From: a virus
Lineage: Duplodnaviria > Heunggongvirae > Uroviricota > Caudoviricetes
Length of the DNA stretch: 5,297 nt
Virus record (IMG/VR): IMGVR_UViG_2675903562_000006
Reading direction: 5' to 3' (one strand)
The position numbers were made by a program, and so were the translations under genes. The notes beneath the pieces were generated by a model. The model saw only the letters and a list, made by a program, of their open reading frames with translations, ran no database searches and was not told the origin of the DNA. Positions 1 through 5,297 of the stretch are shown in pieces (positions within the stretch are counted from its first letter, which is position 1; each line of letters begins with the position of its first letter).

Positions 1-338
1 TGTTTAATAAAACTTTGCCCGCGAAGCAGACGATCAACCGTGCGAAGTGCTTCGTATAATGTGAAATCCTGCCCGAAGTGATTGTCGCCGCAGTTCAATG
101 CAAAAATGCGGTTTCCGGTAAACGGATTGCGTGGGCATTTGTGGATCACGATTCCAGCTTTCTCAATCAGCCAGGCATGCTCGCCGATTTGTTTTACAGC
201 GTGGCCATCCGGTGTTGCGTGCGTCTCGTTCAGGTTATAGCGACTGTTACTACGTGATGCACTGGTAGCGACGTGGTGTACATGGCGTTCTACGCTATTA
301 CGAAATTTGGAGTATGGATTATTAGCGTTTTTTTTCAT
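1..338 (-). CDS. Hypothetical early-operon protein, partial (N-terminus in window, continues past position 1)
   Basis: ATG at 338 is the first start after the in-frame stop of the upstream gene (360-362). The frame stays open to the window edge and is not in the ORF track for that reason. My translation begins MKKNANNPYSKFRNSVERHVHHVATSAS... and contains a His/Cys-bearing segment (HKCPRNPFTG...NCGDNH). Only a weak GAG Shine-Dalgarno about 9 nt upstream. No family recognised. Confidence 0.45.
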   Translation of the reverse strand, partial: MKKNANNPYSKFRNSVERHVHHVATSASRSNSRYNLNETHATPDGHAVKQIGEHAWLIEKAGIVIHKCPRNPFTGNRIFALNCGDNHFGQDFTLYEALRTVDRLLRGQSFIK

Positions 339-359
339 GATGGTGCTCTGTTCATTGTT

Positions 360-563
360 TTAGCTGTTAGCCAAAGCGTCTTTTAACATCGCCACAAGGT
401 TTACTTCAGGCTTTTCCATTTTGGCGCGTTTGGGGCGGATAATAATTCGACCGTCAGCCAACATCTTTTTGCATGTATTAAGAGGGATACCTGTTATCTC
501 TGCATATTTCTGCAGGGATACATAGGGGGCATTCACATTGATATTGATGGTTATACCTGACAT
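360..563 (-). CDS. Small HTH DNA-binding protein, Cox/Apl/AlpA-like excisionase-regulator (67 aa)
   Basis: Strong AGGAGG Shine-Dalgarno 8 nt upstream of the ATG on the minus strand. The segment PYVSLQKYAEITGIPLNTCKKMLADGRIIIR resembles, from memory, the HTH region of P2 Cox (PYQEFAKLIGKSTGAVRRMIDKGKLPVI). Position matches the early operon of a P2/186-type switch. Confidence 0.7.
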   Translation of the reverse strand: MSGITININVNAPYVSLQKYAEITGIPLNTCKKMLADGRIIIRPKRAKMEKPEVNLVAMLKDALANS

Positions 564-579
564 CCCACTAGCCTCCTGA

Positions 580-786
580 TCAGGAAGATTTGTTTTGTTC
601 TTTCTGGGTTAGCTCTAGGCCGCGAAGGAAGATCATGCGCGCCATGTTAGAGGATGAGCGTTGTTCTTTAGCTGCCATTTCATCAATGACGGCTCGCTCC
701 TCGAGGGACAGCCGAAGTGCCAGTCTTGGACCTGTGGCGGTGTTACGCGGAATGCGTGATCTGGTATCGTGAAGAACTTGTTTCAT
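580..786 (-). CDS. Ribbon-helix-helix (CopG/MobC-like) DNA-binding protein, 68 aa; possible Cro-like regulator
   Basis: RLALRLSLEERAVIDEMAAKEQRSSSNMARMIFLRGL fits an RHH pattern (basic beta-strand followed by two helices). Coding-like codon use, while the antisense ORF 590-772 is Arg/Ser-rich junk. An in-frame stop at 802-804 fixes the start at 786. No Shine-Dalgarno, so possibly a leaderless or short-leader mRNA. Confidence 0.6.
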   Translation of the reverse strand: MKQVLHDTRSRIPRNTATGPRLALRLSLEERAVIDEMAAKEQRSSSNMARMIFLRGLELTQKEQNKSS

Positions 787-862
787 AGTGGTATATTGTG
801 ATCATCTAATAGCTCGTGAAATCATTTTGGTATCAAAAAAGATACCTGTCAAGGTTTTTTGT
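787..862. promoter_or_regulatory. Divergent/face-to-face switch region with putative operator half-sites
   Basis: Perfect inverted repeat GGTATC-N6-GATACC at 829-846, with further GGTATC/GGTATA copies at 762-767 and 790-795. Minus-strand TTGACA (-35) at 847-852, next to the repeat. Plus-strand extended -10 TGgTATATT at 789-797. The inferred transcripts would be convergent, as in the P2 Pe/Pc and 186 pR/pL arrangement. Confidence 0.4.
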
Positions 863-1267
863 ATGAAAAATGATATTGGTCAGCGGTTGCGTGAGGAAAG
901 GGAAAGATTGGGACTTAGTCAAGTTGCCATGAGCGACATTGGTGGAGTCAAAAAGCTAACTCAGCTTAGATATGAGAAAGGAGATAGCTTTCCTGATGCT
1001 GCGTATTTGGCAGCGCTGTCTCGTTTTGGCCTTGATGTTCAGTATGTTGTGTTGGGAATTCACTCACCTGAAACTTATAACGATGATGAGCAGGAGTTGA
1101 TTACTCGCTTTCGAGCAGCTTCGTTAGATGTGAAAAACGCGGTGATTGGGGCTTTAAAAGGTGCGATCAGTGAAAAGGAAACTCAGCCATCAGGACGTGA
1201 GTTAAATATTTCTGGTGGTAATAACCGTATCGCTGGTCGTGACTATAACGAAACTAAGGGTAGGTGA
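863..1267 (+). CDS. XRE-family (Cro/C1-type) HTH transcriptional regulator, 134 aa; candidate immunity repressor
   Basis: IGQRLREERERLGLSQVAMSDIGGVKKLTQLRYEKGDSFPDAAYLAALSRFGLDVQYVVLG is a typical HTH_3/XRE domain near the N-terminus. AAGG Shine-Dalgarno 8 nt before ATG 863. The ORF track starts at 788, but that adds 25 aa with no Shine-Dalgarno and overlaps the control region. No S24 peptidase domain in the C-terminal tail. Confidence 0.7.
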   Translation: MKNDIGQRLREERERLGLSQVAMSDIGGVKKLTQLRYEKGDSFPDAAYLAALSRFGLDVQYVVLGIHSPETYNDDEQELITRFRAASLDVKNAVIGALKGAISEKETQPSGRELNISGGNNRIAGRDYNETKGR

Positions 1268-1282
1268 TAGTAGGGAGGTGAC

Positions 1283-1933
1283 ATGGCCGTCAACTCAAAC
1301 GGTTCAAACAATCGCGTTGCTGGGCGTGATTTTCACGAAAAGAATATTCAGATAGAGCGATATGATGGTTCTCATACCGTCAATATCGCAATCCCTTCGA
1401 ATAATGATGATGACGATCGCCCTTTGCTTAAGGCTCAGCGTAAGGAGCTAAATAGCTTGGTTGCTGCTATTGCAGAAGCTAGCAATACTGAAGCGTTTAT
1501 TATTTGGCAAAAAGTACATGCGGAGATTGGTGTAGCTGGTATTGATGATATGACAGTAAATCAATATAAAACAGCGGAGAGTTTTCTGCATGCAATGCTT
1601 GAGCGATGTAAAGATCATGATGCCTGTAAGGCTCTTGTAAGTTTATTACTACGTAACAGTGAAGACTGTGGACTTCGACAAAAACTTCTGCGGTATTGCC
1701 ATATCAATTTCGGTACAGGACGTTTAAACGATCTTACTCGTTCTCAGTTACAGTCTGCATTGTCGTGGTTAGAGCAACAATCGGCATCAAGCCACACAGA
1801 GAGTTCGACCTTACCAGAAGTCCGACTTCGTGCTTCAGAATTAATCCGACTTTATCCAAAAGAAATAATATTCTTTATCTGCGTAGGGGTTTTGGTAGGC
1901 GGTGTCATTTCTAGGGCGTTTTTTAATTTGTAA
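1283..1933 (+). CDS. Hypothetical tail-anchored membrane protein (216 aa, single C-terminal TM helix)
   Basis: GGAGG Shine-Dalgarno at 1274-1278. The N-terminal ~190 aa are hydrophilic and the C-terminus IIFFICVGVLVGGVISRAFF is one hydrophobic helix. The N-terminus carries the NNRVAGRDFHE motif also found at the end of the upstream regulator. No catalytic motif recognised. Confidence 0.65.
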   Translation: MAVNSNGSNNRVAGRDFHEKNIQIERYDGSHTVNIAIPSNNDDDDRPLLKAQRKELNSLVAAIAEASNTEAFIIWQKVHAEIGVAGIDDMTVNQYKTAESFLHAMLERCKDHDACKALVSLLLRNSEDCGLRQKLLRYCHINFGTGRLNDLTRSQLQSALSWLEQQSASSHTESSTLPEVRLRASELIRLYPKEIIFFICVGVLVGGVISRAFFNL

Positions 1934-1962
1934 TCTTACTTGAGCTAAATTGAGGTAATGAT

Positions 1963-2310
1963 ATGAAAGTAAAAAAGGTTCAACTATTAGTTACTTTTTT
2001 ATCTATGTTTTCTTTTTCCGCCGTCGCAATGCCTTTTAAAACTATTGAACGTGAGAGTTTCAATGGGGTATGGCCATTTAATACTGATGAGGTTCAATTA
2101 CAGTGTCTTGATGGTAATCCTTATGTGATGAATTTTGACGATAATAAGTTATATGCACTTACAGGTTTGGCTCGAATAAAAGGTAAAACATTTGGTGCGT
2201 TACCGTTAGATAACAATAATCCATTTTGGCTAGATAATGATGCCGCCCCAGGGTTAAAAAAGAGCCTGGGGGATGTCACTAAGGCTGCATTTGATTTATG
2301 TGATAAGTAA
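1963..2310 (+). CDS. Small secreted/periplasmic protein (115 aa) with Sec signal peptide and two Cys
   Basis: GAGGT Shine-Dalgarno 8 nt upstream. Signal peptide MKVKKVQLLVTFLSMFSFSAVA with an AVA signal-peptidase I site and no lipobox. The precursor has two Cys (residues 48 and 113), compatible with one disulfide. The stop lies 5 nt before the integrase ATG, so the two are probably translationally coupled. Confidence 0.7.
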   Translation: MKVKKVQLLVTFLSMFSFSAVAMPFKTIERESFNGVWPFNTDEVQLQCLDGNPYVMNFDDNKLYALTGLARIKGKTFGALPLDNNNPFWLDNDAAPGLKKSLGDVTKAAFDLCDK

Positions 2311-2315
2311 CTAAA

Positions 2316-3317
2316 ATGTCGGTTCGTAAGATTCCATCAGGTAAATGGCTTTGCGAATGTTATCCCTACGGGGCATCGGGAAAACGCATTCGTAAACAGT
2401 TTGCGACAAAAAGTGAGGCGCTCTCTTATGAGCGCCGTTTAATGAATAGTAGAGTTGGAGACGAGTTTCAAGATGGTTCTGGTCCTCGTCTTTCTGAGTT
2501 GATTGCTCGTTGGTTTGAGATGTACGGTAAAACCTTGTCCTCTGGTGCAGAGCGCAAAGTCAAACTTGAGGCGATTTGTTCCAGGCTGGGAGATCCATTT
2601 GCTTCTCAGTTTGACAAAAATATGTTTGCCACTTATCGGGAAAGAAGGTTATCAGGAGAGTGGAATCCCAAGGGGAAGAAAAAACTTAGTGAAGCAACCG
2701 TTAATCGCGAGCAGTCATATCTACATGCTGTTTTTGCCGAACTGAAGCGCCTTGGGGAGTGGTCTGGTGAAAACCCCCTGACTGGTATTCGCAAGTTTCG
2801 TGAGGAAGAAAAGGAACTGGCGTTTCTGTATGTAGATGAGATTGAACGCCTTCTGATTGCGTGTGATGAGTCACGGAATAAAGATTTGGGGGTTGTTGTC
2901 CGTATTGGGCTTGCGACTGGTGCTCGGTGGAGTGAAGCAGAAGGGTTAAAGCAATCTCAAGTACTGCCCGGTCGAATCACATTTGTTAAAACTAAAGGAA
3001 AGAAGAACCGCACTGTACCGATTTCACCTCAATTGCAGGCTATGCTTCCCAAAAAACGAGGAGCGCTATTTTCACCATGTTATGAGGCTTTTGACGCTGC
3101 AATTAAGAGAGCGAAGATCGAGCTTCCTGATGGGCAATTAACTCATGTGCTACGTCACACGTTTGCCAGTCATTTTATGATGCGGGGCGGAAATATTCTT
3201 GTGTTGCAAAAAATACTGGGGCATAGCGATATAAAAATGACTATGCGTTATGCTCATTTTGCTCCAGGTCATTTAGAGGCTGCTGTTGAATTGAACCCTT
3301 TTGACAATAGAGGGTAA
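2316..3317 (+). CDS. int: Tyrosine site-specific integrase, P2/186 family (333 aa)
   Basis: The C-terminal catalytic region ATGARWSEAEGLK...RITFVKTKGKKNRTVPIS...THVLRHTFASHFMMRGGNILVLQKILGHSDIKMTMRYAHFAP matches, from memory, the P2 Int box I/box II region including the R..H-x-x-R..Y pattern. The N-terminus GKRIRKQFATKSEA resembles P2 Int GKRIRRKFDKKSEA. The gene points at the att fragment, as P2 int does. Confidence 0.9.
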   Translation: MSVRKIPSGKWLCECYPYGASGKRIRKQFATKSEALSYERRLMNSRVGDEFQDGSGPRLSELIARWFEMYGKTLSSGAERKVKLEAICSRLGDPFASQFDKNMFATYRERRLSGEWNPKGKKKLSEATVNREQSYLHAVFAELKRLGEWSGENPLTGIRKFREEEKELAFLYVDEIERLLIACDESRNKDLGVVVRIGLATGARWSEAEGLKQSQVLPGRITFVKTKGKKNRTVPISPQLQAMLPKKRGALFSPCYEAFDAAIKRAKIELPDGQLTHVLRHTFASHFMMRGGNILVLQKILGHSDIKMTMRYAHFAPGHLEAAVELNPFDNRG

Positions 3318-3344
3318 AAAGTGGCGATAAAAAGTGACAATAGA
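3302..3344. repeat. Direct repeats TGACAATAGA (3302-3311 and 3335-3344) in the int-proximal att arm
   Basis: Two exact 10-bp copies 33 bp apart, spanning the int stop. Candidate arm-type integrase binding sites. Confidence 0.35.
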
Positions 3345-3383
3345 TTCAAATGGCGTTGTATAGAGCCATTTTCAAAGTTAATA

Positions 3384-3403
3384 AAATCATAAGGTTATGA
3401 TTT
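3384..3403. repeat. AT-rich inverted repeat AAATCATAA-GG-TTATGATTT next to the att core; possible IHF-like site
   Basis: Perfect 9-bp inverted repeat with a 2-bp spacer. AATCATaaggTTA at 3386-3398 is within one mismatch of the IHF consensus WATCAANNNNTTR. Confidence 0.3.
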
Positions 3404-3423
3404 ATAAATGGTGGTTGATAGTT

Positions 3424-3478
3424 TTTAAAATCCCTCGGCGTTCGCGCTGTGCGGGTTCAAGTCCCGCTCCGGGTACCA
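3424..3478 (+). other. Attachment-site core: 3' 55 nt of a tRNA-Leu(UAA) gene (anticodon loop to CCA), not an intact tRNA
   Basis: TTTAAAATCCCTCGGCGTTCGCGCTGTGCGGGTTCAAGTCCCGCTCCGGGTACCA contains the anticodon loop with TAA, a long variable arm, the T-arm GCGGG/TTCAAGT/CCCGC, the acceptor 3' strand, discriminator A and CCA. From memory it matches the 3' part of enterobacterial leuZ. No complementary 5' acceptor strand (G/ACCCGGA) exists upstream, so the gene is truncated at the anticodon loop, which is typical of an att core. Confidence 0.7.
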
Positions 3479-3520
3479 TGGGAAAGACAAGAATAATCAA
3501 AGCAATAAGCAGTGTCGTGA

Positions 3521-3543
3521 AACCACCTACGGGTGGTTTTTTT
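3521..3543 (+). terminator. Rho-independent terminator
   Basis: AACCACC-TACG-GGTGGTT is a 7-bp stem with a 4-nt loop, followed by TTTTTTG. It sits 43 nt after the tRNA 3' end and downstream of int. Confidence 0.6.
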
Positions 3544-3578
3544 GTGCCTGAAATTCACGCCCTGTGCATATCCTGTGC

Positions 3579-4460
3579 TCACGGGGTGCAATGAGCCGCA
3601 ATCTCCAGCCTGGCAATGCCGAATCGAACGTGTCGCCTCCAGCATAGAGAACCAGGCCGCTTTGCCTGTTTTCCGGTACTCTTCCGGGAAGGGTGGCCTG
3701 CTGAGCAAGTTGTAATGCTCTGGCCGCCCTTAGTACAAAGTTGCTTAATTCGTGCAATCACCTCATCTCTGTACTTCTGGTGTCCGCGCATAGCCCTTGG
3801 ATGGGCAATTCTGAAACAGATTGTATTACCTGTTTTGAACTCCCACAGCTTCCCCGGAATGACTGAAGAAGTCTCATAACCGCCCAGCTCAGTAAGCACC
3901 TGTTTAATGATGTAGTCTGTTCTCCGGGCTCCGGATGCAAAGATCATGAAATCAGGCTCAAGGTGTTTAATTTGTACCGCCAGCAGCTTCAGCGAGGCTA
4001 ATATGACTTCCTGCACTTCATTTTGAGGGCGATTGAGAGGGGTCAGTCCGTCGTAATCCCACGCCAGTAGATTGGCATACACGATAGCCTGAGGAGGAAT
4101 ATTAAGCTCCCGGGCCAGCCTGAAATGATATTGCGTGAAGCGGCTACGTGATTTGAGGTTGGTGGTGCCATCATTTTGTACCGGAAGATGTTTCCTGTAA
4201 CGATCTACAGCTTCTTCAACCACCTGCCCGATGGTGACGTCAGGCATAAGTCCCAACACCCGTGATATCGTATTCTTACCATTCAGCGTATTCCAGCCTG
4301 CGGTTTCACGTCTAACCAGCATGATTTTTACCGGTGAATGCCAGTATTCTTCAAACGGCACGGGTAAAAAGACGCCTGAGTATTTATCTTCATTCAGGTT
4401 AAATGACTGGGCGTCAACTTCCTGTAATATCCGTTTGTACGCGTCTAATAGCCTTTCCAT
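3579..4460 (-). CDS. Hypothetical protein, 293 aa, divergent from the downstream integrase; function unknown
   Basis: Long ORF with a protein-like N-terminal ~240 aa. The last ~55 aa are low-complexity and Arg/Ser/Cys/Gly-rich, and overlap GC-rich repeat-bearing DNA. Weak, unverified resemblance to uracil-DNA-glycosylase superfamily motifs (KIMLVRRETAG near the N-terminus, AHPRAMRGH near the C-terminus). No Shine-Dalgarno check was made. Confidence 0.55.
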   Translation of the reverse strand: MERLLDAYKRILQEVDAQSFNLNEDKYSGVFLPVPFEEYWHSPVKIMLVRRETAGWNTLNGKNTISRVLGLMPDVTIGQVVEEAVDRYRKHLPVQNDGTTNLKSRSRFTQYHFRLARELNIPPQAIVYANLLAWDYDGLTPLNRPQNEVQEVILASLKLLAVQIKHLEPDFMIFASGARRTDYIIKQVLTELGGYETSSVIPGKLWEFKTGNTICFRIAHPRAMRGHQKYRDEVIARIKQLCTKGGQSITTCSAGHPSRKSTGKQAKRPGSLCWRRHVRFGIARLEIAAHCTP

Positions 4461-4540
4461 TCTTCAATCCTGCCCCGTAATAAAAACACCTTCAGATATA
4501 TATTATTTTCATGATATCAATCAGATATATGAGGATAAAT

Positions 4541-5297
4541 ATGCAAAAATCCTTCCGATTCACCAATTCATCCATCAAAGCCCTTCCGGCAAACACAGAT
4601 ACCCGATCTACAGAGCTTGAGGTATCCGATACTGAGGTCATTGGCCTCAAATGCCTCTCAGGTCGAACGGGTAACAAACGTTTCCTCCTGCGCTACACAT
4701 TCCACGGTACCAAAAAAAGTATCAGTATTGGCAGATTCCCTGAAATTGATGTGGGGACAGCCCGTCAGATAGCTCGTCGTCACAAGGAGGCGATTGCACT
4801 GGGAAATGACCCTAAGGCAGAACGCGATAATTATCGTGCTATGCCAACGCTTAGTGAGTTTTTTCACCAGACCTATGTTCCGTTCATCAAACGCCATAAA
4901 AAGTCCTGGGATAAGGATGTTCAGCGTTTCACGCAATACATTGAACCTTGTCTGGGGAAGATACGTTACTGTGACCTTCGGGCCCGGGAAATCCAGCAGG
5001 TGCTTTTCGACATGCTTGAGGGTCGTATTCACGGGCAGCAATATGCGCCGTCTACCTGTAACAGAGCCCTTGCTATTCTGAAAACGATGGGGCGTTATGC
5101 GTTGCGACAGGATGTGCTGGAAAAGAATGAAGCCGATAAGATCCCTTTACTGAAAGAGAATAATCAGCGGACGCGCTTTTTTGATGCTGATGAGATCAGG
5201 TGTCAACGCCAAGATTATTGGCCGTTTTTCGCCATTTTTAATGTCCGCTATTGGTCATTAATGTTGTCCGCTTTCCGCCATTTCATCATCACTGATT
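4541..5297 (+). CDS. int: Tyrosine integrase of the P4/DUF4102 (arm-binding N-domain) type, 3'-truncated by the window end
   Basis: GAGGA Shine-Dalgarno before ATG 4541. My translation MQKSFRFTNSSIKALPANTDTRSTELEVSDTEVIGLKCLSGRTGNKRFLLRYTFHGTKKSISIGRFPEIDVGTARQIARRHKEAIALGNDPKAERD has the characteristic N-terminal layout of P4-like and genomic-island integrases. The frame is open to position 5297, which is why it is missing from the ORF track. Confidence 0.8.
   Translation, partial: MQKSFRFTNSSIKALPANTDTRSTELEVSDTEVIGLKCLSGRTGNKRFLLRYTFHGTKKSISIGRFPEIDVGTARQIARRHKEAIALGNDPKAERDNYRAMPTLSEFFHQTYVPFIKRHKKSWDKDVQRFTQYIEPCLGKIRYCDLRAREIQQVLFDMLEGRIHGQQYAPSTCNRALAILKTMGRYALRQDVLEKNEADKIPLLKENNQRTRFFDADEIRCQRQDYWPFFAIFNVRYWSLMLSAFRHFIITD

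Follow-up and report, generated by a model that had tools for sequence, protein, structure and literature searches.

A probable lysis-lysogeny switch of a P2-like prophage in the 76-bp gap between divergent XRE and ribbon-helix-helix genes

Results

Gene organization around the intergenic region

The stretch of viral DNA analysed here (5,297 nucleotides, IMG/VR record IMGVR_UViG_2675903562_000006; hereafter, the window) shares its gene order and 97% sequence identity with Escherichia phage 520873 (Peduoviridae) and represents the int-proximal end of a P2-like prophage. Two operons diverge from a gap of 76 bp (787-862), which is delimited by the start codon of a ribbon-helix-helix (RHH) gene on the minus strand (786-784) and the ATG of an XRE-type repressor gene at position 863; the size of the gap agrees with our preliminary description of this DNA. 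The leftward operon starts with the RHH gene, which is absent from the RefSeq annotation and whose product is conserved across genera, followed by a gene for a Cox-like protein (phrog_575), and it extends to a replication endonuclease gene in FORC_031 and phage 520873. The gap is thus located between int and the early replication genes. The rightward operon most likely comprises the XRE gene, a gene for a partner protein with an Flk_N domain, a DUF2511 gene, whose product is probably secreted cargo, and int on one transcript, and no plus-strand terminator-like site was found between XRE and int (863-3317). All features are listed in Table 1.

The preliminary description had named this gap the likely control point for a cargo operon and int. 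This view was incomplete, since the leftward operon is the early and replication operon of the phage, and the gene that follows XRE encodes a conserved partner of the repressor rather than cargo. A separate CII-like gene was not seen in the window, while XRE itself weakly matches a PHROG of CII-like regulators. A search for a Cox-type repeat common to the inter-promoter region and the att arm returned only AAATCAT as a shared sequence, which decides nothing. We detected the segment containing the switch (575-1270) in 524 of the 5,426 complete E. coli genomes compared; its carriers include O157:H7, among them strain EDL933, and other Shiga-toxin-producing lineages.

Table 1. Genes and regulatory features of the window referred to in the text.
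Feature	Position	Strand	Remarks
DUF4761 early gene	1..338	-	PF15958, E = 1e-60; 3' end beyond window
Cox-like excisionase/repressor, 67 aa	360..563	-	phrog_575, E = 1e-27; annotated so in phage 520873
Arc-like ribbon-helix-helix (RHH) protein, 68 aa	580..786	-	phrog_3431, E = 1e-28, full length
Third GGTATC copy	763..768	+	Inside RHH coding sequence
Nearly invariant 21-bp block TCATAGTGGTATATTGTGATC	783..803		RHH start codon, extended -10, GATC site
Extended -10 TGgTATATT, predicted repressor (lysogenic) promoter	789..797	+	Predicted start near 804
-10 hexamer CAAAAT, leftward promoter	824..829	-	17-nt spacer = O1 minus first base; predicted start near 817
O1, primary operator GGTATCA-AAAA-AGATACC	829..846		7-N4-7 family pattern; perfect 6+6 here
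-35 hexamer TTGACA, leftward promoter	847..852	-	Abuts O1; plus strand reads TGTCAA
O2, candidate degenerate second operator TGTATGA-AAAA-TGATATT	860..877		Over XRE start codon
XRE-type immunity repressor, 134 aa	863..1267	+	HTH_31/HTH_3 below Pfam cut-offs; phrog_8
Flk_N-domain protein, 216 aa, C-terminal membrane anchor	1283..1933	+	PF27202 Flk_N
DUF2511 protein, 115 aa	1963..2310	+	PF10709
Tyrosine integrase, last gene of rightward operon	2316..3317	+	Int_N + Phage_integrase domains

The palindrome recurs as a symmetric, putative operator in distant hosts

The two arms of the palindrome, GGTATC (829-834) and GATACC (841-846), are separated by AAAAAA and form the perfect inverted repeat that had been noticed before. 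GGTATC is found six times in the window against 1.7 expected occurrences, a count reached in one of 200 shuffled sequences. Perfect 6+6 inverted repeats with spacers of 0-10 nt are frequent in this DNA: the window contains 19 of them, and one is present in 21% of shuffled 76-bp gaps, meaning that the palindrome is not significant by itself. What led us to accept it as real was where it lies and how it behaves in related loci.

We compared about 35 related loci, containing 34 distinct homologous sites. Throughout this set, an 18-bp sequence of the form GGTAnnn-N4-nnnTACC adjoins TGTCAA and takes up the 17-nt spacer within a conserved, leftward TTGACA/CAnAAT promoter. This cassette is located upstream of XRE homologues in Enterobacterales, Gilliamella, Pseudomonas, Burkholderia (BcepMu), Aeromonas, Pasteurellaceae and others; about 25 chromosomal XRE homologues of Pseudomonas without the cassette (helix EPNAQGKYESG, with a response-regulator gene downstream) served as the background set. 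Positions 1-7 of O1 pair with positions 18-12, and the symmetric pairs are kept in 27-34 of the 34 sites. The inner bases vary symmetrically from locus to locus, with two to four kinds of Watson-Crick pair at each position (shuffle p <= 2e-4, which is optimistic since the loci are not phylogenetically independent), while the central 4 bp are A/T-rich and lack symmetry. That all features of the gap are chance matches to consensus motifs in A/T-rich DNA, as the frequency of palindromes in shuffled gaps and the number of promoter-like sites (see below) might suggest, is effectively refuted by these comparative data: dozens of loci in distantly related hosts have the arrangement with its spacing unchanged, and compensatory changes in it are symmetric.

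Symmetric changes would also preserve the stem of an RNA hairpin, and the palindrome would be transcribed as part of the 5' leader of the XRE mRNA if the rightward transcript started at ~804, where it could affect stability or translation. We consider this explanation barely plausible. The outer GGTA/TACC bases are conserved in sequence, which a stem would not need, and G-T accounts for only four of about 21 mismatched pairs, so that mismatches are not enriched for G-T and the symmetry is not RNA-like. Folding of 804-880 gave a minimum-energy structure that lacks the hairpin and is of ordinary stability (z = -1.5), no Rfam match was obtained, and the site co-varies with a helix of the XRE protein, as detailed below.

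The operator type follows the recognition helix of the repressor

Among the related loci, leucine at the second residue of helix 3 goes together with a GGTAT operator (15 loci), and glutamine at this position with a GGTAC operator in 10 of 11 loci, the exception being BcepMu (TKQS), which has T/A. Other residues at the same position pair with other half-sites. When we applied the leucine-T/glutamine-C rule to one test locus, E. coli P0004 (helix IRKQTQL), a GGTAC operator was expected and the locus contains GGTACGAAAAAACGTACC-AGTCAA, in agreement with the rule. A Salmonella protein with a KKLTQL helix is accompanied by a GGTATAA operator. A single residue of the recognition helix may determine which type of operator is present.

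Proteins of the RHH type recognise repeated or inverted sites, and the palindrome is located between both divergent genes, which would also fit an operator of the RHH or the Cox-like protein. The same operator types, however, occur beside left-hand genes of either the RHH or the Ner-like kind, indicating that the site goes with XRE and not with the gene next to it, and the variable base tracks the XRE recognition helix, including at the test locus. Recognition of the palindrome by RHH or Cox-like protein instead of XRE is therefore highly unlikely. Most likely, the XRE repressor binds the palindrome inside the lytic promoter, and the comparison of loci supports the earlier proposal of a repressor operator, which would be sited within the leftward promoter.

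Two predicted promoters face each other

The hexamers of the leftward promoter match the consensus at 10 of 12 positions. When both strands of the window were scored with a rough sigma-70 matrix, this promoter ranked first of all sites and the rightward promoter third. A promoter scan returned no more sites than were found in shuffled sequences. The consensus -35 element that had been pointed out beside the palindrome is conserved across relatives: in about 45 of 80 loci, the palindrome adjoins TGTCAA, AGTCAA or, rarely, a one-base variant of these (plus-strand reading). At the position of CAAAAT, relatives display CATAAT, CACAAT or CATCAT.

On the plus strand, the extended -10 element is located where it had been predicted, and a -10 sequence is conserved in every RHH-type relative: each of the 11 loci has it 35-38 nt left of O1, and it has the form TGnTATAnT in 10 of them, the remaining locus (L066) having TATTAT without TG. 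Two further loci, L089 and L090, also have a plus-strand -10, and none was recognisable in the GC-rich, Ner-type relatives. The corresponding -35 sequence is poor (GTGAAG). Starts predicted at about 804 (rightward) and about 817 (leftward) would face each other with an overlap of ~14 nt, in line with the convergent transcripts envisaged in the preliminary description. In EDL933 (NZ_CP008957.1), the two positions correspond to 2,690,102 +/- 2 on the minus strand (XRE) and 2,690,089 +/- 2 on the plus strand (early operon), respectively.

An alignment of 10 enterobacterial loci revealed that the 21-bp block at 783-803 is near-invariant while its flanks have diverged. What has been conserved here may be a site for protein binding and not a promoter. 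Given that the rightward -10 is almost self-complementary, the block can also be read on the minus strand (TTCACG-16-CAATAT), and it may additionally accommodate a binding site for the lytic regulators (RHH and/or Cox-like protein) or, on this strand, the -10 (CAATAT, 798-793) of a leaderless RHH mRNA. In the latter case, TTCACG (820-815), a spacer of 16 nt and CAATAT would drive an RHH mRNA starting from A786. If the block were not the repressor promoter, XRE would be transcribed from another, weaker or activator-dependent start. Several observations fit the proposal that the block has a role other than, or in addition to, that of repressor promoter. The RHH gene does not have a Shine-Dalgarno sequence (ACCACTATG), whereas the Cox-like gene is preceded by GGAGG; the minus-strand start falls exactly on the RHH ATG, both in the window and in the more distant relative L024; and conservation goes beyond the -10 to include GTGATC, bases that are dispensable for a promoter. 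The DNA-contacting strand of the RHH protein is fairly conserved across loci, as would fit a conserved target, and P2 Cox is known to repress Pc (PMC3936717). On the other hand, the TG at 789-790 is kept in 10 of 10 enteric loci and in L024, which fits a plus-strand extended -10; for the minus strand, no role of these bases is known. The promoter of XRE must be situated left of ~850, where 789-797 is the best plus-strand candidate, and the minus-strand hexamers are weak (score 5.7 vs 11.9). We regard this alternative as rather unlikely and favour 789-797 as the repressor promoter; promoter, binding site and minus-strand start are mutually compatible readings of the block.

One strong and one weak candidate operator

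A candidate second, degenerate site (O2) is centred 31 bp from O1. At offsets of +29 to +36, related loci match their own O1 better than the operators of other loci (8.97 vs 6.57 of 14 positions; n = 31 loci not phylogenetically independent, Wilcoxon p = 2e-6). This similarity could be inflated, because the right half of O2 partly overlaps the conserved Ile-Gly codons of XRE, and the O2 sequence of the window is itself a weak match (9 of 14 positions). To the left of O1, the same 31 loci did not show an excess of own-type sites (8.00 vs 8.01 of 14, p = 0.5).

Additional half-sites had been suggested to support cooperative repressor binding. The GGTATC copy within the RHH gene exists, albeit one position further to the right than the 762-767 given originally, and GGTATA is located at 790-795 as reported; a cooperative role is not borne out for either. 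The former reads GGTGTC in L003, the operator of which is the same, and is probably due to chance. The latter is unchanged in loci with GGTAC- or GGTGTG-type operators, and is lost where the -10 alone is kept. Only one strong and one weak site were found.

The repressor and its partner protein

The best sequence match of XRE in the PDB is the N-terminal domain of P22 c2 (E = 6e-7). The structural model of XRE contains a five-helix HTH domain, two further helices forming a helical hairpin, and a disordered tail, and its N-terminal part superposes on P22 c2 bound to an 18-bp operator (3jxb) with an rmsd of 1.6 A over 63 residues. At E <= 1, a profile search of PDB sequences recovered neither P2 C nor the chains of 186 CI; in the fold search, the P2 C structure (2xcj) appeared at rank 29 only, as a generic HTH match with 21% identity. 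XRE did not match Peptidase_S24, the RecA-cleavable C-terminal domain.

The cassette always includes a second protein, which in enterobacteria is the membrane-anchored Flk_N-domain protein. In our model, this protein is disordered at residues 1-41 and continues with a helical bundle and a transmembrane helix (192-214). It had no match in PADLOC and no fold match in the PDB, and its homologues in the phage collection were restricted to phage 520873 and a few Ralstonia phages. We also observed that the C-terminal tail of XRE is copied at the N-terminus of the Flk_N protein, and that the motif (NRxAGRD) co-varies between the two.

Discussion

Control of lysogeny by convergent promoters is described for phages P2 and 186, and comparison with these phages is apt given that the prophage studied here is itself P2-like (Peduoviridae). 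Similar to the Pe/Pc region of P2, a member of the same family, the early operon contains a Cox-like gene and is transcribed in the opposite direction to the repressor, the promoters converge with overlapping transcripts (predicted here), and a repressor site lies within the early promoter (PMC1904263). P2 C, however, has ~100 aa and reads two direct repeats, whereas the repressor described here has 134 aa, is associated with a palindrome, and is closest to P22 c2. Further differences are the Arc-like RHH gene ahead of the Cox-like gene (Cox comes first in the P2-type switch), two extra genes between repressor and int, and predicted starts that are only ~14 nt apart. The predicted arrangement shares with pR/pL of phage 186 convergent promoters and a repressor reading inverted repeats at the lytic promoter, and repression of that promoter should likewise relieve interference on the lysogenic one (PMC1904263, PMC5001618). 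In contrast, 186 CI has 196 aa (PMC1904263), with a C-terminal domain forming a 14-mer wheel that we did not see here. Phage 186 also employs several operators, some of them distal, where we find one strong and one weak site, and a CII-activated establishment promoter, for which we see no counterpart in this region.

With regard to its protein, the switch is more reminiscent of P22 c2 and 434 cI. XRE displays the same five-helix HTH, with sequence and fold closest to P22 c2, and its putative operator is 18 bp long and two-fold symmetric with an A/T-rich, asymmetric centre. The operators of P22 also comprise 18 bp. Unlike P22 c2 and 434 cI, XRE lacks an S24 peptidase domain and a three-operator array shared with Cro, its operator is located in the promoter spacer, and the geometry is convergent instead of back-to-back.

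A cassette of the same kind is found with gp17/gp16 of BcepMu and in related Mu-like (Ner-type) early regions. The repressors are homologous (56% identity over the N-terminal 90 aa), GGTATGC-GTTT-GATTACC followed by TGTCAA is located just upstream of the repressor gene, and the downstream partner also copies the repressor tail. BcepMu differs in being of the transposable type, in its Ner-like left-hand gene, and in having no recognisable extended -10 for the repressor. We found no experimental study of a BcepMu-type cassette in the literature searched. The P2-like Burkholderia phage Mana likewise has divergent genes for an RHH protein and an annotated XRE-type 'immunity repressor', and a -10-like TATACT adjoins its RHH start codon; its repressor has 190 aa, though, and its gap contains direct GGAAACCG repeats instead of a GGTA-N10-TACC palindrome. 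We rejected Mana as a further example on these grounds and, since the type of repeat differs, did not pool it with the other loci. In the P2-like Burkholderia phage phiBP82.2, deletion of the HTH gene at the same position, or of the next gene, triggers lytic growth (PMC13026187). We liken its gp38 and gp37 to the proteins of the window by gene position, which for the Flk_N protein follows from the limited set of phage homologues. For Milagro, another P2-like Burkholderia phage, face-to-face PL/PR promoters have been proposed (PMC13026187).

Together, these data make it probable that the gap acts as a lysis-lysogeny switch in which XRE would silence the early promoter from O1 while its own gene is served by the convergent promoter at 789-797. 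We infer binding, start sites, transcriptional interference, and the roles and targets of the RHH and Cox-like proteins in the following model, which draws on the arrangement of conserved sites. A dimer of XRE would bind the 18-bp O1 (829-846), which takes up the spacer separating the -35 (852-847) from the -10 (829-824) in the early promoter. Occupancy of O1 would exclude RNA polymerase and turn off the early operon, from RHH, the Cox-like gene and DUF4761 to the replication genes; O2 (860-877), three helical turns away and just upstream of the -35, may add cooperative binding. Transcription of the repressor operon would most likely initiate at the extended -10 promoter (789-797), aimed at the early promoter. 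Given that the predicted starts are separated by only ~14 nt, the footprints of the polymerases would overlap, and use of one promoter should prevent use of the other. It follows that repression of the strong early promoter should also liberate the weak one serving the repressor, in the way described for P2 and 186. Conversely, once the early promoter fires, RHH and/or the Cox-like protein would presumably shut off the repressor promoter, with the invariant block (783-803) as their likely target. Regarding the preliminary description as a whole, its sequence features are real and its interpretation as a switch is supported in part: promoters, operator and the analogy to P2 and 186 stand up to the comparison, the extra half-sites do not.

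The gap probably governs the choice between lysis and lysogeny in a P2-like prophage; switches of this kind are already known, but the repressor family used here is unstudied. We found no published study of this switch in the literature on CP-933T, Xuanwuvirus, or the Ner/Pe/Pc region of Mu. An earlier survey reported 'less common' P2-like regulatory regions that could not be aligned or assigned repressors (PMC3448106), and the switch described here represents one of these. Since its logic is textbook, the general significance is moderate. A more far-reaching, and at this stage speculative, prospect is that a portable immunity cassette of P2-like and Mu-like phages, with an operator type set by one helix residue and a partner copying the repressor tail, constitutes an undescribed layer of lysogeny control. 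If true, the single-residue rule would allow immunity classes to be read, and redesigned, from sequence, and the tail copy could provide a shared docking strand, tether the repressor to the membrane, or serve as pseudo-substrate for an anti-repressor or protease.

About one in ten complete E. coli genomes carries the switch. The present analysis provides a defined operator, predicted start sites, and a simple rule connecting a repressor residue to an operator base. These could be used to study the induction of such prophages, to predict superinfection immunity between them, and to convert temperate P2-like phages into lytic ones, as is currently being attempted for Burkholderia (PMC13026187).

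The gap as a control region

The 76-bp gap separates the start codon of a leftward 68-aa ORF (786-784) from the ATG of the XRE repressor gene. Leftward genes encode an Arc-like ribbon-helix-helix (RHH) protein (phrog_3431, E = 1e-28), a Cox-like excisionase/repressor (phrog_575, E = 1e-27) and a DUF4761 protein, with a P2 A-type replication endonuclease farther along the series in the source genomes. Rightward follow the XRE protein, a 216-aa protein (orf216), a DUF2511 protein and a tyrosine integrase whose gene adjoins a tRNA-derived attachment site; a terminator scan found no terminator-like site on the plus strand between XRE and int. This gene content and order, together with the 97% identity of positions 1-3500 to Escherichia phage 520873 (Peduoviridae, Xuanwuvirus), identify the gap as the lysis-lysogeny control region of a P2-like prophage.

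A sequence scan bore out the preliminary description of a GGTATC-N6-GATACC palindrome beside a TTGACA -35 in this gap. Taken statistically, the palindrome on its own is not striking: perfect 6+6 inverted repeats with spacers of 0-10 nt number 19 in the window, and 21% of shuffled 76-bp gaps contain at least one. Using a rough sigma-70 matrix, the leftward promoter ranks first and the rightward extended -10 third over both window strands.

Features of the switch region and its surroundings (window positions)
Feature	Position	Strand	Sequence	Remark
Repeat of O1 right arm and -35 start	485-496		GGATACCTGTTA	inside Cox-like gene
RHH gene	580-786	minus
45-aa ORF WP_001673482.1	635-772	plus		RefSeq/PGAP call
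Second GATC	758-761		GATC	within RHH gene
Third GGTATC	763-768		GGTATC
Invariant block	783-803		TCATAGTGGTATATTGTGATC
RHH start region	784-800		ACCACTATG
Extended -10, rightward	789-797	plus	TGgTATATT
GGTATA	790-795		GGTATA
GATC (Dam) site	800-803		GATC	just past extended -10
-10, leftward promoter	829-824	minus	CAAAAT	17-nt spacer to TTGACA; 10/12 matches
Palindrome O1	829-846		GGTATC (829-834), AAAAAA, GATACC (841-846)	read from sequence
-35, leftward promoter	847-852	minus	TGTCAA (TTGACA on minus strand)	adjoins O1 on right; consensus match
Candidate O2	860-877		TGTATGA-AAAA-TGATATT	centre 31 bp from O1
XRE gene	863-1267	plus
XRE C-terminal tail	1205-1255		NISGGNNRIAGRDYNE
orf216	1283-1933	plus
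Tail copy in orf216	1295-1340		NSNGSNNRVAGRDFHEKN
tRNA-gene 3' fragment	3424-3496		ending GGTTCAAGTCCCGCTCCGGGTACCA	after int
Second island	3579-5297			past att site
293-aa ORF	4460-3579	minus		second island
P4-type integrase, N-terminal 252 aa	start 4541			Arm-DNA-bind_3; second island

The palindrome as probable operator of the XRE repressor

We compared 80 loci anchored on XRE homologues, with one genome per species. An 18-bp site, GGTAnnn-N4-nnnTACC, occurs in about 45 of them, from Enterobacterales, Gilliamella, Pseudomonas, Burkholderia, Aeromonas, Pasteurellaceae, Bordetella and other hosts; in these loci it directly abuts TGTCAA in every case, and on its left stands ATTATG or ATGATG, whose minus-strand forms are CATAAT and CATCAT. 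In a set of 34 distinct sites, each of positions 1-7 pairs with its mirror position (18-12) in 27-34 sites, with two to four Watson-Crick pair types at each (shuffle p <= 2e-4), the central four bases are A/T-rich without symmetry, and G-T is not enriched among mismatched pairs. Symmetric pair changes around an asymmetric centre, with no G-T excess, argue for a DNA site bound by a symmetric dimer rather than an RNA stem. The best fold of the predicted leader RNA does not contain this hairpin (z = -1.5), and an Rfam search gave no match. The palindrome is kept in an E. coli locus at 87% identity, and in one at 73% identity GGTGTG-gaaaaa-CACACC takes its place, with the same TGTCAA adjoining. 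Its assignment as the putative operator (O1) of the XRE repressor is well supported by this comparison. Elsewhere in the window, a stretch within the Cox-like gene repeats 9 nt of the right arm of O1 and the start of the -35 (GATACCTGT), a likeness that is probably due to chance.

Operator type also appears to follow the XRE protein and not the neighbouring gene. The first leftward gene encodes an RHH protein in enterobacterial and some beta-proteobacterial loci and a Ner-like protein elsewhere (Mu-like phages, e.g. BcepMu), and the same operator types occur beside both. Base 5 of the half-site tracks residue 2 of the predicted recognition helix (residue 32 of the window's XRE protein; model helix 31-39): K-K-Leu helices accompany GGTAT.. 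(15 loci) and K-Gln helices GGTAC.. (10 of 11 loci, the exception being BcepMu, with TKQS), and the remaining pairings are TKKS with GGTAACT (2 loci), GKTT with GGTTCAT (1 locus), SKN with TTCCC.. (2 loci) and KKW with GGTGTG (1 locus). For the E. coli protein P0004 (helix IRKQTQL), the earlier-derived rule gives GGTAC, and the site at its locus is GGTACGAAAAAACGTACC-AGTCAA; beside the gene of a Salmonella KKLTQL protein the site is GGTATAAATATTTATACC. In a Salmonella enterica contig (AAOCQO010000024.1; L090, 198-990), two tandem XRE paralogues lie behind one O1; the KKLTQL helix of the first fits the operator and that of the second (P0087) differs (VAFRTYCDYEAG).

The N-terminal domain of the XRE protein is closest to P22 c2 by sequence (E = 6e-7), and its model is closest in fold to the P22 c2-operator complex 3jxb (1.6 A over 63 residues); P2 C came only 29th in the fold search, as a generic HTH match. 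No S24 peptidase domain was found in the protein.

Proposed additional operator sites

The preliminary description had also proposed cooperative repressor binding at further GGTATC and GGTATA copies left of O1. The GGTATA lies where it was placed and the GGTATC one base to the right, and the comparison speaks against this role for either: the GGTATC reads GGTGTC in the 87% locus, and the GGTATA is lost in the variants TGaTATATT and TGtTATAGT, which retain the -10 features. Across 31 loci, sites left of O1 match a locus's own operator type and other loci's operators equally (8.00 vs 8.01 of 14, p = 0.5). On the right-hand side, own-type matches are in clear excess at +29 to +36 (8.97 vs 6.57 of 14, p = 2e-6; 5.58 vs 4.07 of 8 at the variable positions alone), which points to a candidate second operator, O2, covering the XRE start codon just upstream of the early -35. 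Its match in the window is weak (9/14), and conserved Ile-Gly codons could be part of the similarity.

Predicted face-to-face promoters

O1 fills the spacer of a conserved TTGACA-17-CAnAAT promoter, so that bound repressor should block RNA polymerase there. Since in every cassette locus TTGACA is separated from the XRE start codon by only 8-35 nt, the XRE promoter must sit to the left of this hexamer. A -10 element is found 35-38 nt left of O1 in 11 of 11 RHH-type loci, as TGnTATAnT in ten and as TATTAT, lacking the preceding TG, in L066, and sits in a 21-bp near-invariant block whose coding and non-coding flanks diverge. With starts placed 7 nt past each -10, transcription would begin at ~804 (rightward) and ~817 (leftward), giving transcripts that overlap by ~14 nt and polymerase footprints that would overlap as well. 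Converging promoters are a layout common to P2-like switches (PMC1904263); at this gap the face-to-face arrangement is a prediction, and the earlier proposal of an operator within such a P2-style switch is well supported by the locus comparison.

The block can also be read as a minus-strand promoter (TTCACG 820-815, 16-nt spacer, CAATAT 798-793), which would start transcription at the A of the RHH ATG. No Shine-Dalgarno sequence precedes that ATG, whereas the Cox-like gene (ATG at 563) has GGAGG, and the RHH mRNA may be leaderless or translated independently of an SD. Besides holding the rightward -10, the block may be the target through which the RHH and/or Cox-like proteins control the repressor promoter, as suggested by conservation that extends past the -10 and includes GATC; the repression of Pc by Cox in P2 (PMC3936717) is a proposed parallel. 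A search for repeats common to the switch and the att arm turned up no more than AAATCAT. Of 10 enterobacterial loci, 9 retain the GATC past the extended -10; a second one lies 42 bp to its left, and methylation-sensitive promoter control through these sites is conceivable.

A repressor tail copied in the next protein

The disordered C-terminal tail of the XRE protein recurs at the N-terminus of orf216, encoded directly downstream, the copied motif being NRIAGRDYNE. The copy is present in nearly every cassette locus, RHH-type and Ner-type, and spans L004-L084 and BcepMu gp17/gp18 (L051, L087), from distant hosts. Over dozens of loci the two copies co-vary, with local alignment scores averaging 32.5 for own partners vs 20.4 for other loci's partners (p = 4e-5), and a 4-nt overlap between the genes is frequent. 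Because the window's copies differ at synonymous codon positions, selection on the peptide is favoured over recent DNA duplication. The enterobacterial partner is a Flk_N domain protein (PF27202, precomputed on homologues), and orf216 also matches NCBIfam Flk, below threshold. Its model comprises a disordered segment (1-41), a helical bundle (50-172) and a C-terminal transmembrane helix (192-214), with no PDB fold match and no PADLOC match. The orf216 protein is clearly not incidental cargo.

Distribution and chromosomal neighbourhood

An identical copy of positions 1-3500 lies in the chromosome of E. coli FORC_031, where the prophage survives as a remnant: its terminase, scaffold and baseplate genes are truncated. 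Among 5,426 complete E. coli genomes, 524 carry the switch segment; one of these is O157:H7 EDL933, whose gap differs solely by one T fewer ahead of the XRE ATG. In FORC_031 and EDL933, RefSeq/PGAP leaves out the RHH gene and annotates a 45-aa ORF on the other strand; given the full-length PHROG match of RHH and its cross-genus conservation, this annotation is probably mistaken in hundreds of genomes. The tRNA-gene fragment after int, in which ARAGORN found no complete tRNA, carries an attP annotation in phage mEp390 and recurs in several further phages; it is the attachment-site duplicate that other strains have beside yecA. Beyond it, the second island carries a 293-aa ORF with no Pfam or PADLOC match and part of a P4-type integrase, and two elements appear to have integrated in tandem at one tRNA site.

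Relation to known switches

The switch sits in a P2-like phage and resembles those of P2 and 186 in its logic, but lacks both the C-family repressor and direct-repeat operators of P2 and the CI architecture of 186. Repressor and operator are instead like those of P22 c2 and 434, without the cleavable domain and the three-operator array, and the same cassette is in use in BcepMu and other Mu-like phages. A survey of P2-like regulatory regions clearly recognised the P2 and 186 types only, described heterogeneous 'less common' regions and left phiCTX, phiRSA1 and the Burkholderia phages without an assigned repressor (PMC3448106); homologues of the window's XRE protein occur in Burkholderia/Ralstonia phages of 33-42 kb, about the size of that survey's unresolved phages. 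No experimental study of this repressor family or its operator was found in the literature searched. In the P2-like phage phiBP82.2, deletion of an HTH gene equivalent by position triggers lytic growth (PMC13026187), and the same paper cites proposed face-to-face promoters for phage Milagro. On the comparative evidence, the core reading is well supported, and the system would constitute a variation on a known kind of switch.

What the first reader, a model, noticed from the sequence alone, without database searches (positions are those of the whole stretch)
1196..1339. Conserved 18-aa motif duplicated across a gene boundary: C-terminus of the HTH regulator and N-terminus of the membrane protein
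The regulator ends ...RELNISGGNNRIAGRDYNETKGR and the next protein begins MAVNSNGSNNRVAGRDFHE. That is about 10 identities in 18 residues around a core NNR[IV]AGRD[YF]. The nucleotides differ at many synonymous positions, so this is an old duplication kept at the protein level, not a recent repeat. The two ORFs share a frame, separated only by TGA-TAG-TAG (1265-1273), a GGAGG Shine-Dalgarno and the ATG. Both genes also carry an acidic patch followed by a helix (NDDEQELITRFRAASL and NDDDDRPLLKAQRKEL). This could be a shared partner-binding or degron peptide, with the regulator tail mimicking the membrane protein N-terminus, or it could mark gene fission from one ancestral protein.
Basis: seen in the sequence. 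Interest (0 to 1): 0.65.

Follow-up and report, generated by a model that had tools for sequence, protein, structure and literature searches.

The report
Matching peptide links prophage repressor, membrane protein
A prophage's master repressor ends in a short peptide that is repeated at the start of the membrane protein encoded next to it. The two copies change together across many phages, which points to an undescribed physical link between the lysogeny switch and the cell membrane.

Summary
Regulator residues 114-130 (LNISGGNNRIAGRDYNE) match residues 3-19 of the next protein (VNSNGSNNRVAGRDFHE): 10/17 identical, BLASTP E=2e-5, six of the ten identities in different codons.

The window is the lysogeny module of a P2-like prophage at a tRNA-Leu gene, present in 521 of 5426 complete E. 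coli genomes. The regulator is the immunity repressor by position. The downstream protein is tail-anchored, with a helical Flk_N-like cytoplasmic domain.

Both motifs are among the best-conserved parts of their families, and both lie in termini that AlphaFold leaves disordered. Related repressors in P2-like and BcepMu-like prophages carry very different tails, and the downstream N-terminus changes with them. Across 21 tail classes, cognate pairs outscore every one of 100,000 permutations. The motif also sits on unrelated downstream proteins. It is rich in N, G, Q and V and poor in L, P and K, like bacterial amyloid-signalling motif pairs.

No fused ORFs were found. Three in-frame stops and variable gene spacing argue against readthrough or recent fission.

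Best reading: cognate beta-type interaction peptides tie the repressor to a membrane partner. Binding, and its effect on the switch, are inferred. I found no paper describing this.

The parts
863..1267 (+). Immunity-repressor-type XRE HTH regulator, 134 aa. HTH domain at res 1-65, two helices at 74-105, disordered tail at 105-134.
   Evidence: ORF and translation. Pfam HTH_31/HTH_3 and PHROG 'transcriptional regulator/repressor'. The profile matches the P22 C2 N-terminal domain. AF2 model. It is divergent from Arc-like and Cox-like genes and points toward int, as in P2-like phages.
1175..1264 (+). Disordered C-terminal tail of the repressor (res 105-134).
   Evidence: pLDDT <50 over 105-134 in an AF2 model built from 37 homologues.
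1202..1252 (+). Tail motif LNISGGNNRIAGRDYNE (res 114-130). Family consensus: [IV]NV[ST]GxG[NQH]R[VI]AGRD[YF][NH]E, followed by KK.
   Evidence: BLASTP. Conserved in homologues from Yersinia, Serratia, Klebsiella, Salmonella, Pectobacterium, Dickeya and Erwinia. R122 and E130 are invariant; G118, A124, G125, R126 and D127 are at least 90% conserved.
1265..1273 (+). Three consecutive in-frame stop codons, TGA TAG TAG.
   Evidence: Sequence and translation.
1274..1278 (+). GGAGG Shine-Dalgarno for the downstream gene, 4 nt before the ATG.
   Evidence: Sequence. No promoter-like or terminator-like site was predicted between the two genes on the + strand.
1283..1933 (+). Tail-anchored inner-membrane protein, 216 aa, of the prophage Flk_N family.
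   Evidence: phrog_5825 E=4e-103. Precomputed PF27202 Flk_N on homologues. NCBIfam Flk model hits res 37-166 at 58 bits, against a cutoff of 353. AF2 model.
1289..1339 (+). N-terminal motif VNSNGSNNRVAGRDFHE (res 3-19). Family consensus: VNSxGxxNRx[AS]GRD[FY]xE.
   Evidence: BLASTP. Present in essentially all 120 listed homologues. S5, G7, N10, R11, D16 and E19 are invariant in a 30-sequence alignment. It lies in a region with pLDDT <50.
1415..1792 (+). Cytoplasmic helical Flk_N-like domain (res ~45-170).
   Evidence: AF2 pLDDT ~90-95. NCBIfam Flk hit at 37-166. The HMMER family search places the domain 15-60 residues from the N-terminus in nearly all members.
1832..1927 (+). C-terminal transmembrane helix (tail anchor, res ~184-215).
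   Evidence: AF2 helix 184-215. Kyte-Doolittle window 187-216.
360..786 (-). Divergent lytic-side switch genes: Arc-like RHH (580-786) and Cox-like excisionase/repressor (360-563).
   Evidence: phrog_3431 and phrog_575. Annotation of phage 520873. Promoter-like site 852-824 on the - strand.
1963..3317 (+). Rest of the lysogenic operon: DUF2511 secreted cargo protein (1963-2310) and tyrosine integrase (2316-3317).
   Evidence: Pfam DUF2511, Int_N and Phage_integrase. The gene between the partner and int differs among related loci.
3424..3478 (+). 3' part of a tRNA-Leu gene: the attachment-site copy at the prophage end.
   Evidence: This stretch matches an annotated tRNA-Leu in E. coli genomes. 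No complete tRNA is present in the window.

Best explanation
The two peptides are a cognate pair of interaction motifs. The prophage's immunity repressor (HTH domain, two helices, then a disordered C-terminal tail) and the protein made from the next cistron of the same lysogenic operon (disordered N-terminal peptide, helical Flk_N-like cytoplasmic domain, C-terminal membrane anchor) carry the same 17-29-residue motif, rich in N, G, Q and V.

I propose that the two disordered termini pair with each other by beta-strand (cross-beta-like or beta-zipper) association. This would hold part of the repressor pool on a membrane-anchored partner and couple the lysis/lysogeny switch to something at the inner membrane, much as a membrane anti-sigma factor holds its sigma factor. 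The alternative direction is that the repressor tail masks the partner. Because like pairs with like, each phage lineage can change the motif on both genes and stay insulated from other prophages in the same cell.

Shown: the motif is real, strongly conserved, terminal in both proteins, co-varying, attached to different partner types, and not a fusion remnant.
Inferred: direct binding, its beta-type geometry, and its regulatory outcome.
For: 1. Conservation. The motif is among the most conserved segments of both families.

2. Linkage. In 10 of 10 genome loci from other genera, the Flk_N protein directly follows a repressor that has the tail.

3. Co-variation. Distant repressor homologues in BcepMu-like transposable prophages have different tails, and the downstream N-terminus matches each one:
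- QIFNGDISGQFAGNQIIN / QEFNGTAQGQFSSRDIIN
- NTIRGEGQIAGGNIY / NTAEQIAGRDIY
- QTFHGSVGQSVAGNITN / QDFHGGVGQVAGGDITN
- IGQNFESEINGGQFSTGTIHNHY / EQRFEKDIHGGQFGNIHNHY
Of 61 non-redundant in-family pairs, 55 score SW>=30, against 3.6% of composition-preserving shuffles. Over 21 tail classes the cognate sum is 836, against 549 +/- 38 for permuted pairings; 0 of 100,000 permutations reach it.

4. Modularity. The same motif heads unrelated downstream proteins: Flk_N tail-anchored proteins, 118-142-aa CxxC proteins with TM segments, 151-152-aa multi-TM proteins, 250-340-aa proteins with a TM plus a periplasmic Cys domain, and a soluble protein in KS10.

5. Disorder. Both motifs lie in termini with pLDDT <50, next to confidently folded domains. 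This is typical of peptides that fold on binding.

6. Gene organisation. Spacing of -4 to +34 nt, often overlapping ATGA/GTGA, with no internal promoter or terminator predicted here. This implies co-expression.

7. Composition. N 3.3x, G 2.2x, Q 1.8x, V 1.4x; L 0.16x, P 0.11x, K 0.46x. This is the bias reported for bacterial amyloid-signalling motif pairs, which have the same C-terminus/N-terminus adjacent-gene geometry.

8. Motif classes differ within one host genus: Pectobacterium P0159 vs P0171. This argues for phage-specific cognate recognition rather than a conserved host factor.

9. Flk_N-like domains also occur fused to Rha and AntA antirepressor-type N-terminal domains, and phrog_245 'anti-repressor Ant' gives a weak hit.
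Against: - There is no experimental or structural evidence of binding.
- Co-variation of the 'same residue on both sides' kind would also arise if both peptides bind one symmetric or shared third partner.
- Two repressors carry a typical tail but no matching downstream protein. One of them, phage Komp_PAO1_1, has no match anywhere in its genome. So the tail has some function of its own.
- A second pseudo-repeat in the partner, which would strengthen the HET-s analogy, is not statistically supported: z>=2 in 2 of 51.
- Conserved adjacent R-D residues would repel in a parallel in-register stack.
- The identity of the regulator as the immunity repressor rests on gene position and on database or paper annotations, not on a test.
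Confidence: 0.6

Rival explanations
1. Both peptides bind the same third factor, such as a phage-encoded antirepressor, an adaptor or a protease. The membrane protein would then act as a decoy or competitor for whatever recognises the repressor tail, and would not bind the repressor itself.
For: Matching (identity-type) co-variation is what a shared receptor would produce. Orphan tails without a partner show that the tail works with something else as well. Flk_N-like domains are linked to antirepressor-type proteins.
Against: Motif classes differ radically within one host genus, so the factor cannot be a conserved host protein. No candidate co-varying third gene was seen in the conserved neighbourhoods. 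One receptor would have to read a C-terminal and an N-terminal peptide in the same way.
Confidence: 0.18
2. Amyloid-like (prion-like) templating, as in HET-s/NWD2 and bacterial BASS pairs. Assembly of one protein's motif into a cross-beta nucleus converts the other's, switching the repressor off or a membrane effector on.
For: The gene-pair geometry, motif length range (9-29 aa, median 18), composition bias and pair specificity match those reported for BASS. The termini are disordered. Several partners have long G/N/V-rich N-terminal regions, for example BcepMu gp18.
Against: There is no NLR and no Bell/HeLo-type effector, and the hosts are unicellular proteobacteria (one search gives the BASS distribution). 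The E. coli motif is short (17 aa). Pseudo-repeats are not supported. The repressor tail ends in a basic cluster straight after the motif. No fibril data exist.
Confidence: 0.15
3. Each motif is only a self-association element for its own protein: repressor oligomerisation in one case, partner oligomerisation in the other. The similarity would reflect repeated local duplication of a handy oligomerisation peptide, with no cross-talk.
For: Orphan tails exist. Repressors commonly need C-terminal oligomerisation elements (own knowledge).
Against: Sustained matching across 21 classes and across unrelated partner families would need many independent duplications, always onto the adjacent gene. Codon-level divergence shows the copies are old yet still matched. 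Two identical self-associating peptides in one cytoplasm would be expected to co-assemble anyway.
Confidence: 0.05
4. The pair is a remnant of gene fission, or a site of stop-codon readthrough that makes a repressor-membrane fusion protein.
For: The two ORFs share a frame in this window.
Against: There are three consecutive stops. Spacing and frame vary in relatives: -4, 0, 2, 3, 9, 15 and so on. No fused ORF appears in about 235 loci or among 141 family representatives from 1.84 billion proteins. A fission would not leave the same peptide on both sides of the break.
Confidence: 0.01
5. A chance match between two low-complexity G/N-rich termini.
For: The motif is short and compositionally biased.
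Against: BLASTP E=2e-5. It is the unique pair in the phage genome. It is conserved in both families. Cognate pairs exceed all 100,000 permutations and 96% of composition-preserving shuffles.
Confidence: 0.01

Closest known systems
Bacterial amyloid signalling sequence (BASS) gene pairs and fungal HET-s/NWD2-type amyloid signalling motifs (Dyrka et al., bioRxiv 10.1101/2020.01.06.895854)
   Same: A short motif is shared between the C-terminus of one protein and the N-terminus of the product of the adjacent collinear gene. The genes are closely spaced or overlapping. The composition is N/G/Q/V-rich and L/P/K-poor. Motif families are pair-specific. The motif is attached to different effector domains.
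   Different: The partners are a phage HTH repressor and a membrane-anchored Flk_N or other protein, not an NLR and a Bell/HeLo effector. The hosts are unicellular gamma- and beta-proteobacteria and their prophages. The motif is often shorter (median 18 aa against about 25). Amyloid formation is untested.
Membrane anti-sigma factor / ECF sigma factor pairs such as RseA/sigma-E (own knowledge)
   Same: The regulator gene is followed by a co-transcribed, often overlapping gene for a single-pass membrane protein whose N-terminus faces the cytoplasm. Some partners have a periplasmic domain.
   Different: There is no homology. The proposed contact is a pair of matching disordered peptides, not an anti-sigma domain wrapping a folded sigma factor. 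Most partners are tail-anchored with no periplasmic part.
Flk, the chromosomal tail-anchored flagellar export regulator of Salmonella and E. coli
   Same: It shares the helical Flk_N domain and the C-terminal tail anchor.
   Different: Flk proper is about 330 aa, has two Flk_N-like stretches and a Pro/Gly-rich N-terminus (MQP.SGPG...), and lacks the motif. The window protein scores 58 bits against the Flk equivalog cutoff of 353. It is prophage-borne and paired with a repressor.
Phage antirepressors (P22 Ant, AntA/Rha-type proteins; Qtip and RstC, which aggregate or sequester repressors; the last two from own knowledge)
   Same: These are small phage proteins that act on the immunity repressor through protein-protein contact. 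Flk_N-like domains occur fused to Rha and AntA domains.
   Different: Known antirepressors are soluble, are usually expressed from a separate regulated promoter, and do not copy a peptide of the repressor. Here the partner is membrane-anchored and co-expressed with the repressor in the lysogen.
Type II toxin-antitoxin pairs with an XRE-HTH antitoxin (HigA, MqsA)
   Same: An XRE HTH gene lies upstream of a tightly coupled second gene. There are weak HTH-level hits to HigA and MqsA.
   Different: The hits cover only the generic HTH. No toxin family or defence-system model matches the partner. The regulator sits in the immunity-repressor position of the prophage switch.

Membership tests
BASS / amyloid signalling motif gene pair | The same motif sits at the C-terminus of one protein and the N-terminus of the adjacent, collinear gene product. 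| tested here: met
   Window. Relatives: 55 of 61 pairs, with gaps mostly -4 to +34 nt. Definition.
BASS / amyloid signalling motif gene pair | About 25 aa, enriched in Q, N, G, V, I and depleted in K, P, L. | tested here: met
   N 3.3x, G 2.2x, Q 1.8x, V 1.4x, I 1.0x; L 0.16x, P 0.11x, K 0.46x. Aligned length has median 18 and range 9-29, so it is somewhat shorter than BASS, and I is not enriched.
BASS / amyloid signalling motif gene pair | One partner is an NLR-like protein (NACHT or NB-ARC plus repeats). | tested here: not met
   The partners are a 134-aa XRE HTH protein and a 216-aa Flk_N membrane protein. There are no NACHT or NB-ARC hits.
BASS / amyloid signalling motif gene pair | The other partner carries a Bell/HeLo-type or other cell-death effector domain. 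| tested here: not met
   No such Pfam or PADLOC hit. The partner is membrane-anchored, but its function is unknown.
BASS / amyloid signalling motif gene pair | The motif forms amyloid fibrils and propagates as a prion. | not testable with these tools
   This needs peptide fibrillation and in vivo aggregation assays. AF2 monomers show only disorder.
P2-type prophage immunity repressor (C/CI position) | The gene lies between int and the divergent cox-type gene, transcribed toward int, in a P2-like prophage. | tested here: met
   Gene order is Cox-like, Arc-like (-) | HTH, partner, cargo, int (+), then the tRNA-Leu att. The DNA is 97.7% identical to a Peduoviridae phage.
P2-type prophage immunity repressor (C/CI position) | It represses the early lytic promoter and confers immunity. 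| not testable with these tools
   Annotation only: 'repressor' for homologues KS5 gp11, KS10 gp13 and BcepMu gp17.
Flk (flagella biosynthesis regulator) | Flk_N domain plus C-terminal tail anchor. | tested here: met
   Precomputed PF27202 on homologues. NCBIfam Flk model aligns to res 37-166. TM helix 184-215.
Flk (flagella biosynthesis regulator) | Full-length equivalence to chromosomal Flk: about 330 aa, two Flk_N-like stretches, score above the NCBIfam cutoff. | tested here: not met
   58 bits against a cutoff of 353. The protein is 216 aa with one domain. Flk-like representatives have two stretches and no motif.
Type II toxin-antitoxin system | A recognisable toxin family next to the HTH antitoxin. 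| tested here: not met
   There is no PADLOC or Pfam toxin hit for the partner. Only generic HTH similarity to HigA and MqsA was found.
Split or readthrough fusion gene | Fused single-ORF homologues exist, or the frame and a leaky stop are conserved. | tested here: not met
   No fused ORFs. Triple stop. The gap varies, with gap mod 3 giving 33/7/21.

The most novel reading that the evidence does not exclude
Prophages of unicellular proteobacteria use a BASS-like, prion-type templating peptide pair. Controlled cross-beta co-assembly between the immunity repressor's tail and a membrane-anchored partner would act as an all-or-none switch, either inactivating the repressor (induction) or activating a membrane effector (exclusion or abortive infection). 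That would extend amyloid signalling from NLR immunity in multicellular microbes to the phage lysis/lysogeny decision.
Probability: 0.15. Interest if true: 0.9.

Novelty: new variant of a known kind. Interest (0 to 1): 0.78.

Why it matters
If the peptides do bind each other, this is an unrecognised layer of control on the lysogeny switch. It is present in two unrelated temperate-phage lineages: P2-like Peduoviridae and BcepMu-like transposable phages. It occurs in Escherichia, Klebsiella, Salmonella, Yersinia, Pectobacterium, Gilliamella, Pseudomonas and Burkholderia, and in about 10% of complete E. coli genomes.

It would give a simple, swappable peptide code that links a transcription factor to a membrane protein. 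It would also be the first case of the paired terminal motif architecture outside NLR/effector immunity pairs. The system is directly testable in cultivable phages that already have genomes and hosts: BcepMu gp17/gp18, KS5 gp11/gp12, KS10 gp13/gp12, and E. coli lysogens.

None of the papers I found or read describes it. The phage papers call the genes only 'repressor' and 'membrane protein' or 'hypothetical protein'.

Tried and rejected
- A single-protein scan of genome contigs for the partner found nothing. An alignment-based scan then gave 11 loci.
No complex model could therefore be made, and both AF2 jobs went to monomers.
- The idea that the partner carries two pseudo-repeats of the motif, as HET-s does, looked plausible by eye in a subfamily (AAGRDFHE...LIGRDVLNI). 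It failed a shuffle test: z>=2 in 2 of 51.
- The acidic-patch/helix similarity was not detected and is not conserved as such.
- Fission or readthrough was rejected.
- A third motif-bearing ORF was sought in the phage genome. None exists in phage 520873, and no relocated partner exists in Komp_PAO1_1.
- Defence-system models (PADLOC) gave no hit for the partner, DUF2511 or the 293-aa ORF.
- Rfam found no RNA family in the window. A partial-tRNA search by covariance model also failed; the tRNA-Leu identity came from BLAST against annotated genomes.
- Literature searches for amyloid signalling with prophage or repressor, Flk with prophage, membrane-anchored antirepressors, Xuanwuvirus/P88, the two WP accessions, and BcepMu gp17/gp18 found nothing that describes the motif pair.
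Full report
WHAT IS IN THE WINDOW

The 5.3-kb window is the left end of a P2-like prophage inserted at a tRNA-Leu gene of E. coli. Bases 780-2320 are 97.7% identical to Escherichia phage 520873 (Peduoviridae, Xuanwuvirus). They occur, mostly at 99% identity or more, in 521 of 5426 complete E. coli genomes.

The gene order is:
- Cox-like gene (360-563, minus strand) and Arc-like gene (580-786, minus strand);
- divergently, an XRE-HTH regulator (863-1267);
- a 216-aa membrane protein (1283-1933);
- a DUF2511 secreted protein (1963-2310);
- a tyrosine integrase (2316-3317);
- the 3' part of tRNA-Leu, which is the att copy (about 3424-3478).

By position the regulator is the immunity repressor, the P2 C / 186 CI slot. 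This is an inference from synteny and from annotations of homologues, not a test.

CHECKING THE OBSERVATION

Regulator residues 114-130 (LNISGGNNRIAGRDYNE, nt 1202-1252) align without gaps to residues 3-19 of the next protein (VNSNGSNNRVAGRDFHE, nt 1289-1339). There are 10/17 identities and 15/17 positives, with BLASTP E=2e-5 for the single comparison.

Only 30 of 51 bases match, and six of the ten identical residues use different codons. The stops TGA-TAG-TAG (1265-1273), GGAGG (1274-1278) and the shared frame are as stated. In a six-frame scan of the whole related phage genome the motif occurs only at these two places, scoring 62 against a next best of 33.

BLASTP does not find it. The two segments belong to different conserved contexts, a repressor-family helix and the first helix of the Flk_N-like domain.

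THE TWO PROTEINS

AlphaFold2 with 37 homologues models the regulator as an HTH domain (1-65) plus two helices (74-105). The tail (105-134) stays at pLDDT <50. The HTH profile is closest to the P22 C2 N-terminal domain.

With 30 homologues, the partner has a disordered N-terminus (1-40, pLDDT <50), a confident helical domain (about 45-170, pLDDT 90-95) and a C-terminal transmembrane helix (184-215). It is therefore a tail-anchored protein whose bulk, including the motif, should face the cytoplasm. That topology is inferred from the tail-anchor architecture.

The helical domain is the Flk_N domain. This rests on precomputed PF27202 on homologues and on the NCBIfam Flk model, which aligns to residues 37-166 at 58 bits against an equivalog cutoff of 353. 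The protein is not Flk itself. Chromosomal Flk-like representatives are about 330 aa, have two such stretches and a Pro/Gly-rich N-terminus, and lack the motif.

CONSERVATION

Essentially all 120 listed homologues of the partner, from Escherichia, Klebsiella, Serratia, Enterobacter, Erwinia, Citrobacter and others, begin with VNSxGxxNRx[AS]GRD[FY]xE. S5, G7, N10, R11, D16 and E19 are invariant in a 30-sequence alignment.

Repressor homologues from Yersinia, Serratia, Klebsiella, Salmonella, Pectobacterium, Dickeya and Erwinia end with [IV]NV[ST]GxG[NQH]R[VI]AGRD[YF][NH]ExKK. R122 and E130 are invariant, and G118, A124, G125, R126 and D127 are at least 90% conserved. In 10 of 10 loci fetched from other genera, the Flk_N gene follows such a repressor by a few bases. 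The cargo gene between it and int varies.

THE KEY RESULT: CO-VARIATION

More distant repressor homologues have the same HTH and helices but different tails. They lie in BcepMu-like transposable prophages, with rve transposase, AAA_22, holin and SLT genes. There the next gene again encodes a membrane protein, and its N-terminus matches that particular tail.

I collected about 235 loci from viral and metagenomic contigs. These gave 98 non-redundant regulator/downstream pairs, 61 of them in-family. Examples (repressor tail / downstream N-terminus):
- QIFNGDISGQFAGNQIIN / QEFNGTAQGQFSSRDIIN
- NTIRGEGQIAGGNIY / NTAEQIAGRDIY
- QTFHGSVGQSVAGNITNKSGVTFNVG / QDFHGGVGQVAGGDITNFGVNISLV
- IGQNFESEINGGQFSTGTIHNHY / EQRFEKDIHGGQFGNIHNHY
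- KILIEGNIGQQNNTNQGGVFVVNM / KILIKGDTGAAINVENGGKVNVSI
- QVIHGNVMGNVIKGNVTV / QEIKGDVGNVVSGSVNIT

Of the 61 pairs, 55 score SW>=30, against 3.6% of composition-preserving shuffles. Taking one representative for each of 21 tail classes, the summed cognate score is 836, against 549 +/- 38 for permuted pairings. None of 100,000 permutations reaches it.

If the two copies had simply diverged from one ancient duplication, cognate pairs would be no more alike than non-cognate ones. The excess therefore means co-evolution or repeated re-matching. The codon divergence in the window argues against recent gene conversion here.

MODULARITY

The motif travels with different downstream proteins:
- Flk_N tail-anchored proteins of 185-230 aa;
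- 118-142-aa proteins with CxxC pairs and TM segments (L064, L120, L121);
- 151-152-aa multi-TM proteins (L016, L055);
- 250-340-aa proteins with a mid-chain TM and a small Cys-containing periplasmic domain (BcepMu gp18, KS5 gp12, L069, L085-L088, L095);
- an apparently soluble Flk_N-like protein (KS10 gp12).

Most partners have at least one predicted TM segment. Three published Burkholderia phages carry the pair:
- BcepMu gp17/gp18: QEQVFHGSVGQAVKVEG / KQEFNKPVGQAIQAGE
- KS5 gp11/gp12: RQNFEGASIGQQVTGDV / NQKFDGEIGQVAGGDV
- KS10 gp13/gp12: ASGSGITQVGS / ASGFGIIQVAG

Their papers annotate the genes only as repressor and membrane or hypothetical protein.

WHAT IT IS NOT

It is not a fission remnant or a readthrough site.
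- No ORF joining the HTH to a long downstream part exists in the loci.
- A profile search of 1.84 billion representative proteins found 141 family members. In these the Flk_N domain starts 15-60 residues from the N-terminus, and none has an N-terminal HTH. The only longer N-terminal fusions are to Rha and AntA domains.
- The window has three consecutive stops, and the spacing in relatives is -4, 0, 2, 3, 9, 15 and so on, with no fixed frame.

It is not a chance match. It matches no defence-system model and no RNA family.

HOW IT MOST LIKELY WORKS

The facts to explain are these. The two peptides are disordered and terminal. They are strongly conserved. They are co-expressed from adjacent, often overlapping cistrons; no internal promoter or terminator is predicted here. 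They match in a lineage-specific way, and they can be moved between partner scaffolds.

The simplest account is that they are cognate interaction modules and that like pairs with like. I therefore propose that the repressor tail and the partner N-terminus associate by beta-strand pairing, placing repressor molecules on a membrane-anchored protein.

The motif composition is N 3.3x, G 2.2x, Q 1.8x and V 1.4x, with L 0.16x, P 0.11x and K 0.46x. This, together with the C-terminus/N-terminus adjacent-gene geometry, is what Dyrka et al. describe for bacterial amyloid-signalling (BASS) pairs.

Whether the contact is a simple 1:1 or 2:2 beta zipper or a templated cross-beta assembly cannot be decided here. 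A two-fold antiparallel pairing around the conserved R-D would make R-D salt bridges, which is my own inference. Two points weigh against amyloid templating: the conserved adjacent R-D would be unfavourable in a parallel in-register stack, and the putative second repeat is not statistically supported.

The functional direction is also inferred. The architecture resembles a membrane anti-sigma factor and its sigma factor (own knowledge). Flk_N-like domains are fused to antirepressor-type Rha and AntA modules. Some partners have periplasmic domains. All of this favours a membrane-anchored modulator, or sequestration, of the repressor.

The reverse, a repressor tail masking a membrane effector, is equally compatible with the sequence data. 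Two repressors with a typical tail but no matching partner show that the tail also has a role of its own. Self-association of the repressor is the obvious candidate.

RIVALS

A shared third binding factor is the main alternative. It would explain matching motifs and orphan tails. However, it needs a co-varying phage factor that I did not see in the conserved neighbourhoods, and it cannot be a conserved host protein, because motif classes differ within one genus. Amyloid-type templating is a more specific and more novel version of the main hypothesis. Independent self-association, fission or readthrough, and chance are unlikely for the reasons given above.

COMPARISON WITH WHAT IS KNOWN, AND NOVELTY

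The pair works like, and looks like, a BASS/HET-s-type motif pair. It fails two defining membership features, having no NLR and no Bell/HeLo effector, so it should not be filed as a BASS system. The partner shares a domain with Flk but is not Flk. The regulator is an XRE repressor in the P2 C position.

Searches of the paper library returned nothing on this motif pair. I searched for amyloid signalling with prophage or repressor, Flk with prophage, membrane-anchored antirepressors, the phage genus, the protein accessions, and BcepMu gp17/gp18. A 2026 review of amyloid signalling contains no mention of phages (no occurrences of 'phage'). Failing to find a paper in this library does not prove the pair is new.

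I rate it a new variant of a known kind (paired terminal interaction motifs in adjacent genes) in a new biological setting, the phage lysogeny switch and the inner membrane.

VERDICT

- Observation: confirmed.
- Interpretation: partly supported. The matched-peptide idea holds; fission, readthrough and the acidic-patch similarity do not.
- Confidence that the two motifs are a functional cognate pair: about 0.8-0.85.
- Confidence that they bind each other directly: about 0.6.
- Confidence that this is amyloid-like templating: about 0.15.
- Interest: 0.78.

Noticed in passing
window 3418-3560: The prophage ends at the 3' part of a tRNA-Leu gene. The stretch matches annotated tRNA-Leu genes in almost all E. 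coli genomes, yet ARAGORN and Rfam find no complete tRNA here. It is followed by a hairpin plus T-run at about 3519-3548.
   Followed up: partly
window 3579-5297 (L001 8944-10421): A second integrative-element remnant lies in tandem at the same tRNA site. It has a 293-aa ORF (3579-4460, minus strand) that matches only phrog_29550 and no Pfam or PADLOC model. It also has the N-terminal part of a P4-type integrase (from 4541), which in the matching genome is truncated by an IS21-family element (ISEc62).
   Followed up: no
window 1963-2310; loci L003-L012: The slot between the membrane partner and int holds variable cargo. Here it is a DUF2511 protein with a signal peptide. Elsewhere it holds unrelated 96-aa, 244-aa, 288-aa and 291-aa proteins. 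This is a moron or accessory hotspot inside the lysogenic operon.
   Followed up: partly
BcepMu gp18 (L240 2863-3645), KS5 gp12 (L241 2962-3708), L069, L085-L088, L095: The longer partner proteins have a mid-chain TM helix followed by a conserved periplasmic segment of about 45 aa with two Cys residues (pattern C.[FY].G..[YF][SA].G..I.........C). It matches no Pfam or NCBIfam model and could be a sensor domain.
   Followed up: no
[not shown]
   Followed up: no
P0347, P0377 (family representatives): Flk_N-like domains occur as C-terminal parts of proteins whose N-termini are Phage_pRha or AntA antirepressor-type domains. One also hits ORF6C.
   Followed up: partly
L064, L120, L121: Some partners that carry the matching N-terminal motif are small proteins with two CxxC pairs (zinc-ribbon-like) ahead of TM segments, instead of a Flk_N domain.
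   Followed up: no
regulator C-termini in all classes (window 1253-1264: TKGR): Directly after the motif, nearly every repressor ends in a short basic cluster (KK, KKNK, RRRKTK, KRKE, GKGKKRK). Its role is unknown. It could act as a charged cap on a beta-prone peptide or as a contact for membrane or DNA.
   Followed up: no
L238 (GCA_003702345.1 contig, 2070-3175): One Flk_N partner has an extra N-terminal helical extension, and its upstream HTH regulator has a helical C-terminus instead of a G/N-rich one. This may be a different kind of pairing in the same gene arrangement.
   Followed up: no
Escherichia phage 520873, NC_049344.1 2459-3065: In the only closely related sequenced phage isolate, the partner gene is broken into three tblastn pieces and is left unannotated, while the repressor is intact.
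   Followed up: no
L242/L243 (Pseudomonas phage Komp_PAO1_1) and L114: These repressors have a typical tail (SQSFHGPVGQAAQGDIKNGPGFVLNV) but no matching partner. In Komp_PAO1_1 the next gene encodes a secreted protein, and no motif copy exists anywhere in the 40-kb genome.
   Followed up: yes

Follow-up and report, generated by a model that had tools for sequence, protein, structure and literature searches.

Our analysis suggests that the repressor of a temperate phage and a membrane protein encoded next to it may be paired through a shared peptide tag. The DNA analysed, a window of 5,297 nucleotides, represents the end of an E. coli prophage related to P88 (Xuanwuvirus) and contains two open reading frames, ORF1 and ORF2, between an XRE-family repressor gene and the P2-type integrase gene int (Table 1). 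With moderate confidence, we interpret ORF1 as the tag-paired membrane partner of the repressor within the immunity module and ORF2 as a swappable moron. The ORF1-ORF2 pair is carried by 511 of 5,426 complete E. coli genomes, nearly always at 95% identity or above, and thus lies directly upstream of int in about one tenth of them. Modules with relatives of ORF1, a protein with an Flk_N domain, are also common in prophages of Klebsiella and other Enterobacterales.

An earlier note on this DNA had read the two genes as extra cargo in the repressor-int string, and inspection of the locus bore out its description of the gene order. The two reading frames are tightly packed at the coordinates given there, each preceded by a Shine-Dalgarno sequence (GGGAGG at 1273-1278 upstream of the ORF1 ATG, GAGG at 1952-1955 upstream of ORF2), and the ORF2 stop is followed after 5 nt by the int ATG at 2316, upstream of which no recognisable Shine-Dalgarno sequence was seen. 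In the Xuanwuvirus type phage P88, the repressor gene C directly precedes int, with no gene between them, and the prophage in the window therefore does carry additional genes. The stretch had also been described as AT-richer than its surroundings, which holds for ORF2 but is not clearly so for ORF1 (Table 1). A simple scan predicted no plus-strand terminator between 863 and 3317. Within 1283-2310, the plus strand contains a single, weak promoter-like match (9/12 at 2210-2238), and such matches were no more numerous across the whole scan than in shuffled sequence. From the gene packing and the absence of a predicted terminator alone, we infer that the repressor gene, ORF1, ORF2 and int may be co-transcribed in the lysogen. 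Because the repressor gene and ORF1 share a frame in the window, a fusion of their products by programmed readthrough or frameshifting was considered. It is excluded by the repressor stop (1265-1267), the first of three consecutive in-frame stops (TGA TAG TAG, 1265-1273), and by the spacers between the two genes in relatives, which measure 8, 9, 11, 13, 15 or 18 nt, so that the relative frames are not conserved. Downstream of int, the putative attachment-site remnant shares 96% identity with the termini of other coliphage records and 88% with the annotated attP of mEp390. By eye, this segment looks like the 3' portion of a tRNA gene; neither ARAGORN nor Rfam called a complete tRNA in the window.

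Table 1. Features of the window, with GC content where determined. The bounds of the Flk_N domain and the membrane anchor are predicted.
Feature	Coordinates	Strand	GC	Remarks
Divergent early lytic genes	360..786	-		Arc-like RHH gene and Cox-like excisionase/repressor gene
Cox-like excisionase/repressor gene	360..563	-		phrog_575 at 1.2e-27
Arc-like RHH gene	580..786	-		phrog_3431 at 1e-28
XRE-family prophage repressor, 134 aa	863..1267	+	0.440	N-terminal HTH, conserved helix, C-terminal tail
Repressor C-terminal tag	1202..1264	+		LNISGGNNRIAGRDYNE, then TKGR; local alignment to ORF1 head
ORF1, tail-anchored Flk_N-domain protein, 216 aa	1283..1933	+	0.413	Fixed partner of the repressor; phrog_5825
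ORF1 N-terminal tag region	1289..1402	+		VNSNGSNNRVAGRDFHE, then conserved IQIERYDGSHTVNIAIP; matches repressor tail
Flk_N helical domain, residues 46-171	1418..1795	+		
C-terminal transmembrane anchor, residues 192-215	1856..1927	+		AF2 helix; hydrophobic C-termini of homologues
ORF2, secreted YebY/DUF2511 protein, 115 aa	1963..2310	+	0.356	Signal peptide 1963-2028
P2-type tyrosine integrase (int)	2316..3317	+	0.451	Pfam Int_N 5e-32, Phage_integrase 2.5e-22
Attachment-site remnant at prophage end	3424..3553	.		Matches to coliphage ends and mEp390 attP

Both proteins, whose families the earlier note had not recognised, belong to catalogued groups, ORF1 to Flk_N (PF27202) and ORF2 to DUF2511/YebY (PF10709). 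With phrog matches for both and the pair present in so many E. coli genomes, neither is a chance reading frame. ORF1 matches phrog_5825 at 4e-103, and its assignment to the Flk_N family is based on the precomputed annotation of PF27202 on 117 of its 120 listed homologues, down to 58-60% identity, as well as on Flk_N genes in the neighbourhoods of related loci; Pfam matches to zf-P11 and ELYS lay under their cut-offs and were disregarded. In the AF2 model of ORF1, residues 1-45 are disordered, residues 46-171 form a helical core and a last helix spans residues 192-215, in agreement with the single C-terminal TM helix read in the earlier note. Given this one hydrophobic helix, which is kept as a hydrophobic C-terminus in homologues, and no signal peptide, ORF1 is predicted to be a tail-anchored protein of the inner membrane. 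The repressor, in turn, matches phrog_8 (2.5e-14) and, weakly and under the curated cut-offs, Pfam HTH_31/HTH_3. Its 232 homologues have the sequence IGxRLREERERLGLSQ in common and vary in their tails, every one of which ends in a Lys/Arg-rich patch.

The association of ORF1 with the repressor is invariable in the material covered. Every examined locus with the Flk_N family of the window has an XRE repressor gene followed by the Flk_N gene, and the repressor preceding an ORF1 homologue always belongs to the family found in the window (~110 related loci). These loci stem from Klebsiella, Serratia, E. coli, Rosenbergiella, Mixta, Izhakiella and Enterobacter, from 80 IMG/VR contigs and from Mu-like phages of Pectobacterium, Gilliamella and P. 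aeruginosa, with six contributed by a scan of GTDB species representatives. An E. coli P88-like prophage whose repressor is tail-less has no Flk_N gene either, this negative control consisting of one repressor context plus P88. Judged from the gene order, with ORF1 always following the same repressor family and the next gene being variable, ORF1 is part of the immunity module and not cargo.

The two proteins are further connected by their sequences. The last ~17 residues of the repressor (NISGGNNRIAGRDYNE) reappear at the N-terminus of ORF1 (VNSNGSNNRVAGRDFHE), and a local alignment of the repressor tail with the ORF1 head reaches a score of 62, as compared with 20.8 +/- 4.0 for shuffled sequences, none of which attained this value in 5,000 trials. 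At the DNA level, 24 of 34 positions are identical between the two copies and the differences are mostly synonymous, so that selection acts on the peptide, and recent gene conversion between the copies can be ruled out. The tag region of ORF1 is near-invariant in 26 homologues, with the N-terminal 40 residues among the best-conserved parts of the protein, yet it is unstructured in the monomer model (pLDDT <50), as expected of a segment that folds on binding.

Eight lineages of P2-like and Mu-like phages have tags of different sequence, and the two proteins change concordantly, each variant being matched within its own pair (NRVAGRD; GD[IV]xGRD; NNVQIG; FHGxVGQxxAG; FNGxxxGQF..IIN; QIAG[GR][ND]IY; QQF[NH]..V..GD; GxNI...GxQ[IV]G). 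In a score matrix of six pairs, cognate combinations yielded 40-67 and combinations across tag groups 14-38. Similarly, within the P0171 lineage, 27 loci have a full-length head, which in 26 of them is best matched by the tail of the upstream gene, the scores for the two tail subtypes being 55-67 versus 27-36 and 36-44 versus 22-29 for the respective runner-up. The similarity of tail and head is modest in the L108-type sub-lineage (z = 3.9; score reached by 16 of 5,000 shuffles). The tag is kept and co-varies in Enterobacterales, Ralstonia, Pseudomonas and Gilliamella, and in Ralstonia phage YO077_2 it is common to both genes even though these are convergent and the copies lie ~1.5 kb apart, which argues against an artefact of the gene junction. 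Scans of viral contigs for the tag variants P0215 and P0181 found no relatives.

From these patterns, we infer that ORF1 may bind the repressor via the tag at the inner membrane. In the model that we favour, ORF1 would face the cytoplasm with its Flk_N helical domain, held by a C-terminal anchor in the inner membrane, and carry an N-terminal tag of ~17-40 residues, a copy of the tail at the C-terminus of the repressor from the gene upstream. The two tags could associate by beta-strand pairing, possibly in an ordered amyloid-like stack, such that ORF1 would tether, titrate or switch part of the repressor pool at the membrane. In this way, the maintenance of lysogeny, immunity or induction would be tuned. 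ORF2 would fill the cargo slot between this module and int as a secreted, disulfide-bonded moron with the YebY/MlbQ fold.

Alternatively, the tag may be an address that is read by a third factor, such as a phage antirepressor, a protease or chaperone, or another tagged membrane protein, with the repressor and ORF1 being regulated in parallel. Some lineages indeed encode a third protein in which the same tag is fused to transmembrane segments (L026, ~4300-4708; L118, 4019-4402), and the tagged partner in another locus (L141) lacks the Flk_N domain. Moreover, the Lys/Arg-rich end of all repressor tails could act as a recognition signal, and a lineage-specific factor reading both tags could likewise give rise to co-variation. 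However, a host factor would not cause lineage-specific co-variation inside one host group, a third tag-bearing reading frame is absent from the window and from its E. coli context (17 kb), and the homotypic pairing of identical motifs from adjacent genes has experimental precedent (bioRxiv 10.1101/2024.11.07.622273). We thus regard such an address as an unlikely, albeit serious, alternative to direct pairing of the repressor with ORF1.

The layout of the repressor and ORF1 genes is that of amyloid-signalling gene pairs, a set that includes fungal HET-S/NWD2, bacterial BASS with Bell/NLR pairs and the E. coli prophage pair Bab/Agp (BASS11), and the mechanism may putatively be the same. In Bab/Agp, which is also prophage-borne in E. 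coli, a motif common to adjacent genes mediates amyloid signalling (bioRxiv 10.1101/2024.11.07.622273). As in these systems, a short G/N/Q/V-rich motif is found at the C-terminus of one protein and at the N-terminus of the protein encoded by the neighbouring gene, here in eight lineages; many motif families co-vary within pairs, one partner is membrane-directed and the motif is unstructured in the monomer. In addition, the NNVQIG and GGVQIG variants contain, by eye, the phi-Q-phi-G core of RHIM, PP and BASS3 (bioRxiv 10.1101/2020.01.06.895854). On the other hand, the known pairs combine a Bell pore-former with an NLR/TPR sensor, whereas an HTH phage repressor is combined here with a tail-anchored Flk_N protein, and the motif of the membrane protein is C-terminal in the former and N-terminal in the latter. 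The output of the known systems is abortive infection, whereas that of the present pair would presumably be the control of lysogeny. Its tags also match no Pfam model of an amyloid motif: ten tag peptides searched against Pfam (RHIM, HET-s and similar) gave no match at E up to 10.

One may go further and speculate that an amyloid-like, prion-type tag wires temperate-phage repressors to membrane proteins as a conformational-templating switch, in a repressor family spanning P2-like and Mu-like phages of Enterobacterales, Pseudomonas, Ralstonia and Gilliamella. In this scenario, the Flk_N protein or, in some phages, another tagged transmembrane protein would sense an envelope or infection cue and template the repressor tail into an inactive assembly, or the repressor tail would restrain the sensor. 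Such a switch could serve prophage induction, immunity or abortive infection without proteolysis or a classical antirepressor. We consider this extended version doubtful. The searchable literature describes no link between amyloid motifs and prophage repressors, contains nothing under the RefSeq accessions of the proteins and mentions Xuanwuvirus only in passing.

In contrast to its upstream neighbour, the gene that follows ORF1 homologues varies. The slot between ORF1 and int harbours at least nine unrelated cargo families, whose members include DUF2511, DUF8087, a BRCT/WYL-like protein, a pair of a Zn-ribbon and a coiled-coil-TM protein, a TerB-like/BRCT protein, a 244-aa TM protein, a secreted 137-aa protein and others. 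Even a single Klebsiella prophage backbone, inserted at one attachment site, has DUF2511 in some cases and the BRCT/WYL-like gene in others. The site immediately before int is a true cargo slot, with ORF2 as one occupant. It resembles the moron/defence hotspots of P2-like phages and the sie slots of Gram-positive prophages in its fixed position and in the exchange of occupants, among them secreted or membrane proteins and BRCT/WYL-like proteins, between similar phages. None of the occupants matched PADLOC models with confidence, and we found no earlier description of the Flk_N-to-int slot of P88-like phages in the searchable literature.

ORF2 is assigned to the DUF2511/YebY family by its Pfam match, cysteines, modelled fold and predicted signal peptide. 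It matches phrog_2950 (9e-40) and Pfam DUF2511 (28.4 bits, cut-off 21), PF10709 being precomputed on its homologues as well. Its N-terminus (MKVKKVQLLVTFLSMFSFSAVA, followed by MP) has a hydrophobic core and an AxA site without a lipobox cysteine, features that are kept in homologues, and cleavage between AVA and M would release a mature protein of 93 aa with Cys48 and Cys113, in line with the two-cysteine product of about this size in the earlier note. W37, C48 and C113 occur without exception in 12 homologues and align to the corresponding positions of YebY, in which C48-C113 is the disulfide (PMC8689200). The family profile retrieves YebY (7n0j, 4.4e-6) and MlbQ (0.09) from the PDB, and a Foldseek search with the AF2 model (pLDDT 73) returned 7n0j with a probability of 1.0 (TM 0.63/0.74), then MlbQ (6qfp, 2mvo) and, after those, noise. 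YebY, from the E. coli AZY operon, and MlbQ, a lipoprotein for lantibiotic self-resistance, are both DUF2511 proteins; ORF2 keeps the tryptophan and the cysteine pair of YebY, and its model superposes on all three structures. YebY is associated with copper handling in E. coli, and for Enterobacteriaceae, DUF2511 genes flanked by genes for a recombinase and a phage repressor have already been mentioned (PMC8689200). Nothing ties the YebY fold to phage exclusion. The phage proteins form a small clade of their own (18 clusters at 90% identity), and ORF2 differs from YebY in that the two are only ~30% identical and its clade is not linked to copC/copD-type genes. ORF2 is most plausibly a small periplasmic binding protein that would block the entry of superinfecting phages or bind a peptide toxin; ORF2 alone may have a role in exclusion or defence.

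The earlier note had instead taken ORF1 and ORF2 as one membrane/periplasm module for superinfection exclusion or abortive infection, expressed together with the repressor. Such a module would fit the tight packing of the genes within the repressor-int string and the predicted locations of the products, with ORF1 bound to the membrane facing the cytoplasm and ORF2 in the periplasm. Gram-positive prophages likewise carry exclusion genes (Sie2009, Ltp) between repressor and int. In phage lambda, the repressor transcript also includes rexA and rexB, one of which encodes a membrane protein, and reports link them to both exclusion and the lysis-lysogeny switch. The Rex proteins have no sequence or fold relationship to ORF1 or ORF2, and we know of nothing like the shared peptide tag in the Rex system. 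The co-occurrence of the two genes holds in one direction: phage-type DUF2511 genes directly follow a Flk_N gene in this slot in all contexts checked (six of six genera), but Flk_N genes have varied neighbours, preceding at least nine unrelated alternatives, even on the single Klebsiella backbone described above. The lack of a conserved pairing across genomes, which the earlier note itself had said would speak against its proposal, means that the idea of a two-gene module fails. Moreover, ORF1 co-varies with the repressor and not with ORF2, and no known defence system was recovered, since neither protein matched a PADLOC-DB v2 model at E up to 1. We therefore consider a joint exclusion module very unlikely.

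The Flk_N domain raises the question of a role in motility. Flk (Fluke/RflH), an inhibitor of the flagellar secretion switch in Salmonella and E. coli, has the same architecture as ORF1, with a Flk_N helical domain and a C-terminal membrane anchor, and faces the cytoplasm (PMC13344023). ORF1 could thus be a phage copy of Flk that alters the flagellar type III secretion switch of the lysogen, resulting in a lysogenic conversion of motility, and it does match the NCBIfam Flk model over residues 37-166 (E = 8.6e-16). However, its 58.1 bits to the Flk equivalog (NCBIfam PRK10715) come from the N-terminal domain only and lie far under the cut-off of 353 bits, so that ORF1 has no full-length match above it. 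Flk is also longer (333 aa versus ~210 aa for the phage protein), and host Flk proteins (MQPxSG..., 300-430 aa) form clusters that differ in N-terminus and length and lack the repressor-like tag. The phage gene, by contrast, resides in prophage immunity modules and is often found in Klebsiella and Raoultella prophages. Both genera are classically non-flagellate. Together with the invariable coupling of ORF1 to the repressor, which points to a phage-internal role, this makes a conversion of motility highly improbable. Finally, the similarity of tail and head is hardly credible as a functionless relic of a duplication or of a recombination junction between modules: although the tag copies of Enterobacterales lie just ~60-80 nt apart at the gene boundary, and a tandem second XRE gene in Serratia (L007) has the motif at both ends, the mostly synonymous differences, the co-variation across four host groups, the survival of the tag in convergent genes and the conservation of the ORF1 head all speak against it.

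P2-like phages are the textbook case of a lysogeny that is largely unresponsive to SOS induction, and the exit of many of them from it is poorly understood. Collectively, our findings delimit a new slot between immunity module and int, a place to seek genes for lysogenic conversion and defence, and the prophage YebY clade within it places the DUF2511 fold in a second context, one not tied to copper. They also define a signature that can be mined for, namely a gene product whose tail resembles the head of the one encoded next to it. Should the tag mediate binding, the repressor of P2-like phages would be under the control of a membrane-anchored partner, a mode of control that, to our knowledge, has been described for no model phage. 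If, moreover, this binding is amyloid-like, amyloid signalling would extend from cell-death defence to the central decision of temperate phages. The pair formed by ORF1 and the repressor suggests a previously undescribed control of phage dormancy.

The window contains the integrase-bearing end of a P88-like E. coli prophage (genus Xuanwuvirus, family Peduoviridae; see table); Escherichia phage 520873 matches positions 1-3547 at 97% identity, and an O6:H16 chromosome contains a sequence identical to 1283-2310. As proposed in the earlier note, ORF1 and ORF2 are real, closely spaced genes, each preceded by its own Shine-Dalgarno sequence, strong for ORF1 (GGGAGG, 1273-1278) and weaker for ORF2 (GAGG, 1952-1955), and int, which lacks one, starts 5 nt past the ORF2 stop codon. 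The suggested topologies also held, with a C-terminal helix at residues 192-215 in the AF2 model of ORF1 and a signal peptide and two cysteines in ORF2. The AT-richness perceived by eye applies to ORF2 (GC 0.36) but not clearly to ORF1 (0.41), with values of 0.44 for the repressor gene and 0.45 for int. Between the repressor gene and the end of int, a consensus scan predicted no terminator and one weak promoter-like site on the plus strand, with overall site numbers no higher than in shuffled sequence.

Annotated features of the prophage part of the window
Feature	Position	Strand
Cox-like gene	360-563	-
Arc-like gene	580-786	-
XRE repressor	863-1267	+
ORF1	1283-1933	+
ORF2	1963-2310	+
P2-type integrase	2316-3317	+
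Attachment-site remnant	3424-3553	

Beyond the attachment-site remnant lies a second integrated element (3579-5297), distinct from the prophage, with a minus-strand ORF of 293 aa (3579-4460) that matches phrog_29550 (E = 1e-209) but no Pfam model and, beginning around 4541, the N-terminal portion of a P4-type integrase, which is annotated as truncated in the matching chromosome and followed there by the IS21-like ISEc62. The 45-aa 'hypothetical protein' WP_001673482.1 that RefSeq places at 635-772 (+) is probably a spurious call, since it lies wholly within the Arc-like gene, in antisense orientation. The record of phage 520873 (NC_049344.1, 5264-7306) leaves ORF1 and ORF2 unannotated and gives int as two CDS; the tblastn match to each of these two ORFs was broken into three pieces, suggesting frameshift errors or decay.

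Both products had been considered unrecognizable, but ORF1 is an Flk_N (PF27202) protein and ORF2 a member of DUF2511. ORF1 falls into phrog_5825, its homologs carry the Pfam domain, and the NCBIfam Flk model matches residues 37-166 (E = 8.6e-16) with a score far under the equivalog cut-off. In its AF2 model, the N-terminal residues 1-45 are disordered and residues 46-171 form a confidently predicted helical core, followed by the anchor. The family is small, with just 136 clusters detected by profile search among 1.84 billion representative proteins, and its phage-type members (180-290 aa) display diverse short N-terminal motifs rich in G, N, Q and V.

ORF2 scores above the Pfam DUF2511 cut-off and retains W37 and the cysteine pair C48-C113, which forms the disulfide of YebY (PMC8689200). 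The AF2 model of ORF2, which has the fold of small extracytoplasmic binding proteins, superposes solely on YebY and MlbQ, a lantibiotic-resistance protein. MlbQ is a proposed lantibiotic binder, YebY binds copper weakly, and some DUF2511 genes have been noted with a recombinase gene on one side and a phage repressor gene on the other (PMC8689200). The phage-type DUF2511 clade comprises only 18 clusters at 90% identity and occupies the slot between the Flk_N gene and int in all six genera whose context was examined. ORF2 did not match any PADLOC model. In a prophage cargo slot, it could plausibly block DNA entry by superinfecting phages or neutralize a peptide toxin.

Among 5,426 complete E. 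coli genomes, 511 contain both ORF1 and ORF2. We collected ~110 related loci, comprising ORF1-homolog neighborhoods from Klebsiella, Serratia and further E. coli, GTDB representatives, 80 IMG/VR contigs and ORF2-homolog neighborhoods. At every one of these loci, the Flk_N gene lies directly 3' of the repressor gene, whereas the following gene varies, which contradicts the central proposal of the earlier note that ORF1 and ORF2 form a two-gene exclusion or abortive-infection module; its view of cargo adjoining int and presumably expressed on the lysogenic side stands. The interval separating the Flk_N gene from int differs in length among loci and is filled by one to three genes, drawn from at least nine unrelated families. 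These include DUF2511, an acidic DUF8087 protein, a ~285-aa BRCT/WYL-like protein, a Zn-ribbon-like protein paired with a coiled-coil protein that ends in a TM segment, a TerB-like/BRCT protein, a membrane protein of 244 aa and a secreted protein of 137 aa. On a single Klebsiella prophage backbone and attachment site, the BRCT/WYL-like gene and DUF2511 occur as alternatives, and complete E. coli genomes contain ~506 DUF2511 versus ~14 DUF8087 alleles. P88 itself shows the plain P2-like order, with C directly followed by int. Since the Flk_N gene is fixed behind the repressor gene and the slot contents vary, ORF1 belongs to the constant equipment of the immunity region, and ORF2 is an exchangeable moron at a cargo hotspot.

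The commonest alternative cargo, the ~285-aa protein (L003 5647-6513, L007 5648-6496, L015 6635-7513), has an N-terminal BRCT domain above the Pfam cut-off (23.9-30.4 bits) and matches WYL-like and PDC-S48 PADLOC models weakly (E = 1e-3 to 1e-4); its gene may serve in defense or in sensing DNA damage. The Zn-ribbon-like (~117-131 aa) and coiled-coil (~135-163 aa, C-terminal TM) genes recur in this order (loci L140, 3357-4132, L074, L089, L094 and L097), in an identical slot with the Flk_N gene present or absent.

Of most interest are ORF1 and the tail of the repressor, which extend the region of 1283-2310 highlighted in the earlier note to about 1202. The repressor ends in ...LNISGGNNRIAGRDYNETKGR and ORF1 starts with MAVNSNGSNNRVAGRDFHEKN..., and this shared tag yields a local alignment score of 62; shuffled tails scored 20.8 +/- 4.0, and 62 was not reached in any of 5,000 shuffles. 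The two DNA copies are identical at 24 of 34 positions and differ mostly by synonymous changes, indicating that the peptide is under selection. All enterobacterial repressors of the family end in ...SGxGNR[IV]AGRD[YF]NENKK, and all enterobacterial Flk_N proteins start with MxVNSxGxxNR[IV]AGRDF[NH]E. One family member, the repressor P0378 of a P88-like E. coli prophage, lacks the tail and serves as a negative control; the Flk_N gene is absent there, the order being repressor, two cargo genes and int. Host Flk proteins among the 136 clusters bear no tag, and we found no description of the repressor/Flk_N tag within the searchable literature.

Tag-bearing repressor tails (homologs P0275-P0394) all end in a short Lys/Arg-rich patch right after the tag (NENKK, SNKKNK, GAKKKK or VKSKE), from which the ends of tail-less relatives differ. 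In Serratia sp. PAMC26656 (L007, 4155-4991), the Flk_N gene is preceded by two tandem XRE repressor genes, of which the second has a tag at its start (MGSDSKGRHNRIAGND) and end (SQGDRVAGRVYNENKK), so that this prophage may produce a doubly tagged repressor. Several phage-type Flk_N proteins, among them P0180 and P0141/P0143/P0152, contain two tandem copies (e.g. ...NRTAGRNYYEV...NNVAGRDVIHV; AGRDF...IGRDIVNISLP), recalling the two-repeat layout of the HET-s prion domain.

In other lineages, the tag sequences differ, yet they match inside each pair (see table).

Matching terminal peptides in other lineages
Source	Repressor tail	Partner head
Ralstonia phage YO107_2	PTGDIFGRDLV	PVGDVAGRDII
Ralstonia phage YO077_2	INGGSNNVQIGSV	ITDGNGNVQIGKV
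30-contig IMG/VR lineage	FHGAVGQSVAGNVTN...VTFNFGD	FHGDVGQAAAGDINN...ININLAD
Mu-like phage, Pectobacterium	FNGDISGQFAGNQIIN	FNGTAQGQFSSRDIIN
Mu-like phage, Gilliamella	EGQIAGGNIY	AEQIAGRDIY
Mu-like phage, P. aeruginosa	QQFNGPVGTVTSGDVVN	QQFHDRVHQVAAGDIKN
Metagenomic contig L141	GNINIASHGQRGGVQIGYVAGKV	GKNITMHYTTGSGTQVGEVHGKV

Convergent orientation of the two genes in YO077_2 means that the motif copies do not lie at a common gene junction. Within the IMG/VR lineage, 27 loci have a full-length head; in 26 of these, the head is matched best by the tail of the upstream gene, with scores of 55-67 (runner-up 27-36) for one tail subtype and 36-44 (runner-up 22-29) for the other. A six-pair matrix gave scores of 40-67 within and 14-38 between tag groups. 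Some tagged proteins have no Flk_N domain: the sole tagged partner in L141 (2250-2609) is a two-TM protein without it, and two lineages, L026 (~4300-4708) and L118 (4019-4402), encode, downstream of the Flk_N gene, an extra small protein whose N-terminal tag is fused directly to 2-3 TM segments, again without Flk_N.

Collectively, the fixed linkage, the co-varying terminal peptides and, in one relative, the loss of the partner together with the tail point to a direct tag-tag interaction of the repressor with a membrane-anchored protein. The tag region of ORF1 is near-invariant but unstructured in the monomer model, which fits a segment that folds upon pairing. A less likely alternative is that a third factor reads both tags. 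Amyloid-like templating by the tag, suggested by analogy, is less likely again. The tag pairs have a genomic signature like the one by which amyloid signaling motifs of fungi and bacteria were found (bioRxiv 10.1101/2020.01.06.895854), and such signaling is functional in Bab/Agp, an E. coli prophage defense pair (bioRxiv 10.1101/2024.11.07.622273). In addition, the variants NNVQIG and GGVQIG share a phi-Q-phi-G core with RHIM, PP and BASS3. The likeness is one of resemblance, not membership, and the tag peptides did not match the Pfam amyloid-motif models. A flagellar role for ORF1 is unlikely, because its gene is abundant in prophages of Klebsiella and Raoultella, classically non-flagellate genera. 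Most likely, the repressor associates with ORF1 at the membrane via the tag, an interaction that would tether, titrate or switch the repressor.

Follow-up and report, generated by a model that had tools for sequence, protein, structure and literature searches.

A Hybrid Attachment Site in leuZ, Very Probably Formed Where a P2-Like Prophage and an Independent Defence Island Lie in Tandem

Introduction

The 186/HP1-type integrases of P2-like phages tend to target tRNA genes, HP1 itself targeting tRNA-Leu, and their arm repeats share the consensus tgccGCCActt (PMC3448106). In Escherichia coli the tRNA-Leu(UAA) gene leuZ is already known to receive mobile elements. A leuZ-associated island, "Island 9", has been described in APEC O78 strain 789, as has an integrative element at leuZ in O145:H28. 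A conserved prophage occupies leuZ in O121:H19, where four other sites hold two prophages in tandem (PMC8767318). The 3'ETS-leuZ spacer is also of regulatory interest as an experimentally established sponge of the small RNA RyhB (PMC6191717).

Here we describe a 5,297-nucleotide stretch of DNA from an IMG/VR virus record (IMGVR_UViG_2675903562_000006; hereafter the window) in which a 3' fragment of leuZ lies between two different tyrosine integrase genes. In our assessment positions 3424-3553 are very probably a hybrid attachment site, at once the attR of a P2-like (Xuanwuvirus) prophage and the attL of an independent defence island, the two elements lying in tandem in the 3' half of leuZ. The main value of this reading is in annotation: it places the seam of two separate mobile elements at the leuZ hotspot, with borders at 3424-3553, and it turns the second element from a P4 satellite into a defence island with an apparently disabled integrase.

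Organization of the Window

The features of the window, from left to right, are as follows.

1-338, minus strand: 3' part of a DUF4761 early gene of the P2-like prophage (FORC_031 annotation; 87-91% DNA identity to P88/Xuanwuvirus phages)
360-563, minus strand: Cox-like excisionase/repressor gene (phrog_575, E 1.2e-27; annotated Cox-like in phage 520873)
580-786, minus strand: Arc-like repressor ORF of the lysis-lysogeny switch (phrog_3431, E 9.8e-29; annotated in phage 520873)
863-1267, plus strand: CI-type helix-turn-helix immunity repressor (HTH Pfam matches, phrog_8, annotation)
1283-1933, plus strand: 216-aa prophage membrane protein of no known function (phrog_5825, E 4e-103; a membrane protein in the annotation of other strains)
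1963-2310, plus strand: DUF2511 protein, likely a moron gene (PF10709; phrog_2950)
2316-3317, plus strand: int1, intact HP1/186-type tyrosine integrase of the P2-like prophage, 333 aa (Int_N and Phage_integrase domains)
3319-3355, plus strand: repeats on the phage P arm that are candidate arm-type sites for Int, AAGTGGCG at 3319 and AAATGGCG at 3348 (motif search)
3424-3478, plus strand: 3' 55 nt of leuZ, anticodon loop to CCA, the common core of prophage attR and island attL (sequence identity; direct copies in FORC_031)
3479-3553, plus strand: island-borne allele of 3'ETS-leuZ with the leuZ terminator hairpin at about 3521-3547 (aligned to K-12 b4759)
3579-4460, minus strand: first island gene, of a family with a uracil-DNA-glycosylase-like fold and no known function, with an aberrant 3' end (homologues of about 246 aa, some named UDG-like in UniRef)
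4541-5200, plus strand: int2, first 220 codons of the Arm-DNA-bind_3 (P4-architecture) tyrosine integrase of the island, catalytic domain missing (comparison with the full-length FORC_031 gene)
5201-5297, no strand assigned: istB-proximal end of the IS21-family element ISEc62, inserted into int2 (about 99% identity to ISEc62 ends; terminal TGTCAACGCC starting at 5201)

The tRNA fragment begins 106 bp downstream of the end of int1, which points at it, while int2 starts 1,063 bp downstream of the fragment and points away, the intervening 1 kb being occupied by the minus-strand gene at 3579-4460. As the initial annotation had recognized, the fragment is the 3' end of a tRNA-Leu(UAA): all 55 positions agree with leuZ of E. 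coli, from the base that opens the 7-nt anticodon loop (TTTAAAA, anticodon TAA) through to the CCA, and shuffled controls gave zero matches. ARAGORN detected no complete tRNA in the window, as expected given that 3424-3478 is a fragment, and Rfam at E<=1 detected no complete RNA gene. The same annotation had taken these 55 bp as the attachment core; they are an exact leuZ 3' end, but the unit that is repeated is longer, at about 130 bp (3424-3553), and takes in the 3'ETS-leuZ spacer and its terminator. The spacer is distinguished by C3488, a 2-bp deletion and A3529, an allele that is identical in strains carrying the island alone. The terminator hairpin was seen by folding prediction; a promoter/terminator scan of 3250-4700 missed it and returned no promoter-like site.

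The Prophage and Its Integrase

The gene for the CI-type repressor opens a co-directional string that int1 closes; int1 lies at the end of the P2-like prophage, next to the CI/Cox switch. Within this string the 216-aa protein, encoded between the CI-type repressor gene and int1, has a hydrophobic C-terminal tail and resembles the flagellar regulator Flk weakly, scoring below threshold (NCBIfam NF007987, 58 bits where 353 are required); its gene is possibly one of lysogenic conversion. PGAP calls a 45-aa ORF at 635-772 (plus strand), but PHROGs and the record of phage 520873 favour the overlapping 68-aa Arc-like repressor on the minus strand. In strain FORC_031, which carries nearly the same sequence, the prophage is a decayed remnant of about 24 kb that retains genes for tail sheath, tube, tape-measure, gpE, ogr/delta, a replication endonuclease and the Cox-like and CI-type switch, with int1 at its right end.

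Int1 had been assigned to the P2 family, pointing at the fragment. The domains that Pfam assigns to it (Int_N PF24624 and PF00589) agree with this, and the label can be made more precise as HP1/186-type: along its whole length it is 58% identical to HP1 Int (E 2e-139). Among proteins of solved structure, HP1 Int (PDB 1aih, E 4.6e-75) and P2 Int (PDB 5c6k, E 3.6e-54) are its best matches. The motifs ATGARWSE, HVLRHTFASH and MTMRYAH are identical in the two proteins in pairwise alignment, and we take their residues to fill the catalytic Arg-His-Arg-Tyr roles assigned from the HP1 Int structure.

The arm-type motif occurs four times in the window against 0.46 occurrences expected. Three related candidate repeats lie on the P' arm beside the intact leuZ (about 20625-20655 of comparison locus L001), and these AARTGGCG-type repeats on both phage arms fit the 186-type consensus, which suggests that they may be bound by Int1. 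Two further AAATGGCG motifs, at 5230-5237 and 5276-5283 on the minus strand, fit the same pattern; they lie within the terminal repeats of the ISEc62 end and are taken as coincidence.

The Repeat Copies and What They Bracket

The window is E. coli chromosomal DNA. Its positions 1-5200 are identical to FORC_031 except for one mismatch at 3254, and the same near-identity holds in other ETEC-type strains, including B2C and several E-numbered isolates. The initial annotation proposed finding the intact tRNA-Leu and further copies of the core and mapping what they bracket. In FORC_031 this yields three copies in direct orientation, each adjacent pair enclosing one element.

Copy 1: inside the intact leuZ, in the glyW-cysT-leuZ operon
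Copy 2: the copy seen in the window
Copy 3: just upstream of yecA

Copies 1 and 2, from the intact leuZ to the window copy, bracket the P2-like (Xuanwuvirus) prophage; copies 2 and 3 bracket an island of about 29 kb that ends at yecA. This layout is read in FORC_031, and for the genome of the window the other two copies are deduced from the genomes identical to it over 1-5200.

Strains carrying neither or only one of the elements supply the parental junctions. K-12 has the empty site, with leuZ, 3'ETS and yecA contiguous in a comparison of the flanks. E. coli 55989 holds a complete 35.7-kb P2-like prophage between leuZ and yecA, enclosed by two copies, and the P arm beside its yecA-side copy is the P arm of the window (the phage attL was taken from this strain, the record of phage 520873 ending before the att site). 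ETEC M9682-C1 carries the island alone, about 25 kb between leuZ and yecA, and there the intact leuZ is followed by exactly the 3'ETS allele of the window and then by its right flank. The junction shared by FORC_031 and the window consists of phage P arm, core, island allele and island, and it is exactly the recombinant expected when prophage and island both occupy leuZ.

Distribution Among Escherichia coli Genomes

We surveyed the leuZ site in 5,426 complete E. coli genomes using junction queries of 600-800 bp, with at least 80% coverage required in one place.

Empty site, leuZ joined directly to yecA: 3,792 of 5,426
Intact leuZ joined to the island: 501 of 5,426
int1 end joined to yecA, the integrase end of the prophage alone: 491 of 5,426
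Tandem junction, prophage and island: 29 of 5,426
Unclassified at the leuZ site: about 610 of 5,426

Genomes left unclassified presumably carry either other elements or these two in diverged form, and up to four copies of the repeat occur per genome. The region to the right of the fragment has no counterpart in at least 4,283 of the 5,426 genomes, and from the census it is therefore accessory DNA and not core chromosome. The comparison with strains lacking one or both elements, which had been proposed at the outset, thus returned all of the simpler arrangements. The two observations that had been named as telling against tandem or composite elements at one att site were a fragment repeated nowhere else and a right flank of conserved chromosome; the genomes instead show three copies in FORC_031 and thousands of empty sites. 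The alternative of a fortuitous match, or of a decayed tRNA pseudogene with no part in integration, beside ordinary chromosome, is refuted, and we give it virtually no weight: the lack of a full tRNA in the window is all that speaks for it, against a 55-nt identity of which none is expected by chance, a repeat that runs on through 3'ETS-leuZ, and a right-hand region missing from most genomes.

The census also bears on whether both integrases might belong to one composite element moving as a unit, with the internal tRNA fragment a relic. The 29 tandem genomes come from several lineages and include a version about 10% diverged, in JNEC-KY204, which is what such an element might leave behind. Against this, about 500 genomes carry each half by itself, joined cleanly to its surroundings, and the att repeat is complete in the internal copy. 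Of the two outermost copies, moreover, one adjoins the phage P' arm and the other an island arm, so that no single integrase has matching arms. We regard the composite element as very unlikely. Two integrative elements at one tRNA attachment site, as the initial annotation suggested, account for the three core copies in FORC_031 and for the occurrence of each element by itself at leuZ.

The Island and Its Interrupted Integrase

In FORC_031 the island starts with the minus-strand gene and int2, and its cargo comprises DUF2787 and DUF726 proteins, a WYL regulator, type I restriction-modification genes, two GmrSD-like proteins, the anti-phage helicase-nuclease Hhe, IS elements and a group II intron. 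The minus-strand gene encodes 293 aa in the window against about 246 aa in its family, which is widespread in gammaproteobacteria; the FORC_031 annotation treats it as a pseudogene. Three variants of the island keep the gene together with int2. Searches placed it in no Pfam, NCBIfam or PADLOC family, and homology yielded just the label "UDG-like". At L006 23796-28552 the M9682-C1 island has one more gene for a tyrosine recombinase, accompanied by an HTH gene and a large hypothetical one, possibly another element nested within the island.

The full-length Int2 of FORC_031 has 399 aa, with PF13356 (Arm-DNA-bind_3, which we take to be the family formerly called DUF4102) at E 2.9e-14 and PF00589 at residues 213-377 with E 4.1e-23. 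Int1 and Int2 are 25% identical, in the catalytic domain only. The downstream integrase had been described as of the P4/DUF4102 type, about 1 kb away and pointing outward; its domain architecture and position are indeed those of that type, but the relationship to P4 is distant, with just 23% identity to P4 Int and 27 bits against a cut-off of 434 for NCBIfam PRK09692, which places it outside close kinship with the P4 Int/CP4-57 family.

It had further been speculated that a P4-type satellite might lie beside its P2-type helper, as a functional pair at one attachment site. The arm-binding and catalytic architecture that Int2 shares with P4 Int would suit this, as would a P2-like neighbour. When all 13 P4 proteins were compared by tblastn with the island and prophage loci, the sole match was that integrase at 23% identity; across the whole island there were no homologues of P4 alpha, sid, delta, psu, epsilon, cI or vis. 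The cargo is instead type I restriction-modification genes, GmrSD-like proteins, Hhe, a WYL regulator, IS elements and a group II intron, the 501 island-only genomes show the island without the prophage, and P4 has an annotated core of 20 bp where the block here is 130 bp. A helper-satellite pair is thus effectively refuted and extremely improbable, and with it falls the idea of a physical tandem of P2 helper and P4 satellite; the element is better described as an independent defence island.

In the window int2 is cut at 5200/5201 by the ISEc62 end, and it is at 5201 that the window departs from FORC_031. The insertion lies at nt 661 of int2, istB end first, and its junction was found in none of the complete E. 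coli genomes searched. In M9682-C1 a second ISEc62 copy sits near nt 1050 of int2 in the opposite orientation (L006 33747-35713), an independent insertion. With the catalytic domain cut off, Int2 is predicted to be inactive in the genome of the window, and since int2 is interrupted the island would be fixed in place there. The two independent insertions suggest that inactivation of int2, and with it immobilization of the island, recurs.

Integration Model

The hybrid attachment site can be explained if each element brings its own tyrosine integrase and its own leuZ segment from anticodon loop to CCA, followed by the 3'ETS spacer and terminator. Because the attP of each element would carry the tRNA 3' half, 3'ETS and terminator, insertion would rebuild the end of an intact leuZ operon and displace the previous copy downstream. 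Two successive integrations would give the order leuZ, prophage, leuZ' (the window), island, leuZ'' and yecA, and either order of arrival, island first or prophage first, leads to the same junction structure. Strand exchange probably took place at or near the anticodon loop, as in HP1; since position 3488, where the alleles differ, goes with the island, strand exchange would fall within 3424-3487. Excision of the prophage would be carried out by Int1, probably with the Cox-like protein, through copies 1 and 2, and excision of the island by Int2 through copies 2 and 3, a route presumably closed in the genome of the window, where a broken int2 would leave the island locked.

The 3'ETS-leuZ Copies and RyhB

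The att repeat includes the full 3'ETS-leuZ and terminator, with a separate allele in each of the P2-like phage, the island, the JNEC-KY204 island and the lambdoid phages mEp390 and Fostie (window 3479-3553; L001 20541-20612; L002 32579-32655; L009 7251-7325; L010 about 1556-1625). Every copy borne by an E. coli element has AGCAGTGTCGT unaltered, whereas differences are seen in the spacer on either side of it and in the terminator stem-loop. A simple duplex prediction pairs this block with RyhB nt 35-46; such a prediction ignores intramolecular structure and over-extends helices, and only the 11-12-nt core complementarity is used here. The constancy of AGCAGTGTCGT could equally reflect recent shared ancestry or a need for homology to attB.

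In the window the co-directional string of cI, the 216-codon ORF, the DUF2511 gene and int1 leads straight into the orphan copy, with no promoter-like site between. We think it unlikely, though conceivable, that integration of such elements swaps the 3'ETS-leuZ allele behind the working leuZ and adds orphan copies, changing the dosage or allele of the RyhB sponge. Were this so, and were the orphan copies both transcribed and set free as RNA, the elements inserted at leuZ, prophages and islands alike, would influence how the host regulates iron and envelope stress. Any wider potential of the locus resides solely in this duplicated regulatory spacer RNA within the repeat.

Comparison With Known Systems

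Of the described systems HP1 is among the closest to the prophage side. Both HP1 and the window-type phage belong to the Peduoviridae. In the HP1 attP the homologous tRNA-Leu(UAA) 3' half begins at the same point of the anticodon loop, and int lies upstream and points at the core, as here. HP1 differs in its host and in that its attP runs on into a tRNA-Lys gene, whereas the E. coli phage continues into 3'ETS-leuZ and its terminator. The arm-type repeats of the window, candidates found by sequence, fit the 186-type consensus. Among the P2/186 family prophages of E. coli, P88 and phage 520873 have the same order of cox-like gene, CI-type repressor and int next to att; the left 3.5 kb of the window is 96.9% identical to Xuanwuvirus phage 520873, and complete relatives carry P2-type capsid, tail and ogr genes. 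The integrases of P88 and Peduovirus are, however, just about 39% identical to Int1, and P2 itself integrates outside tRNA genes (PMC3448106).

On the island side, P4 and islands with P4-type integrases, for example at leuX, resemble the present one in the arm-binding and catalytic architecture of Int2, its position at the tRNA-proximal end and its outward direction. They differ in that a 0.9-kb gene lies here between att and int, and in the homology block, which covers 130 bp from the anticodon loop against the 20-bp core of P4. An attP with the leuZ 3' half and a 3'ETS-like spacer is also present in the lambdoid phages mEp390 and Fostie and in ZF40, a Pectobacterium phage, and the integrases of these phages form a third lineage, about 20% identical to both Int1 and Int2. 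The same sublocation in leuZ is thus targeted by at least three unrelated tyrosine integrase lineages (19-25% pairwise identity), with homology always starting at the anticodon loop (integrase genes compared: L010 1682-2692, from mEp390; L011 1663-2673; L013 567-1592; window 2316-3317 and 4541-5200). Convergence of unrelated integrases on one tRNA sublocation and the gathering of tandem elements at hotspots are both illustrated by this locus, and both are well established.

Tandem arrays of prophages or islands at one att site in E. coli, such as those of O121:H19, likewise show repeated att copies with one element per pair, but the neighbours there are two related phages, whereas the integrases here are unrelated at 25% identity. 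A further close match is the known leuZ island or integrative element of APEC O78, O145:H28 and ETEC strains. It occupies the same place between leuZ and yecA, the island junction of the window matches strain 789, where "Island 9" ends, and the O145:H28 genomes have the tandem junction; cargo varies by strain and the window copy has its own ISEc62 insertion in int2, yet nothing essential differs. With leuZ a documented hotspot and tandem arrays at tRNA attachment sites a familiar arrangement, the seam described here is real but ordinary, and of a kind already known.

Follow-up and report, generated by a model that had tools for sequence, protein, structure and literature searches.

What is the 293-codon open reading frame that lies between an attachment site and a P4-type integrase gene in this stretch of DNA (the window, 5,297 nucleotides), and does it encode, as the original prediction suggested, an orphan protein carried as the single-gene cargo of a phage satellite? 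The position was described correctly, with the frame on the minus strand and the integrase gene read divergently from 4542 on the plus strand, and the conserved part of the frame is shorter than the whole.

3579..4460 (-): open reading frame of 293 codons, ATG to TGA, from the open reading frame call
3723..4460 (-): conserved coding sequence of 246 codons for a UDG-superfamily ('pipolin UDG') protein

We propose, at a probability of roughly 0.6, that this is the UDG-superfamily gene of a pipolin, that its intact form would be a Brig-like protective glycosylase, with catalysis and role predicted from fold and gene context, and that the window copy is probably inactive within a decaying element.

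The island around the gene is a pipolin

Pipolins are mobile islands that encode their own DNA polymerase, piPolB, a primer-independent family-B enzyme. The island that holds our gene is a pipolin, integrated at the tRNA-Leu gene leuZ and encoding piPolB, and the gene sits just inside its tRNA-proximal att repeat, divergent from an integrase of the P4/SXT family.

3424..3478 (+): tRNA-Leu (leuZ), partial copy of the 3' 55 nt, by homology to the tRNA-Leu of strain M9682-C1
3424..3550 (+): pipolin att direct repeat, tRNA-proximal copy ('attR' in the pipolin literature), with a second copy in strain 99-3165
4542..5200 (+): att-proximal tyrosine recombinase (P4/SXT family), first 659 nt, truncated, 100% identical to L064:1230-1888
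5201..5297 (no strand given): terminal part of ISEc62, an IS21-family element that interrupts the integrase gene, by its match in M9682-C1

Homology to the prophage-free strain M9682-C1 starts at position 3424, within its annotated tRNA-Leu, and at 3424..3478 an upstream P2-like prophage has its right junction and the pipolin att repeat begins; ARAGORN found no whole tRNA at this partial leuZ copy. Strain 99-3165 matches the window at 100% identity from 3400 to 4560, and its second copy of the repeat that overlaps tRNA-Leu (129 bp, 96.9% identity, L064:19712-19840) stands directly before yecA. In genomes that share this full identity piPolB lies inside the element, and the gene order runs from the leuZ att through the UDG-like gene, the integrase, two orphans, DUF2787, DUF726, a WYL regulator, an 865-aa protein, a 211-aa protein, an HTH protein and a second tyrosine recombinase to, further on, the distal att and yecA. 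The 865-aa protein is encoded 6 kb beyond our gene, outside the 5.3-kb window; PGAP names it 'DNA polymerase' in other strains, and its match to PF03175 is weak. Pfam searches of the element's proteins identified the SXT/P4-family tyrosine recombinase by the integration site as well as the DUF2787 and WYL proteins. This gene content agrees with the core published for enterobacterial pipolins (Mateo-Caceres and Redrejo-Rodriguez 2024, NAR, PMC11551731).

In strain 99-3165 the integrase gene is 1,200 nt long, and the intact protein carries the Pfam domains Arm-DNA-bind_3 and Phage_integrase, which place it in the P4/SXT family. Window homology stops after L064:1888, and the 97 nt that follow are 100% identical to the outer end of the M9682-C1 copy of ISEc62 (L002:16168-16264, reverse orientation). 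The window's element is decaying, since an IS21-family insertion interrupts its integrase. No Rfam family matched at E<=1 anywhere in the window, the conserved 3' flank at 3551-3722 included.

An integrase of this family (Arm-DNA-bind_3) and a tRNA gene as the site would also suit a P4-like phage satellite bearing the gene as single-gene cargo at a hotspot. The annotations of the 20-kb element in 99-3165, and those of other strains, however, include none of the satellite hallmarks (alpha primase-helicase, psu, delta, sid, cos); present instead is the pipolin core of piPolB, DUF2787, WYL, second recombinase and excisionase-like HTH, together with IS elements and restriction-type cargo, and we give the satellite next to no chance. 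The earlier comparison with the psu-int hotspot of P4 consequently does not apply, the element being a pipolin.

The window gene is in fact already in the literature as the UDG-superfamily gene of enterobacterial pipolins. Flament-Simon 2020 (Sci Rep, PMC7385651, Table S3) lists a 'Uracil-DNA glycosylase', with Q96YD0 as best HHpred hit, in 87 of 92 E. coli pipolins, and places it in synteny with the tRNA-end recombinase; ExplorePipolin (PMC9710591) belongs to the same literature. Ours is the same gene, sharing the att position at tRNA-Leu and the synteny with the att-proximal tyrosine recombinase, and what was taken for single-gene cargo is a near-constant component of E. coli pipolins. The suspected association with integrases and mobile elements is real among homologues, as seen in a survey of their neighbourhoods.

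The conserved protein has a uracil-DNA glycosylase fold

A loose likeness to the uracil-DNA glycosylase (UDG) superfamily had been noticed by eye, and the structure prediction and Foldseek search that were recommended with it substantiate the likeness. The model (pLDDT 90.4) has the alpha/beta fold with a central parallel sheet that is common to UDG families 1-6, and only UDG families stand at the top of the Foldseek list: family-4 UDG, UdgX, SMUG1 and TDG. The profile searches recommended alongside were negative for the window protein itself, which matched no model in Pfam, NCBIfam or PADLOC and did not reach the Pfam UDG model at E<=1, and a narrow family profile (A2) returned nothing from PDB sequences at E<=10. 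The superfamily emerges once the family is widened. PF03167 is matched by 35 of 101 remote relatives (best E 8e-7), and the only significant PDB hit of a broadened profile (A3) is the S. tokodaii family-4 UDG 4zbx (E=3.3e-5), the UDG of the same organism that is the best HHpred hit of the published pipolin protein.

The two segments that had suggested the UDG layout, KIMLVRRETAG and AHPRAMRGH, are both present and are the two most conserved motifs of the family. Among 101 sequences 21-50% identical to the window protein, the residues conserved in at least 90% are G50, E52, W56, N130, H220 and P221. Motif A of UDGs is the catalytic loop right after strand beta1, of the types GQDPYH, GEAPG or GINPG. 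In our family the segment KIMLV[G/R]RETAG occupies this place by topology, strand 46-50 (beta1) being followed by the loop G50-R-E52-T-A-G-W56-N. Comparison of A3 with E. coli Ung and Mug by hhalign gave no significant match; the Ung alignment set the loop on GQDPYH at a non-significant E=0.11, and the putative placement of motif A rests on topology together with this match. Motif B, the His-Pro loop after the last core strand, is found as AHPRA in the window copy and lies on the motif B sequence YHPAA: the A3 consensus 'cyRiaHPsa' aligns to 'vfptYHPAA' of 4zbx, HP on HP.

The label 'type-4 UDG' used in the pipolin literature does not fit as well, since the four cysteines that ligate the [4Fe-4S] cluster of family-4 enzymes are absent. 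Within the close family C215 is the sole invariant cysteine, and none reaches 90% conservation in the wide alignment. Identity to the family-4 UDGs of S. tokodaii (4ZBX/4ZBY), T. maritima (1L9G) and T. thermophilus (1UI0) is just 13-15%, and the window family differs from them further in being about 50 residues longer, with extra helices, and in the window protein's want of a direct Pfam match.

From fold and motifs we would predict that the intact 246-aa protein is most likely a monofunctional DNA glycosylase. Such an enzyme would flip out a pyrimidine-type base and cut its N-glycosidic bond, leaving an abasic site.

A widespread family under purifying selection

The gene is no orphan. A word-indexed search matched 172 cluster representatives at E<=1e-3 and an exhaustive search found 485 clusters at 50% identity, with relatives of about 245 aa spread over the Gammaproteobacteria. 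The gene is present in 532 of 5,426 complete E. coli genomes (about 10%), compared with 295 that have piPolB, and it remains where piPolB has been lost, as in strain AR_0137 and in Atlantibacter. Intact enteric alleles are under purifying selection (median dN/dS 0.2). The gene is among the most constant of pipolins, and searches of the literature gave no biochemical or phage-challenge report on any member of the family.

Constancy of this kind raises a second possibility, which we hold to be somewhat doubtful, namely that the protein is a conventional uracil or damaged-base glycosylase of the pipolin's own DNA metabolism, comparable to the UDGs that pox- and herpesviruses encode, clearing uracil from piPolB-made DNA or contributing to damage tolerance with a polymerase that bypasses abasic sites. 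Occurrence in 95% of E. coli pipolins in synteny with the att-proximal recombinase would suit such maintenance of the element, as would the purifying selection, the translesion synthesis of piPolB over abasic sites (PMC5695915) and the near-invariant N130 and H220, which could fit a uracil-type pocket. The structural neighbours also include vaccinia D4 and the UDG-like domains of phage family-A polymerases (phiLo-type), which resemble our case in placing a UDG fold on a mobile replicon with its own DNA polymerase. Unlike these, the pipolin gene is separate, 6 kb from piPolB, and its linkage to piPolB is not universal, while the conservation of polar residues in its motifs speaks for an enzyme and not a scaffold. 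Maintenance of the element is further countered by the absence of the gene from the six-gene core of gammaproteobacterial pipolins (PMC11551731), by its frequency in E. coli, nearly twice that of piPolB, by its survival in intact form after deletion of piPolB or loss of the entire element, and by the Ung and Mug that E. coli already encodes. Relatives in defence islands, described below, speak against it too, with no piPolB in the 6-8 kb fetched on each side of them.

Distant relatives lie in defence islands

The neighbourhoods of more distant relatives are those of defence islands, a context observed only for relatives that share 43-56% identity with the window protein. Most of these relatives have a partner gene that is missing from the enteric version. 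A Marinobacter relative has ZacABC on one side and HIT and PDC-S36/NOV_C genes on the other, and a Proteus relative adjoins Mrr and a type I restriction-modification system. In Pseudomonas and marine contigs the order is WYL, ADP-ribosylglycohydrolase, a 113-aa partner, the UDG-like gene, BrxR and ZorA, and in nine loci overall an ADP-ribosylglycohydrolase gene stands beside the UDG-like gene, on either side of it. The partner of the non-enteric relatives is a small acidic protein of 109-113 aa whose gene overlaps the glycosylase gene or lies within about 15 bp of it, and in some cases the two are fused in a single polypeptide. A six-frame search of the enteric loci and pipolins with the 109-aa partner gave no hit at E<=1.

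An acidic partner is superficially similar to an antitoxin or to a Ugi-type inhibitor, and the original prediction had named addiction among the frequent functions of accessory genes beside integrases. In such a module a DNA-damaging glycosylase curbed by an antitoxin would stabilise the island. The enteric loci lack the partner in any frame, yet the gene is intact in hundreds of genomes, and partner-glycosylase fusions are easier to reconcile with an accessory or sensor domain than with a labile antitoxin; an addiction module is thus very unlikely.

Known systems that resemble the family include Brig1, Brig2 and Brig3, antiviral DNA glycosylases of UDG fold (PMC11078745; bioRxiv 10.1101/2025.10.29.685425; 10.64898/2026.02.25.707755). 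The two have in common a single-domain UDG-fold protein, some 250 aa long and matched best in structure by the S. tokodaii UDG, relatives that lie in defence islands and, in some cases, a tightly linked accessory gene. The Brig1 and Brig3 loci share the ADP-ribosylglycohydrolase neighbour with the relatives of the window family, not with the window itself. By reported residues the motifs differ, the essential positions of Brig3 being N50-P51-S52, E55, W100, D127 and N225, against G50-R-E-T-A-G-W-N, N130 and H220-P-R in the window family, and no Brig entry appeared in the profile searches of PDB sequences. We considered BapA as the identity of the 109-aa partner and rejected it, as BapA exceeds 250 aa and has two beta-barrels.

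A model for the intact gene

The context would suit phage defence: members of the family lie in defence islands, have a conserved partner that is sometimes fused, repeatedly neighbour ADP-ribosylglycohydrolases and persist without piPolB. On these grounds a defence function may be taken as a reasonable hypothesis. A part in repair or replication seems less likely to us than that of a Brig-like antiviral glycosylase, given distant relatives that lie in defence islands, often together with the 109-aa partner and an ADP-ribosylglycohydrolase. As far as gene context goes, the protein would most likely serve as an accessory guard of host and element against invading DNA with non-canonical bases, a role demonstrated for Brig1, Brig2 and Brig3, and the pipolin itself has been described as a defence island in the literature.

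A more specific and tentative version of this model is that the family could be a previously unrecognised branch of the antiviral Brig-like glycosylases that excises a modified pyrimidine or another non-canonical adduct, and that its enteric branch was captured beside the pipolin integrase. Abasic-site bypass by piPolB could then let the element and its host, unlike phages, tolerate collateral excision. Against a Brig-like role stands the near-constancy of the gene in E. coli pipolins and its location on the conserved integrase side, unlike typical defence cargo; both features suit maintenance of the element equally well.

If intact alleles do act on phages with modified bases, the glycosylase branch of bacterial immunity, itself a recent discovery, could gain a further family, and it could also become clearer why pipolins retain a UDG-like gene.

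The window allele has lost its stop codon and a conserved glycine

The length of 293 aa on which the original prediction was built is not that of the family, as every relative in the homologue alignment ends at 241-261 aa. Codon 247 is TAG, TAA or TGA in relatives, and TAG in the closest ones.

3579..3719 (-): read-through extension of 47 codons into the element's 3' flank; relatives all stop earlier
3720..3722 (-): codon 247, CAG (Gln), at the family stop position; stop-loss mutation, by homologue comparison
4311..4313 (-): codon 50, AGA (Arg); Gly in more than 50 relatives, by homologue comparison
4461..4541 (no strand given): AT-rich divergent intergenic region of 81 bp between the UDG-like gene and the integrase, read from the sequence

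As codon 247 is CAG where the relatives stop, the last 47 codons are 3' flank read through. The extension showed no conservation as protein in homologue comparison, and in a frameshifted relative (P0002) the same DNA, read in a different frame, encodes the tail. The 293-aa product is evidently a read-through artefact of a decayed allele. The second lesion, G50R, alters the first residue of the motif-A-like loop that comes after strand beta1. Among more than 55 homologues read, both changes occur in the window lineage only; an exact 61-mer around the stop-loss codon is found in 28 of 5,426 E. coli genomes and one around the G50R codon in 24, so that the lesions are restricted to about 25 genomes, compared with the 532 that have the gene. 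In genomes with 100% identity to the window, 3723..4460 carries a pseudogene annotation from PGAP. The allele departs from the published pipolin UDG, then, in G50R, in the lost stop codon and in residing in an element with an IS-split integrase. The window copy is probably inactive because the invariant glycine of the putative motif A has become arginine and the stop has become CAG, adding 47 unrelated residues, a loss of function that these changes suggest and do not prove.

Could the 293-aa product instead be a functional variant of this lineage, in which the extension and G50R are tolerated or even adaptive? The frame is open over 293 codons and has a good ribosome-binding site (AGGA, 7 nt upstream of the ATG at 4460, as read from the sequence), the allele has become fixed in one clone, represented by about 25 sequenced genomes, and its dN/dS against relatives is still low (0.10-0.27). 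We nevertheless consider it unlikely. Gly50 is present in all other homologues examined and in at least 90% even at 21-50% identity, the extension is 3' flank unconserved as protein, PGAP calls a pseudogene, and the adjoining IS-disrupted integrase marks a decaying element; the low dN/dS of the allele mostly reflects history shared before the lesions arose. A consensus promoter scan of 4461..4541 showed no sigma-70-like site.

For the window our analysis is thus mainly a correction, to a known pipolin gene, whose copy here is decayed and lies in an element that is itself decaying, and the locus therefore offers no lead for a new system. In PHROGs the window protein matches phrog_29550, of 'unknown function'. 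Its profile length of 293 indicates that it was derived from the read-through allele, and on this ground we rejected the match as evidence for a phage gene; the entry probably arose from prophage boundaries drawn too wide beside the P2-like prophage.

The gene is the UDG-like gene of a pipolin inserted at leuZ

The DNA of the window is that of E. coli, with positions 3400-4560 being 100% identical to several ETEC-type chromosomes, such as those of strains 99-3165 and TW10598, and it is arranged as follows.

1-3317: right end of a P2-like prophage, with an HTH repressor-like gene, a membrane protein, a DUF2511 protein and an integrase
2316-3317: the prophage integrase, with an Int_N domain
3424-3478: the 3′ 55 nt of tRNA-Leu leuZ, from comparison with a prophage-free strain
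4460 to 3579, minus strand: the UDG-like ORF, 293 codons
4542: start of the pipolin integrase, divergent from the ORF, with an Arm-DNA-bind_3 domain

No complete tRNA is found in the window by ARAGORN; leuZ is the final gene of the glyW-cysT-leuZ cluster, which follows pgsA. The original prediction was right about the geometry of a 293-codon minus-strand ORF divergent from its integrase, placed in the P4/SXT family because of its Arm-DNA-bind_3 domain, and wrong about the protein's length and its status as an orphan.

From leuZ to yecA, the island of 99-3165 carries the UDG-like gene, a 399-aa integrase, two orphan genes, DUF2787, DUF726, a WYL/WCX regulator, an 865-aa protein, a 211-aa protein, a small HTH protein and a second tyrosine recombinase, together with IS elements and degraded cargo. 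The 865-aa protein gives a weak signal for family-B polymerase (PF03175), and its orthologues in other strains are annotated by PGAP as 'DNA-directed DNA polymerase'. A second copy of 3424-3550 (96.9% identity, 129 bp) lies directly before yecA and thereby sets the limits of the element. This architecture matches exactly that of the published enterobacterial pipolin, a mobile island encoding its own primer-independent polymerase (piPolB), with an att-proximal IntSXT-type recombinase, DUF2787, WYL, orphans, IntP2 plus an excisionase, and att repeats that overlap tRNA-Leu (PMC7385651; PMC11551731). Membership of a P4-like satellite is rejected, as its gene set makes the element a pipolin, and the proposed satellite cargo is a gene present in 87 of 92 E. 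coli pipolins, where its best HHpred hit is the S. tokodaii UDG Q96YD0 (Table S3 of PMC7385651). At the tRNA end of pipolins that gene keeps synteny with the recombinase (PMC7385651), and ExplorePipolin gives it a standard colour (PMC9710591). Our gene is this pipolin UDG gene and is thus already known as an object; a literature search returned no paper reporting any biochemistry on it.

Cargo varies among the pipolins of AR_0137, O145 RM11626 and SF10 (loci L065, L062 and L066), comprising type I restriction-modification systems, DUF262 (GmrSD-like) genes, an M48 peptidase and a cold-shock-domain protein with a YecA-family gene; IS1/IS3-mediated deletions at these loci take out piPolB or most of the integrase and leave the UDG-like gene intact. 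The groups phrog_29550, phrog_32947 and phrog_28971 are pipolin genes, namely the UDG-like gene and the two orphans following the integrase. Because the phrog_29550 profile has 293 positions, the length of the read-through allele, prophage boundaries seem to have been drawn over the adjoining pipolin when the PHROGs groups were made.

leuZ hosts two integrative elements in tandem, the P2-like prophage and the pipolin. The junction of the former and the att repeat of the latter share their first nucleotide, 3424 (leuZ position 33), which suggests that both recombinases use one common part of the tRNA gene. Within the prophage, three genes of low GC (35-41%) at 788-2310 separate the early region from the integrase: a 159-aa HTH protein with weak RmrA/control-protein-like matches, a membrane protein of 216 aa and a DUF2511 protein whose N-terminus is signal-like. 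They are possible cargo or exclusion genes of the prophage.

A widespread family with a UDG fold

The loose likeness to UDGs noted from the sequence by eye holds up. From 35 homologues, AlphaFold2 gave a model (mean pLDDT 90.4) that matches family-4 UDGs, UdgX, SMUG1 and TDG in the PDB by Foldseek (E 2e-5 to 1e-3); its hits in a viral library are UDGs encoded by phages and UDG-like domains within phage polymerases. The window protein has no Pfam match; PF03167 is matched by 35 of 101 remote relatives, and a broadened family profile matches S. tokodaii UDG 4zbx (E=3.3e-5), aligning the family's R-I-A-H-P with Y-H-P-A-A as motif B. The candidate motif A of the original prediction reads G-R-E-T-A-G-W-N and follows strand β1 (residues 46-50), with G50, E52 and W56 nearly invariant; hhalign places it on Ung GQDPYH without statistical support. 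The four Fe-S cysteines that define family-4 UDGs are absent from this gene's family, and therefore 'type-4 UDG' is a nearest-neighbour label rather than a membership. The polar residues E52, N130 and H220 are nearly invariant, joined in the close family by D135, R144 and R222, and point to an enzyme more than to a scaffold. The product folds like a UDG-superfamily glycosylase and would be expected to work like one, the intact protein acting as a monofunctional base-flipping glycosylase.

Far from being an orphan, the gene has 172 representatives by word-indexed search and 485 clusters at 50% identity (E<=1e-3) by exhaustive HMM search, nearly all 240-260 aa long. It is carried by 532 of 5,426 complete E. 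coli genomes, chromosomally in every case. The suspected link to mobile elements holds, as the order leuZ, gene, integrase is kept in the nearest relatives (94-98% identical; Enterobacter, Citrobacter, Franconibacter, Buttiauxella) and for the Shimwellia copy (78% identical).

The 3′ flank (3551-3722; 170 nt, GC-rich at ~53%) is conserved alongside the gene across E. coli and recognisable at L012:6741-7013, downstream of the Pectobacterium brasiliense homologue, which has no integrase nearby. It has no Rfam match, contains a weak hairpin (3668-3653, minus strand) and could harbour a terminator or arm sites for the recombinase.

The window copy looks decayed

All of the more than 55 homologues read end at 241-261 residues. 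At codon 247 the window has CAG in place of the TAG of its closest relatives, and 47 extra codons are therefore read into the 3′ flank; PGAP flags 3723..4460 as a pseudogene in identical genomes. Furthermore, G50R, I72M and I172M are private to this lineage. Residue 50 is Gly in all other homologues examined, and across aligned sequences that share only 21-50% identity with the window protein its conservation is still at least 90%. Exact 61-mers spanning the lesions occur in 28 (stop loss) and 24 (G50R) of the 5,426 genomes, which form one clone of ~5% of gene carriers. Intact alleles are under purifying selection (median dN/dS 0.2, 66 pairs). The window integrase breaks off after nt 659, where one end of the IS21-family element ISEc62 follows (5201-5297); strain M9682-C1 carries ISEc62 at the same integrase position (L002:13778-16264). 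Since it is the other IS end, reversed, that the window junction matches, ISEc62 appears inverted between lineages that are identical in other respects. On the simplest view, the pipolin is immobilised and decaying and its UDG-like gene damaged. What remains of interest is the uncharacterised family and a testable Brig-like hypothesis, rather than this copy.

A putative defence function

We rank a defence role first on the gene contexts of relatives, ahead of a service to pipolin maintenance. Single UDG-fold proteins, Brig1, Brig2 and Brig3, are antiviral through modified-base excision (PMC11078745; bioRxiv 10.1101/2025.10.29.685425; 10.64898/2026.02.25.707755). The relatives with such contexts share only 43-56% identity with the window protein, and most have a partner gene missing in the enteric branch: the Marinobacter gene is flanked by ZacABC and HIT plus PDC-S36/NOV_C; Pseudomonas and marine loci read WYL regulator, ADP-ribosylglycohydrolase, a 113-aa gene, the UDG-like gene, BrxR and ZorA; the Proteus gene adjoins Mrr and a type I restriction-modification system; and that of Stutzerimonas comes last in a series of small genes lacking annotation, next to an integrase.

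The partner, an acidic protein of 109-113 aa, is conserved at 29 loci, most of the non-enteric ones, its gene directly upstream in nearly all, overlapping or within ~15 bp, and downstream in one. Examples are L054:7672-8001, L058:7657-7986 and L067:7647-7988, plus about 25 other loci. It has no match in Pfam, PHROG or PADLOC and is absent from all enteric loci examined. The homologue P0123 is a partner/glycosylase-like fusion whose N-terminus matches the partner HMM (E=2e-14), and P0121 and P0161 are probably further fusions. An ADP-ribosylglycohydrolase gene adjoins the pair in nine loci (L031, L033, L034, L035, L037, L038, L067-L069), where it lies upstream in Halopseudomonas and Pseudomonadaceae but downstream in Marinobacter, and a WYL regulator is often present too; it is also a reported neighbour of Brig1 homologues (PMC11078745) and of the brig3-bapA operon. 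The residues reported essential in Brig3 lack counterparts in the motifs of this gene's family, and its partner BapA differs from the 109-113-aa protein.

Maintenance of the pipolin by the glycosylase would fit the near-constancy of the gene in E. coli pipolins, on the conserved integrase side, the bypass of abasic sites by piPolB (PMC5695915), and the frequency of UDGs on replicons encoding their own polymerases. The gene nevertheless outlives piPolB, being found in 532 E. coli genomes against 295 for piPolB, and is intact in AR_0137, where piPolB was lost to IS1. The presence of Ung and Mug in E. coli itself also counts toward defence. Finally, in Atlantibacter hermannii (L070/L071:8001-8771) an intact 256-aa homologue stands alone next to leuZ, with eutC on one side and the tRNA cluster/pgsA on the other; neither an integrase nor any pipolin gene accompanies it, and it looks like the kept remnant of a lost element.
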